Origin: Hyphochytrium catenoides
Taxonomy: Eukaryota > Protista > Hyphochytriomycota
Length of the DNA stretch: 64,000 nucleotides
Direction of reading: 5' to 3'
Assembly: GCA_900088475.1 (NCBI GenBank)
Contig: FLMG01000484.1
Coordinates: forward strand, 45,692 to 109,691
Shown: positions 1 to 64,000 of the stretch, one piece after another
How the letters are laid out: the number at the start of each line of letters is the position of its first letter
Position numbering within the stretch: position 1 is the first letter of the stretch
Program-made: the position numbers and the translations under genes
The notes under the pieces: model-generated
The model's database searches: none
What the model saw: only the letters and a program-made list of their open reading frames with translations
What the model was told of the DNA's origin: nothing

Positions 1-51
1 TTTCCGTTACTCTCACAGGCATGGAAGCTATAACACCGCACCAAATCCATC

Positions 52-429
52 ACTTCTTGTCTATTTCTTTCTCTTCTCTCTCATCTCTTCTCTCTCTGTC
101 TTGCTCCTTATCACTCTCTCTCCCATCTCTGTTTTCTCTCCCCTCCTTTTCTCTCCCTGTTGTGGCTACAAAAGTTATATCTGTCTCCTACTTCTGATCC
201 TCAACCTACCCCATCACCTTCCTCTACCTCTTCTTCTTTCTGTCTCCTTCCCTTTCACAAGTTATGCTGTATTTATCAATATCTCCCTCCTNNNNNNNNN
301 NNNNNNNNNNNNNNNNNNNNNNNNNNNNNNNNNNNNNNNNNNNNNNNNNNNNNNNNNNNNNNNNNNNNNNNNNNNNNNNNNNNNNNNNNNNNNNNNNNNN
401 NNNNNNNNNNNNNNNNCTATCTCTCTCTT

Positions 430-460
<31 letters not shown>

Positions 461-545
461 CTTTTTCTCTCTTTTTCTCTCTCTCTCCCTCTCTGTCATC
501 TCCCTCTCTCTCTCTCTCCTTCGTTTCCCTCTCTCTCCCTCTCAT
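52..545. repeat. CT-rich low-complexity/microsatellite tract interrupted by an assembly gap (N 292-416)
   Basis: Imperfect (CT)n runs such as ctctctctttctctctctct on both sides of the N run; the ORFs here are low-complexity artefacts. Confidence 0.9.
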
Positions 546-1148
546 CTGCCAGATCCTATAACCTGATTCTCAGCATCAGCAACATCCATTGCAATAGAGA
601 GAGGAGAAACGCCTGACCTTCTCCTTGCTATCTTATTCCCTCTCTTGGACCCTGCCGCCACCGCGGCCCGACCGCACCAAAGTAAACTCAGGCAGCAAGA
701 AAGGAAGTGTTATCTCCTTGGCAAGAAGAGGAAGAAAAGAGAGGAAGAGAGGAAGCGACCCTGTCTCAACTTCCGGGAGAAAGGAGGAACCGCAGACACG
801 AAGAGAACTCCCCATCACGACACCTGAGAGTTCCCGTAGGATTTCACTCTGCCAAACTCTTTATACTCTGGACTTCCTCCATCCGCTCATTCTTCCCGAA
901 AAACGTCCAAGCTTTGTTTGAAAGAGCCTTCTTCAAACGATTGCCGATAGCCTCCTAGTCATCCCAGTTCAGTCCAACAAGATTGAAACCGTTTGAAGGG
1001 CGATACATTTCAGGACAAGGCACCAAACAGACGTGCACTAGCTAGTCAGGGAAGTGGCACTCCCTTTTCACACCGCTAATAGCTGTACCCTGCCTAAGAG
1101 GAGAAAGAAGAGGAGAGAGAAAGGGGCAAAAACGGGCTCCAGTCAGCC

Positions 1149-3913
1149 ATGGAGGAGCTCCAGAATACTATTCAAGATGCACAGTACATGGGGGCAATGG
1201 TCGACCCCACCCCAAGACCAACAGCGCCATTGCCTGTGCCTAAGTCTGCGAGAGCGGTAGGGTTAAGCCCAAGCTCCTCCTCCTCACTTATTCTTTGGCC
1301 TCTGTCTCAAGGCATATTCGCTCTGCATCAATATACCTTGGTTCCAGAAAACGCCCGCTCTCTTCATCGCAGCTCACAACTCAACCTGCATACAGATGCA
1401 ATCATGCCTGTTCTCACTTAGTTGATGATCGCTAGGCCACTGCTGACCCCCTCTCGCTCCCCTTCCCTTGTCTCTACTGCGCAGCTGACAGAGTTTCAAG
1501 AGACGCTGCAGTCTCAGAATCCAAATGCTTTCACAATGGAGACTGTCTTAACTTCACCGATGGGCTTCTATCTGTTCAAGCGGTTCTGTCTTGAAAACCA
1601 GAGCGGCACACTCGCAAGCTTCTTAGAGGACATCCATCTGTACAGAGGTTTCAAGCTGTCTTCAGGGAGGAAGGAGCTGGCAAGGGACATCGTGAACACC
1701 TACTTGCTTCCTACCTCTAGGGGACCCAACAATATGCAGAAGGCGGTCAAAAGCGGAGATGGTTACGCTTTCGCTGCGAAAGGAAGCTATTCAACCTCCA
1801 GAGCCGCGCAAGAGGTGGCGAGATATAGGGACGAAAGGGCACTGCTACAGGTGAGTTCTGCTGTTGGACCAAGGCGGAACACTTCAACTGATCTCCCTTT
1901 AATATACTAGATTTCTGGTGAGCCCGTAGATGCCATCAGAGCCGCACTCTCAGAGAACAACAAGGGGGAGGTGCCTGTGGACTTGTTTGACCGTCTGGAA
2001 GCTATTGTCTTCGAGCTGCTGAGACAGACTATGTGGAACCACTTTCTGAGAAGCAAGTGGTTCAACAAATACATCTCCATGCTTTACGTCCAAGGTGAGG
2101 CTCGGCAACAGAACCCTCTGCTCAGTCTGAGGTTCTATGGCTATAGCTAAGGCATGGGACACTTTATTTGGGACCAAATCGTGATCTGTTTGCCTTTGGC
2201 TTTTCCACCTTTGACAAGTAGCCGGTCCTGGGGTCTCGTAGCTTCTGACTTCTGCTTCATCGACCTCTCCCTCAGCATTACCTGTGAGACGAGAAGATTT
2301 CGCTCTCTTCCGCGTCATTGGCAGAGGCGGCTTTGGTATGGTCAACGGCTGTAAGCGTGGAATCACGGGTAAACTCTATGCAATGAAGGTGTTAAACAAG
2401 AAAATGATCAAGAAAAAGCAAGCGGAAAAGGTAACACTGTTGCTTACGTTGCTCGAGCTCTTCCCTCCCCTCTCAGCCTCATTGTTGCTCGCACTTCTCG
2501 ATTAAGAGCTCACGAATATCGGTCTATTGCCCTCCATTTCGTCCCGTATTCCTCCTCTAGGTCGTCATAAATGAGCGGAACATGCTCCAGCTCGTGGACT
2601 CTCCCTTCATCTTAGGCCTCAAGTACTCCTTCAGCACCAAAGACGATCTCTTCCTCATTCTAGATCTTTGTACTGGTGGAGATCTCTCGTTCCACCTGAG
2701 GAATGAGGGGAGATTTACCGAGGAGCGCTCAAAGTTCTACGCTGCACAGATCTTGTTAGGGCTGGAGCACATGCACTCTAAGAGCATCGTCTACAGGTGA
2801 CGGCCCTGATGACTGTGCCTTGAGTTGAGAAGCGCATCCTAGCACCGTTCTCTCCTAGAGACAACCATTTTCTTGAAGCGCTTTGCCTCCTCAGACCGCG
2901 ATTTAACTTCTTTGCTTCTGTATCTCAGGGATCTGAAGCCTGACAATATTCTTTTGGACGCTGATGGGCATGCGAAAGTCTCTGATCTCGGGCTGGCGAC
3001 CAATGTGAAATCACAGCTCACAGGCCGCTGTGGGACGAGAGGATGTAAGCGCCCTCGTCCACACTTGTGTCCCGTGCTGGCTTTATCTAATCAGCGTCTT
3101 GCCTCTTTCACCCCTAACGTCAGACTGGGCTCCAGAAGTGTTAGTGCGATCAGAAGACGGCAAACGTATTGCGTATACCAAGATGGTAGATTATTGGAGC
3201 TTTGGATGCATTGTCTACGAGATGTTGTCTGGAGTCTGCCCCTTCCGATCATCCAAGGCCAAGTCATTGCTACCGGAAGACAAGGTCAGTAAGAGCACCT
3301 CACCGTCTATTCCCTTGAGGATACATAGCCATGCCTCTCCAGTATCCGTCTCTGCTGTTGAAGGCTGAAGTCTCATATGCATCTCCCTTCTCTTCTATGC
3401 CACATGTACACAGCAACAATCCATGGACCTCGCCACCCTAGAGATGGAAGTGGAGTATGACCTCCAAATCTTCTCTTCGGATGCCCGTTCCTTGTGTCAA
3501 GGCCTCCTTACTCGCGATCCAAGGAAAAGACTTGGGGCTAATGGTCCTCAGGAGATCAAGGATCATCCCTGGTTCTTTGGACTTGACTGGGACAAATTAG
3601 AGGCTTTCAAGATTCCTCCTCCGTTTGTACCAGAGAAAAACATCAATGCAAGAAGTCAAGGGACAATTGGCTCCTTCACAATTCCTGGAAAGGAGATCCA
3701 GTTGAGTGCTGAGGAGGAAGCATTATATGCTGATTGGCACTTCCAATCAGCAAAAGTGTTTCAGGAGGAGGTCATTGAATTGATTGAGTGGGAGTCCTCA
3801 CAGGTGAGCCAGTCCTCCACATGCCGGTCCTTTCCCTTGCTTCAATGAAAGAGATTGGGGGAGCTTGTTGTTGGTCCAATTTCTACGTCCCTCTCGACAT
3901 AAGATACTGACGC

Positions 3914-3950
<37 letters not shown>

Positions 3951-4026
3951 GAAAAGTGGCAAGGGCTCCTCAGCGCCGAGGGGCGCCAATCAAGCAGAGA
4001 ACACATCATGTTGTGTCATTTCATAG
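1149..4026 (+). CDS. GRK: G-protein-coupled receptor kinase (RH/RGS domain, AGC kinase, C-terminal CaaX), 9 exons
   Basis: GT-AG introns 1257-1484, 1851-1910, 2095-2275, 2431-2560, 2797-2928, 3045-3123, 3285-3413 and 3804-3951 give one open frame. It reads N-helix MEELQNTIQDAQYM, RH-like VLTSPMGFYLFKRFC...FLRSKWFNKY, then IGRGGFG, YAMK, YRDLKPDN, GRK-type SDLG, CGTRGYWAPE and IPPPFVP, and ends ENTSCCVIS*. Confidence 0.92.
3914..3950. repeat. Compound (CT)n(AT)n microsatellite at the 3' end of the last GRK intron
   Basis: ctctctctctctctctctctctatatatatatatata directly before the AG acceptor at 3950-3951. Confidence 0.9.
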
Positions 4027-4124
4027 GGAAACAGTCTTCCCTTCCCACTGCGCTGATATCCTGATCCATAGTCTGTCGTCCAGACCCATTTGATTTATTA
4101 GTCATCTATTCTTATTGCTAAATG

Positions 4125-6644
4125 TCAACTTGTACATTCAAAGACCGGACTGCCAAGGACACTCATGATGGGGATTACACCTAGCCCTACGTCACAAAAG
4201 GAGTTGTCAGCTTACAGTGATCACCATTGCAACAGATGTATGGAAGTGGAGAGACCGCGAGGGCACACACAGCATCAATAAGTTTAGGAGAGTCAAAGAT
4301 GAGGATATTGAACCCCATGGCCAAAGCGCACTTACCTGGCCCAAGAGGTGCTGACAAGAATCCGTTCTCTCTTTTGGGAGCTCGTTCCGCTATGCTTTTG
4401 GTGACGTAACTGTTAAAGTCCGTAGACGCAAAAAGAAAACGAGGCGGAGTCGAGTGCGCTAGGTGAGAGATAGCTGCTGTCACGATGTCTCCTCCCCAGG
4501 TGTCTTCGATGTTCATAGCTATTCCCAGACTGAGGCAGAGGTCTCGAATTTGCCGGGCTTTTGTAAGGCCCCCAACCTTCGAGATCTTTAGGTTGATTAC
4601 GTCGGTAGCAGAGTCCCCGATAGCGCGAAGCAGGACCTGATAATGTATATGATGTGGGCCAAAGAAGTTTAGCTCAATGCTACTATTGCTAGTAGACACA
4701 GAGGAAGTCGCTGTAAGCGCAAGGGGGATCAAAAAGGCCGAGACTACCTAGCACTGGAAGAAGGGACAGAGTCATTATGGCAAGAAGGGCGCTCTTTCAA
4801 ATTGAGACACATAACCAAACATCTTGGCTGCTTCTCCTGGCAGTCTGGCTGCAAGAGCAAAACTCTTAGGAACTTGGTCGTAGGGGTTTTCACGCTACCT
4901 TAATATCGGTGATGCTTTCGTCAAGGATAAATGGCTTAGTGCACATACGTCTGACACTAAGATTCTCCTCATAAGAGTCACAAGGCTGTTCTATGTAGAC
5001 ATCCACATCCCTAACGCCCTCCACCACTCGCACTGCCTCATGCATGAGCCATCCGGTGTTGGCATCTGCCATAAGGACATCACCCTGTGCGCAAGCCTGA
5101 CGGCAGTGAATGATCCTTGCAATGTCTTCTTCAGGATTGCTACCAACCTGAATGTTTAGCGTTCGTAAGGTGTCAAGAAGCCTAAGATGGGCGTACCAAG
5201 CCTGAAAGTGTCAGATCATCTTTGGGCAACAAAATCGGAAGGAAAGAAAGGATGAGGGTAATGGTAGTCGAAAACGAGAAAGAACAGAGAAAACCGGCGT
5301 GCCAAGAAGGAGCTTGGTTTGTGGGAGAAAGAAAGTTTGTCTACTGCCCAAGAAGAAGTAGAGGATGTAGATTGGCAATCGGATGCGGTGATGGCTATGA
5401 GAGGCGGTATCCTGAGACTTTCCTTGAGCTGGAACTTTCTATATCCCTCACTGCGGTACCTCCTAATTGACTCCGCCATGCGCTCCGGAGTGTCTTGAGA
5501 TATCGCCCTACACCACGATAACTTTAGATCCCATCGAAAGGAGCAGAGACCCATATCATGACTGCGATACAACGAGCGGCAGATAGCGTTGGCGCTCTTT
5601 AGAGATCAAGCAAATAATCGAACGTTGGTAGAATAAAGCTGGGTAAGGGACTGTCACGGATAAAGTGGATCTCACCTATAAAGAGGATAGCTTTCTCCAA
5701 ATCTTCCACCCATAAGATGGGAGATGGGTTGGCGCGTTACTTTGCCTAGAATGTCCCAACAGGCGATGTCTGTTGCATTCCAACGGGAAGGGAGACGCGC
5801 AAAGGACTGAGTTAGCCATTACATCTTTTCCAAGAGATGGATGCCAACACAAGAGGAGACGGGGTTATACCGAGGCCATTCTCTTCTGACGTGCACAGCC
5901 AGAACTAGACAATAGCAGATAACATCTAGGGCGACCACTTTGTGGGTGCACAACCTAAAGGGGCCTTGACGTAAGGGTGTCCTCTCATGGCAGCGTCCAT
6001 CAGAAGGTTGATTTTCAGAAGTTCCGTGGGGTCCTGGCCTAACAAGGTAGGAGCCAGCTCTCGAATGCCCTCTCTGCGGGGCACACGGAACCGTTCATCA
6101 GTCAAGAAGAGAGAGGAGACCAAGGGAGAGGTGTGTGCAAGAGCGCGTACGGTGTAGGAGAGGCGGAGAAATGAAACAATGGAGACAAGTCACGCTCCGA
6201 ACTATAGGCTCTAGCCCACAGTCCTACTCTACGGAGAGTGAGCAAACATAGAACGAGTTAGAGGAGAAGGGCCCCCGTCCTGGGTAGCACCTGCAGATAG
6301 GCTCTGAGAATAGATTCGAAGGGAGCGTCAAGACATCGCGCTTCTGCAGACCTTGTTCCTTTAGCATATGCTGGCAGATAGGCCGGGCCCAATGGACAAT
6401 TCTCTCCCCAGCCCACGACCCCTTCATCAGTCTCCACTCGCACCACGGTGGAGTCAAAGACTGTTACTGAGTTGCCTCCAGACCACGAGTCTGCGGACAA
6501 GCAAGGCGTAAGAGACCGCATATGGAAGATGAGCCTCCGAGCTAGGTAGGAGTCAGAAGCGATGGAACCTCTTTTGTCGCTCTTACATTTTCCTTCGACC
6601 AATGGGAGATCTACTTGGAAGACGGAGATCTTGGTGATCTTCAT
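4125..6644 (-). CDS. Mandelate racemase/muconate-lactonizing (enolase superfamily) enzyme, cis-3-hydroxy-L-proline dehydratase / hydroxyproline-betaine epimerase-like, 8 exons
   Basis: Spliced protein [61 protein letters not shown]...[10 protein letters not shown]...[10 protein letters not shown]...ADANTGW...IEQPC...ILDESI...NLKISKVGG...EDTWGG...GPGLGV. Metal-binding D/E/D residues and the catalytic Lys pattern are present. The substrate is inferred from recalled family resemblance. Confidence 0.88.
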
Positions 6645-7419
6645 TCGTGCCAGCTGTCCAGAATTCTCGCCCTACAGATGGCAGCCCTGCCGCTTACAAA
6701 GCTCGCCCGGAAAGCCGCGGAAACAATCTTAGCTACAGCTCGTTAAGAGTATGTGCCACTGGAGGTTCCTGTCAGCAGCAGCAGCCAGGATAATGGTCTG
6801 TCCCTATAGCCTCTCTGTAGAACCCTCTGGCTCGTCCACAGCCGCGTCTCTATGATTATTCGAGGTAGAAGATCACCTGCTGTTGGCTGGTGAACTTCAA
6901 CATGCGAACCCATACAATCTTAGCGGCGTTACCGGCTTATTGTAAGGATTTTCCCCTGGCCGTAGCTTGATGTGAAGGAGCACGAGAGTGCTTGCTGGGA
7001 GGCTGCTTGTAAGGAAGCGTGTGAAAAGCGGCTGAAGAAAGAGGCTGGCTGAGGACGCATGGAAGTCTAGAGCAGCATAGCGGGCAACACTCTACAGGTG
7101 CCATATATTACGCTATAATAAGACGGAGCGGCCTCACGCAGCTTAGAAATATAGATTTGAAGTCTACTGCCCACGGGAAGTGCAGCCTTTGAGCACCAAC
7201 TCCAGGCAATCTACTGAGGAGGAAAACAGTTGACTGCTCTCCCTAGTCTCTGTGGTCCAGTCGTGGTGATTGCTCTAGCTATCAGGGTCTGACATCGGCA
7301 ATTTCCTACGTCGTCCGTCCTAAGTTCTTAAGGATAATGATGGTCAGCGTCAGCCTTCCATAGAATACATTCGTTTAAAGTCCTTTACAATCGCCTGGAC
7401 CCTGCAGCCGCTTCTGGCT

Positions 7420-8295
7420 TTAGAGAGGGCGGAGGAAGATGTGACCCCAGTCCTCCTTGTTCACGTCGTGGCACATAGAACCCCAATGTTCTTTGAAATA
7501 CCCTGTCACAAGCTCTTCGCCCGTCTTCGCGGTCGTTCCTTGCGCCATGTAACCCACACTGCCAAGCTCATCTCCTTGGAGCTCAAGAAGATTGTCTGAG
7601 ACCATTCTTACTGCGAGAGGAGTGTACTTGCGGTCAGGTCTAGAGCCTTGAGGCGGTCCGCCGACGAAGCCGAAGGTGACGACTCTCAGGTCTGCCGCCT
7701 GACCAGGCTTTGCAAACCGTCCAACCAAGACAAACTTGGGCTGGTACAAAGCGGGAGGGAGAGAGAGCTCCGTAATCACACTCATCCCTACATTGACTGT
7801 GACATGCTGCATAATGCGCTCGGCCAAATGAGATGGAAGGCGGCCCTTGCCTCCTCCTCCTTCTGTTAGCTCGGCACACAGCGTTTTCACCACCTCTTTA
7901 AACTCTTCCCTGGTAGCCTCAAGCACAGGTCTGCTATAGTCCCCACCAGCATTAGCAGAACGCGACGTAAGGGCCTTCGGGAGGTCTGAATCCGTGGGCG
8001 AGGCCCCTTTGTTGCCAAGACGCCTAGCATCAATCCCAATTTTGCATAACAGTATATCTCCTCTATTGGGCAGGAAGTTTCTGGCAAAATCGCGCAGCAC
8101 CTCGTCCGTCAGCTCAGAGGGCAAGCATCTGAAATCTTGACGTGTCAAGCGTATCCTCCCAGTGGCTCCTAGCCTTTTCTTTCCTCCTGATCCAGAGTCC
8201 TGCCATTTTGACCAACCAAGATAGGCGATAGTGGCCACTGCCACCACACCCACTGTAACCACAGATAGACCATAGGAATCACTGTGCGAATCCAT
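7420..8295 (-). CDS. Intronless hypothetical protein (~291 aa) with N-terminal signal-anchor
   Basis: Long open frame with first ATG at 8295 (MDSHSDSYG). A hydrophobic stretch LSVVTVGVVAVATIAYLGW is followed by basic residues and a globular-looking remainder; no domain recognised. Confidence 0.7.
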   Translation of the reverse strand: MDSHSDSYGLSVVTVGVVAVATIAYLGWSKWQDSGSGGKKRLGATGRIRLTRQDFRCLPSELTDEVLRDFARNFLPNRGDILLCKIGIDARRLGNKGASPTDSDLPKALTSRSANAGGDYSRPVLEATREEFKEVVKTLCAELTEGGGGKGRLPSHLAERIMQHVTVNVGMSVITELSLPPALYQPKFVLVGRFAKPGQAADLRVVTFGFVGGPPQGSRPDRKYTPLAVRMVSDNLLELQGDELGSVGYMAQGTTAKTGEELVTGYFKEHWGSMCHDVNKEDWGHIFLRPL

Positions 8296-8943
8296 TGCTC
8301 TGTAGAGCGTCTTCCTCACTCTGCCTTCCACACCGTGGCCGCTGTGGCTGTGCTGTCAGGTCAGAGGTTCAGAGCTTTGAAGGCTGAGCGACGGTTAGAA
8401 GAAGAGATCTCATCATCGTGCAGACGATCATCCAAGCCAAAGAAATATCTCCTGCATTTACCGAAAACGACCCGAATCTGGAGTGCAACTGCCGAAGGTT
8501 GCATAACATACTATCTATATTGCCCTTGTAGAGAACCTTAGCCGAGAATAAATGGGTCAGACTTCGGCTTACAGTAGTGTAGGAAGCTCTCCCTCTTGCA
8601 AGTAGAGAAACACCTTCAAGCTCCTCGAGTCTATCATCCTTTCTGATTGTTGGATCCGTTGCTCTGCCTCCTCTCGAACAAGCGGCCCTGGCCTGAGTGC
8701 GTGAGCAGTGCAAGGACCGCTCGGATGATGGAGCGAGTAGAGGATGGCGCAGGGTACTGAGGCAGCACTTCGTAACCTTCTTTGAGTCAGTGCCCAGTTA
8801 AACAGGGCGGGCAAGGGAGACTTTTGTCGCAGTTGAACAGCTGTAGCTCTGAGGATGTATGTCTCTGATGTAAAGGCTCCATCATCTTAGCCTCTTAGCT
8901 TAGATTAGCTGCCGTAGTTCGTGCCACAGGTCTCTATTGGAAG

Positions 8944-10993
8944 ATGTCGGGCGTTAGTGATGCAGACAAACAACCGACCCTGAAAGGTAAAGTTCTGTGT
9001 CTCGGTAGCTTCCACAGTCAGTGGGACTAATCAGCTCCTTCGTAGTGATGAGGCTGTATAAGCCCAAGCTTCACATGTCGCACAAAGTTTTAGATGATGT
9101 CTCACCGACAAAGGGCCCTGACCTCTTCTCACTTTCCCGGGGAATGATTCTTCCGGACAGCTTCGGGTATCCCTTTATTCCTTATCCATTTGTTATGCAT
9201 TAACATACGGTTGGCATCTGCTAACGTCGCCTTGACAGCAATATTTATTTGGGGGAGACTTTCTGCAGCTACATCAGCGTCCTCAACCACTTTCCCTACG
9301 ATCTGGCAAACGTTGGGTTATCGGTGAGACGATCTTCATGAGCCAGATGACATTTTTGTTCCTACCTCTATCAGCTCTCTGGTACCTCCTAGTCTCAAGA
9401 TCCGCTCTCGTTGCCTGACTCTCCTGTCGCAGGCTAAGCTTCAAACGCCAAGCGTACGCACAGATTTGCTGGATGTTCGGCTGTCAAGAACAGGAGAAGA
9501 AACATTACCTCAAAATCCCGTACCGAACTTCCGTGCTGGCAGCAACCTTGACATGGTGGTGGAGCACGTCCTAGCCGAGCTAGGTGTACACACGTAAGAA
9601 CACTTCTTCATAATGTGGTCTAAAGCGCGCTGGGTTAGCCTACGGCTAAGAGTAGAAGTACTGATCCAATCCATTGCTTTCTTGGCCCCTTAGGCTGCGA
9701 GTCGGGGTTACATATAGCGACAGCGAGACTGGAGAACCCAAGACTTTGCGCAAGTACTATCGGTTCAATGTTATGAACCCACTGACTATCTCCTTCAAGC
9801 ACACCGCCGTCATGGTAGGTATTACCTCCAAAGAAGGTCCCCTATTGGTTCCGCCCTTTTGTCTTTCCGTTGGTTGCGCTTCATCACTGATGTTTGGCTT
9901 TGACTTCCTGGTGACAGGGTGACTCCTACGTAGAGGCGCATATCAAGAACAACACAACGACAGCCCTCTTCTTCGACTCAATCGTCTTTCAACCCACTCC
10001 TCCTTTCTTTGTTGAAGACCTTCAAAGTACTGAGGAGGATCGAAACTCACGGCAAGTTGTCATGGTTGGGGTGGGGAGAATGGAGGCTGCCTGAACCTCT
10101 TCCGAGTAACGAGGTTTGTTGTGGGCTAAGAGGTCATCTCCCACTGCAGGAAATCGTACTCTAAGCTCTTGTACGTCAACCCCGAGGAGAAGATTCAGAA
10201 GGTCTATCTCATCAAAGCGGGCGAAGGGCCCGAGCCTACTAATCAGGTAAAAGGCGTTTGCAACTAGCAATAAGGCTGTCCTCTAGCGTCTTTATTCCGT
10301 CATTCAAGGCTTCCAGAAACGTCTGGGTGCGATGATCTCCTTTGTCATTTCCCTCCTCTCTTTGACGTTGTAGCTGTACGTTGTGGCCTTGCGAGGTGTT
10401 TACCACTAAGCCGTATCATGCCTACAGACACTCACTAACCTTGGAAGATTAGACATACAATGGCGAACAGCACTAGGGGAAGCCGGAAGACTGCAGACAC
10501 AGCCAGTCGCAAGAAAAGTAAGCATTGATTTTCGATATTTGTTGGAAGCCTCTTCTTGCTAAAGAGGATCATGAAACAGGTGCCTCTTAAGAATCAGGTC
10601 GAAGTTACGTTGGAGAACCTCCCTGACAGGCTTATTCTTGGAGCGACATACGTAGCTACGTGCACGGTGACAAACAACAGTCCAAGGTCTTTATACTTGC
10701 AGCTCCAGTTCCGTAAGGAGCTGATGGGTGGCGTCTTTGTCAGCGGCGTCTCCGCGCAGGTCCGATGGATTTCCGGTATCCAGGGACTCTTGCAATGAGT
10801 TGACTCTTTCTTATCTCTGCAGAATCTGGGAGAGGTGCCATCTCAGATGTCCAAGTCAACTGAGGTGAAGCTTATACCACTAGTCGCGGGCCTCCATGAA
10901 GTCAAAGGCATGGTTGTCGTAGATCTCGCCACATCCAAAGACTATCCACAGGAGAAGCTCCAGGACGTGATTGTAGAGGAGACGGCTCAATAG
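8944..10993 (+). CDS. TRAPPC13: Trafficking protein particle complex subunit 13
   Basis: Spliced protein contains LKVMRL, LPDSFGNIYLGETFCSYISV, ELGVHTL, LRKYYRFNVMNPL, LGRLDIQWRTALGEAGRLQTQ and LIPLVAGLHEVKG. It needs one GC-AG intron (donor at 10052). Confidence 0.92.
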
Positions 10994-11012
10994 ATTATCT
11001 TGATTTGGGTTA

Positions 11013-11237
11013 TCACTGACTCTTTTTGGCGCTTCGCGTTCTCTGCTTAGAGCTCTTCATCTCCTCCTTAGCTTTGATCTCAAGCAGAAGCTCTCTGGTA
11101 GTATAGAGGGCGACAGCTATCAGCAGCACGAGAGCGGCGGTAAGATATAACAGATAACGTTGAGGATGCTGCACAGCCTGCAAAAACTGCTCCTCGATCT
11201 GCCCTTGAACATACGTGAGCAGGTCCGATGACATCAT
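11013..11237 (-). CDS. Small single-pass membrane protein, SMIM15/UPF0542-like
   Basis: 74 aa with layout 'QAVQHPQRYL' + transmembrane helix + 'LLLEIKAKEE' + Lys/Arg-rich tail; this matches the size and architecture of SMIM15 as I recall it. Confidence 0.6.
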   Translation of the reverse strand: MMSSDLLTYVQGQIEEQFLQAVQHPQRYLLYLTAALVLLIAVALYTTRELLLEIKAKEEMKSSKQRTRSAKKSQ

Positions 11238-11944
11238 GACCGTAGATAGCAGGAAGTTTGTCCTCCTCAGCAGCAGGGATCTGTAGATCTATATAGCTGT
11301 CCAACTAGGGTTTGCTCCAAGTGTCAGCGGGCGGACCTGGCTGATGGGCCAAGGTCTGACATTCTTAGCAATGGAGCTCAGAAAATTTTACTTTCTCAAT
11401 GGCAAGCGGGCGTGTAGGCGGAGGAGGACGCTACACTAAATGTATGGGATGGGTGTTCCCAAGGAAAGATATAATCAGAATCTTCATTCTGTAACCCCCA
11501 ATCGCGATAATCCTAGGACCATACAGTACCCCAGCTCATAGATCTTCCTACTAGGGTTAGGGAAGAGTGATATCGTGTTGTCTGTTTATAGCCTGGTACC
11601 CGTTGTAGAGCAAGTGAAACGCAAATGCGACTAAGCTCGGTTGACCCCATAGAAAATTAGGGTCCTGCCCTCTCGTAGCGCCACGCCGCGGCCGCTTCTG
11701 ATTGTACTCATCACACCTCACAGCTGACGGAGATCTCAGGAGCAAGACAAGACTGATGACAAATGAAAAATTGATGCACTGCGAGAGAGGAGAGGAAACC
11801 TCTCTTGGCAGCCGAGAAGAAGCAAATGTCTGTCCAGCAGTGATGGATCTAGGGGGAGGCTAAGGTTATAAAAGCAATGATGTCTGACGTGCAGTGCTAT
11901 TCCAGGATTTAAGTTCGGAAGGGATGGTCTAAGTGGATGCGAGG

Positions 11945-14900
11945 ATGTACGGCCGAACCATCTGCTTCCACGTGACGTGGCTCCTGGCTGTGTTGCCAGC
12001 AGCTATTGTCTTGGCAGAGTCCAGATTCTCCTTGGTTGCCAGCCGCGGTCCGTGCTTTGTACTTGCTCTGTGGAAGAGATTCAGTGATGCTGACATCCTA
12101 ACGACACGTTTTCCGGCCCGTCACCTGGGTGGACCTGCAATCGTCTCATTTCCTTAACTTCTCGCTCTGCCATTCCCAGGACTCTCCAAGGTGATAAATG
12201 GCATCCGGTCCACCGTTTCTAGGTCGCCAGCCCAAAGGNNNNNNNNNNNNNNNNNNNNNNNNNNNNNNNNNNNNNNNNNNNNNNNNNNNNNNNNNNNNNN
12301 NNCACACGGGAACGGTCGATGTAGGTCCTTTTCTCAATTTATCTAAAAGGCCGCCGCTTGAGCCCTCGTTCACAACCAAACAAGCCAATGCCACTGCATT
12401 TATTCTTTCCAACTCTCTCGAAGTTTGATCTCAATCTATCTTTGGCTCTGCTGCTCTTCGCCATCAACAGCATACGGTTAATGTGCTCCTTCAAAGATCT
12501 ACTTGTGCTTTTCCTCTCCAGTCTGAACTCCCTTTCTCCCGGTTATGCGGCGACTGCAGTGGGTGTTCGATAGTGGAGCACCTCTAGTCCATGCCTCGAA
12601 GTCTTCAGCAGACTTTCAGGGTGCCATTGTGCCGGCTACGGACGGACGAATAGTCCACATCGTAGACAGCACGGTGAACACTCTGGATATTAAAGCCCAA
12701 GACATAGTGAAAAAGAGTCCTTTCGTGAGCAATGATGGCAAGTCTTTGTTCACGGGGAAAAAGACCACCACTTTGTTTGTTCTGGACCTCAAGTCAGGAC
12801 AATCCACGGTACGACCTTACTGTGCGATCCACTGCTTCTGGACGTCTTTCTGCTGTGTTCGTTGCGTTCGCTTATTTCTCCAACGGCTTGGTCTCCTTAT
12901 AACGTTTTGCATTCACTCCTTTGCACTAAAGCCTTGCCCTTGTCATCCTTATAGTTCTGCCTACTGATGGTCTTATCACTCCTGCCTTTCTAGTAATTGT
13001 AGCATTCGTGTCGTGCGCAATTGTCTGGCAACCTTCTCTTATAGTTTCTTCGCCCTTTTTCTAAGACTGGATAATCAGGCTTCTTGCTAATCCTGGCCTT
13101 TCTTGTGATTCGTCCAGATGACTCTTGCCGATCAATGCCCACAGCCGGACCTGAAGTCAACGGCAGGTCTTCTTTCTCGGGAAGAGAGGACAGAAGATGA
13201 CGGCCAAGAGATAGAGGATGACCTCTCGGTGGAAGTGGAGGAAGAAGAAGACTTGTATAACAATGCTGAAGAACCCTATCATGACTCTCAGGAAGACATC
13301 ATTCCTGAAAAAGATCGACCGGCGATGTGGGTCAGCAGAACTGACTATGCGGTTCGTGCGTTTAGCACCGAGCTTAGAGCTCAGCAGTTTGAGTTTACCT
13401 ACAGGTATTATCTCCTGATAACAGTACGGTAATGCATCTCAGTCTGACTTTTTGGCGGCCCTCTTTCGGCTCTGGGATGCTGGCCAGCGATTTGCGTATC
13501 CTCTCCCATTCTAGGGACAGCTTGCAGTGTGGCGATGGAGTCCCCGTCAACTTAAAGGATATCGACCTTGTCGTGGGCGAATCAGGTAAACACTTTTGGT
13601 GCTAGATACAAGCAGGGTGAACGACAGCTATGAAGATGGAACCACACGGGAAAGACAACTGAAGCAATGTCGTAGAGGTGTAAACCTGGAAGGAAGCCGA
13701 GTTCTAAAACCATGGAGCTCTTAAGATGTTACGGATTTATACTCAAAGCTTCGCCTTATTCTACTTCCGGTCTAGGCGTCCTGCACTACCGCGAGCGCAT
13801 TTCAGGCAACGTGTGGTCTGCCGATTTGGGCTCTCACATAGTAAACGTTTTGAGCCCTTCAACAGCCAACACTCTTCCTCTGAAGAGACTTGGGCATGTG
13901 CAGGGAAGCATGCAAGACGTTACCGTCACATCGGATGTGAGAGGAGGAGACGCAGCTGATACTGCCCTACTTCGGCTCGATCAGCGCGGAGAGCCGTTCG
14001 CTGTCACAGGTTCACTCATCGACTCCTTTGGGTTTGTTTGGAACGAGGGAGAATGGCAGGTATGAGAGATGCACCACCAAGCCAGCTGGTAGTTTCTTAG
14101 CCTGGCTTGTGCATTGTTAGCCTGGCTCTTGCACTGCTGCACCTTGCAGTTTCCTGACCCGATGATGTCACCGACTAGGCGGTCAATAACCCTGGCAACA
14201 ACGATAACGCAGCAGTTATTCCTTTTGTGAGGCAGCTATTGGACTCCGAGGCTGATAGTGGACGATCTGGAAAATGCCACGACGGAAGCTTCTTGTGCTT
14301 GGTGGGTTTACTTACGACAAATCTTAGCACCGAAGGTGAGAAGCATGCTTCCAAGGCATCGCTGTGTTGTGGCTCCTTATGTTCCCTTTTGGCGCCAACA
14401 AGAGTCTGAGAATCTGTGTGATAGCTCCTTGGTATGAGCTATAGGGATCTAGCTTACGACAAAGAGTCAGATTTCTCGCTGTTAGTCTAGCATCACCATC
14501 GCCCTTTAGCCTGGTCTGAGTCTACCTTCGGTGACTTCTTGTCAGACTAACGTCACCTCTGCAGCTGTACTGAGTCGTTTTGACTACATATGGTCGGATC
14601 CGCTGGTTTGGCTTCTGACAGTCCTTAGCACCTTGCTGCTTCTGGCAGTTGTTTTCCTTATGGGTACAGTTTACCGCCAGTGGAGGCAAATAAAGAGCTC
14701 AGGTACCAATCTGTTTGCGGTATTATGACCTATAATACTGGTTGTCTGTTCTGCAGTCGCTGACTTTCTTTCTATTATGTTCAGCAGCTGACGTAAAGCA
14801 AGAATCGCAAACCCAAAATGGAACGAACGAAGAATCCACCCTGGCAAGGGCGCGCCGCGACAGCGCAGGGTTTATTTGCGTGGGCTCTCTGAAACTGTCT

Positions 14901-17900
14901 GATGAGGTACTAGAATTCTTCAAAGTCCGCGAAAACTAACAGGAATTGGACCCCTTGTAAGTTCTCAGTTGCCCCTAACTTTCCTTTCTTCTAATTTGAC
15001 AGATTTTGGGGTACGGAAGCCATGGGACAGTGGTATATGCAGGGCTTCTGGGTAATAGGCAGGTAGCTATCAAGAGAATGCTACGACAATTCCACAGCAG
15101 CGCGGACAAGGAGGTCAGAGTTATCTGCTTTCTCATAATAGTTATCCTTCATAGTCGTTCTCAAAGTATTTGGTTATATTCAAAGTCTTGCTTTGGTCTG
15201 TGCATAAGCTCGACTTACTTGGTGATTGATGTGATGTCGTTTACGTTCTCCAGTCCTACCTCATGGGTCAACAGGGCTAAAGTTCTCTTATATCCCACAG
15301 ATTCAGCTGCTGATCCATTCAGATGGGCACCCCAACGTGGTGAGATACTTTGCAAGAGAAGTAGAGGGAGACTTCGTGTACCTCGCACTCGAGCGGTGTA
15401 AGGTAAGGTTTCGCAATGACTGGGAGACATCATAGCGACTGGAAAGAGTCAGAGGATTACGAACAATGAGAGCCGATAAGGAGAGAAGATGGAGATGCAG
15501 CATATCCAAAGACAAAGTGGCAAGCTACTAAGCGATAACTGTAGGGCTCGCTATCGGACTTTCTTGCCACTGTTAAGGCGGCGGAAAGCCGTTCTCAGGT
15601 GCTTACCTCAAATTTCCTCCCCAAACCCTTGCGGCGGTGGCTGCGAGAATTGGGTTCTGGAGTTGCTCACCTTCACTCTCTAAAAATCCTGCATCGGGAT
15701 CTAAAACCGGGCAATATTCTGATCTCTGATGAGCCGATTAAAGGTACCCATACCAGAATGTCCTCTCTTGCTTCTAGCGGCAGCTGGCCCAATGTTAAGT
15801 GGCAGGTCCGGTCTGTTTTCAAGTGATGGTCGAGTCCACCCTTCAACTTTAAGTGCCTCAGTCGTGTTACTTGTTCGACGGCTGCGGACCTATATTGTCA
15901 CAGAGCAATCCGTCACAAGCCAATTTGCTCTCCGTTCTTTTAGGTTTCTATCTCGGGAGACCGAAGATCTCCGACATGGGCTTGGGCAAACAACTCGATC
16001 AAGATCAGAGCTCATTCGGCCATAGCTCTTTCGGTCTAAGGCGTCAGAAGCTAAACCCAGGCAGCAATGAAGACGATAAGGATGAAAGCTCAGCAAGAGC
16101 TCCTGGAAGCGTAGGCTGGCAGGCACCTGAGATTGTTGCTCTTAGGGGTGCAAACTTACCTTTCTCGGAGGGGTCTGAGACCTCCGCTGAGGCACCGTCC
16201 AGGCGCCATATTAATGGTGCCGATGATGGAGAGGCCAGCGACAACTCTAGCAGTGGCCGGGCGATCCTGTCTAAGCGGACGGCGGCTGTGGACATCTTCT
16301 CTCTGGGCTGCGTATTCTACACGGCGATAGACTCCGGTAATCATCCTTTTGGAGAATGGTTCGAAAGAGAAAGGAACATTATTATGGTAAGATCTAACCG
16401 TTTTCTGAAAGTTAGCACGTAAAGCCAGAGAACCTGGCAGAAAGAGTACGGAAATCGCAGACGGGGAGATGAAAAGATGACTCTCTTCTCTGACATCTCC
16501 TCTCAACATCATCTACTATGGTAGGGTGAGAAGAACCTTAGGGCACTCCGTCAGCTGCCTACAGCGCGTCATTTGCTTTCACAGATGCTAGACCAGGAGC
16601 CTGCGGCACGGCCCTCAGCGGCAGAGGTAGTAGGCCATCCTACCTTCTGGGAAGAGGAGAAAACCATTGCCTTCTTGCAGGACCTCAGCGATCGACTGGA
16701 TAAGGAGGACCGGAATGGACCACTAATTCAGGGTGGGATGAAGGTTCCTTCGTATTATTCGGCTTAAAGCGCTGCGGTCTGACACCTTGACCACCTGTCC
16801 ACGTGTGAATTTGACTTCCTTGACTCCATGTTACCCGGTGCTTAGACCTAGAGTCTCGCGCCAATCGTGTCTTTCCGGACTGTAGCTGGGAGGGCCAAGT
16901 GGACAAGCTGCTCGTTGAATGCATGCTGAAGTACCGGCGATACAACTATAACTCCTTAGCCGACTTCTTGAGGCTTTTTCGAAATGAGAGACATCATTAT
17001 CATGAGCTTCCGCAAGAGGCACAGCAGGTCCTTACTTGGCTGGCCCTTCCACCTCGTTGATAGCTAGTAACTATGCGTGCTGCGGTACACATCATTACTG
17101 GCTACCGTTCTCGCTGATCTTTCACTTTGCTTGTCCTCCGTTAGTGATTGCCAGCATCTCTAACGCAGCAGGACGATTATGTGGGCTGACTTGATCTGTG
17201 TACCATCCGTTTTTAGCTACTCGGAGAGTTGCCGGAGGGCTTCCTCGCCTACTTTCTCAACCGTTTCCCGTCGCTTTTGATCACGTGTTACACTTTTGCC
17301 TCTGAGTACTTCTACGACGAAAAGCTGTTCCAGAGCTATTTTGGGCCCGCATCCAAGCGCTTCGCGGTGCGTACTTCTCCTGCTACGTCTTCAATTCGCG
17401 TCTCTTATGCAGAACTTCTAATTTATCGCCTTTAGTGCGAACTTCGTCTATTCATATGACTCATATGAACCTAGAAACTGTCATATGAGTTGTAGAGCCA
17501 TGAGTCACAGACTAGTCTCATCCATAGCATCCTTTTCCTTTCTGCATTGCATGTCGGTACATCGTAGCTAAAAGCACAGAAGCGACAGTCAGGGCAAACT
17601 CGCTCTTGCATTCTTTGGCGAGACCGCCTCAAAACTCCTCGCGGATGGCTCAGGCCGGCACCCGAGTGGATTGCTGATACGTCTTTCCGGGTGCGGTCGG
17701 CATTGAAGGATAATTTGAGCCGCACAGACGAGCGCTACCGCACTTCCTTTTGTGCTAACTGGATGAAGAGCACTGGTTTAGAGTGCAGATTTGGTAAGCG
17801 AATTCAAAACACGGAACTAGCGCGTATGAATGAGGAGTCCGAGCTCTGATGCGGGATGGAGCCGCTTTAATCCCTTGAGGAGCCATCCTTTGTAAAGCCT

Positions 17901-18532
17901 GCGGCCATCTTGAGGCCTCCGAGAAGTCGCCGCGCTACCTCGGCCGCGGCGGGTAAGACAATTATTGACCAGATGGCTCCTTTTTGCAGGCGCTCGATGT
18001 GCATTTGCACATGGTCATCATGAATTAAGGTTGTTTAAGGATCAGATTGACCGATGGGCGGACGATGGCACTCCTCTTCCTCTTCTTGCGCTGGGAGGGA
18101 AGAACGGGGACAGTGTGGCCAGCGATAAGCTCCCACCAAAGACCAAAACGAAGGTGAGGCTCCTCCGCTTTCCCTTAATTTCATACAGCTCTGATAGTTT
18201 AACGAAAAAATGTCTCCATTGGCTCACCGTCCACGCACAACCGTCGTCGATACAGCTCTGCAACTTTTTTGGGTCGCCTGTGGGGTGCAGAGATGGTGAC
18301 AACTGCAGGTACGAGGAGTCAAGATACTGCACCTTTGCTCTAATCCACCTTAGTGTCATCGTCAACGACCAACGCGTCCCTCCTCATCACTCCTCATGTC
18401 AGGTTCATCCACATCGGCGTTGACGTACCACACCCGGACTTTCTAATGACACCACCAATGGTGAGACCTCCTCCGGGGCCAGGGTTGCAGCGATCCTCAC
18501 CTCACCGGTTCCGTCCTCCCGGACACGCTTAG
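11945..18532 (+). CDS. IRE1: IRE1 ER-stress kinase/endoribonuclease with two extra C-terminal CCCH zinc fingers
   Basis: Signal peptide [24 protein letters not shown]; luminal motifs HTGTVD|[43 protein letters not shown]; TM helix [20 protein letters not shown]; kinase [48 protein letters not shown]; KEN domain [15 protein letters not shown] and FLNRFPSLL. 5' exons are uncertain because of the gap at 12239-12302. Confidence 0.92.
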
Positions 18533-18942
18533 CAGAAAGATGGACCAAGCGTACAGGGACCCATAACCGGACATATCGGCCGGGGAGCATATCCTTGAAT
18601 CCCGGGTTGCCTTCCTCATGGGGTTTAAACCCGTTAGATGTGCATATCTATTTATGACCCGCCTATGAGGCGGAGTTTATACCCATTACCGTTTGATTCA
18701 AGCTCTTTCCATAATCTCTGTATAAGTCTCTTAGTGATGGTTAGCTTTTGAAATGCGATATCACACCCAAGAAGAACACGGAGTGTACCACGGTAGATAG
18801 TAAGGCGACACGCTCCGTGAGAACATATTGCAAATTAACTTAGAGGGTCATAAACTGAACCAAAAGATGGCAAAGAAGAGAGGGCAAGCCTGCTGTCTGC
18901 TGTCTCCTCTTGACCACCCCCTAAAGTCTTGGCCTAATTCCC

Positions 18943-21900
18943 TCAACCCCAAATGTCCTTCACATATCGCTCGCGTTCAACCAAATTCTTCAAAGTCAGC
19001 TGCGCTTCCTCTTGCTTCATTCCCTTCTCTTGCAAAATCCGCAAGAGCTGTGAGTCTACGTCCTTCACCATCTGCAGTCCTCCGCACACGTAGATGATAC
19101 CTCCTCGCTCAAGAAGGTGTTCGCGAAGAACGTCGCCATCTTCTTCCAGTAAGTGTGTCACATACTGCTTGCTGAGGTTCTCCCTTGAAAATGCTGTTCG
19201 AAGACGCTGGAGTGTGCCATTTTTCTGGAACTCTTCCATTTCGGACCTAAATATCCAGTCCTCGGATGCTCTGCGACAGCCAAAGTACAGAGAAATAGAC
19301 CCAAACTCTTTGAAGCAAGGGTTGGTTATATATTCAGAGTCATCCTCGTGTCCGACCTGGGAAAGATAGATTGTCTGAGCTGAAGAATTCACTCTTACGA
19401 AGGACCGACCAGAGGGAACAGCTACCCTCATAGAAGGTAGCAGCAAGGACTAACAAAGAGACAAAGCTGGCAGTCATGCGGGGGAAAGGGTGAAGCAGCA
19501 TTCCCAGGATGTCCCTTCAGCTTAATTTAGCGGACGCTCAAGAATGACAGTGCCATCTGTGGTCAGCAAAGCTGCAGCCTACCTCAAAGTCTCCTCGCCA
19601 GAAGCCCTGACAAACCTCGGAGACTATCTGCCTGGCCTTCTCCTTTTGCAGCTGGCGGTGTTCCAGAAAGCCAATGAAAGGGGCTATGCCCGTACCCGCA
19701 CCCACCATAACGATGGGCCACTTGGCATTAGCGGGAAGATTGAACTCCTTAGCAGGCCTAATGAACAGCGGTAGTAGAAACTGGGAGAAAGTCTTAGGTT
19801 CGCTCCCACTCAAAAGCTTGAGATGGAGCATATTTAACCGCGATTGTGGTGAACCCAGGTCGAGTAAAGTTGCAGCGAGGAACGATCCACCAGAGTACGA
19901 AGGTATGCGGGACTACACGCGTTACCTTCCGGGTTGGGGACTGGCCAAACTGCTTGGCTACCTCCATCATCCAAGAAGTGCAGAGACCTTGCCTACGAAT
20001 CTTCCCCTATCAGACATTCTCCCGTCTTAGTTGATAGCAAGGTGGAGGTTGGTCGAGAGAGAGAGAGATACCATGCGATTGACGAGACAGGACGACGATA
20101 GTAGGACGTGTAAGGCAAAAAGAAGATAGCTTATCCTGGTCAAGTCAAGACATGAGTAAGGATACGACAAACCAGGAGCCACTCACATCACAACCCACAG
20201 GAGCAAGCTCGTAGGTCAGCCGAGAGAAGGCTATTGACAGGTGATTCTTGTCCTTCAGGGGTGAAGAGCAAACAGAATAGTAGCGCGCGTGCTGCTGCGG
20301 AACGACAGACAGGAAGTGGTCCAATGGGGGATGACAGGATGGAAAGAGCTCAAGAAGCTCAGGGATGCTGAGCTGCTGCTCTTCCACAAAGGCCTATGAC
20401 ATAACCCCTCTTAGATCTCCTCGCCGTTTAAAGAACTGCCCTTCGCTGCTCTCCTGTATCTTCCGTCTTACTCCTCATACCTCACGCCACAATCCCCCGA
20501 GCCTTGTCGCTTAGTGAAAGTCCTAACGAAGACTGCTCCAGAGAGTCTTACCTTGTACATCTTCTTTCCTGAAATGCTAGAGATGAAAAGGAGTTGCTTT
20601 CTTTCTTCCGCGTCCTCGCAGTACTCTGCCAGCATCCGCAACATGTTCTTCCTTGGACTGCTTTTCAAGTCCACAAACCGTCTGAGTAATTCTCTAACAG
20701 TGCTAATAGTGGGAAGATAGGAAGGGATATCGGCATTTGGGGTCACACTCTCTAGGGCAATGGGCCTGTCCGGCTCAGTCACTCTTAGGCTCTCTAGCAT
20801 GGAGTCCACAACCTGCTCTTCGTTGGGACATAGGACCCCAATGGCATCACCAGGCGAGTACGTTATACCTATAAACAGAAAGAACGAGGCGAGAGAACAT
20901 GAGGGGAAACAGAGCACGTCTCAAACAGTTGAGGACAATAGCAAGCAGAGCCGACTTACCAGAGCCATTCAGGTCCACCGTCAGCTTTGCTACGGGCTTT
21001 TCACAATCAGACGCGGTGAGAATGGTGCTAGCAATGACTGGGGCGTAGAAAGGGTGAGTGTAAGTGAACTTCTGATTATCCTGTACAGTCAGGAGACGAA
21101 ATGTCAGTCTCAATAATAACAGTGGAATTGAGATCGCTACCATGGAGTACCTGCTTCGCGTCTGAGAGCATAACAGATTCCGCAATGTGCTGACTGAGTG
21201 AAGCAATCTCTTGCTCCTGGAGTGATCCCTTCTTTGCTTGCACCGCCGCAGTAGGCAGCACCTTTAGGGTTACGGCAGGAAGCGCTGGAAGTCTTTCAGG
21301 AACACATGCCGGGTCATTTTCAGTGCAGAAGCTCCCATAGGGATGAACGCCCGAGACCAGACACGAGTTTTGGCGCTTTGGGAGTCCTTTTCCAGCCTTT
21401 GTAGAAGCTTTAGACTCCTCTTCAATCTGGGAGCCTTCACCGACTGCTTTGTTGCCCGCGTTAGCGCATGACGTCGAGGCGCTTGCTTTAGCTAAGGCCC
21501 CCCACAAGCCCTCAAGCCAGGGTTCTACCGTGTCTTCCAGTCCAATGGCTTCATCGGCACATCCTAAAGGATAAAAGTGCTTGGCTCCCAGGTCGGCTAA
21601 GCGCTTATCAATAGACTTTCCGATGTAGCTACCTCGCCGAAGTTTCAGTCAACACAGGCTACGAGAGAGGCATGACGAACGGAAAGCCGTAACTCACCAG
21701 AACTTGTCATAGTTCGTGTCGCCCAGCCCGAGAACCGTATACTGCACCTTTGCCAGCAGATCATTCTTATGGGTCCGTCGGCGTATGTATCTCCAGAACT
21801 TGTAAGCATTCTGAGGAGGGTCGCCGTTCCCAGTGGTGGAGCAAACGATGACCAAAAGGGGAGTGCTCTCAAAAGAGGGCTTGGTCTGAGCAAGACCTAG

Positions 21901-22222
21901 TTAGGCTATGAGAATGCTCTTAACGAATTGGCCGACCGTGCCTACTTTTTGGTACTCATTCAGAGGTAGTAAGGTGCTCTCATATCCCAGGGCTACGCTT
22001 TCCTCGTGAATTCTCTGCAGAGCGCACGTCAAAGGTGGAAGCGGAGGAAATGCAAGCTTAATCTTACCCACCTTCGCAATGGATGCAGCAGCTCCTGTCT
22101 GGGAGCCAAACATTATGGTCAGCCTACGCACAGACCAGATAAATAGGGCTCTATCAGCAGTAAGAACCGGACCTATCATCTTCATCTACTTACGGTTGCT
22201 GCGCTTCTCCGTCTCCAGCCAT
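18943..22222 (-). CDS. MTRR: Methionine synthase reductase (FMN/FAD/NADPH diflavin reductase)
   Basis: Flavodoxin motifs [29 protein letters not shown] and LEDTVEPWL; long hinge; [57 protein letters not shown]; ends RYVKDIWG*. The lack of an N-terminal membrane anchor and the long hinge favour MTRR over POR/NDOR1. Confidence 0.85.
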
Positions 22223-23304
22223 TTTCTACTATCACCTCGTGAGAGCCAAGCCAGAATCTTCCAGTAAAGAGACAATGGGCCTCAGCGGTATCTGTGGAAT
22301 GGCCCGAGCGGTAAGCTGTAGCGCTCATGCAAGGTGATGCCATCCAAGTCTGCCCTCATGTGGGGAAGGCTCGTGAGGGTACGAGAAGAAACTTCAGAAA
22401 AAGGGAATCAGGAAGCTTCGTTTCTTTGAGTCTTCATCGACGGTATCCTTGATACTATATTATATAGTACGAATAAGATTCAGCCCTGTGGTATCCATTC
22501 GGAATAGGCATAAGTGGGACCAGCAAAAGTGTGGCAAAGGCAAATTGATAGTCTTCTCTTCTCTTTGCAGTGTCTGATGGCTGAAGAGACCGCCGATTGG
22601 CCATCATCCGCCCAGATTCTTAGGCAGCGCGGCTTCTCATGGTCAAAAAGTTCTTTCTTCCACCTACCACCAGGGCTGCAAGCCTCTCTCTTGTGCGAAC
22701 CCATTGGTTCGCTTCTTATGTCGCGCTAAAGACCATAGCAGGAAGGGCTTCTGGCATTGTGGATGCGGGTACATCTGTCTGCAAGGTGATGGTACCAGGT
22801 GCCAAGCCCGAGTGAAGCTCCTGCAGGAATTAGAACATACGATAGCATACTCTCAACGAACTATTAATATTAGCTGTTTATGGTGGTTCAAACTAGATGC
22901 ACCAGCATCATGTCTCTTTGCTACTCCTAGAACCGTGCACTCTCACTAAGGGATAGCTGTTTATTAGGGATTAGTGCTACAGGGAGTCAGCGGATTAGAA
23001 GAGGGCAGAAGACAGGGAACAGGAACGTAAACACTGCAGCACTAATAAGAAGGGCCGAATGGACAAGGAGACCAGATCACGTGTCAATCATTGGCACTTC
23101 CTTGACCGCCAAGAAGGCTTCACTCCTTCAATAAAAATTAGAGATTAGGGGATCCAACGCCCTAAGCAGCTGGAGTCCTCCAGCTTTGACCGCGAGCATC
23201 ATTGCTCGTTGAGAGCAACATGATCTTTCAAGTTCCAGATAAGCAGGTTCAAGCTGCCCAGCCATTGCCAGCTACGTCAGATAGACGCCACCAAATTGCA
23301 GGCT

Positions 23305-25308
23305 TCAACAAACCGTGTCCGTCTCTACCTCATTTGCCTCTGTGGTCGGGGTGGACGGGAATCCCAAACCCGCCGGTGCTTCACGTATGCCACTGTCTCT
23401 CACCACTGACCTCACAGACGACATATTTGGATAGGCCAAGCTTGCCTCTTTCAGACGTTGCTCACGCTTCTGAAGCTTTCTTTCTTCCTCCTCAAGCTTG
23501 TCTGCTCGCTTCTGACAAACTTGCGCTCCTCGATCATAGGACTTGGTCATAAACTCAACGATATCCAAATCGTCGATCTCCAAACCATTCGCGCGCATAA
23601 ACTCATAGAACCGCCAAGTTCCAATAGGGTATCCTGCTGCCACATATGCAAGCAGCATTGCCCTATAAAGCCGCTCCAAAGCCCCAAGACCTTCTGCGGC
23701 AAATCTCTCTTTATAGAGTAAGCACAGCCCTTCAGCGAGGTCTATCTTGATAAACTCTGCCGCTGTCATAATCAGCTCGCAAGCCTGACTTACAGTCGTC
23801 GCCCCGCTGAAGAAGTCCACGAGCTCCTTGTTCTTCAATGCTCTAGCAGGATCTATCTCAGCGTGTAAAGAATAGATCTGGAGCATTGCAGGCGGGGACG
23901 GCTTCATCTGATGTTGCTCAAAGAACTCCATCGCCTCCAAAATGCCGTGCATATCTTTGTTCCGTACGAACCCTTCCAAGATGATTGAGGACATGTAGCC
24001 TCCGGCCTCCCTGGGATTCTTGAAGTCTTTAGGCAGCGTGATTCTGGAACGAACTCTTCTTGTTGCCTTTTCCACATAGTGTACAAAGGTCGTCGATCCA
24101 CTGTCCACCATAGAGCGCACTACCTCAAGGGCCCGAGACAGCTTGCCCATAGTGACAAACTCTCGGAAGAGCGTACCAAAGGTGTGTTTATCTGGCTGAA
24201 CTCCATTGTTGAGCATCTCATCCAACAGTACTTCTAGGTTCTCCTTTTTACCGGCCATGGAGGACAGCACCATCTGGTTGTTATAAGAGAAAGAGTCCAG
24301 CTTCAAGCCTAAAGCCTTCATCTCGTGGACTGCTTGAAGCCCCCCTTTATGATCCCCGGCTTTCTTGTATGCTGTCAGAAGCTGATGATAATGAAACGGG
24401 GTAATGGGGACAGATGTCTCATACATTGCCCTTAACAGCCGCCTGATAGCGTCCACTTCACCCGCGGTTGCATGAGCACGCATCATGTTAGCAAACCGAC
24501 GTTGCTCTCTTTGAGTATAGATTTGCTTATTTCTGTCCGCTTGAGCCTTGATCTCCTCCAACCGCCGCTTATCCGCATCGTCAATCAATGTTATGCCAGG
24601 CCACAGGGGTACTCCCTTGGGCTTGACTGAGAGAGTACTAAAATCTGGATTGTTCGGAGCAACTGTCCCTCCAAAAATAGGGCCAGATATCGGTGAAAAG
24701 CGGCTGCGTTGGGGATCCGGAAGGACCAGAGCAGTGTAAGGATCCAATGGCACAGAGTCGCTTAGTTCATCCGCTGGATTCGATGCTGCCGATGGAACTG
24801 GTGGAACATCCAGCTCTGAATCTAACAGAAGAAGATCCTGGGCTCTGTTTCCGGGCTCATCAATGTCAGACCTTGATGAAGATATTGAAGCGTTTATGTC
24901 TGCCTCTTCGACAGGTTCGCTTGCTAGTGATCGTGTTGACTGTAAGGACGACAATGATGAACGGAAATCAAGATGATGCAAGCCAAAGGATCCGCCTAGG
25001 TTCTCATCAGGTTTCCTGAAGCCCTTACTGTGAGGAGGAGGAACCCGATACGTTCGATAGTCATTAAGCACCTTCGACTTGCTGTGCTGTAGAACGCTGA
25101 TCATTGCACCAAGTTCCTCGTGTCTCGGAATATCGCCGGCCTCAGATATTGCACTATCTTGTTTCAGCCATTCACGTCTCACTGCTGTGTGGCGTGGAGC
25201 AATGCAGCCCAGAATGCCCCGGCGTTGAATTCGAGCAGGAAGGGTGTCAACGCCAACGCCTGTAGCAACAGCTGCTACCGACCGAATCCTTCCTGTAACC
25301 TGACTCAT
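23305..25308 (-). CDS. Pentatricopeptide-repeat (PPR) protein, probably organelle-targeted, intronless
   Basis: Tandem 35-aa motifs such as HYHQLLTAYKKAGDHKGGLQAVHEMKALGLKLDSF, SYNNQM...LDEMLNNGVQPDKH and TFGTLFREFVTMGKLSRALEVVRSM. Arg-rich N-terminus from the first ATG at 25308; the start is uncertain. Confidence 0.85.
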   Translation of the reverse strand: MSQVTGRIRSVAAVATGVGVDTLPARIQRRGILGCIAPRHTAVRREWLKQDSAISEAGDIPRHEELGAMISVLQHSKSKVLNDYRTYRVPPPHSKGFRKPDENLGGSFGLHHLDFRSSLSSLQSTRSLASEPVEEADINASISSSRSDIDEPGNRAQDLLLLDSELDVPPVPSAASNPADELSDSVPLDPYTALVLPDPQRSRFSPISGPIFGGTVAPNNPDFSTLSVKPKGVPLWPGITLIDDADKRRLEEIKAQADRNKQIYTQREQRRFANMMRAHATAGEVDAIRRLLRAMYETSVPITPFHYHQLLTAYKKAGDHKGGLQAVHEMKALGLKLDSFSYNNQMVLSSMAGKKENLEVLLDEMLNNGVQPDKHTFGTLFREFVTMGKLSRALEVVRSMVDSGSTTFVHYVEKATRRVRSRITLPKDFKNPREAGGYMSSIILEGFVRNKDMHGILEAMEFFEQHQMKPSPPAMLQIYSLHAEIDPARALKNKELVDFFSGATTVSQACELIMTAAEFIKIDLAEGLCLLYKERFAAEGLGALERLYRAMLLAYVAAGYPIGTWRFYEFMRANGLEIDDLDIVEFMTKSYDRGAQVCQKRADKLEEEERKLQKREQRLKEASLAYPNMSSVRSVVRDSGIREAPAGLGFPSTPTTEANEVETDTVC

Positions 25309-26149
25309 GATTATCGCATCCACCTTCCGAAGCTCTCGGCTCACTCCTTGGAGTGGCCTGCGCAGAACAGACAGAAAGTACGGAAGAAGTGCGTCCACCT
25401 TGTCTGTTCTGACTCACGAGTTCCTCTCTCTTCGTACGGAAGGCAATCTTAGAACGCTGCGCCTTGGAGCCCTGAGCCAACTATACCTTCCCTCAAGCTC
25501 TGTTTGCTCGGGGTAACTCTAAATATCCACACAGGGGAGACTCCAAGCCCCACCTGCCTAGTAATCTTCGTGGTGATCCCTGCTTGCCTCTCTAATTTTC
25601 TTTGATCACATTTTGCTGTTTTCTGTCATGGCTGGCGGGCGGCCGGGCTCGGCCCGCTAGCGGCTGGCGGCAGGCACCGTAAGATGGGTGGAAGGAATGA
25701 CATCTGATACGCCCACCCACTCTTCCAAAAGGCATTACCATCAATAATAGCCCATAGACAATACTCTGGACAATTTGTCCCTGGGTCAGAAAGGACCCCC
25801 CTGTTAGGTATTGCACCTCTAATGAGGATATGGACGACAGTGTGCAGGCAGCTGGGGGTACTCACTGCGGGTTGAAGAACTTTCTTGCCTTGTGCCGTCA
25901 GTCACCAGCCACAGAACGCAAGGATCCTTCCCTTCTATAAAGTCAAGGGCTTTGTGTTGCGCGCCTGTGCTATCCCCAGACTGCAACAGCTAGCAGCGGC
26001 TTCACCTTCTTCCCTGCCACTGTAGAAGCTTCATTGCTGCTATTGTCGAGGCTAACTTCTCTCGGGGTAGCTGGTCGATCACACGTCTGAGGCTCACTCT
26101 AGAGTGACAGAAGTTAGCGTTCGAGAGCAGGCTTCTTTTGAGCCGCGAG

Positions 26150-28093
26150 ATGGCTGTTTTGAAGCTTGAGTATGGAGGAGACCAACGACGGGTTAAGGTG
26201 GAAACCCTGAAGAGCTTGACCTTGGCCAAACTTTTAGATGTCATTACTGCGACCTTTGAACGCCTCCCGGCATCTATCAAGATTCAGTATGTTGATGATG
26301 AGGGTGATATCATCTCGGTGTGTAATGACGCTGATGTGGCTGTGGCTTTGGAAGGATGGCGGCTAGGTATGAAGCCGTTTCGCTTCAGAATAATTGGTGT
26401 GCCAGGTCCAGAGGAAGATATCAACCCCTTGCTGTCTAACTCCATCACGCTCGTGCCTAGAGCTGCTACCTCAAACGCTGGAACCTCATTTGCCAGACCT
26501 GCGAAGACGGGCGGCGTCATTCATTCTGATTACATCTGTGATGGGTGTAAGGTGGAACCAATATGTGGCGATCGATACAAGTGCGCCATCTGCAATGACT
26601 TTGATCTTTGCGCGGTATGCGAGGAAAAGGCATCCACGATACATAACCCGAAGCATCCTTTTGTGAAATTCAGGACGCCGGAGCAGATGGCTCGCTTGAT
26701 AGCTGCAGGGTGTAAGATCAGCTTTGGCGATCAACAACAAAGTCAACAGCCCACTGTAGGAGAACCCGTTCTCGGGTCCTCCGTAGAAGTTGAGAGATCG
26801 TTGGCCAGATCGCCCTTAGGCAGGCCTCTTGCTTCCTTTGTGCGGGATATCACTATCCCTGACGGCACAACTCTGCCTCCTAAGACGAAGTTTCTCAAGA
26901 AATGGTGCGTGAGGAATGTAGGAAACAGAGCCTGGAGCAAAGGCTACCGGGTTAGGCGCGTGGGAGATGATCTGCCTTTGACAATTGTGGAAGAGGTCCC
27001 TCTCCAAGCAGCGACAGTCGAGGAGGAAGTAGAGATATCAGTCACGATGGAGACGCCCAGCCAGCCCGGCAGGTATATCAACTACTGGCGGCTAGCTGAC
27101 GACAGAGGCTCCTTTTTTGGGCACCGACTTTGGGTAGACATTGTGGTTGATCCGGGTTCAGGACCGCCAATGGATACCTCTCTGGTGTTTTCTAGCCGCA
27201 CCGCCGCACCTTCGAGCTCCCCTAAGGTGGACTCTCATGTCTTGGGTAAAAGAGAGCCCAGGCCTTTGCTTTCCTCCTGTGAGACAAGCACCGCAACAAC
27301 AACAGATGGAACGACCACTCTATCGAACGCCGACAGCGCTTCTGTGTTCATAACTGGGGAGGAAATGGCGAGAGCGAAGGCCTTATGTGAAACGCGCGCG
27401 AAGGATTTGGAAGAGCTTAATGGTTTGGCTTCTCAAGAAACGACTATAAACGCTCGCTGGCTGGAAAAGTATCCAGGCATTACAGAACAGGCTATAGTGC
27501 AAACTAGCTTCCGAGAGCGAGGGGAAAGCTCAATGGGGTGTGATGAAGGGATGTCCGTGCAATCCAGCTGGTCTGACATGGATGCAGCTGTCACAAGGTC
27601 CGTAAGAGAGGAGGAAAGTTTGCAGCACGACCACGTATTTGTAGAAGCTGAGAATGTGGAAGCTTTATTATCTCCATCATCTCAGGGTAACAATCGCTCG
27701 GTGGACGTCCTTACATCCACGGTGGCATCCTCAAGACGCGAGGGCACTACCCGATTGTCCGCAAGCACTGGCACTGGACTCTCTTCCAGTCCCGTGCATG
27801 TCACTGAACCTGACACGTGGGCGATGGAGCGACAAGTATCCGAGTCAGAGCACCAATTGACGTCCTTGTTCAAGTCCTCGTCACCCAGTCGAGAGCCCGA
27901 TGAGCCCTCTCTGATGAGCGACGCTGCATCAGGTATCAGTGTTGCCGTCCCTTCTGTCACTCTAGAGCTACAGGAGAAGCTTAGACAGCTGGCCGAGATG
28001 GGTTTTCGTGATGAGGACCAATGTCGCTTCTATCTGACAGCCTACACCGGAGATCTTTCCCGAACTATTGAGCAGCTGCTGAAACTATACTAG
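26150..28093 (+). CDS. NBR1: Selective autophagy receptor NBR1 (PB1-ZZ-FW-UBA), intronless
   Basis: PB1 (IQYVDDEGDIISV), ZZ finger (CDGC...RYKCAICNDFDLCAVC...HNPKHPF), FW domain (FVRDITIPDGT...KKWCVRNVGNRAW...YINYWRL...FGHRLWVDIVV) and C-terminal UBA (LRQLAEMGF...GDLSRTIEQLL). Confidence 0.95.
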   Translation: MAVLKLEYGGDQRRVKVETLKSLTLAKLLDVITATFERLPASIKIQYVDDEGDIISVCNDADVAVALEGWRLGMKPFRFRIIGVPGPEEDINPLLSNSITLVPRAATSNAGTSFARPAKTGGVIHSDYICDGCKVEPICGDRYKCAICNDFDLCAVCEEKASTIHNPKHPFVKFRTPEQMARLIAAGCKISFGDQQQSQQPTVGEPVLGSSVEVERSLARSPLGRPLASFVRDITIPDGTTLPPKTKFLKKWCVRNVGNRAWSKGYRVRRVGDDLPLTIVEEVPLQAATVEEEVEISVTMETPSQPGRYINYWRLADDRGSFFGHRLWVDIVVDPGSGPPMDTSLVFSSRTAAPSSSPKVDSHVLGKREPRPLLSSCETSTATTTDGTTTLSNADSASVFITGEEMARAKALCETRAKDLEELNGLASQETTINARWLEKYPGITEQAIVQTSFRERGESSMGCDEGMSVQSSWSDMDAAVTRSVREEESLQHDHVFVEAENVEALLSPSSQGNNRSVDVLTSTVASSRREGTTRLSASTGTGLSSSPVHVTEPDTWAMERQVSESEHQLTSLFKSSSPSREPDEPSLMSDAASGISVAVPSVTLELQEKLRQLAEMGFRDEDQCRFYLTAYTGDLSRTIEQLLKLY

Positions 28094-28179
28094 GTGGTGA
28101 GGACCAATGTCGCTTTTAACCGACAGGTTAAAGCGATGAGTGTTCCCGGAGTATAGCCCTCTTGTGTACATCGCTCACT

Positions 28180-30206
28180 TTAATAGTCACTGCGGGAAAA
28201 AGTAGCTTAGGCGGACCGTGTCGAATACATTGATAATAGTATGTCTCATACCGGTGTACCCTATATCTATAGGCATCCCGGGCTCCATGAACGTCAACGT
28301 AGTCCTGTTCCACCAGAAATGGAAATGAATACATACGAGGTTGAGAGAATATCGGGGAATGCAGTGGGAGTGGAGTCTGCACAAACTGGGAGAGCATTTG
28401 TACGTAGCAGCCAGTGAAGCACGAGTACTGATTCATCTCTAAAAAATTTGGGTTGAACGATCTTGGAGAAGAGAACGATTGAATGGCTTGCGAAGTCATT
28501 CCAACCACCAAAAGTGCAATAAATGTAAGAGCCATAATCAGTGGGTCAAACAAACCTCCATGTCCGACCCCTCCCCGGCCCCAGAAGACTCTGCTGATGA
28601 TGAGGACGATGGCTCATCAGGATAGTCATTGCCTTCCCAACCCTCAGAGTTAGAATCCTCTCTGATAAGGGCAAGGACCGCGGAGGTGAGAGTCACAGTC
28701 GCGAGAAACTAGTAAAGGACAAGTTAAATACGTACGAGTCGTAATTATGCGTCTCTTCCTCGTCTATATGATCGTAGAGCAGATCCTCTACCATTAGCTC
28801 TTCTTCCGTCACAGAGCCCAGTGAATCGGTGAAGTTGAGCGTCTTGAAGGTGTGCTCATCTGGTACGGTCGCTCCAGTAGCATCAAAGCAATAAATATCA
28901 TAAACAAAATCGTCACTACTGGCAGCGAAAGTGAGCTGTTGCAGCAAGTCAAAAAGCTCTTTCTGAGAGGCATAGAAAGCATAGTCAGCAGCCGAGCGTC
29001 CGGCATTATCGCACAGCCGCAGGTCCGCCCCAGCATCCATTAGCAGCTGGACAATGTCTGAGCGGCCGTGTTGAGCAGCAGCCATCAATGCCGTAGCCCC
29101 TTCCGTGCTGGGCGCCTTAAAATTAGGCCCCACCTGTCCCAAGTGAGTAGAGGGACAAGTAAGTAATTAACTACTTCTAACGTGCTACTCCTATCATCTC
29201 CTACTTCTAGCTACTCCTCTCCCTTTCTCCCTTCTGTTTTCCACCCCTGCGAATCTGGTCTGAGACCGCCGCAGCTTTCCTCTTTGTAGTCACCCCAGGA
29301 AAAGAATACGAAGCCACCCGTAGCCCCATACTCTGGCCATACTTCTTACCTGGCCCAATAGGTCTACAACGCGGGTGAAGTCATTTCCATTTAAAGCGCT
29401 TATGATCGCGCTATCCATTTGACGCTCAAAAGGGTTTAGGATCCGCACCCCCCGCTTTGGCGGCAACCCTTTGCGCTCCTTTTGAGGCGAAGGTTCTGCA
29501 CTGCTATCCGCCACATTGACGTCAATAAATTCAACCTTATCTTCAGATGCAAGCCCACGTGCTGTGGCTATTCGCTTCTTTCTAGCACCCTTTGAGTCTT
29601 GCAAAGCTCTATCGCGAAGTTTATCTAGCGGTGTGCCTGTGCTCGTGCATCAGAACTATTGCGAGGCATCGTTGTCAGCATATATATGGGGCGTTTGAGT
29701 TACCTCCTTGCGCCTTTGAGAGCTTCCAAGCCTGTCTCAAGCCCTTTCGCTGATCTGGAAAGTGCCCGGCCGAGACTGTATCGATACGGCGAAACACGAG
29801 CCTAACAGTACACGCAGGGGTCAACTGCTTTCATAGGAAGAGAAGGTTGCAGAGGTCTCTTGCTTCGTAATAAAAGAGCGAGCACCTTTTTTTCGCCGCC
29901 TTTGGCGTTTGAAGAAGAGAGGTCTCTTGTGTCTCAGCTACCCCATCGCTCCGGCATCCTTCTTCCACCGCCGACAGAGCTGCAAGCTGTTCTGTGACAT
30001 CTTCCAAATCGGCCTTTTCCCTCTTCGCAGGTCTCTGGATATGCCAGTCAGTACAATCCAAACTGCTCATAAAATATGAATGTCCTCACATTGAAGGTAT
30101 CTTCAAAGACCAAACCGTCATAGCCAGGCTCGTCCCGTCTTCTCTTGACCCTAACGAGAATGACTTTCTTCTTAGGCTCTTGGCCTTCAGTAACTTCGGG
30201 CTCCAT
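28180..30206 (-). CDS. Iwr1/SLC7A6OS/RDM4-family RNA polymerase II import factor with inserted ankyrin repeats
   Basis: N-terminal ILVRVKRRRDEP, then DDFVYDIY and acidic DSEDSNSEGWEGNDYPDE motifs of the Iwr1 family. Ankyrin segment EGATALMAAAQHGRSDIVQLLMDAGAD...GRSAADYA. The 3' end is uncertain: stop at 28538 if unspliced, 28180 with two further small exons. Confidence 0.75.
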
Positions 30207-30865
30207 CTTCCGCAGGAAGCTTTCGTCGCTCTGCACCTGAGCCTAACCAAGAAGCTCCACCGCTTCGAGTTCTGCGGATTTCGTTAAGTGTGTCGGCATA
30301 CCTCTTTCGTGGTTAGCCTCATTCACTCACCTCCTCCTCTGTCCTGACCAAACCTTTAGAAGACTTTTTGAGAGGCGTTATGGCACTTCCACCCACGTAC
30401 TGTCTCTTGGAGACGATTCCTCGTCCGCTCTCGCTCTCTTCATAAACTCCACTGATCATCCGACAGAGACGGCACAACAGAGACTCCAGAAGACTCAGAA
30501 TAGCCACCAAAGCTGTCGCTTGATGATGTGAGAAATCGCGATAAGAAAAGCTTCATCATCAGAACTCAACAACCCACCTGATTGACGAGCATGGGAACTG
30601 TTCCTGTAGTAGTTGTAGTGTGAGTATGTCTGATCAACAGAACGTTGGATGCTTAGCGTTACCGGCCACTCGGTTATACAGTCCAGCTACAAACGAACAA
30701 GCACTGTACTACAACATCAGGAGCATCATGCCCGTAATCCACTTGTATTTTGTAATTGGAATTTTCAAAATATGAAAAGACAAAAGACAGCGTAATTCCT
30801 CTAACTAGTTTCTCTCTCGTACACCTTCTATTTATTAGTCGTCGGAAGGCCGCTTCTGAAGCTTG

Positions 30866-30945
30866 AAGCTCCAGATTTGTCAGATGTCAGATGACAGATG
30901 TCAGCTCGCCATCCTCAAGCTCCAGATGACAGGTCGCAGATGACC
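30866..30945. promoter_or_regulatory. Cluster of CAGATG motifs in the divergent promoter between the Iwr1-like gene and TBC1D31
   Basis: CAGATG at 30881, 30888, 30895, 30923 and 30937; aagctccagat repeated at 30866 and 30917. The regulatory role is inferred from position only. Confidence 0.4.
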
Positions 30946-31133
30946 AGTAGGGACAGCGCATGCGGGATTGAATTATGTCTCAGAAAGATGTATGTTGAAC
31001 CCAACATTGTCGAGCGTTAGGGTTATGCGAAGGGAGCTCCGAAGGTGCCTACTGCAGGCTATAAGACCAAAAACTGCAAGAGGAATCCCCATAGTATTGA
31101 GCTTTGCGGGAAAAAACCCTTCCTGGCAACAAG

Positions 31134-34100
31134 ATGATACAAGGTGTGCTTTGACAAGATGGCCTGGCCTCCTGCGGAACTGTTATTGACAGTTCTACCT
31201 TCAACAGACTACATTCTGAGCCAGCGTGGAGGTAAAATATGGGACCAAAAGCCATCTATTGAGAGATCAGGTAAGAGAGTCGGAACATCAAAAGCGTAAC
31301 GAGTAGAACTGCTCCTCTGACACGAAGAGAGTCTAGGTCTGTTATGCAGATTTGAAGGAGATGGATTTCCGAGCCAATTGGAGCCCTCAGGCGCAACTCT
31401 AATATCGTTCAACAAGAAAGGTATTAACTAGTGTAACCCACGGCCATGGAGTCCTATCATAGTCATCTCACCGCAGTCATACCCTACAGGAGATAAGCTT
31501 GCATTCTGCGATGACAGAGGCTATATCTTTGTCTTCCATCTACCTAGAAATCGGTAAGCAAGCGTCTTTCGAGTTCGGAGCGTGATCCCATAGTTCAGAC
31601 TTACCTTTACCCTTGGTAGCTATGAGCTGGTCTTCCGCTTTGGTTCCCGGCCTGTGACTCTAGCCTTCTCCAAGTATCGCGCGTCAGAACTCCTTATCAG
31701 TTTCCGCGATGCTACGGTAAGCCCTATGGAAAAGATGCGATGGGAGCATACTAGCTGAACCACTGTTGTTGCAGGTCCGCTGCTTTGATATCGATTCAAA
31801 AGAAGTCGTGGGCACCCTAAAGGGCCATTTACAGGCACCCACATTTATCTCATTCCATGAAGAGGCAAGCTTTCAGACTTTTCGCAAGAGAGCCGCTGTA
31901 CTAGTTATAGTTAATCCAATCTTCCTTCACCTGTTCTGCTCTACCCCGGCTTTTAGCTCGTATCTCCATGTTTCTCCCTTATCTTACACGTTTCTTGTGC
32001 AGACCAGCTCTAGAAACCTTGTTTTGACCTCCTCGTCGGATGCTGTTTTCTTATGGGACAGCATGAGCTGGCTCCGTGTCCGTGCTCTCAGTGGTATGGT
32101 GGGCATTGTGCAGGTACCACCCTCTCCAGGCCCCAAAGCCACCCAACAGCTGAAAAAAGGTACATGCAGGGCCTATTCACACCGGTGGGAGGCTTGATCG
32201 TCGTTGCCTTCCGGAATGATACTTTGATTTCTTGGGATAGTGGTAGCTTGGAAGTGAGAAACAAGTTGCATTTGCCGAAGGAAGAAAAGACTGCACATCT
32301 GCAAAGCATAACAAGCAACGCCCAAGGAACGCTCCTTGTTGCAAGGTTTGCTAGGACCCATGTAACTTTCTCTGTTGCCGTACAACTACGAGGGCTAATG
32401 AGTGGACCCCCCATAGCACGGATGTGTCCTCTCTGTATGTCTGGAGTCTGGAGTCAGGGCGCCTGTTGCAGATAATAGATCTGCCCTGGGGAGTTAAGGA
32501 GTCTTTCCAGGTCTGCCTTCTTACTATGTCGTATCTCCTTCCGATTCGCTTTAGTTAAGTGACGCAATATCACTCTATCGTCCAATGCGAAGATTTCATT
32601 CGTTGGGAGAAGGCGAGAGGTGGCTTTGCTATGTGACGATGGGAACGTCTATTTTGTCTCTGTGGGGCAGTCTCATCCACGAGTGGGGCTCCTTGTTCTG
32701 CCACCACCGGAGGAGAATATGCTGGCATTTGCCTTAACCCCTAATGGCACCCTGATGGCAAGTTTGGATAAGTAAGTTGTGCAGTTGAGACATATACTAG
32801 CACCTGAAGACCGACGAAGACACCTAAGCTGGCTTTACTCTCGCTGCTCACTAACCCTGTGTGTCCGTTTAGCGCCGCCGGTCTGTCACTCTATGACCTC
32901 ACGGTGGCTAGATCGTTCTATCAAAGAACTCGAGCTAGCAGCGAATTACAGCTTCAAGTCCGAGGTCCTTTTGGCCCTAGCACAGAGATCTGGATGAATG
33001 AAGATGATATTGAGGACGAGGTGACGGATTTTAGTGAGGCATTGGTGCTCATGATCGCAAGTAGCTAATGCTGTCAATCCTGTGACGTAGCGAGGCAGAT
33101 TGCTGGCTTCCAAGATGCCTAGGTCACAGTTAATTGACTCTATTTTTAGAGATATTGAGGGTGAACTTGACCCTAACCAGGCCATAGGTACGGCTGCTTA
33201 GTGCAAACCAAATGCACGACAAGGATTAGATTTAGAGTAAGTTATGCGCAGGCGTCAACCGACAGGGCAAACCAATGAAGGCAGGCAGACGAGGTGCAAG
33301 TGACCATCAAATCAAGAGAAATATTGCATCTAAGCTTGGAGAGCAAGGCAGAGCACCTCTCTACAAACTGGACCAGATGAATCCAAGGTACACAGTCCTA
33401 CTTCCGATATTGCCTATTGAGTTCTCCCCTTTCTTTATATGCGAAGAGGAGGAAAGATTTGCGTGGAGAAGGAATAGATCTAACTGCAATGTTCTCGTGC
33501 TGAAGAGAGAAGCAAGTCAGCATGACACGACTGCAGAGGCTGCTGGAGGTGTACGGTGAATACCCACACAAATATCGGTAAGAGCGCCAACCACGTAACA
33601 TCACCCCGAATCTTACCGACTAGTAGGCTGCTCATATGGAAGTTCTTGCTGCAACTGCCAGAAAATCACGAAGCTTTTGGAAATCTTGTTGCCAAAGGTA
33701 GAGAGTACTTCCTATGCTTGCCTAAGTCGGGAATGCTGAGCTGATTAACTTTCCCGCTCTGCTTGACTTTACGTTTATGCATACCAGGTATCCATCCTGC
33801 CTTTGAGACACTAGGCCAACGCTATCCAATTCAGGATAGCAGGCTCTTCCGACGGCTTCAACGGATACTCTCTGCTTTAGCCCATTGGCAGCCTGTGTTC
33901 GGCGAGATTCCCTACCTACCTGCTCTCGCATTCCCCTTCGTGAAACTGTATGAGAATGATGACCTATCCGCCTTCGAGGTACTGGTTTCCATTGTGTTTC
34001 ATTGTATTGTGGCTACTGACGGCTCGTCTTCCTTAGACAATTGTATGCGTCTTCGTCCATGTAGGCAAGGACTGGCTGCAGTCAATACCGCACCCTCCTG

Positions 34101-37100
34101 TTGCAGTTTTAGTTACTCTTGAACGGCTCTTAGAACATCACGATCCGAAGCTGCATGCTCATTTGGTTGAACTCAAAGTCTCCTCGCAGGTCAGTTATAG
34201 TGACTCTCCTGTCCGTTCCACGAGCGCTGAAGATATATGTCACAGGAGTACGGATGGTCGTTACTTCGCAGTGGCTTCACAGAAGTCCTTGGTCGAAGTG
34301 ACTGGTTAACGCTATGGGACCACCTGTTCACACGCTTCGTAAGTTCCGCTCTTCATTTTCACATGCAAAAAATCATGCCTCACAGCTTTTTGCAGAGAGA
34401 ACCAGATCTTATTCTCTTTGCCGTTGTGGCATATCTACGGACCTTCCGCTCCTCACTGCTGGAAGCAAAGTCCTACCAACACCTAGACGACTTTTTCCAC
34501 CGACAGAACGCTTTGGGGATAGACAAGCTAATTAGCATCATGCACAAGCTGAAGCAGGACACTCCTATTGACATGTTAATATCTACAACACCTGTTGACT
34601 TGAAGGTAGAAGAAGGCTGGTCCTTTGCTAAGTAGTGATCTGTTTTTTGTCTCTGTTAATGCTTAACCATCGTCTGTTTTCCGCTGCATAGCAGCCTTCC
34701 CCAGTCATAGGGTCAGCGGACGCAATTGCTACCGAGGATGGTAAGGAAGCACAGTTCTGTCTGTTTCTCCGCGTTGGCCTTACACCCATAACACCTCAGT
34801 GAATCTTATTACCTCTTTCTGGCCCCTCAAGAGCGGAGAATATCCTCCTTTCGACCGGTACCCGAAGTTCGTAGTTGACATCCAGATCGCAGTAAGAGAC
34901 TGAAAGAACGGAAAGGGGCTTCCTGTGTCTTAACAGCTCATATTCCATTACGCTTGTAGGAGAGAGAAAGAATGGCACAGGAGGAATCAGAAGTGAAGAA
35001 GCGTGGGCTGCTGGTACGTATAGCCAAGAATGGCAGCACTTGGTAGCAAAAGCGTTGACTAGACCTGGTTGAGCAGCTCCAGCAGCTGGAGGCCAAAGTC
35101 GCAAGGTTGGAGGAACAGGAGAAAGTCTGGAAAGAACAACAAAGAAAACTGGTGCAGGCAGAGGAGCACAGAAGAAAAGAAGCAGCTGAACAGGAGGCCC
35201 AGCGTCTTGAGGCCCTCCGACGCTTAGAGGAGAAGACTAGAAAGCGACGAATAGACCAGGTGCCCAAGTAGAAGCCTGGTTTGCAGTTTACAGTACGCCT
35301 TTGGTGCTCAAAATGTGGCTTCTCTCCGCAACAGCTCAAGAAGCTGGAAGAAACCGCAAAAGAAACTCTAGACCAGCAGCTAGAGTTGCGAACACTAGAG
35401 CTAGCACGATTGAAGGAGGATATCAATCGAAAGAAGGAAAAGGTTCAACCCAAATACCTCCTATCCTGTCACATATCTCCGGATACTCATCATCGTCTGC
35501 AGGAGGAGTTTGACATAAGGAATAAGGGAGAAGAAGAAGCTCTCCAGAAGCTTGAATTTGAGGTAAGAAACGCTGGCTAGAGCTCTCTTTCACAGGACAG
35601 TGTGCTGAGCACACCCTCCAGGTGCTACAAAGAGTGACAAAGATTCGAGAGGATCGGGATCTTGAGGACCAAATGCGCTCGCTCAGGGCAGAAGTCCAGG
35701 CTAGAGAACAAAAGATGGACCTAATGGACAAAATGGTGGGTGCTGTGGCTTATCGACAGGATATAGGAGACAGCAGCACCCTCATCGGACTCCTGCCCTC
35801 ATCTCAACCTCTTTCAAAAACTTAACTGAGCAGGAAAAGGAGAATTGGATGGTGGAGGATGAAGCCAGGAAGCTCAAATGGCAGGCAGAATTAGAGCTCC
35901 GCGAGAGAAAAGCCAAGGTTGTTAACGCGACGCTCATCTAGTGTTGGTCCTTTGGGCCTGCGCCTCTCCTGTCATGTTGCCCATCTTATCTTCTCCCATC
36001 TTGAAGCCGTCCTGCGAACAAATATTTGAACTTTTTGGTTTCTGCTAGGTGGAAGAAGACCAAAGAGCTCAGCGGGAAGTTCGCCTTCAGTTGGAGCTAA
36101 AAGAGATAGAGAAAGATCAACAGAAAGCTGCTCTTGCCCGTGAGCGCCGTCTGCGGCAAATCAAGGAGGCGAGTGGATGCGCATGCCAGCTTTTCTTTTC
36201 TCTCCCTAACGTCATAATCCTCCCAATGCCTTGTGTGCCTACAGGAGGAACAAATGAGAATAGCAAAGCAAGCAGATATAGAGAGAAAGCAACAGTCCTA
36301 CTTGCAAAGAGAAGAGGAGATCCTGATTCGCAAACTGCGCGCTGACGAGTTGAAGTGGAGAGAGGAACGGCTGGCCAAGAGGATGGAGATCCTAGAAGAG
36401 GCTCGGCGTCAGCAAGCTCTCGAGTCAGAGAAGCGCGAAACTCGCATGAAGGAGTTGGAGAAAAGACAGCGGCAGCTTCAAATAGAAGAGAAACTGGCCG
36501 GGCTCAGGGAGAAGGTAATAAGGTTGGGAAAGAAGGCGGACTTGCCTGTGATGTTAAAGGTTCAATAGCAGCTTACCGACCTCAATCCCTTCAGGAGGCT
36601 GCGGCCATCAGAAGCGAGGAAGCTGAGATTCAGAGCGTTCTCCTTCAGATCGAGGAGGCAAGAAAGAAGGCGAAAGGTGGGCACTTGACACAGATTGGTC
36701 TCAAGGGTGTACTGCCCTAACCTCCACCTGCCCATAGAGGATGAGCTAAAGAGGTTGCTTGAAGAACAAGAGATCAAGGAAAAGATGGCCTTTGAGCGAG
36801 TGCTTAAGGAGACAGAAGCTGAGGTATCGCCACGCCACTCTTGCGGGGCTTAACTTGTCGACTTTTAGTCTCTCTCTCTCTTCTTCGCTACCTCCTTTCT
36901 GAAGCCCTGCAATGCATTGACAGTAACCTTGACAGGTGGTCCACGAGGAAAGGACAAAGTGGGAGGCGAGAAAGAGCGAGCTTGAGCAACATAGCGAAAA
37001 GGTCAGCCTGTGCCCTCCGCTCAATATAAAACACGTAATGACTAGTGTACTGGGGCTTTTGTTGCAGGCACGACAAGACCTGCTCTATGAACATGAAGGA

Positions 37101-37487
37101 CGAATGGCAAAACGTGTTCTGGAAAGAGAGAAAGAACTAATGGCCAGGTTGATCCCAAACTATAGACTTTGTTTGAGCTCTTCCATGCTTATCTTGCTCG
37201 ACACTTATCTCAGGCTGGCTGCTGCAAAAAAGGATACGCGGTTGGATATGGCAGCGACTCACCTGGCCGGAATAGAACCTGAAACCCAAGCTACCACGGA
37301 GTTTGACCGAGTAGAGGAAGGGGAGGAGGCAGTAGAGGAAGCAGAGTCAGAACTGTATGACACCGTTCATGAGGATGAGATCACAATGCAGGCTAGGGAG
37401 CTCATCAGAAGGCACAAGGCTAGAATGGCAGTAGAACAAGCTTCCGCTGAGAGATCCAGTGGGGACTCAGGCCTCCTGTCCTCATAG
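31134..37487 (+). CDS. TBC1D31: TBC1 domain family member 31 (WD40, Rab-GAP TBC, long coiled coil), many exons
   Basis: MIQVLPSTDYILSQRGGKIWDQKPS N-terminus, WD40 region (LKGH...LTSSSDAVFLWD), YGEYPHKYRLLIWKFLLQLPENHEAF, LSALAHWQPVFGEIPYLPALAFPFVKLY, WLTLWDHLF, and an E/R/K-rich coiled-coil tail. Confidence 0.9.
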
Positions 37488-38412
37488 ACTGTTCATCTCT
37501 CGTCGCTGTTCCATATTGGCCCCAACTCTAATATAATCGTGGGCAAACATTAACTTAGCGCTGTCTTCAAAGGGCTCTCTCCTGAGACTTCACGGAGACT
37601 TAGACGAACTTAAAAGTGGCTCAACTCCTGAGTACTTTCTAAGCGTTCAGGCTCCTCCTCCAGCTATAGACCCCAGATCCTCTTTGGGACAGCTGATAGT
37701 CAGAAGGGTCTCGCCTAAGGCCACGGATTTCTTAACCTTCTTGCGCCAGCAATTGTTTCGGTGTGACCTTATCTTCCTCAGTTTCTAGTCTTATCGGAGA
37801 GCACCTCCCCCAAAGAGTCACTTCTTCATTGCCCTACCACTCGGAACTCAATATTCAGGCAGTCTCTTCTCTTGTTAAAGACCGCACAAAATGGTTTATA
37901 GTCAAGGATAAGTACACGATCTTCTCAGCGATGGTGGGATGAGTGAAAAGTGGAAGAAGGGGAGCTATCAAGGTTGAGAGACTTGCAAATTGGTCGAAAA
38001 GGCAGCCATGGTCCCTCTCTGGATGTCATATCAATTGCGTGCTGAAGAAGGCGCCAAGGTTTCGCGCTGATCCATTCCTTCCTTGACCTGCAGCGGAGGA
38101 AAGCACTGCGTTAGACTTTGTCTTGTCTTGGTTTTGAAGTGCAGCTTGCATATACAGCCCAAGTAACTGCGTTCTATGACTGGAGCTGAACGCCCAATAA
38201 TCCGGCGTGCCTTCTAGCAAGAGTCCTTAGTCAGCCTAAGTTCTCTGGAAGATAAATCGCTTCAATGCGAAAGACTACCGCGTTAGCAACAGACAACAGA
38301 TGTCGAGTCAAAGCTTTGTCTCCATTATTAGTACGCTTACATATTGACCAAGGAAGAGAGCAACAAGCAGTGATGGGGAAAGTATAGGTCCAGATTGTAA
38401 TTCTTTTAACTT

Positions 38413-41400
38413 TCAACACAGTGATTGAGCCTCTGAGGAGTTCGGCAAGCAGACGGAGCGAGAAGAGTGTAGAGCCACAAGAATCTCAGAGACTTCCCTC
38501 GGCGATAACTGGTGCGGAGGTCCGCTCACTCTAGAGATTACTCGAGTGTGTGACGGGGTAATAGGAGGAGAGAAGCCAGGGAAAGGGATTGGAGAAGTAA
38601 TAACATTGTGAGCCTGGACTGGAATGGGAACTAGCACTTTCCTCTTCTTGGGTGGCAAAGAAGGCGGCTGAAACACGATCTGTCCAAGTAGTGGGGCCGG
38701 CAGACGAACGCTATGAATGTTACAAGAATTTCCCCTGGGAACCTGACCCAGAGGCTTCACACTAACAGCTTTGCAGACCGTCGTCTTCTGTTTCTGCGCG
38801 GGCCGACCAGAGCCACGAACGGTAAAAGGTGCCATTACTGTCGTTACCCCAGCACTTTTCATAAAGGCTTTCGCCTGATGCTGTTCCACGCAACCATTTT
38901 GGTCTTCTCCGTCATCAAATCTCAGCGCTTTCCTAGTAAAGATAGAGGTTGACCGCTTCTGTTGTGCTTTGCTAGTAGCCTCAAGGACCAACTGGGGCGG
39001 CGCGGACTGCGGAGTAAACTCCATTTCGCTGCAACGGGAGCCGCAGCGGACTTCTGCCCCTATTTCCCTGAACGGGATGGCGGGCGCTGCTGGTGCCAGG
39101 GAACAGCAGCAAGGCTTCGGCGTGGCCGGCTGCAGGAGAGAACTGTGGGCCCTCTTCCTGCTGCCTAAAGATTCCTCAGGCGGAAGGCGCACAACCAGAG
39201 CGGTGGAAGCTGTAGTGCGCAACAACCTGCGCGCCGCCTCTTTGGCGTGCTCGTGACCAGCTCGAGACTCAGTCTCCGCTGTTGATGCCACTGGTCTTTC
39301 AGGTGGTGGAGACGACAGAATATGCTCCAAGGAGTGTCTGGCAGCGGATACTGCCATTCCCTCAGGGTCGTTGTTTGTAGAGTGAGGGTAACCTTTAAAC
39401 GACCCCGTCGATGGCACTGGGGCAGCAGGGGAGGATTGGCAAGACGTGTTGGAGAGTTTGTCCGTCACTTTTGTGGCCAACTCCGGGACCAAGAGTGGGC
39501 CTTCATCCAGTATGCCTTCATGTTCCCTCAAGAGCCGTCTCCCTGTTTGTCCAAGCAGCTCAATAATAGCCCCACGAGTCTGTTGTTGACTGGAGCAGTG
39601 ATGGCCTAGCACGGCGACGACAGCTTCAAGAATTTTTGAAATCATCGTTGCATTGTCGCTGCGGGCGGCGGGATCCCCTTGTTCACGGCCACCAGCTGCG
39701 GAATGTTGCGCTTCGTGCCAGTGAAGGGCCTCCGAGAACATCGCCAGGGCCGCCGGATGACTGACAAGCTCTGCACATCGACTGGTGGAGGAATGGGGTA
39801 TTAGTTGACAGAGTAGACGAAGGGCAGACGCACACTGAAGGCAAGAGATATACAGACGTTTCGGTAAGACTAGATAGGTTTGAGCTGCCTTACTACCTTA
39901 AGAAGAGCTCCACGAACTGCTTGAAAAGAACTAGGAAGTTGGCATCCGCGGGCTTATGATGCGCAGGGACAGGCACGGGATGGAAGTCCTGTGCTCTCTG
40001 GAGCTCTTTGGCTTGTGACCGCGGTGGTGACTGATTCGGCGGCCCCGACGTCTGCAGTGCACCGGCTAGTGCGAACCCTATTAGCAGTAGTGAAGAAGAT
40101 AGAAGAGGAGAGGAAAGTGTAGAAGAGTGAGCGCGGGGCGTTGTGACACAAAGAGCGCCAAGACAACCGAGGAAAGAGGAAGAGGCACCCACCGTGAAAA
40201 AAGAGCGAGCTGACTTGCAACCCCTCCCCCGCCCCCCACCATCCATTGCCTTCTTGTAGGCGAGCAGTAGAGCTTACCACTTGAGAATCGTGGCTCCTCG
40301 CGCCGACGCTGGGATGAGATGTTGTTGTTCATGTCCCTCGGAGTTCTACCGCCTTCTTGCTGCTGTAGGCCCTTGAACTGACGCCGTGATGCCAACGCAG
40401 CATGTGCAGAGCAAGAGACATGGTTGGATGCCAGTGCGGGTGTGTCCTTGGAGCCGGCTTCGTGTCTGTTGGTGGTGTTTGCTGTCAACGAACAGGGAGC
40501 ATGTCCATGCGGAGGAGAGGTCTCCATTGTGACCGGAAGCAGCCTTGACGCCTTTAGGACAGCAGGTAAATGACGTGAGCAAGAGTTAGTCCAAAGATAT
40601 CTCAGAAGTGATCATGCTGAGCGGACTTACAGGCAGGGCAGAAGAGGCAAGATGAGATACACCGTCTCGAATAATCGGGGGCGCATGGTGGGCAGCGGCT
40701 GCGAGTAGGAGTGCCATGCTTATGCTTCCTTGGCCCCTCTCTTCTTGAGCGCCGTAAAAAGATCCGATCGCCTTTGTGCGGTGCCCGTTGTCGCTTGAAA
40801 ACAGTCCAGGATTCGTAGGCAGTTGAGACCCAGAGCCTCCTGTCGCCGAAGTGGAAGAAGAAAGATGAGCAGGAAAGAGATGTCCAAGTAAGTGAATGGC
40901 TGGGAGAAGGGGAAGTGGAGGTTGCAAGAAGGGAAAATGGGGAAAGTGCATCGTAGCAAGAGGCAGGAGTGAAAGATGTCTACTAGCAAGGACTGCGCAC
41001 CTAGTGCTCGGCTATCAACTGCGCTGACGGGCCCTGGGGACCCCTGCTGCCCAACAGCTAACGAGCTGTGGGCAGTGCAGGCTCGGGACGAGCCGACGGC
41101 ATACTTCCTGCAGCCCTTCACTGCAGAGCAGCGTGGCTGGTGCTTGCTCCCGCCGTGCTTGAAACAGAAGCCGCTCTGCTTGAAGTCAAACTTCTCGCAG
41201 CCGGGCCGTCGGCATTTAGGGTAGAAGTCCCGGGCCCCGTGCTTCCAGCAAAGCCTATTAAGCGTTGAAGGATGTTGAAGACCGTAAGTTCGGGCAAAAG
41301 TGACGTATAGGACACTTCGCGCAGCAGAGCAGGTCAGAGCAAAACATTAGAGGATACTGAAGGCGAAGAAGGTCCTACCTTTCTCTGACAGAGCTCCCTC

Positions 41401-41428
41401 GGCATCCAGGGCGTGAACACTTTCCCAT
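38413..41428 (-). CDS. Triple zinc-finger (WRKY19-like CxxxGC...CxxH) putative transcription regulator, copy 1, 6 coding exons, ~780 aa
   Basis: Exon 1 (41379-41428) MGKCSRPGCRGSSVRE splices to RLCWKHGARDFYPKCRRPGCEKFDFKQSGFCFKHGGSKHQPRCSAVKGCRKYAVGSSRACTAH. Further GT-AG splices join in frame to the long ORF ending at 38413; NLS-like PKKRK. Confidence 0.75.
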
Positions 41429-44400
41429 GATGTTGATAACCTCTTTCCGCAAGATGGTAGGCCTTAGAGGTTGAATGGTTGCTACAGCCTCGGTCAGGCA
41501 GGCCACTGCGTCAGGAGAATGGGCGTAGTAGACCCAAGGTCAGGATACTAAGGAGGAAATAAGAGGTGCAAGCAGCTGAAAGCAGCCAGCGGTGGAGGTT
41601 GCTTGCTTCAGTTGTTGGGAAGGTAGGTCGAGGTTTAGGTTGTGGCCACGATCTTGGAAATTGGACAATGAGAGAAGAATGAGCAAGGAACTGAGGCATG
41701 AAAAACAAGATTTTGGGGAATATTTTGTCCACTTGCTGCCTCCACTCTCTTCCTGCTAATGATCCCTACTATCTCATCGCTACTCACCGGTAGGAAACGT
41801 TGGGCAGTAGTTGTAGGCTGAGCGACGTATCTCATCATCTGACAGTCAAGACGTTAGCCACGTGCAGTAGTGGGCTAGCAATTAGGCTTTCTTTTTACCA
41901 CCTGCTGGCATTCAGACTCTCTCTCTCTGATGGCTACGCATATCACGCGCCTTCTATTCCTCTTACAGTCACCAACAACACCTCCGGGCACAGTGCTTCA
42001 AATAAAGCCAGCAGCCCATGCTCTACATATTAAGAGCTGCAGCTGCTTGGTGCCCCGATCGCCGAAGCTTAGAGGCTGCATACAGCTGCGGTGATGAGTG
42101 CTGGTCTGCATGGTCTTCTGAAGCATCTGCTGGGCGGTGGGGGTTGGAAGAGCCAATAGAACAGCATGGCCGCTGAAGCCAAGATAGAAGTGTTGAGCAT
42201 ACCGAGCAGCACATACAAAAGTAGTAGTAGGTACCACGGCGGTCTGAGAAGTGGAAGGAGGCAATGGACGCGAGAAGGAGAAGAGAGAGCTGGAGCAGTG
42301 AGAAGTCTTCGCCTCCCACTGTCAGTGGCCAGAAACTGAGAACGTGCGGCCAAGAGGCAACATCGTCGCGGAGCCTACTTGTAATGTGCGGTGGATCATG
42401 GTGGCCAGGGACTTGCGGGGCAACATTCTAATGGTTGGCGGCTCATGGTCCATAGAGTGCTCGGCTGCGCCATCATCTAGACTCAATCAACATGACAGAA
42501 GTTGCCAAAACTCATAAGAAGTCTCACGACCCTGTTCCTCTTTATTTTCTCGTTCTCTTCTTCCCAACCCCTTATCATCCACCAGGTGTTTGTAGAGGCG
42601 TTCGGTCATTTCTTCTTGGCTTGCGCAAAGGTCTAACCGGTACGTGCTTTCTCCCCTATTTTTATCACATGTTTACATGGACCATTTATCATTCGCCCTT
42701 ACTTCCTGTGCTGAGTACCGAGTTAGTATGTCTTTTTCGAACAGGTGCTCGTCGTAGGGGCTAGTAGCAGGTTGGCTGCAGACCGCTCTCCGTCCTATGG
42801 CCTGGTAATGCTGCCTCTCTATTCTTCTCGTCTCGGCCTTATCTTTGCTAATGTTCCCATAACAGGAAGAGGGAAGACTTCCCATTTATTATTCGGAGGA
42901 ATTTGGCATCTCAACTTCGTAGCATGCACTCATGGTCTCTCAATCTCTTGTTTGCAGTCGGATTCCTTCTTGCTCCCTTTCTTCTTTATGCCAATATCCC
43001 CCTTTGGTACTTTGGAAGGTGGAGAGGGGCGGCGTTCCTTGCCTGTTTCCTAGGAGAGAACTTGTAGTTCTTCGTCCTTGTTACCAGTTCCTTCACTGCC
43101 CTTTGGCGGTCTCCATTCTTAGTGGCATCCTCCAACATTCTTTGCCTGTCTTCTAAGACTCTTTGCATGCCTTCAGCAGGTGCCCAATTGACCGCAATCC
43201 GATGTTGCCAGAACCCAATGTTGCCAACCAACGCGACATTTTATGAGGCGAACCAGTTCTCCATGGTGTCAACGTGGAGGGAGTGGACGGACTTTGCTAC
43301 CACTTTCGTGCAGGTCAAATCCTCTTTTTTTGTCCTCTATTATTTGGACACATAACAGGTCATTGCTACGCTGTGAACTTGAAGTGATCTTCTCCTTCTC
43401 TTGCTAGCCTCTAGTTCTACCACGCTGTAGAACTACTAGTCCATGCGATCAAGCATGGCCCGGGTGCTTGCATGATAGAGGATATATATTGTTTGGTGTC
43501 ACTCTACAGTACACAGGTGGGAAAGCTGGTAAATAAATCTTCTATGTCGCCATCAATGGATGCCTGTCCTTCTACTTTAACAGTTCGTAGAACTACCAAG
43601 CTTTCTATAAAAATATTGTGGAATCATGTGGTGGGTGGGCGCCTGAAGGTAAATCGGAGATTCAACTAGCTGCCAATATAGTGCGGTGGGTAGGGTCTGC
43701 AATGCCAAGCTTTGGTGATTGTACGAGGGGTTGTAGCACTGACTGTAAAGACAATTCTTCTGTGGCTACACGGGCCACTACGGTGGCTAAGGGTAGAACT
43801 ACTGTACCATAGAACAGAGGGGAGAGCGGGGGGGACGACCAAGGTCCAACAAAAAACAACTGAGAATCACAAAGGAGAGACAGAAGTGGTAACTACCGCC
43901 GTTTTCTCTGTAAAAACCGTCCTCTCTCCCAGACCTCCACTTTTCGCATAAACGCGCCATTCTTCTTTCTATAAAACACTGAAACAAACAGAGGAGGACA
44001 CAGAGTTGGTACACTTGTTTTGGAGGACCTCCTCCAACCCATCAGCTCTTGATAGCACAATTTCTTAGCAGGTTCCCCTCTGCCCGCATCAGCCTGTTGG
44101 CTTGCCTCACCGCTAGTCATCGCCGCAGAACCAAGGTGGTTGTTAGTCTTGGTACCGTTTGTCTCGGCACTCCTGGAGCTAGCTCTGCCATAAGCCAGGA
44201 ACGGGATAGGGTCGGCTCTCCTCCAGTGTCGTCTTCCAGGACAAGAACAAGAAGGGCGCCAAGCTCCAGAATGTGCGGGGTCCCCGACCCCAAGGAGGCG
44301 GAACAGAATGTAGGGCAAGACACAGTCAATCAGTAGAAGAATACATTCACCTGATAAAAGGACATCAGCCACGGTCTGCCTCTTTCATGCCATTTTTCGT

Positions 44401-47356
44401 TATGATGATGACCATATTTCGGTACGGCCAGGACACCTCTGTTGGTTGCATTGCCGCAGCTTTGCCCTCTTTCCTCCACAGTCCTGTCATCGTAAACAGA
44501 TTAGCCGGCAGACTTTGTGTGCGAGTGAGTTGGTATGCGTACAGAACGGAAGAGAGAAAGGCGAACCAAGTGGCGTGGTTACAGCCAGAGAATGAAGGAA
44601 CGAAGCGGCGGAGAGATGGCCTAAACCCACATCTCTCAGCAACATGCACTACGTCACACTCTTCACTCTTTCTGCGAACTCCTCTCCTTCCTGCTTCTTC
44701 AACAGCTGCCTCCATTTCCATTCAAAGACCAGCCTTGTCTTACCACTTCAATGATCGAAGGTCGATGCTGCACTGGATGGCCGGAGGGAGGACTTCCTTG
44801 CGCTGTTCTGCCCCAAAATAGCTTGAAGAAGAGGGTAGGGACGGAGGGCCTTGCTCTGACGACCGGCCTAAGAAGGGAGGCTAAGCCTCACAGCTTTGCT
44901 GCCCAAGCCTTTCCTTCTGCATAACGATGGCAAACTTTGGTGCACGGGCGGTTGATCTCACTCTTGCGGGATGAAGGGCTGAATGCTGGATGCGAAAGCT
45001 TCTCTTATTGGCCACTTCCAGCTGTTGTCATGCTCTATGTTACAGACGCTGCTGCTATCGCCCACCAGCTCTCAACTCGGCTGATTGCTCAGCTCCTTCT
45101 CTTTCCCTTCTGTCGATCTTCATGCAGCACTGCCACCAGCAGCACCATGAAACATCAGGCCGTGGACTGGCTTTGGGCATAGCGTCAGCTTCATTGACTG
45201 ACGTAAGCATTTGAAAGACGACGACTATGCTCGTCGAGAGGTGAGTAGAGCCCTGGTACTGCTTTCTGTCGATCGCCAATGGTGGTGCTGGCTCCTGCTT
45301 TCTTTTTCCTGCTGGTGGTACGTCATTTGCTGGCAGACTTCATACTAGCATGCGTGTGGCGGCCGTACTCTCTTCCCACATCTCACAACTAGGGAGTGGT
45401 AGATGTCTTGCAATCAGCAAACAAGGACAAGAGTCCGTCAATATGCCGTTGCTCTTCTGTCACCTTAAGCACCACTTGACGGCCTTCTGCTGTTGTTAGA
45501 GAGGACCCGAGATGATTGGATAACTGAGACGACGAGAAGCATAAAGAAACCCTCTCCTGGTGCAGAAGAAGGATGGAAAGAAGTAGGAGTGAGGAAGAAG
45601 GCTCAGCGGCGAGGGGGAATATGGTCATTGTGAAGTCATCATGCGCTAAAGGGATTATCAGACCTAACGAAGCAAGAGAAATAGGGCTTCTGGAAGCCGG
45701 CGGCAGTGCTAACGGGAAGAGTGAAGGAAACCACTGCTTTTCAAAGCCTAAATACTGACGCTGCAGGGACGGCATGCTAGCGGCCGTCGGGGGGCGGACA
45801 AACATAACACGCCTTTCGTTAGAATGGACGCCAACGGGCATTGAGCTCCAAAAGCGTGCACTAACAAACGGATGGATAAATTGTTCTTTACATGGCTTAT
45901 CCCATGAATTCGTCATTCGCCCATCTAAGTGCGGAAAGAGGGAGAAATTTCAAAGTGCTTGAGCGAGCAGCCTGGGGACGACGATACCTAATCATAGACC
46001 ATCAACAAACCTTGAAGGGCTTCCTCCAGAGTTGGTCAGCAGCTGTTCTCCAAGAGAGGAACCTTGTCTGGCCTCGCTTATATAACTTTCTACCTCTTTA
46101 TAGGAGACCGTCGTAGTAACAGAAGCATCATCAGGCAGAAGAGGTGGCGCTTTCGGACGGACCCACTGCTGTCTCTATCATTCCCCACGATAAATGTTGA
46201 TCGTCCCTATTTATTATTATTCAGCATCAGCTTGACAGATGGCGCAGTAGTAATCTTCTGCATGCTAATCTCTACCGATAAAAGAGCACTAGTCAGCATC
46301 ATGGGATCGAGTAGCAGCGGCCCATTCCTAAGTCATCATTAGGCTGCCAACTACTGCTTCTGTAGGCCCATAGAGGGACTTACTGCCTTCTACGGCTCCA
46401 TCGTGGGCATTAAGATCATGGGAGACCGATCTCACCATCAGGCGCGCATAGAATACTGATAGAGCTTGATGTTATTATAGCTAGCTGGAGTTAGTACCGC
46501 TTTTCCCCTTGTTTCTTAGTCGATTCATCATCGTTATCATCACCCTAGGAGGACTTGTGACTATCTCCGCGGGACCAGCAGCAGGCTTCTTGTGCTGACG
46601 TGGCGCCCCTGCCTACTACCTGGACATAGAGTTAGCTTCTTCAGGCGTCTCGGCAGAAAGACGGGATCTGTTCCTAGGTAGATGAACATCCGAAAAGGCC
46701 CTAAAGGAGCAAGAAGCTGATTGCGGGCGACTTCCGTGGTCTTAGTACATAACTACGATCAGCAGGTCAGGACTTGCCGTCCATTGTTGAAGAGAACCTC
46801 AGTGGCTTTTGGCCGAGAATCAGTCGCAGCCCCTCGCGCAATGACCGTACCTTTCCGTCCTCGCTTGTTCCGAGCTCTTCCTTTTTGACCACTACTCTAC
46901 TTTACCTCTCTACTTACAGAATGAGTTTAACATAGCCCTGACCGCACTGAAGTAATGGCGTCAAAGTCGCTCATCAATCATCATTCGTTAGAACAAAATA
47001 TCTCAGCGTCGTGCTCTCAGCTCAATGATTAGAGATTCAGTTCCTCCGAGTTCATGCGTCCTTCCCTGCTTGTATGTGGACGGAGCATGGGGAGGGTCTT
47101 CTGTATGGGTCTGCCCAGAATATGGGCATCCTATGACGGAAGCCCGGCACTACTATCCGTTGGGATTCAGGTCAGTCGAAGTTCACTAGAAGACAATATC
47201 GCTTCAGTGGCAGAGAGTGCTGCATGGGCAAGAGACGACAGAGGGTTACGAGTCAAAGCTATGTCTCCATTAATACGCTTACATATGACGACTTAACTGA
47301 AGAAAGGGGGCACATAGTGTTTGAGGGATACAACGAGGTGATTCCTTTCATCACCG

Positions 47357-50341
47357 CTAACGCAGTGATGGAGCTTCAGAGGAGATCGGCAAGCAGACGG
47401 AGGAGCGAGAGGAATGCAGAGCCACAAGTATTTCGGACACCTCCCTCGGCGATAACTGGTGCGGAGGCCCGCTCACTCTGCAGAATACTCCAGTGTGTGA
47501 CTGGGTAATAGGAGGAGAGAAGCCAGGGAAAGGGATTGGCGAACTCATAACATTCTGAGCCTGGACTTGGACGGGAACTAGCACTTTCCTCTTCTTGGAT
47601 GGCAAAGAAGGCGGCTGAAAGACGATCTGTCTGCGTGGGGCCGGCAGACGAGCGCAATGAATGGTACGAGCGTCTTCGCTGGGATCGTGACCCAGAGGCT
47701 TCACACTAACAGCTTTGCAGACGGGCTTCTTCTGTTTCTCCGCGGGCCGACCAGAGCCACGAACGGCAAGAGATGCTATCATGGTGGGTCCACCGGCACT
47801 ATCCACAAAGAAGGCATTCCGCTGCTGTTCCACGCAACGATTCTGATCTTCTACATCATCAAATCTCAGCGCTTTCCTAGTAAAGGTAGAAGTTGACCGC
47901 TTCTGTTGTGCTTTGCTAGTAGCCTCAAGGACGAACTGGGGCGGCGCAGCCTGCGGAGTGACCTCCATTTCGCTGCAACGGGAGCCGCAGCGCGGGACTT
48001 CTGCTTCTGTTTCCCTGAACAGGATGGCGGGCGCTGCTGGTGCCAGGGAACAGCAGCAAGGCTTCGTTGTGATCCGCTCCAGTAGAGAGCTGTGGGTCCT
48101 TTTTCTGCCGCCTGAACATTTCTCAGCTGAAAGTCGCACAACCAGAGCGGTGGAAGCTGTAGTGCGCAACTTGTCTGCCGCCTTTTTGGCGTCCTCGTGA
48201 CCATCTCGAGACTCAGCCTCCGCTGTTGATGCCTCCGGTCTTGTAGGTGGTGGAGACGACAGAATATGGTCCAAGGAGTGTCTGGCAGCGGATGCTGCCA
48301 TCCCCTGTGAGCCGTTCTTCGTAGAGTGAGGGTAACCTTCAGACGACCCTGTCGATGGCAGTGGGGCAGGGGAGGATTGGCAAGACGTGTTGGAGAGTCT
48401 GTCCGTCACTTTAGTGGCCAAACCCCGGATCAAGAGTGGGCCTTCATCCAGTATGCCTTCATGTTCCCTCAAGAGCCGTCTCCCTGTTTGTCCAAGCAGC
48501 TCAAAAATAGCCCCACGAGTCTGTTGTTGACTGGAGCAGTGATGGTCCACCACCGCGACGATAGCTTTAAGAATATTTTGAATAATCGTTGCATTGTCGC
48601 TGCGTGCGGCAGCATCCCCTTGTTGGCCTTCAGCTGTGGAGTGTTGCGCTGCGTGCCAGTGAAGGGCCTCTGAGAACATCGTCCGGGCCGTTTGATGACT
48701 GATAAGCACTGCACATCGACTGGTGGAGGAATGAGGTCTTAGTTGATAGAGTAGCTGAAGAGGCAGAGGCATACTTAAGGCAAGAGATATACAGGCTTTT
48801 TGATAAGACTGGAAAGGTTTGATGAACTGCCTTATTGTTGCTTGCTCTGTACCTTAAGAAAAGCTCGACAAACTGCTTGAAAAGAAGTAGGAAGTTGGCA
48901 TCCGCGGGCTTATGATGCGCAGCTGCAGCCATGGGATAAGAGTCTTGTTGTGCTCTCTGGCACTGTTGGGCTTGTGACCGCGTTGGTGACTGCTTCGGTG
49001 GCCCAGAAGTCTGTAGTGCAACGGCCAGTGCGAACCCTACTAGCAGTGAAGAACGATAGAAGAGGAGGGGTGTAGAAGAGTGAGCGCGTGGAGAGAAACA
49101 GAAAGAACGCCAAGACACCACCTGGAGACGGAAAGAGGTATCGTGGAACAACTGACACTGGAAGCTTCATCATTGCCTTGTCGTCAGGCATTCTAGCTTA
49201 CCATTTGAGGGTCGTGGCTCATTGCTTGGACATTGAGATGGAAAGTTGCTGCCCATATCCGTCGAGGTTCTACTGCCTTCTTGCTGCTGTAGGTCCCCAG
49301 ACTGACCCCATGATGGCATCGCAGCAGGAGCAGGGCAACAAGAAGGGACATGGCTGAAAGACAGTGCGGTTGTGTCGTTGGCAGCAACTTTGTGTCTGTC
49401 GTTCGTGCTGGGTTCTAAAGACAAGGGAGCATGTCCATGCAGAGGAGAGGTTGTCTCCATCATCGTCATCGGGAGCACCCTTGATGCCTTTAACGCAGTG
49501 GGTAAATGACATGATGAGCCAAAGGTTAGTCCAAAGACACTCAGAAGTGATTTTGAGCGGGCTTACAGGCTGGGCAGAAGAGGTAAGATGAGTTGCACTG
49601 TAACGAGCCGGGGCTGCATGGGCAGCGGCTGCGAGTAGGAGTGCCATGCTAATAGTTCCTTGCTCCTTATCATTCACGCTTTTAAGAAATCTGACCGCCT
49701 CCCTGCGGTGCCCGTTGTTGGTGCCAGATGGTCCTACACTCGTAGGCAGCCAAGTCACAGAACCTCCTGTCGCCAAAGTAGAAGAAGAAGGTTGAAAGCG
49801 GGAAAGCGACATCGAAATCAGTGCTTGTGGCTGCAGGGAAGGGGGGAAGGGGCGGCGCAAGGAAGCTGAAACAGGAGAAGCGCATCGTAGCAAGAGGCAC
49901 AAGTGAAAGATGTCTACTAACAAGGACTGCGCACCTCCTAGTACTCGGCTATCAGGAACGCTGACGAGGCCTTGTGGTCCTTGTTGCCCCACTGCTAACG
50001 CGCTGTGGGCAGTGCAAGCTCGAGCCGAGCCGACGGCATACTTCCTGCAGCCCTTCACTGCAGAGCAGCGTGGCTGGTACTTGTTCCCGCCGTGCTTAAA
50101 ACAGAAGCCGCTCTGCTTGAAGTCAAACTTCTCACAGCCGGGCCATCGACACTTAGGGTAGAAGTCCCGGGCCCCGTGCTTCCAACAAAGCCTATAAAGC
50201 AATTAACGCATTAAAGAATGTAGGTCCAGGCAGACCGGACGTCAGCAGAGCAGAGTAGCTTTAGAGAACACTGAAGAAAAGGCCCTTTTACCTTTCCCTG
50301 ACAGAGCTCCCTCGGCATCCAGGGCGTGAACACTTTCCCAT
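47357..50341 (-). CDS. Triple zinc-finger putative transcription regulator, copy 2 (frame appears intact)
   Basis: Same exon layout and splice phases as copy 1, near-identical finger region, last exon open to 47357. Confidence 0.75.
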
Positions 50342-53300
50342 GATGATGGTACTTCCTTTTCGGAAGCTGATAGGTCTGAGAGGCTGAATGGTTGCTACTA
50401 GAGCCTAGGGCTTGCAGGCCACTGCGGCGTCAAGAGTAATATGACAGCAAATCCAAGCGTCAATAAGGAGGAGAGTGAAAGAGGTGCAAGCCGCCGAGAG
50501 CAGCCAGCGTGAAGGTACTTGCTTCTTCAGTGGGAGGATGGTCGCGGGGTAGGCAGTGGCCACGATCTTGGAAATTGGAGAATGAAGGAAGAATGAGCAA
50601 GGAACTGAATGAAGGAGCAAAAAATGAGGGATATTGTGCCCAAGCTACGTCCACGTTCTTTCTGCTGATGACTCCTACCATCTCATCCCTCCTTTTTACC
50701 CTTATAGGACGTTAGAGTGGCGGTATGCTGAACGACGTCTCTCATCGTCTAACAGTCAAAGACGTTTGCCTAATCTTGAGCTGTCTTCTTCCCACCACCT
50801 GCTGGCTTTTAGACTATCTCTCTCTTACATCTTCCGCCTTCTTCCATTTGGTCTTACAGACGCCAAGCATAATGCTTCACAGCCAGCAGCCCATGCTCTA
50901 CATATTAAGAGTCGCAGCTGCTTGTTGCCCCGATCGCCGAAGCTTAGAGGCTGCATACAGCTGCTGTGATGAGCGCTAGTCTGCATGGTTGTTTGGAGCA
51001 TCTGCTGGGCAGTGGGGGTTGGAAGGGCCAATAGAACAGCATGGTCGAGTGGAGCTAAGATAGAAGTGTTGAGCATACCGAGCAGCACATACAAAAGGCG
51101 TAGTAGGTACCACGGCGGTCTGAGAAGTGGGGACCTATATATAAGGAGGCAACTGACGAGAGAAAGAGAAGAAGAGAGAGCTGCAGCAGTGACAGGTCTT
51201 CTCCTCCCACTGTCGGTGGCAAGGAACTGAGAACGTGCGGTCACAAGACGATGCTGAGCCTAATAATGTGCGGCGGACCATGGTGGCGAGGGACTTGAGG
51301 GGCAACCTTCTAATGGTTGGCAGCTCATGGTCCACAGAGTGCTCGGGTTTGCCGTCTGCACTCAATGAGCATGACATAGATAGGTTGCCACCCTCTCAAT
51401 CAGTTCCGCTGTTGCCAAAGCTCATAAGAAGTCCCACGACCGACCCTCTTGCTCTTTATTCTCTCCTTCTCTCGTTTCCTCGCTTTATCCAGGTTGCGAT
51501 GATGTTTGGAGAAAAGTTCTCTTCTCTTCTTTCTTGGCATTCGCAAGATCTACGCCTCGTTGCGTTTCTTTCTCATCACCCTCTACTACTACTTCGATCA
51601 CATGATGTTTCGCGATCTTTCGCCCTGCCTTTCAGTGGTACTAGGGGTTGGCTGCAGAACCTGCTCTCCATCTTTACGGAAGCAGCACAAGGCCTGGTAG
51701 TCAATGCCTCCATACTTTGCGCCTCTATTCCTCCCGGCCTCGTATCTGCCAATGTTTTTCGGTGGGGAGAAGCGAGAACTGACCATAAGAACGCTTGGTA
51801 GTAGCCATCCAGTGTGTGGCCTAACAGTCTCACAATCTTCAAACCCTTGCTTGCAGCCTGACTCCTTTCTTGTTTTCAAAGGCCTTTTCTCTTCTTCATG
51901 GTCCTTCTTTCCTTTGCTTTTTGAAGAGCGGTGGCTTCCTTGCCTCTTTCCTAGAAGAACTACTTGCAGGTCGTCCTTACTAGTTCTACCAGGCCGACTC
52001 TCTCTCTTGGTGGACGGGTGCCTGTTCTCAAGCTTCGCTGTCTTCTGTCTTCATCCTAATTTCCAGCTTCCTCTTGTCATGTCATCTTTTTATAGGACTG
52101 TCGCCCTGTAGTTCTATTCTGCACGTGCTACATTGACCGCAGTCTAATGTTGCCTACAAGGGCGACATTATAAATAAAAAAGCGAACAGTTCGCCATGGT
52201 GTCCAAGTGGACAAAGTAACCTTGAACTATAACTGCCACTTCCATGCAAACTTTGCCTCGCCTGTCTGTCCTTTCGCCGGTTTATGCCATGAAAAAGTCA
52301 CTGCCACAAGTACCTTACAAAGTTGAAGTCAACTTCTTCCTCCTCTTTGCGGCCCCCCTTCCAAACCCCCTACTTTCCCTGAAATAAAGCCTTTACCTCA
52401 CCCTTGTCGATCTTGTAATGAGCAATAGGAGTGTCCTGGTTCTGGTTATAGAACTATCATTGCTTTTCAAATATTGTTACAAGTGATGGGGCAAGCTCCT
52501 ACTCTGTACTCGTACTCTTCTGTCTTACCATCACAATGGATGACGACTGTCCCCAAGGATGCAGGCAGGTTTTGTCAATGGAACACTTTTAGGCTGGGTC
52601 GGCATCATCACCCGGCGAATGGGCGAGGAAAGGGAAACCTGGCGATTGCGAGGGAAGGCCGAGAACCTGCTAATAATCAGTAGTTCTAATTATTCTAAAA
52701 AAGGCCTTTTTACAAGGGCTTCACGAGCCCCAACTGTAGCTTGAGGTAGTGCAGCGGAAAGAACCAAGAACAAAACGGAGGGGTAGTTCACTGTAGTGGG
52801 GGATGCGGTAAATACCAGTGTTATTGTTCGGTAAAAAACATGTGCGATGTGTCCTATAAATAAAGCACAGCTTTCTCTTCTATGGGCATGACATCGTCGG
52901 CTCGGGTCACCCCCTCGCTGCCCTCTAGTTTTCGCATAAAAATGTCATCATACTCAAGGGCCTATCTTCCAACAACTCTCTCTTCTTTGCTACGAGTAGA
53001 AAGAGTCTCTCCTTGTCTCTCACTTCTCTACTCTTTCTACAGTAATCCACTTTACATGCCTTTACCCTCTCCGCTCTCTAGGAACTCGAAGTCTATATCT
53101 TCTTCCTCCTCTCCAAGGATGATCTTGGGGGCTCAAGACGAAGGTTTTGTTCAGCGATCGATACTCTACGGAATACTACAATACAGAGTGGTTGATACGT
53201 ACACTCATTTTTCACCATCATGGGCCCAAAACCAAGGTTGTCTTTTTCTCCTTTATAATTTAAAATATAGAGTCTTTCTCTGCACTCTGGGAGCTTGCTC

Positions 53301-56182
53301 TGTCATCGTAATCCACAGTCGGCTTGCAAAAGGAGAACAAGCCGCCAAGCTCCACCCACGATGATGCAGGTCGGCAAAGTAATGGAACTGCAAGAGAATT
53401 GGGATAGACAACCCACCAGGTCGACTTCAGGACAAAGAAATCAGCAAAAAGGAAGAGAGAAAGGCGAAGCAAGTGGCATGGTTACAGCCAGAGGATGAAA
53501 GAACGAAGCGGCGGAGAGGTGCCTAAACCCACATCTCTCAGTAAATAATATGCACTACGTCACACTCTTCAAGATTTCTACCTACAAACGACCTCTGTCC
53601 TTTCCCCTCAAGCAACAGCTGCCTTCCTTCTCCTCCATCCAAAGACCAGCCTTGCCTTGAGCCCAGCAGTAGCTGAAGACCAATAGAGACGTTAAGACCA
53701 TAACAAAGGCTCTTCGCTCTTCACCTGTTCTTCTTGGGTTGCTCCTCAAGATAAAAGGTGAATGCATTTGTCGGGGCGGAATCCTCAATGATCGGAGGTC
53801 GTAGATGCAGTGGATGGCCGGAAGGGAGAACTTCCTTGCTCTGCCTGCCAAAGATAACCTGAAGAAGAGGAGGAACGGAGAAGCTTCTTGCCCAAGATGT
53901 TTTTTTCTGATGATGACACCTGAGGGTGCAACCGCGATCAATCTCAAAAATTGAGGGGCGGGCTGGATACTGGATGCGAAACTTTCCCCATGTACCACTA
54001 CTTCCAGCTGGTGTCGTGCTCTATGTGCAGTGCCTACGCTGCTGCTAGCAGCCTGCTCTCACTCCCGTTGATGGCTGCTCAACTCCCACCCTTTTCCTTC
54101 TCTCTTCATGCAGTACTACTGCCACCAGCACCATGAAACATGTATAGCCACCGAGCTAACGTGGAGTCGCTTGGACCATAGCTTACAGCTTCTTCATTGA
54201 CTGACCTAAGCGTATGGAGCGGGATGACAATGGTGGCAGGGGGTGAGTAGAGACCTGTTTACTCTGCTTTCTGTCGATCGTCAACCCAGTGCTCGTGCTT
54301 TCTTTTTCCTTTTGGTGGTACGTCATTTGCTGGTAGACTTCACTAGCTTGCGTGTGGCCGCCATACTCTCTTCCCACATCTTACAGCTAGGGATTGGTAG
54401 ATATCCTGCTGCCATCACCAAACGACAGTACGTTCCCGTTAATCTGCCGTTACTCTCCTGTCACTTTGACGGCCTTCTCCTGTAACAATGCTTTGCTTTG
54501 GATGAACGCCAACGATCTTTGAGCGGCATGAAGCGTGCATCAATCACGAATGAATGAGTTGTTCATGTCGTCGATTTCTCCTACAATTGTTTATCCTATG
54601 ACTTTGGTCAGCGACCTCGCCCATCAATCATCTTGGCACTGAGAGAGACAGAAGTTCCAGAGTGCTGAGAACCGAGCAGCTTGGGGCCGACAATACTAAC
54701 AATACACCATCAACCTGAATTCCAGAGGTGGCCAGAAGCTTATGCCTCTCAGGACGTGATCCTTATGCCGGTCGCTTACATGACTTTCTATCTCTTATAC
54801 GCCGCCGTCGTTAGAGAAGCAGCATCATCACGCAGTAGTGCTTCCCGAGGGACCCACGGTCTTCATTATCATCGCCCACGAAAATGGTGATCTTCAGTCA
54901 TTAGTCAGGATCAGCCTGACAGATGGTGCAGTAGCTTGAAGATGGCGTGGTAGCAAGCTTCTGCATACAAATCTCTACCGATATAAGAGCACTAGTCAGC
55001 ACCATGGAGGCCGAGATGCAGCGGCCCAGTTATAAGTCATCACTCGGCCGCCAACTAATGCTTCTGCTTATTATATACGGGCATAAAGACCATGGAAGCC
55101 CGATAACATCACACTTGCAGACAAGAAGAAGGAATGCTGTAGTGATTGGACAGGCGCAAGCATGGATGAGATCTGTCACTGCAGCCATCATAACGCGCAT
55201 AGAATACTGAAATAGCTTGATCTTATTATAGCTGGAAGCAGTGTCGCTTTGTCCCTTCTAATCTCTTAATCGACTCGTCATCGATATCATAACCCTGGAA
55301 CTTGATGGTGACTATCTCCTCGGGACCAGCAGCAGGCTTCTTGTGCTGACGTGGCGCCCCTGCCTACTACTTAGAGATAGAGTTAGCTTCAGTAGTCTGA
55401 CTTTGACAAGCTTGTAACCTTAGATAACGACGTCCTGAGAAGGCGTGTCGGCAAGGAGAGGGTATCTGTTCCTGGGCGGATGAACAGCCAAAACGGCCCC
55501 AAAGGAGCGAGGAAGCTGGCTGCGGGGACTTCCATGGTCTTAGTACAAATACTGGCTGGGAGAAGAAGCGTTGACTCCCTCATTATACGTACATCAGCAC
55601 GTCAGGACTTGCCCTTCAATGTTGAAGAGTACCTTGGTGACTTAGTTTGTTGGCCCGCTGACTCGGTCGCACTCCTCGCTCAATCACCGTCTTTCTTTCT
55701 GTCATCACTTGCTCGGTGCACTTTCCTTTACCTTCCTGTTTCCGTAATTCCAGGGTACAGAATGGTTCAACATAGCCCTGGTCTGCACTAAGCAGTGGTG
55801 TCAAAGTAGCTGAGCATCATTTGTAAGAGCAGAATATCCAATGCCTCGACTCCCTCATCCTTCATCGGTGGTATGTGGATGGAGCATGGGGAGAGTTTAT
55901 CTTTATGATCTGCCAAATGACGGCGCCTTACGAGGGAGACCCGGTATACCCTTCTACTAACCCCTGATCGGATGATGACAATCAGATCAGACTAAGTTGA
56001 CTAGATATTATTGCTTCAATGGCAATAAGGATGCCTCATTGGCAAGAGGTGACAGATGTAACGAGTGAAGGCTATGTCTCCATTCAACACTATTGACGAA
56101 GTTAATCGAGAAGAGGGAGTAGGCAGTGATTGTATGTAGGCAGTGATTTAGGATGCACATTGCGATTGCTCTTTCAGCACTT

Positions 56183-59180
56183 TTAGCGTAGTGATTGAGC
56201 TTCAGAGGAAATCGGCAAGCAGACGGCGCGAGAAGAATGCAGAGCGACAAGAGTCTCAGAGACTTCCCTCCTCGGCGATAACTGGCGCGGAGGTCCGCTC
56301 ACTCTACAGAATACTCGAGGGTGGTGTGACTGGGTAAGAAGAGGAGGAGAGAAGCCAGGGAAAGGGATTGGAGAACTCATAACATTCTGAGCTTGGACTT
56401 GGACGGGAACTAGTACTTTCCTCTTCTTGGATGGCAAAGAAGGCGGCTGAAACACGATCTGTCCTAGTAGTGGGGCCGGCAGACGAACGCAATGAATGTT
56501 ACAAGCGTTTCCACTGGGACCTCGACCCAGAGGCTTCACACTAACAGCTTTGCAGACGGTCTTCTTCTGATTCTCCGCGGGCCGACCAGAGCCACGAACG
56601 GCAAGAGATGCTATCATGGTGGGTCCACCGGCACCATCCACAAAGAAGGCTTTATGCTGCTGTTCCAGGCAAGGATTTTGGTCTTCTCCATCATCAAATC
56701 TCAGCGCTTTCCGAGTAGAGATAGAAGTTGACCGCTTCTGTTGTGCTTTGCTAGTAGTCTCAAGGACCAACTGAGGGGCCGCGGACTGCGGAATGACCTT
56801 CATTTCGCTGCAACGGGAGCCGCAGCGGACTTCTGCTTCTGTTTCCCTGAACAGGATGGCGGGCGCTGGTGCCGGAGCACAGCAGCAAGGCTTCGGTGTG
56901 ATCGGCTCCAGTACGCAATTGTGGGCCCTTTTCCTGCTGCCTAATAAACATTCCTCAGCTGGAAGTCGCACAACCAGAGCGTTGGAAGCTGTAGTGCGCA
57001 GCTTGTGCGCCGCCTCTTTGGTGTCCTCGTGACCAGCTCGAGACTCAACCTCCGCTGTTGATGCCACCGGTCTTGTAGGTGGTGGAGACGACAGAATATG
57101 GTCCAACGAGTGTCTGGCAGTGGATACTGCCATCCCCTTTGGGCTGTTCTTCGTAGAGTGAGGGTAACCTTTAGATGACCCTGTCAATGGCAGTTGGGCA
57201 GGGCAATTTGATTGGCAAGACGTGTTTGAGAGTGTGTCCATCACCTTTGTGGCCAACGCCGGGATCAAGAGTGGACCTTCATCCAGTATGCCTTCATGTT
57301 CCTTCAAGAGCCGTCTCCCTGTTTGTCCAAGCAGCTCAATAAGAGCCCCACGAGTCTGTTGTTGACTGGAGCAGTGATGGTCCAGCACCGCGACGACAGC
57401 TTTAAAGATCTTTGGAATAATCGTTGCATTGTCGCTGCGCGCGGCAGGATCACCTTGTTCAGGGCCTTCAGCTACGGAGGATTGCGCTACGTGCCAGTGA
57501 AGGGCCTCCGAGAACATCGCCAGGGCCCCCTGATGACTGATAAGCTCTGCACATCGACTGTTGGGGGAATGGGATCTTAGTTGATAGAGTAGCTGAAGAG
57601 GCAAAGGCACATCTACTAGTAGGAAGGCCAGAAATGACAGGCTTTTTTACAAAATAGATCTCGAAGTGAGCTGCAAAGGTCTAGATCGCCTTATTGCTGC
57701 CTCTGTACCTTAAGAACAGCTCCACAAATTGCCTGAAAAGATCTAGAAACTTGACATCCTCGGGCTTATGTTGCGCAGCTACAGCCATAATGTGGAAGTC
57801 CTGTGCTCTCTGGAGCTCTTGGGCATGCAATCGCGGTGGTGACTGCTTCGGTGGCCCAGAAGTCTGCAATCCCCCGGCCAGTGCGAACCCTATTAGCAGC
57901 GGACGATAGATGAAGTGACCACATAAGTGTGAGCGCGGAGAGAGAAACAGATAGAGCGCCAAGACAACACCCCGGAATGAAATGAGGAACCATGGTGGAA
58001 CAACTGGAACAACTGGGATCTCCATCACTGCCTTCCCGTCGGGCATTATCGCTTACCATTTGAGAGTCGTGGCTCTTCACTCGGCACTTGAAACGAGAAG
58101 TTGTTGCCCATGGCCCTCGGAGTTAACCTGCTGCCTTCTTGCTGCTGTATATCTCGAGAATGACGCCATGATGGCATCGCAGCATGTGAGCGCAAGGAAC
58201 ATGGTTGAAAGCCAGTGCGGTTCCCTCGCTGGTAGCAACTTCGTGTGTGGCGGTGGTTGTGCTGGGTGTCAAAGAGAGGGAAGCATGTCCATGCAGAGGA
58301 GAGGATGTCTCCATTGTGACCGGGAGCAGCTTTGATGCCATCAACGCAGCAGGTAAGGGACAGGAGCCAAGAGTTAGCCCAAAGACATCTCAGAAGTGAT
58401 CATGCTGAGCGGACTTACAGGCCGGGCAGAAGAGGCAAGGTGAGATTCACCGTCACGAAACGGGGGCGCGTGAGCAGCCGCGGCGAGGAGGAGCGCCATG
58501 CTTATAGTTCCTTGACCCCTATCTTGTGCGCTTTGAGATAATCCGATCGCCTTCGTACGGTTCTCGCTGTTGCTGCTAAATAGTCCAGCATTCGTCGACA
58601 GCCGAGCCCCAGAGCCTCCTGTCGCCACGTAGAAGAAAGAAAGATGGAAGCAGGAAAGTGATATCAAGTCAGTGCTAGTGGCTCGAAGAGAGGGGGAAGA
58701 GGGTTCGAAAGAAAAGAAATGGGGAGCTCTACTATCAAGGACTGCGCACCAAGTACTCGACTATCAAAAGCGCCGAAGGGTCCTGGGGGGCCCTGCTGGC
58801 CCACACCTAGAGAGCTGTGAGCAGTGCAAACCCCAGATGAGCCGACGGCATACTTCCTGCAGCCCTTGACCGCAGAGCAGCGTGGCTGGTGCTTGTTCCC
58901 GCCGTGCTTGAAACAGAAGCCGCTCTGCTTGAAGTCAAACTTCTCGCAGCCGGGCCGTCGACACTTAGGATAGACATCCCGGGCCCCGTGCTTCCAGCAA
59001 AGCCTATGAAGTAATGGGGAAATGAGAAATCCTAACTTCGGGGCAAAAGTGACGTATAGGACAGTTAGCGCAACAGAACAGGGTCAGAGCAGTAGCTTTA
59101 GAGAGTACTGAAGGGAAGGGAAGGTCCTACCGTTCTCTGACAGAGCTCCCTCGGCATCCAGGGCGTGAACACTTGCCCAT
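56183..59180 (-). pseudogene. Triple zinc-finger regulator copy 3, frameshifted in coding exon 4 (truncated gene, young pseudogene or assembly error)
   Basis: 1-nt deletion near 58188 relative to copy 1 leads to TAA at 58123-58125. The exon-4 acceptor used by copies 1 and 2 is changed (aaag to gatg). The other exons are open. Confidence 0.6.
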
Positions 59181-62100
59181 TATGATGATAACTCTTTTTT
59201 TCGTATTCTGATAGACGTAAGAGGTTGAATGGTTGCTAACAGTCTCAGGTCAGGCAAAGCATTGCGTCAAGAGAATGACAGCAGATCCAATGTTTCAATA
59301 AATGGAAGGGGAAAGAGGTGCAAAAGAAGCGAGAGAAGCCAGTGTGGAGGTTGCTTGCTTCAGTTGGGAGGATGGTCGCCGGTTTGGTTGTGGCCACGAT
59401 CTTGGAAATTGGAGAATGAGAGAAGAATGAGCAAGGAAACTGCATGAAAGGACAAGATTGAGGGATATGTTGCCCCTTTTTGCTATCTCCGCTCTCTTCC
59501 TGCTGATGAGTTCCACTATCTTCTTATGCCTCCTTGTACCGGTAGGAAATGCTGGAAGGTGGTATGCTGAACGACATCTCTCGTTGTCTAACAGTCAAAG
59601 ACGTTGGCCAGTGCCTCAGTCAGTCACGACGCTTTCTTCCCACCAGCTGCTGGCGTTCAGCGTCTCTCTCTCTCTCACACTCATGGCTAGGCATCTCACT
59701 CGCCGTCTATTCCTCTTACATAGGACTCAGAAACAGCTCTTAGGTACTTGAAAGCCAGCCCCAGTCCGCTACCTGCCACTACCTACATACTAATTCTTCT
59801 TGGCCCGATCGCCGAAGCTTAGAGGCTGAACGCGGCTGCGGTGAGGAGAGGTGCTTTGCCTGGTCGTCCAGAGCATCTGCTGGACAGAGAGGAAGAAGTT
59901 GGAATAGCCAATAGGACAGCAGCATGGACGAGGCTGGTGCAGAAGAAAAGAAGTTAACAATAAGCATAAGGAGTGCAGCATAGATGGAATGCTGACGAGT
60001 GGAGGGGAGAGTGGGGGAACAATGAGAAGAGAGAGAGAGAGCAGCAGTGGTGATGACTTGCCCACAGTCGGTGGCCACAGGATGAGGACAGGCTGCCACA
60101 AGGTGGGCAGTACCCCACGAAGGAGGCAGCGAAACATGGTGGCGAGGGACTTGAGGGGCAACATTCTATGATTCGTCGTCCGTGCTTTGGCTCTTGCCCA
60201 ACTGGACCTAGCACCAGGCAGGACAAAATTGCCACCTTTACCCTTCATCACAGCTGCTGCCAAAGCTCATTGCCAAAGTTCAAAGGAAGCACCACGACTC
60301 TGCTCTTCGGCTTCTCCTCCTTCATAGAGGTTGTTGGAGAGTCCTCTCCTTGGATGGCATACAGTAGATCTAAATAAGCGTTGCCCGTCTTCTTAACTGC
60401 GACTACTCTTCTTATATGTGATAGCAACAGTATCATGACGTCCGGCCACCTGCTTATTAGGTGTGTTCTAGGACGGTAGGCAATAGTAGCTGGTAGGACA
60501 AGGCAGCAAACTCTTCTCTCTTGCGCGGGAGTGGAGCACAGGGGCCTGGTGCGCCCATCTTCTGTGCCTTTATTCCTCTTTATTGCCGCGTTCTTGCCAG
60601 TCCTTCCATAAGGGAAAGGAGGACGGACTCAACTTGATGGCTCAATTTTTCCTCGTCCAACATGGAATCAAAACTCCTAACTTTTGCCTTGCAGTGCCTG
60701 TACCTTTCCGTGTTGCTTGTCATGATTCTTCTTTCTCTCCTAGCACTTATAAACAAGGAGGAGCGAGGGGTGCAGTTGACCCATGGAATTTGTTCTCCTT
60801 GCCTGGCTCCGTTATCCTTGGCAGCTATTCTTGTCAACCTCGCTATGTCTGCCTCCAACCTTAGCTATGCACTTCGTCTGTCTTCTGTCCTCCAATGATG
60901 ATTACCTCTTACTCTGTTCCTCCGCCATGCAATGTCAAGGTCCTTCTACTTGCAAGCTTGACGCCCCACCGATCCAATGTTGTGTCAACAAGGGCAACAT
61001 TCTCCAATCAACTAGAACTTCTCCATGGTTCTGCCCTTTCTTTATTACAGAAAGTTGCCACTTCGCAGATTCTTAACCTTGCATGTTTATTTTGGAGTTT
61101 TCAGTGTCTTGAATACAATAATAATACACCTAGGACCAACTAGGAATGACAGGCCACCAGGTTCGAGGTTGGGCTGTGGAAGCTGGTGGCAACCGCTCTA
61201 ATAATCCGCGAGCAGTCATTGGTGTCTGGCCAAACATCAAGAAGGTGTACCCAATTGATACATATACATATAGTTCTATGTGTTCATAGAGTGTCAGAGC
61301 TTCGGCTGGACGCGGAACCAGAGATCTATGATGCAGGTTATTTATTATTACTCTACTCGTACCAAGAAGCAATGGGTGGGTTAGTAGACCCCAAAGCTGG
61401 CGGTTGTGGGGAAAAGAATGGCGCTACCTTGCAGTTGGGAACAACTGTGCTCCTGGTGCTACCTTTATCATAGGTAGAAATGCCTTGGAACAGGGGACAA
61501 CAGGAAGAAGGGGGCCGCCGACGGCTAGCACAGTCCAACTCATCATTCAGTACCTGCAAACGAAGTCCAACCAATGTTCTACTACCAGCAACAAGGAGAC
61601 AACAAGGAACAAGAAGGACGACATGCTGTTGTGGCGTGGACATGGTAACTACGTAGGGTAGACACACGTTAGAATTGTAAGCTCTGGGCATGGACGGCCC
61701 AGCCCTCCTATTTCATAATAGTAGTTCTGTACAGTACCTGTAAAATTGCCTATAGACAGTTATTATGTCAAAAGACATGGTTGTCTAAGGCAAGACAACA
61801 AGGAGAAGTGCTGTCTTGGAAAAAAAGAAGCGATAAGATTGACTTCGATAAAGTTGCAGCGGTCACCAGCCAAATAGTTCTTGCATAATTAAGGGTGCTG
61901 GTGGTGATCTCTCCTCCTTCCTGCTGTCCTCTGTTTTTGTGACCAGACAGGTTTCTCTTCCAATTCCGTTGCATGCCTCCGTCTCTACTACTTGGTAGAA
62001 TACTACTACGACTCCCTGTGAATGACAGGAGGTTATGTGGAACTGTCCAAAGAGCAGAACGTCAGGTAGGGTAGCGAACAGTGGTGAAAGAGGCTATCAA

Positions 62101-63837
62101 ACCTTCTTTCCCGTTGGTCAGCAGCAGTAGTGATCCCTACTCACTCTTGTTGCCCAGCAGCAGAACCCCCTCCACCTTAAATGGCAGGCCCCAAACCAAA
62201 TGGAGTTGCAACAGCGACATAAGGATCGGCAAAAGGACGACAATTGAAGGAACAAATAGCAAAAAGAACTGGCTCTCCTTATCCTGCGTGACCTGCACAA
62301 TAACGTCGGCAGTTCTCCCTACTACGCTCCGAAAGAGTGACTGGGCTGAATAACTGGGAAGAGGAGAGAGAACAAGCCTCAAGGCGCCCACTATTACTTC
62401 TGGAGGCCAACAGTTGTGGCGTACTGCTTGCGTGCACTAGACTATCTGTTATTGTGCTGCTGTTATCTCCCGCCACTGAGGTTGCATGGCTGCGCAACAA
62501 CTCTCTTTCCTTTCCTTTCCCTTTCTTCCCAGTCTTCACCTAGCACAAGGTTCCGTCCTACTTCCTACCTACAGCCAATCCTCATGATATCAGGCCGCTG
62601 AGTTATCGGAACTGGCTTGGGGCATAGGGTCATCAGTTGACTGATGACGTAAGCGGATGGAGGAGAGGGAAGACGATGGCAATGTGGTCAACAAGGAGTA
62701 GATCAAACCTGCTACTGCTTTCTGTTGATCTTCATTGAACTTATCTGTTTCTGATGTCTATTAGTGGTACGTCATTTGATCCTACTACGCTTCATTCACG
62801 AACAATGCAGCATCAATGTGGACGCCATAGTCTCCCTAATCTACCAAATAAGTGGGAGGATATACCTTGCCATCACACAAAGACAGTCCATTGATATGCC
62901 GCTGCTCTCCTGCACTTTTAGCACTTATAAAGGGCCTTACTGTTGCTCGTTGAGATGGCCAAAGCTGATGTTTCTTCTACACAATGCTATTGGGACCCGT
63001 TAAGTTCAGCAGCAATGACGAGAAGCACGCCCTCTCTCTGCTCCATACATTTTTACCAGGCCTATGGAAGAAAGAAAAAAACGGTCTGTAGAAGCTCACC
63101 ACCAGGGTTCATGGAAAACGTAGCCCGTTTTGCCATTGTTATATATACTCGCTAGCGACTTCGTCCATCTAGCCAGTGAGTAAGGAGGGAGGCAGAAGCT
63201 TCAAGCTGCTGAGGGCTTTCAGAGCTAGGCGGCAGCTTATACTACCTTAACGATGTGACGCTTGTCTTAACTCGCTATTTTGACTTTCTGTCATCTCTTT
63301 ATAAGCTGCCGCCTTAGAGGAGGATCACCAGAGCAAATCTCAAGACAAAAAGGAAAGCGAGAGTGATCGCAGCCGCAACATCTGCCCTCACTGCAGCCAT
63401 CAGGGAGCACTCCGCAGTGAGCATAGCACTGATATAGCGGGAACTTCTGGTTGGAACTTTTCACTTGTTATTCAACACTATCATCACTATTGTTATTGCA
63501 ATGTCGAATCAGCTAGATATTTTTTTTTCCTTTCTGAGGAGGTTGGAGAAAAGAGCGCTGATAAAGAGACTATACGTCGTAGCTTTAGTTGTCTCTTTTT
63601 CTCCATCATCTTCGTTCTTTCGTTCTCTACTCTGACTTCTTCTTCTCTGGTCCGTCTCCTGAGTATAGGAATGAACAAAACTCCTCCTCCGAGTCACTCC
63701 TGATGATAAGTGGACCATGGCTCGATAGTAAAGGGCCATCATCCGAGAAAATGGTCAACAGGCCAGCGTTTATGATCAGGAGTATGAAGAAGATAGAGCT
63801 GAAGAGAAGAAACCAAGGCTTTGAAGCTCTTGTTGTC

Positions 63838-63935
63838 CCTTCTTCTTCCCCTCTTCTTCTGCTGCTGTTCTTCCTTCTTCCTCCCTTTTTCTTTTTACTC
63901 CTTTTTCTTCTCCTCCTTCTTTTTCTCCTCCTCCA
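63838..63935. repeat. CT-rich low-complexity tract
   Basis: Imperfect (CTT/CTC)n pyrimidine run near the window end. Confidence 0.75.
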
Positions 63936-64000
63936 CCTACATAGTACTAGTACTTTTATTATCCAGTTTTAAGAATTAAAGAAGTACTACAAATCTCTAC

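Follow-up and report, generated by a model that had tools for sequence, protein, structure and literature searches.

Known GA-AG introns

Introns of the GA-AG kind are already known in humans, Blastocystis, copepods, tunicates and dinoflagellates; what is new in the present case is the lineage, that of Hyphochytrium catenoides, and since the kind has been documented a specialist would be mildly, not greatly, surprised by it. The introns of dinoflagellates have a G after the 3' AG. Donors of the GA and GC type occur in these organisms, an example being Symbiodinium minutum, in which a single dynein gene may have as many as 65 GA-AG introns (PMC5100056). Conserved U2-type GA-AG introns are present in human ITPR1 and the FGFR genes (PMC4176328). 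In Blastocystis, 59 GA-AG introns (ca. 0.16% of all) are recorded for subtype ST1 and nine with EST support for ST7 (PMC5608401), while in the copepod Eurytemora affinis the GA-AG value is 3.2% and such introns, in an AG|GAA context, are abundant in Oikopleura dioica too (PMC7072748). Functional GA-AG introns with the AG|GAA context have precedents in these studies (PMC7072748, PMC4176328, PMC5608401). The initial annotation of this locus had described GA donors as rare, and as common only in lineages such as the dinoflagellates. This is incomplete: they form a rare class in Blastocystis (PMC5608401), and Eurytemora and Oikopleura have them frequently (PMC7072748).

The intron described here lies in a 64,000-nt window of H. 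catenoides contig FLMG01000484.1, the window being the whole stretch of DNA that was analysed. As with those of FGFR and ITPR1 it combines a GA donor in a U2-like consensus with an AG acceptor, belongs to a conserved, functional kind of gene, and has a canonical-looking GT a few bases from the donor (PMC4176328). The helper GT of FGFR, however, is situated 6 nt upstream and splicing there is experimental (PMC4176328), whereas the GT found here is 4 nt downstream in a very poor context and the case is known from DNA. The likeness to Blastocystis, also a stramenopile, is in the very small GA-AG fraction; Blastocystis has GT-AG, GC-AG and U12-type introns as well (PMC5608401). It is a distant stramenopile lineage, its GA-AG set rests on transcripts (PMC5608401) and ours on DNA, and this comparison is one of intron classes and not of end motifs.

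The dehydratase gene

The gene carrying the intron (Table 1) has been modelled as 1104 nt or 368 codons, compared with 367 in a bacterial homologue, and its six other introns are each GT-AG. A tblastn search with the 367-aa bacterial ORF (L004) placed every exon, and single exons matched the Pfam families PF02746 (MR_MLE_N) and PF13378 (MR_MLE_C). When bacterial genomes were scanned with exon 6, 80 loci of 59-68% identity were returned, L004 among them; the homologues carry the source name cis-3-hydroxy-L-proline dehydratase. The motifs KFQLKVG, ADANTGW, IEQP and LDE align with these homologues, and the predicted protein contains both domains, the K-x-x-x-K / KVG strand and the metal-binding residues D, E and D of the MR/MLE subgroup. 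By its predicted product, a bacterial-type sugar-acid/proline dehydratase, the gene is a cis-3-hydroxy-L-proline dehydratase-like member of the MR/MLE subgroup of the enolase superfamily. The opinion that the gene is intact outside the unusual intron has been borne out, in that the eight exons, 368 codons, six canonical introns and family motifs are undamaged, with 60-80% identity to the homologues.

A large protein collection was queried with the full-length bacterial homologue, with each exon as a row and with a 181-aa open frame around exon 7; no product of the H. catenoides dehydratase was found in it, only bacterial and metagenomic relatives of at most 83% identity. In a DNA search of the organism's own assembly with the whole gene, no second copy or haplotig was found, the gene returning itself only. 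Exon by exon the dehydratase is 60-83% identical to its nearest relatives, which are bacterial, and no eukaryotic relative surfaced; yet it has seven spliceosomal introns. It may be a case of horizontal transfer with a later gain of introns.

Table 1. Features of the dehydratase gene and of the three GA-AG introns (window positions unless another location is named)
Feature	Position	Strand	Remarks
Enolase-superfamily gene (cis-3-hydroxy-L-proline dehydratase-like), whole CDS	4125..6644	minus	8 exons; stop 4127-4125
Exons of the dehydratase gene	6644-6587, 6490-6352, 6073-5955, 5769-5676, 5507-5423, 5147-4899, 4636-4336, 4186-4128	minus	
Exon 5	5423..5507	minus	ends ...GYRKFQLK; catalytic Lys codon AAG 5425-5423; matches HMM positions 130-165
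Exon 6	4899..5147	minus	PDB 4mgg_A residues 168-246, E=6e-22; Pfam PF13378
GA-AG intron of the dehydratase gene	5148..5422	minus	275 nt, GAAAGT...ATTCAG; C+T 65%, pyrimidine-rich; stops in read-through frame
Non-canonical 5' splice site AAG|GAAAGT	5417..5425	minus	GA at 5422-5421; read and blind junction scan
GT closest to the donor, 4 nt inside the intron	5417..5418	minus	out of phase; context GGAAA|GTCTCA, 1st percentile
3' splice site ATTCAG|GT	5146..5153	minus	same 8-mer in both other verified GA-AG introns
Possible branch-site region	5154..5169	minus	CTTAC at -22..-18 and CTAAAC at -12..-7 from the 3' end; putative, from motif scan
Best all-canonical alternative, 5-nt micro-exon GCTTG (ctttcag|GCTTG|gtacgc)	5197..5201	minus	would add Glu-Ser-Leu after the catalytic Lys
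CNOT3 GA-AG intron	G000:C2328; L133 1354..1159	minus	196 nt; CAA TTC AAG|GAAAGAGTC...CGTCATTCAG|GTG TGT GAG
Malonyl-CoA-synthetase-like GA-AG intron	G000:C1814; L139	minus	322 nt; CTT GAA AG|GAAAGAAGC...ATCAATTCAG|G TAC GGA ATG ACA GAG

The GA-AG intron

Read on the minus strand, exon 5 passes into the intron as agg tac cgc agt gag gga tat aga aag ttc cag ctc aag|gaaagtctcagg (the intron start is also given as GAAAGTCTCAGG), and the intron into exon 6 as cgctaaacattcag|gtt ggt agc aat cct gaa gaa gac (the intron end also as CGCTAAACATTCAG). The donor bases are G at 5422 and A at 5421, and the final G of the intron is at 5148. Left in the message the intron would add 62 codons, followed by a stop. 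Exon 5 (5423-5506, minus) aligns to residues 140-167 of PDB 4mgg_A, and exons 5 and 6 adjoin at 167|168 of that structure with neither gap nor overlap; the junction therefore lies exactly between the catalytic Lys and Val-Gly, and the coordinates 5148-5422 originally assigned to an intron splitting FQLK|VG are exact. Apart from +2, the 5' site is complementary to the 5' end of U1, and the intron closes with a YAG (TTCAG). With +1 and +2 left out, the donor context ranks high among 171 canonical donors from the same genome (93.6th percentile); its other positions, AAG|G.AAGT, are near-optimal, in agreement with the original description of a site in which +2 alone departs from the consensus. The acceptor scored at the 30th percentile.

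Placement of the splice junction

The junction was placed by a scan blind to the donor dinucleotide, in which all junctions that end in AG, keep the frame and contain no stop were scored with a profile built from 79 bacterial homologues. Among the 308 candidates for this intron the GA-AG junction 5422/5148 ranked first with 91.3 bits, a better result than expected by chance. The runner-up, 6.3 bits below, is a one-codon shift of it, while the best GT or GC junction reached 76.1 bits (15.2 below GA-AG) and adds nine residues. The same scan applied to the other six introns of the gene put GT-AG at the top in five, the sixth being a 0.9-bit tie of a GC-AG with the expected GT-AG junction. Three other boundary placements (AG-TC, GG-CA and AA-GG) yield an identical mRNA and none of the three is canonical. 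That the nearest GT is out of phase had been pointed out from the start, and this agrees with the scan: no nearby AG is in phase with it and no GT solution came close. We also enumerated 758 models with a micro-exon between GT/GC-AG introns, the best of which scored 175.0 bits against 183.5 for GA-AG, i.e. 8.5 bits worse. As scored here, only the GA-AG junction restores both the frame and exact collinearity with the homologues through FQLK|VG.

Several other classes of intron were considered and rejected. A U12-type intron is at variance with the 5' end, which reads GAAAGTCTC and not RTATCCTT, and with the presence of only a partial CCTTAC at -23..-18 where TCCTTRAY would be expected 10-26 nt from the 3' end. 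In the case of a stwintron, an A follows the G at +1, no internal removal creates a GT at 5422-5421, and no micro-exon model is better. IRE1-type and antisense GT-AG readings were likewise rejected.

Two further GA-AG introns

At least two more introns of this kind are present in the genome; two were located in unrelated conserved genes, one encoding CNOT3 and the other a malonyl-CoA-synthetase-like protein (Table 1); both were reached from leads and not from an unbiased sample. CNOT3 is a single-copy core gene. Its exons align to residues 62-92 and, from the second residue, 94-139 of human CNOT3, placing the junction at K92|V93. The intron has the ends CAAG|GAAAG and CATTCAG|GT, and an in-frame GT is found 6 nt downstream of the donor, the use of which would add only two residues. 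In the malonyl-CoA-synthetase-like gene the ends are AAAG|GAAAG and AATTCAG|GT, no GT is near the donor, and joining the exons gives LLER|YGMTEIGMALSNPL; the exon upstream of this intron is a weak match to residues 269-298 of malonyl-CoA synthetase 4fuq_A.

All three introns share AAG|GAAAG at the donor and ATTCAG|GT at the acceptor, while no internal similarity was found among them. GA donor contexts stand at the 93.6th and 92.4th percentiles, and the GTs near them at the 1st. In the canonical set of 171 introns, four donors (2.3%) read AAG|GTAAG; CAG|GT is found at 18 acceptors and TTCAG|GT at none. The shared 3' motif separates this set from FGFR and ITPR1, for which no fixed 3' motif is reported (PMC4176328); by comparison, the study of Eurytemora and Oikopleura likewise notes conserved positions at the 3' site (PMC7072748).

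Frequency of GA-AG introns in the genome

The assembly used comprises 61.0 Mb in 4759 contigs; the published account of the genome gives 4758 scaffolds plus the mitochondrial genome, 67,332 introns of mean length 208 bp, and a small 454 transcriptome set of 6202 contigs, and makes no mention of non-canonical splice sites (PMC5795050). A genome-wide count of GA donors had been proposed as a check, and we carried out a census of approximately 250 blind-scored junctions: 78 from kinesin genes, 168 from dynein heavy-chain genes and five more from kinesins. For the kinesin junctions the profile was made from the kinesins of this genome, every candidate junction being scored in this manner because loop indels made coordinate arithmetic on the profile hits too noisy. 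For dynein, five intron-rich genes were compared with two paralogues that lack introns and have 4383 and 4127 codons.

No GA-AG intron was found among the ca. 250 junctions, nor in the 33 kinesin loci, from which it follows that they make up less than about 1.2% of introns. GC-AG junctions, by comparison, are fairly common and number six or seven (ca. 2.6%); most read CAG|GCAAG and in none is the acceptor ATTCAG|GT. The GC-AG sites were observed at kinesin loci L096, L103, L105, L108 and L087 and at the dynein gene G000:C2408 (L125-L127). Three apparently non-canonical dynein junctions (d71, d91 and d120) were rejected since small exons had been missed. The donor profile of the 171 blind-recovered GT-AG introns shows A at -2 in 75%, G at -1 in 95%, A at +3 in 64%, A at +4 in 48% and G at +5 in 68%.

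A genome-wide search for the strict 16-nt paired end-motif gave six matches against eight for the controls at 218-278 nt, and three against four at 96-156 nt; as the pattern is at control level, the class must be tiny. Inspection covered the 218-278 nt range, in which none of the five other matches is an intron. One chance match to the end-pattern (L145; G000:C2810:1230-1890) falls in an apparently continuous retroelement gag-like CDS on a 2.4-kb contig. GA-AG introns are thus probably a very small class in this genome, well under ca. 1% of introns. Their rarity here (none of ca. 250) contrasts with their high frequency in Eurytemora and Oikopleura (PMC7072748). Dinoflagellate introns also have GA-AG boundaries, but in that group the donor rule is relaxed genome-wide (PMC5100056), in contrast to the dynein genes analysed here in which none of the 168 junctions was GA-AG.

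Two side observations may be added. The number of introns varies enormously among the dynein heavy-chain paralogues, from uninterrupted ORFs of 4383 and 4127 codons (G000:C3798:95733-108882, L114+L115; and G000:C2111, L131+L132) to genes in 40-50 or more exons, the comparison having been made with C3289, C3853, C3191, C2408 and C523. Locus L134 (G000:C3031:46500-56499) is a SEC63 gene with DnaJ and Sec63 domains.

Spliceosomal RNAs

Inspection of the 5' end of U1 snRNA had been suggested in the initial annotation. Two U1 genes were found, both with the canonical 5' end AUACUUACCUG, and one U6 gene with a canonical ACAGAGA box. These are the best scan candidates that were scored, so that a divergent variant could escape; among the U1 and U6 candidates there was no adapted snRNA. 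A U1 variant has been proposed for Eurytemora and Oikopleura (PMC7072748), in contrast to the canonical U1 genes found here. A CT-rich repeat, ctctcctcctttctctcctcc, is located directly 3' of a U1 gene (L001 1650-1700; G000:C4734).

Alternative explanations

We place the probability that the dehydratase intron is a genuine U2-type (major-spliceosome) GA-AG intron of an active gene, productively spliced at the GA, at about 70%. A rather unlikely alternative is that the true donor, or that of the other haplotype, is GT (or GTAAAG with a T dropped), the assembled base being a crippled or minor allele of a GT-AG intron. H. catenoides is diploid with a SNP frequency of ca. 0.0275 (ca. 2.75%) and coverage of ca. 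610x (PMC5795050). The haplotypes of this heterozygous genome were merged in the assembly and base 5421 could therefore be polymorphic; there is also no second copy of the gene in the assembly with which to compare it. At the given coverage, however, consensus errors are unlikely, and two unrelated genes agree with the dehydratase not only in the A at +2 but over 8 nt of the donor and a further 8 nt of the acceptor. Random T-to-A hits would strike donors of average strength with no link to the acceptor, and in this genome AAG|GTAAG represents just 2.3% of donors and TTCAG|GT none of 171 acceptors. Thus the identical ends argue against random null mutations, heterozygous null alleles and base errors, and for a functional, constrained kind of intron. 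It is also unlikely that the intron escapes productive removal, either because the gene is a recent pseudogene or because the intron, unproductive or regulated, mostly stays in the transcript or is mis-spliced at GT 5418, so that the message would be frameshifted and degraded. A GA donor is poor in the second step, the FGFR literature cited in PMC4176328 terms it a "dead-end" site, and the acceptor is only at the 30th percentile. Against this, the 368 codons, the six canonical introns and the motifs are intact, an intron of this kind is also found in the single-copy core gene CNOT3, and the context of the decoy GT (5418) is at the 1st percentile.

The remaining readings have less in their favour. 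Two GT-AG introns around the 5-nt micro-exon (GT 5418...AG 5202, GCTTG 5201-5197, GT 5196...AG 5148) would give FQLK-ESL-VGSNP, keeping the frame with no stop and using a good acceptor, ctttcag, and a fair donor, GTACGC. This model is nevertheless very unlikely, with a deficit of 8.5 bits relative to GA-AG and an insertion of three residues next to the catalytic Lys, for which the 79 homologues of the profile give no warrant. Its first donor, GGAAA|GTCTCA, is at the 1st percentile, its second intron measures only 49 nt, and it leaves the CNOT3 and malonyl-CoA-synthetase-like cases unexplained; as the best of 758 models, some such solution is to be expected by chance. That the three introns are copies of a mobile introner which brought its own ends is suggested by the identical 8-mers at both termini, but is largely refuted, since they lack internal similarity, the dehydratase DNA search hit itself only, and the end-pattern occurs at control level genome-wide, with the five other matches of 218-278 nt that were inspected proving not to be introns.

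Mechanism and significance

Returning to the preferred reading of a productively spliced GA-AG intron, it is a reasonable inference that U1 recognises the donor through the seven of eight pairings left at -2 to +6, and the first catalytic step would then run normally. An A at +2 normally makes a poor substrate for the second splicing step. That step may be enabled by the 3' context, ATTCAG followed by GT, and a conceivable aid would be complementarity between intron positions +1 to +3 (GAA) and -5 to -3 (TTC). The initial annotation had proposed that GA is tolerated when the other pairing with U1 is strong. The near-optimal donor, the canonical U1 and the two additional AAG|GAAAG introns are in keeping with this part of the proposal; what it overlooked is the 3' end. 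Since ATTCAG|GT is equally unusual in all three introns, pairing with U1 alone is probably not the whole story.

We offer more tentatively, and as a possibility on which we would not ourselves rely, that the GA-AG introns of this genome constitute a tiny, distinct class with the co-conserved termini AAG|GAAAG...ATTCAG|GT, in which the A at +2 is tolerated only in conjunction with a specific 3' context. This would represent a natural, genome-encoded coupling of the 5' +2 position and the 3' site in the second step.

If these introns are spliced as proposed, gene models of H. catenoides, built with predictors that admit only GT and GC donors, would break or distort every gene with a GA-AG intron, examples being the dehydratase, CNOT3 and the malonyl-CoA-synthetase-like gene. 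Three GA-AG introns with identical ends, in a genome with ordinary U1 and U6, would also make a small natural test set for the handling of a base other than U at +2, and could reveal whether the 3' site compensates for it.

What the first reader, a model, noticed from the sequence alone, without database searches (positions are those of the whole stretch)
17569..18532. IRE1 extended by two CCCH zinc fingers: an ER-stress RNase with a built-in RNA-binding module
Seen: after the KEN domain, canonical in-frame splicing continues into [21 protein letters not shown]|[13 protein letters not shown] (C-x10-C-x5-C-x3-H, with a TIS11/TTP-like lead-in and HG..ELR tail). It then reaches KTKTK|[18 protein letters not shown]|FIH (C-x8-C-x5-C-x3-H) and a Pro-rich tail. 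Both fingers are split by introns and are invisible as whole motifs in the ORF track. Known: animal, fungal and plant IRE1 end shortly after KEN, and CCCH fingers bind single-stranded RNA, including AU-rich elements. Inference: a variant unfolded-protein response in which IRE1 selects mRNAs by sequence for RIDD-like decay, or recruits its splicing substrate directly. This is the best candidate for an undescribed system in the window.
Basis: partly seen in the sequence, partly recalled or inferred. Interest (0 to 1): 0.82.

Follow-up and report, generated by a model that had tools for sequence, protein, structure and literature searches.

The report
IRE1 with built-in TTP-type zinc fingers
The ER-stress sensor gene IRE1 in this protist very probably runs on past its RNA-cutting domain into two RNA-binding zinc fingers of the tristetraprolin type; hundreds of diatom and other protist IRE1 proteins share a one-finger version that nobody has studied.

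Summary
Four GT-AG-joined exons (17568-18532) follow the last KEN exon in frame. They encode two CCCH fingers, each split by an intron. No RNA run was listed, so splicing rests on sequence logic and comparison.

- No ATG reads directly into finger 1.
- The exon before finger 1 carries a W-x6-W motif, and with finger 1 it aligns colinearly with the post-KEN tails of IRE1 homologues.
- 82 of 107 homologues with a KEN motif carry such a finger after KEN. Several are single ORFs on genomic contigs or transcriptome peptides.
- In a tree built from kinase+KEN only, the window falls inside the finger-bearing clade.

The fusion is therefore very likely real, but it is not unique. It is the norm in diatoms and in an unnamed protist clade, and a 2013 HEPN survey lists "CCCH in some" KEN proteins.

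Two points appear to be new. Finger 1 matches the first finger of TTP/TIS11d and finger 2 matches the second. Finger 2 was found only in this window among the 271 proteins collected (nearly all IRE1 homologues).

The likely role, which is inferred, is a single-stranded-RNA tether that feeds substrates to the RNase. The scan noted this same stretch once more in an overlapping window of the same genome, and not on other DNA.

The parts
12388..17366 (+). IRE1 exons 1-15, a provisional model. They encode a signal/anchor-like N-terminus, the luminal sensor, a TM helix ([18 protein letters not shown], aa 404-421), a kinase ([15 protein letters not shown]) and the KEN RNase (RNERHH).
   Evidence: Spliced translation is 1130 aa with 18 GT-AG introns of 55-309 nt. 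tblastn of IRE1 homologues maps luminal, kinase and KEN pieces in order. Pfam gives PF06479 and PF00069 on exons. The 5' half (exons 1-8, especially 14179-14335) is only one of several stop-free solutions.
17217..17366 (+). Last KEN exon ([21 protein letters not shown]...[14 protein letters not shown]).
   Evidence: PF06479 positions 90-127 of 127, E 3.2e-8. Acceptor ...ttttag|CTA, donor GCG|gtgcgt.
17367..17567 (+). Proposed intron joining KEN to the extension (201 nt, GT-AG, phase 0). If it is retained, the frame stops at TAG 17433-17435 after 22 extra residues.
   Evidence: Eleven in-frame, stop-free GT-AG solutions exist and all of them fuse KEN to finger 1. There is no RNA evidence.
17568..17793 (+). 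Extension exon 1. It is open for 75 codons, and the only in-frame ATG lies inside finger 1. It holds the conserved W-x6-W motif and the lead-in plus first two Cys of finger 1.
   Evidence: translation. W10, W17, C45, W48 and C56 of window:17619-17792 are invariant across 24 IRE1 homologue tails. Searches give tblastn/phmmer colinearity.
17637..17669 (+). [11 protein letters not shown], the W-x6-W motif (consensus CRGWxRSxxEW in diatoms, RxW(Y/F)xxxxxW in the x5 clade).
   Evidence: Alignments (first W invariant, second W in at least 90% of 72 sequences). No match to any PDB chain and no Pfam family.
17733..18030 (+). Finger 1 with TTP-type lead-in and tail: RYRTSF-C-x10-C-x5-C-x3-H-GHHELR, interrupted by intron 17794-17989.
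   Evidence: Pfam PF00642 26.6 bits and PF25427 31.8 bits. PDB best matches are 9y10, 6nzl, TTP 1m9o (residues 8-40) and TIS11d 1rgo (residues 2-34), at E 2e-9 to 7e-9.
17990..18153 (+). Extension exon 2: the end of finger 1, then LFKDQIDRW (compare diatom VKEGKRNRW), a linker, and PKTKTK, the lead-in of finger 2.
   Evidence: (P0107, P0007 tblastn to 17995-18138).
18256..18308 (+). Extension exon 3: the first three Cys of finger 2 ([18 protein letters not shown]). The preceding intron 18154-18255 is 102 nt, in frame and stop-free.
   Evidence: (ORF 17965..18423 reads through it).
18259..18412 (+). Finger 2, C-x8-C-x5-C-x3-H ([20 protein letters not shown]), split by intron 18309-18402.
   Evidence: Pfam PF00642 21.6 bits. 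PDB best matches are the SECOND fingers of 6nzl (45-75), 9y10 (41-68), TTP (46-73) and TIS11d (40-67), at E 1.6e-8 to 2.2e-6. Unspliced, the sequence reads CRYEE, which has no His.
18403..18532 (+). Last exon: FIH of finger 2, a proline-rich tail, and the stop TAG at 18530-18532.

Best explanation
Positions 17568-18532 are the 3' end of the IRE1 gene. The gene has 19 exons and encodes about 1130 aa: luminal sensor, TM helix, kinase, KEN RNase, then a 190-aa C-terminal extension.

The extension holds a conserved W-x6-W motif and two CCCH fingers. These correspond, in order, to finger 1 and finger 2 of the tristetraprolin/TIS11 tandem zinc-finger domain. Finger 1 has two extra residues (x10 instead of x8), and the spacer between the fingers is 48 residues rather than 18.

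The protein belongs to a large, uncharacterised IRE1 subfamily (diatoms and other, mostly unnamed, protists) that carries the W-x6-W motif plus finger 1. Finger 2 was seen only here.

Likely mechanism, which is inferred and not shown:
- ER stress clusters IRE1 and activates the KEN RNase, as in all IRE1 proteins.
- The fingers bind single-stranded, probably U/A-rich RNA. Each TTP-type finger reads about 4 nt.
- Clustering therefore creates a multivalent RNA dock next to the RNase. It recruits or holds substrates for cleavage, either RIDD-like decay or a HAC1/XBP1-type splice substrate.
- This would play the role that a basic motif in the cytosolic linker plays in yeast Ire1 (PMC4279078).
For: Gene structure:
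- Phase-0 GT donor after KEN and phase-0 AG acceptor. The intron is 201 nt, within the 55-309 nt range of the gene's other introns.
- The extension exon is open for 56 codons before the finger lead-in and has no ATG there.
- No oomycete-type INR/FPR-like element lies between 17436 and 17567, whereas a 1-mismatch hit sits 48 nt upstream of the candidate start ATG at 12388 (weak evidence).

Homology:
- Post-KEN tails of IRE1 homologues align colinearly to 17640-17801 and 17989-18138.
- phmmer of the spliced extension against the homologue set gives E about 1e-11.
- W, W, C, W, C columns are invariant in alignment A1.
- 82 of 107 homologues with a KEN motif carry a CCCH finger after KEN.

Fusion shown independently of gene models:
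- P0266 is one 4.6-kb ORF on a 563-kb genomic contig.
- P0101 is one ORF on a Logan contig.
- MMETSP transcript peptides exist, for example P0151 (Attheya), P0011 and P0192.

Phylogeny: a tree built from kinase+KEN only places the window inside a 38-row clade (SH-aLRT 94) in which 36 rows have the finger.

Finger identity: (profile against TTP, E 2.5e-13).

AlphaFold2 of a diatom homologue gives the finger pLDDT 86-88 and the segment with the W motif about 80, while the KEN-to-extension linker is below 50. The tail therefore looks like a folded module on a flexible tether.

A second, unrelated finger type is fused to IRE1 in P0254 and P0270. Recurrent fusion argues for a functional link between KEN and CCCH.
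Against: - There is no transcript evidence for this organism; none was listed.
- If the 201-nt intron is retained, a normal-length IRE1 ends at 17435.
- Micro-exon solutions for an independent start exist on paper, for example ATG 17456 plus 24 nt spliced to 17568.
- No close relative (best about 50% identity) was available to test coding constraint on the extension.
- RNA binding, sequence preference and any effect on RNase targeting are untested.
- Finger 1 departs from the canonical x8 spacing, the Tyr of the finger-2 lead-in is Thr, and the spacer is 48 aa. TTP-like ARE specificity therefore cannot be assumed.
- The residue after RN in the RNase motif is Glu here. Of the 221 collected proteins with this motif, 202 have Lys and none has Glu, so RNase properties may differ.
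Confidence: 0.75

Rival explanations
1. Two genes. IRE1 ends at the in-frame stop 17433-17435, and the CCCH exons are a separate TTP-like gene. That gene would arise by fission or from an internal promoter, with a start codon in a tiny first exon inside 17436-17567.
For: The stop codon lies 22 codons after the donor if the intron is unspliced. Enumeration finds paper solutions such as ATG 17456 plus 24 nt, then an 88-nt intron to 17568. No RNA data exclude this.
Against: No ATG reads directly into the finger. The W-x6-W motif plus finger 1 is the tail of IRE1 itself in over 100 homologues, including single-ORF genomic and transcript-derived sequences. The window's kinase+KEN falls inside that clade. 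No promoter-like INR/FPR element lies in the gap.
Confidence: 0.07
2. The fusion is real, but the fingers do not choose cleavage substrates. Instead they might dock IRE1 on ribosomal, SRP or other structural RNA at the translocon, act as a zinc- or redox-sensitive regulatory element, or provide a protein-protein or oligomerisation surface. The conserved W-x6-W motif could bind back on the kinase-RNase.
For: The W-x6-W motif is as conserved as the finger and has no RNA-binding precedent. Diatom fingers replace the aromatic residue after the second Cys with a basic run (CPMRKKNKC), which suggests non-specific RNA or other ligands. AlphaFold2 shows ordered helices around the finger.
Against: Both window fingers keep the TTP-type lead-ins and the aromatic positions (CRFG, AFAH, RFIH) that contact bases in TIS11d (established knowledge of the 1RGO structure; the matches are). 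Independent fusion of a different CCCH type to IRE1 (P0254, P0270) is most simply explained by RNA handling.
Confidence: 0.2
3. Both forms are made. Regulated retention of intron 17367-17567 would give a canonical short IRE1, and splicing would give the finger-bearing form. This is not exclusive of the best explanation.
For: Retention gives a short, stop-terminated tail directly after a complete KEN domain. The later intron 18154-18255 is in frame and stop-free.
Against: No data support it. Homologues encoded in single ORFs cannot make a short form this way.
Confidence: 0.1

Closest known systems
Canonical IRE1/ERN1 (yeast Ire1p, human IRE1alpha, plant IRE1a/b)
   Same: Luminal sensor, single TM helix, kinase ([12 protein letters not shown]), and KEN RNase with the R-N-x3-H motif, in the same order.
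   Different: Canonical proteins end a few residues to some tens of residues after KEN. Here 190 residues follow, with a W-x6-W motif and two CCCH fingers. The TM-to-kinase linker is only about 35 aa, and the RNase motif reads RNERHH.
Diatom IRE1 proteins with a C-terminal CCCH finger, for example Chaetoceros tenuissimus P0233, Seminavis robusta P0209, Pseudo-nitzschia multistriata P0248. This is the architecture listed as 'CCCH in some' in PMC3710099 Table 1.
   Same: The W-x6-W motif, a short spacer, an (R/K)(Y/F)RTxxC lead-in, FAHGxxELR, then ...RW, all after KEN.
   Different: Diatom fingers are C-x10-C-x7-C-x3-H with a basic second loop, and there is a long disordered KEN-to-motif linker. 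They have no second finger and carry a conserved GGEDTYGAARSIE helix instead.
Unnamed protist IRE1 clade with CKDW...CPRGxRCDFAHG (P0053, P0066, P0101, P0266 and others; one entry is named IRE1 [Symbiodinium sp. KB8], P0268).
   Same: Finger spacing C-x10-C-x5-C-x3-H as in the window. These are its nearest neighbours in the kinase+KEN tree.
   Different: These proteins have a 60-90 aa insert (TGGP...V.AHER..ET.FKGGAH) between the W motif and the finger, and a single finger.
Tristetraprolin/TIS11d tandem zinc-finger (TZF) domain (PDB 1M9O, 1RGO)
   Same: Finger 1 matches TZF finger 1 (lead-in RYRTSF, C.FAHG..ELR). Finger 2 matches TZF finger 2 (PKxKTxLC, C.FIH). They are in the same order.
   Different: Finger 1 is x10 rather than x8. 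The inter-finger spacer is 48 residues rather than 18. The Tyr of the second lead-in is Thr. The module is fused to an endonuclease rather than recruiting deadenylases.
Regnase-1/ZC3H12A (RNase domain followed by one CCCH finger) and RNase L (ankyrin repeats + pseudokinase + KEN)
   Same: The logic of an endoribonuclease carrying its own ligand- or RNA-recognition module. RNase L shares the kinase-like + KEN core.
   Different: The Regnase RNase is a PIN/NYN domain, not KEN. The RNase L add-on is N-terminal ankyrin repeats that bind 2-5A, and it has no membrane sensor. This comparison rests on general knowledge and was not tested here.

Membership tests
IRE1 (ER-stress sensor kinase/endoribonuclease) | KEN/Ribonuc_2-5A domain with the catalytic R-N-x3-H motif | tested here: met
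   PF06479 on exons 16899-17033 (E 5e-12) and 17229-17366 (E 3e-8, to profile end). RNERHH keeps R, N and H.
IRE1 (ER-stress sensor kinase/endoribonuclease) | Protein kinase domain directly upstream of KEN | tested here: met
   [12 protein letters not shown] and SDMGLGK appear in the spliced model. tblastn of IRE1 homologues gives 52-73% identity on kinase exons. DMG is the majority form in this clade (191 of 235).
IRE1 (ER-stress sensor kinase/endoribonuclease) | N-terminal luminal sensor domain and a single TM helix | tested here: met
   Luminal pieces of P0053, P0066 and P0100 map to 12626-12832 and 13319-13402. A hydrophobic helix lies at aa 404-421. The exon model of this half is provisional.
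IRE1 (ER-stress sensor kinase/endoribonuclease) | ER-stress-dependent cleavage of a bZIP mRNA or RIDD | not testable with these tools
   This needs experiments.
IRE1 subfamily with a C-terminal W-x6-W motif + TTP-type finger (diatoms and other protists) | Motif and finger lie after KEN, colinear with the homologues' tails | tested here: met
   The kinase+KEN tree places the window inside the finger-bearing clade.
IRE1 subfamily with a C-terminal W-x6-W motif + TTP-type finger (diatoms and other protists) | KEN and finger on one mRNA in this organism | not testable with these tools
   No RNA run was listed. The link is supported only indirectly.
TTP/TIS11 tandem zinc-finger (TZF) domain | Two fingers that match TZF finger 1 and finger 2 respectively, in order | tested here: met
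   Finger 1 matches 1m9o residues 8-40 and 1rgo 2-34. Finger 2 matches 1m9o 46-73 and 1rgo 40-67.
TTP/TIS11 tandem zinc-finger (TZF) domain | C-x8-C-x5-C-x3-H spacing in both fingers | tested here: not met
   Finger 1 is C-x10-C-x5-C-x3-H. Finger 2 conforms.
TTP/TIS11 tandem zinc-finger (TZF) domain | 18-residue inter-finger linker and an (R/K)YKTEL lead-in on both fingers | tested here: not met
   48 residues lie between H1023 and C1072. The lead-ins are RYRTSF (conforms) and KTKTKL (Tyr replaced by Thr).
TTP/TIS11 tandem zinc-finger (TZF) domain | Binding of UAUUUAU-type AU-rich elements | not testable with these tools
   This needs binding assays.
Regnase-1/ZC3H12 RNases | PIN/NYN-type RNase domain next to the CCCH finger | tested here: not met
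   The RNase here is KEN (PF06479). The resemblance is in design only.

The most novel reading that the evidence does not exclude
The ancestral IRE1 of a large protist clade, including diatoms and this oomycete-like lineage, acquired a complete TTP-type tandem zinc-finger domain, and this genome alone still keeps both fingers. In these organisms IRE1 would be a bind-and-cut nuclease. It would read short U/A-rich single-stranded motifs with its own fingers and cleave the bound ER-associated mRNAs when it clusters. The IRE1 branch of the unfolded-protein response would then run mainly through sequence-directed mRNA decay rather than through a HAC1/XBP1-type transcription factor.
Probability: 0.2. 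Interest if true: 0.8.

Novelty: new variant of a known kind. Interest (0 to 1): 0.55.

Why it matters
How IRE1 picks its RNA substrates, especially for RIDD, is still debated. In yeast, recruitment relies on an mRNA zip code plus a basic patch in the Ire1 linker (PMC4279078).

A whole branch of eukaryotes appears to have hard-wired a TTP-type RNA-binding finger onto the RNase. That branch includes the ecologically dominant diatoms, some of which are genetically tractable. This gives a direct handle on the question:
- delete or swap the finger and see which RNAs stop being cut;
- determine its motif and predict the targets.

The window's two-finger version is the most complete example. It also hints at the origin of the module, namely a TZF domain.

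The finding has a practical side as well. Precomputed Pfam annotation misses the diatom fingers (no PF00642), so the architecture is invisible to domain-architecture searches.

Tried and rejected
- RNA evidence: the look-up of sequencing runs listed no RNA run, so read laying could not be used.
- The window's own annotated protein or a close relative: the representative search gave at most about 50% identity. I therefore had no near relative to test coding constraint or the second finger.
- Taxon names for the x5 clade: the listing of cluster members and the look-up of encoding contigs returned only metagenome/Logan records. One word search (P0066 tail) was swamped by low-complexity words. The ESM Atlas look-up gave nothing.
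- Literature: searches for IRE1 with CCCH, zinc finger, diatom, oomycete or C-terminal extension found only the one table cell in PMC3710099. The IRE1-bZIP survey PMC4891664 mentions neither zinc fingers nor stramenopiles.
- A match for the W-x6-W motif: the PDB profile search hit only the finger.
- Rfam on 12000-19500 gave no hit at E up to 0.1, so no known RNA family was found in the introns.
- The oomycete INR/FPR pattern is not enriched in the window overall (21 matches against 15.8 expected). Its absence from the KEN-finger gap is therefore weak evidence.
- The exact 5' exon model between 14060 and 14564 could not be fixed; 30 stop-free options exist.
- I did not fold the window's own spliced tail, because it has no reference form. 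A diatom homologue was folded instead, and only pLDDT is returned, not contacts.
Full report
**1. What is in the sequence**

The window is intron-rich eukaryotic DNA of about 50% G+C. On the + strand, an IRE1 gene runs from about 12388 to 18532.

I read the region by hand and checked it by spliced translation.
- The last KEN exon is 17217-17366.
- Its product matches the Ribonuc_2-5A profile up to the final profile position and ends ...[14 protein letters not shown].
- A GT donor follows in phase 0.

The frame then continues through four further exons:
- The AG at 17566-67 opens an exon (17568-17793) that stays open for 75 codons.
- This is followed by exons 17990-18153, 18256-18308 and 18403-18532, and the stop is TAG at 18530-32.
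- All junctions are GT-AG.
- The joined product reads ...[11 protein letters not shown]...[23 protein letters not shown]|[13 protein letters not shown]...PKTKTK|[18 protein letters not shown]|FIH..., followed by a proline-rich tail.

Finger 1 passes Pfam thresholds for zf-CCCH and zf-CCCH_UNK. Finger 2 passes zf-CCCH narrowly.

**2. One gene or two?**

No RNA run was listed for this stretch, so I have no direct transcript evidence. Four indirect lines agree on one gene.

(a) Gene structure.
- The extension exon has no in-frame ATG ahead of finger 1; the only Met lies inside the finger.
- No ATG between 17380 and 17735 reads directly into the finger.
- A stand-alone gene would need a 4-79 nt first coding exon plus an extra short intron.
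- The 201-nt KEN-to-extension intron is ordinary for this gene, whose introns are 55-309 nt.

(b) Homology.
- I searched the kinase exon against 1.84 billion representative proteins. The best IRE1 homologues nearly all have long tails after KEN.
- 82 of the 107 hits that contain the KEN motif carry a CCCH finger after it.
- Their tails align colinearly with window 17640-17801 and 17989-18138 by tblastn.
- The spliced window tail hits them at E about 1e-11 by phmmer.
- In a 25-sequence alignment, W10, W17, C45, W48 and C56 of the window exon are invariant. In a 72-sequence alignment the first W of the motif and the finger's C, W, C, C, F and H columns are invariant, and the second W is present in at least 90% of sequences.

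(c) The fusion elsewhere is not a gene-model artefact.
- P0266 is a single 4.6-kb ORF on a 563-kb genomic contig.
- P0101 is a single ORF on a Logan contig.
- Several diatom sequences are MMETSP transcript peptides.

(d) Phylogeny. A tree built from kinase+KEN only, with the tails removed, places the window inside a 38-row clade (SH-aLRT 94). In that clade 36 rows have the finger, and the two exceptions have short tails (100 and 139 residues after KEN), which may mean truncated sequences.

A weak extra point comes from an oomycete-type INR/FPR core-promoter pattern, a lead taken from other notes on this genome.
- It has a 1-mismatch hit 48 nt upstream of the candidate start ATG at 12388.
- It has none in the KEN-to-finger gap.

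I put the fusion at about 0.9.

**3. What kind of module it is**

Finger 1 matches the first finger of TTP-family proteins: PDB 9y10, 6nzl, TTP 1m9o residues 8-40 and TIS11d 1rgo residues 2-34, at E 2e-9 to 7e-9.

Finger 2 matches the second finger of the same proteins: 6nzl 45-75, 9y10 41-68, TTP 46-73 and TIS11d 40-67, at E 1.6e-8 to 2.2e-6. The match includes the PKxKTxLC lead-in and C.FIH.

A profile of 25 tails hits TTP at E 2.5e-13.

The window therefore carries both halves of a tandem zinc-finger (TZF) domain in the right order. It differs in three ways:
- a two-residue insertion in finger 1;
- a 48-residue rather than 18-residue spacer;
- Thr in place of the lead-in Tyr of finger 2.

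It fails the strict TZF definition, so I do not file it as a canonical member.

The upstream W-x6-W motif matches nothing known.

AlphaFold2 of the Chaetoceros tenuissimus homologue, run with a 72-sequence alignment, gives these confidences:
- most of KEN above 90;
- the KEN-to-tail linker below 50;
- the W-motif segment about 80;
- the finger 86-88;
- a following helix about 80.

That picture is a folded module on a flexible tether. Contacts could not be read from the tool output.

**4. Distribution and prior knowledge**

- The C-x10-C-x7-C-x3-H version (RTRLCNHWD..C.M.KK.KC.FAHGP.ELR) belongs to diatoms: Chaetoceros, Thalassiosira, Skeletonema, Seminavis, Pseudo-nitzschia, Cylindrotheca, Amphora, Attheya and Epithemia.
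- The C-x10-C-x5-C-x3-H version, which is the window's spacing, occurs in a clade of mostly metagenome or Logan sequences. One entry in it is named IRE1 [Symbiodinium sp. KB8]. Its gene model breaks inside the finger and runs into a mitochondrial-carrier gene.
- A different, plant-like finger type (C.FY.KTG.C.FG..CRF.HP) is fused to IRE1 in P0254 (two fingers) and P0270 (one finger). This suggests independent fusions.
- Precomputed Pfam annotation does not show the diatom fingers.

In the literature I found only one mention. [quoted passage not shown] An IRE1-bZIP survey across eukaryotes does not mention zinc fingers or stramenopiles, and other searches found nothing.

None of the 271 proteins collected (nearly all IRE1 homologues) has the second finger.

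**5. Mechanism (inferred)**

The sensor, kinase and RNase motifs are intact, so activation should follow the standard scheme of stress-induced clustering and trans-autophosphorylation.

The added fingers most plausibly bind single-stranded RNA.
- In TIS11d each finger reads a UAUU half-site through the lead-in and two aromatic residues. This is established knowledge of 1RGO.
- The window keeps these positions (RYRTSF, CRFG, AFAH; KTKL, RFIH).
- One or two weak fingers per monomer become a multivalent dock only when IRE1 clusters. That would couple substrate capture to activation.
- This is functionally analogous to the basic linker motif that docks HAC1 mRNA on yeast Ire1 clusters (PMC4279078).
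- The window's TM-to-kinase linker is only about 35 residues.

Alternatives are listed as rivals: docking on ribosomal or SRP RNA, a regulatory or protein-binding role, or alternative splicing that yields both forms.

**6. Verdict**

The fusion is real and plausibly an RNA-binding add-on, but it is a member of a widespread, already-listed and functionally unexplored IRE1 variant. It is not a one-off new system.
- The new elements are the TZF identity of the fingers, the conserved W-x6-W motif, the breadth of the subfamily, and the unique retention (or gain) of finger 2 here.

Noticed in passing
window 16980-16997 (RNERHH; Glu codon 16986-16988): The residue after R-N in the KEN catalytic motif is Glu. 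Among the 221 collected proteins with this motif it is Lys in 202 and never Glu. R, N and H themselves are kept.
   Followed up: partly
window 12239-12303: A run of N (assembly gap) lies about 85 nt upstream of the candidate IRE1 start ATG (12388) and just before an INR/FPR-like 14-mer at 12327-12340 (1 mismatch).
   Followed up: partly
window 14703-14906 (aa 422-470 of the model): The cytosolic linker between the TM helix and the kinase is only about 35 residues. That is far shorter than the yeast or human linker, which in yeast holds the mRNA-docking motif.
   Followed up: no
window 18154-18255: The intron between the two fingers is 102 nt, in frame and stop-free. Retaining it would insert 34 residues without breaking the protein.
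   Followed up: no
window 18943-19446 (- strand): A convergent neighbour gene encodes a flavoprotein reductase-like C-terminus (NAD_binding_1, E 1.7e-7). Its coding end lies about 410 nt from the IRE1 stop, so the two 3' UTRs must be short or overlap.
   Followed up: no
window 50572-50585 and 59406-59419 (- strand): Two identical exact matches (TCATTCTCCAATTT) to the oomycete-type INR/FPR core-promoter pattern.
   Followed up: no
P0268 (IRE1 [Symbiodinium sp. KB8], 1771 aa): The public gene model breaks after the second Cys of the finger and continues into a mitochondrial-carrier domain. It is probably a mis-spliced chimera. The break is near the place where the window's finger 1 has its intron.
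   Followed up: partly
P0254 (1184 aa) and P0270 (1232 aa): These are IRE1 proteins whose post-KEN tails carry canonical plant-like CCCH fingers (two and one respectively). They lack the W-x6-W motif and the TTP lead-in. P0254 falls outside the main finger-bearing clade in the tree (P0270 was not in it). This is probably an independent fusion.
   Followed up: partly
P0233:701-1363 model me14310475d94: Diatom tails have a confidently predicted helix (residues 622-637 of the model, GGEDTYGAARSIE region) after the finger. The window has no counterpart to it.
   Followed up: no
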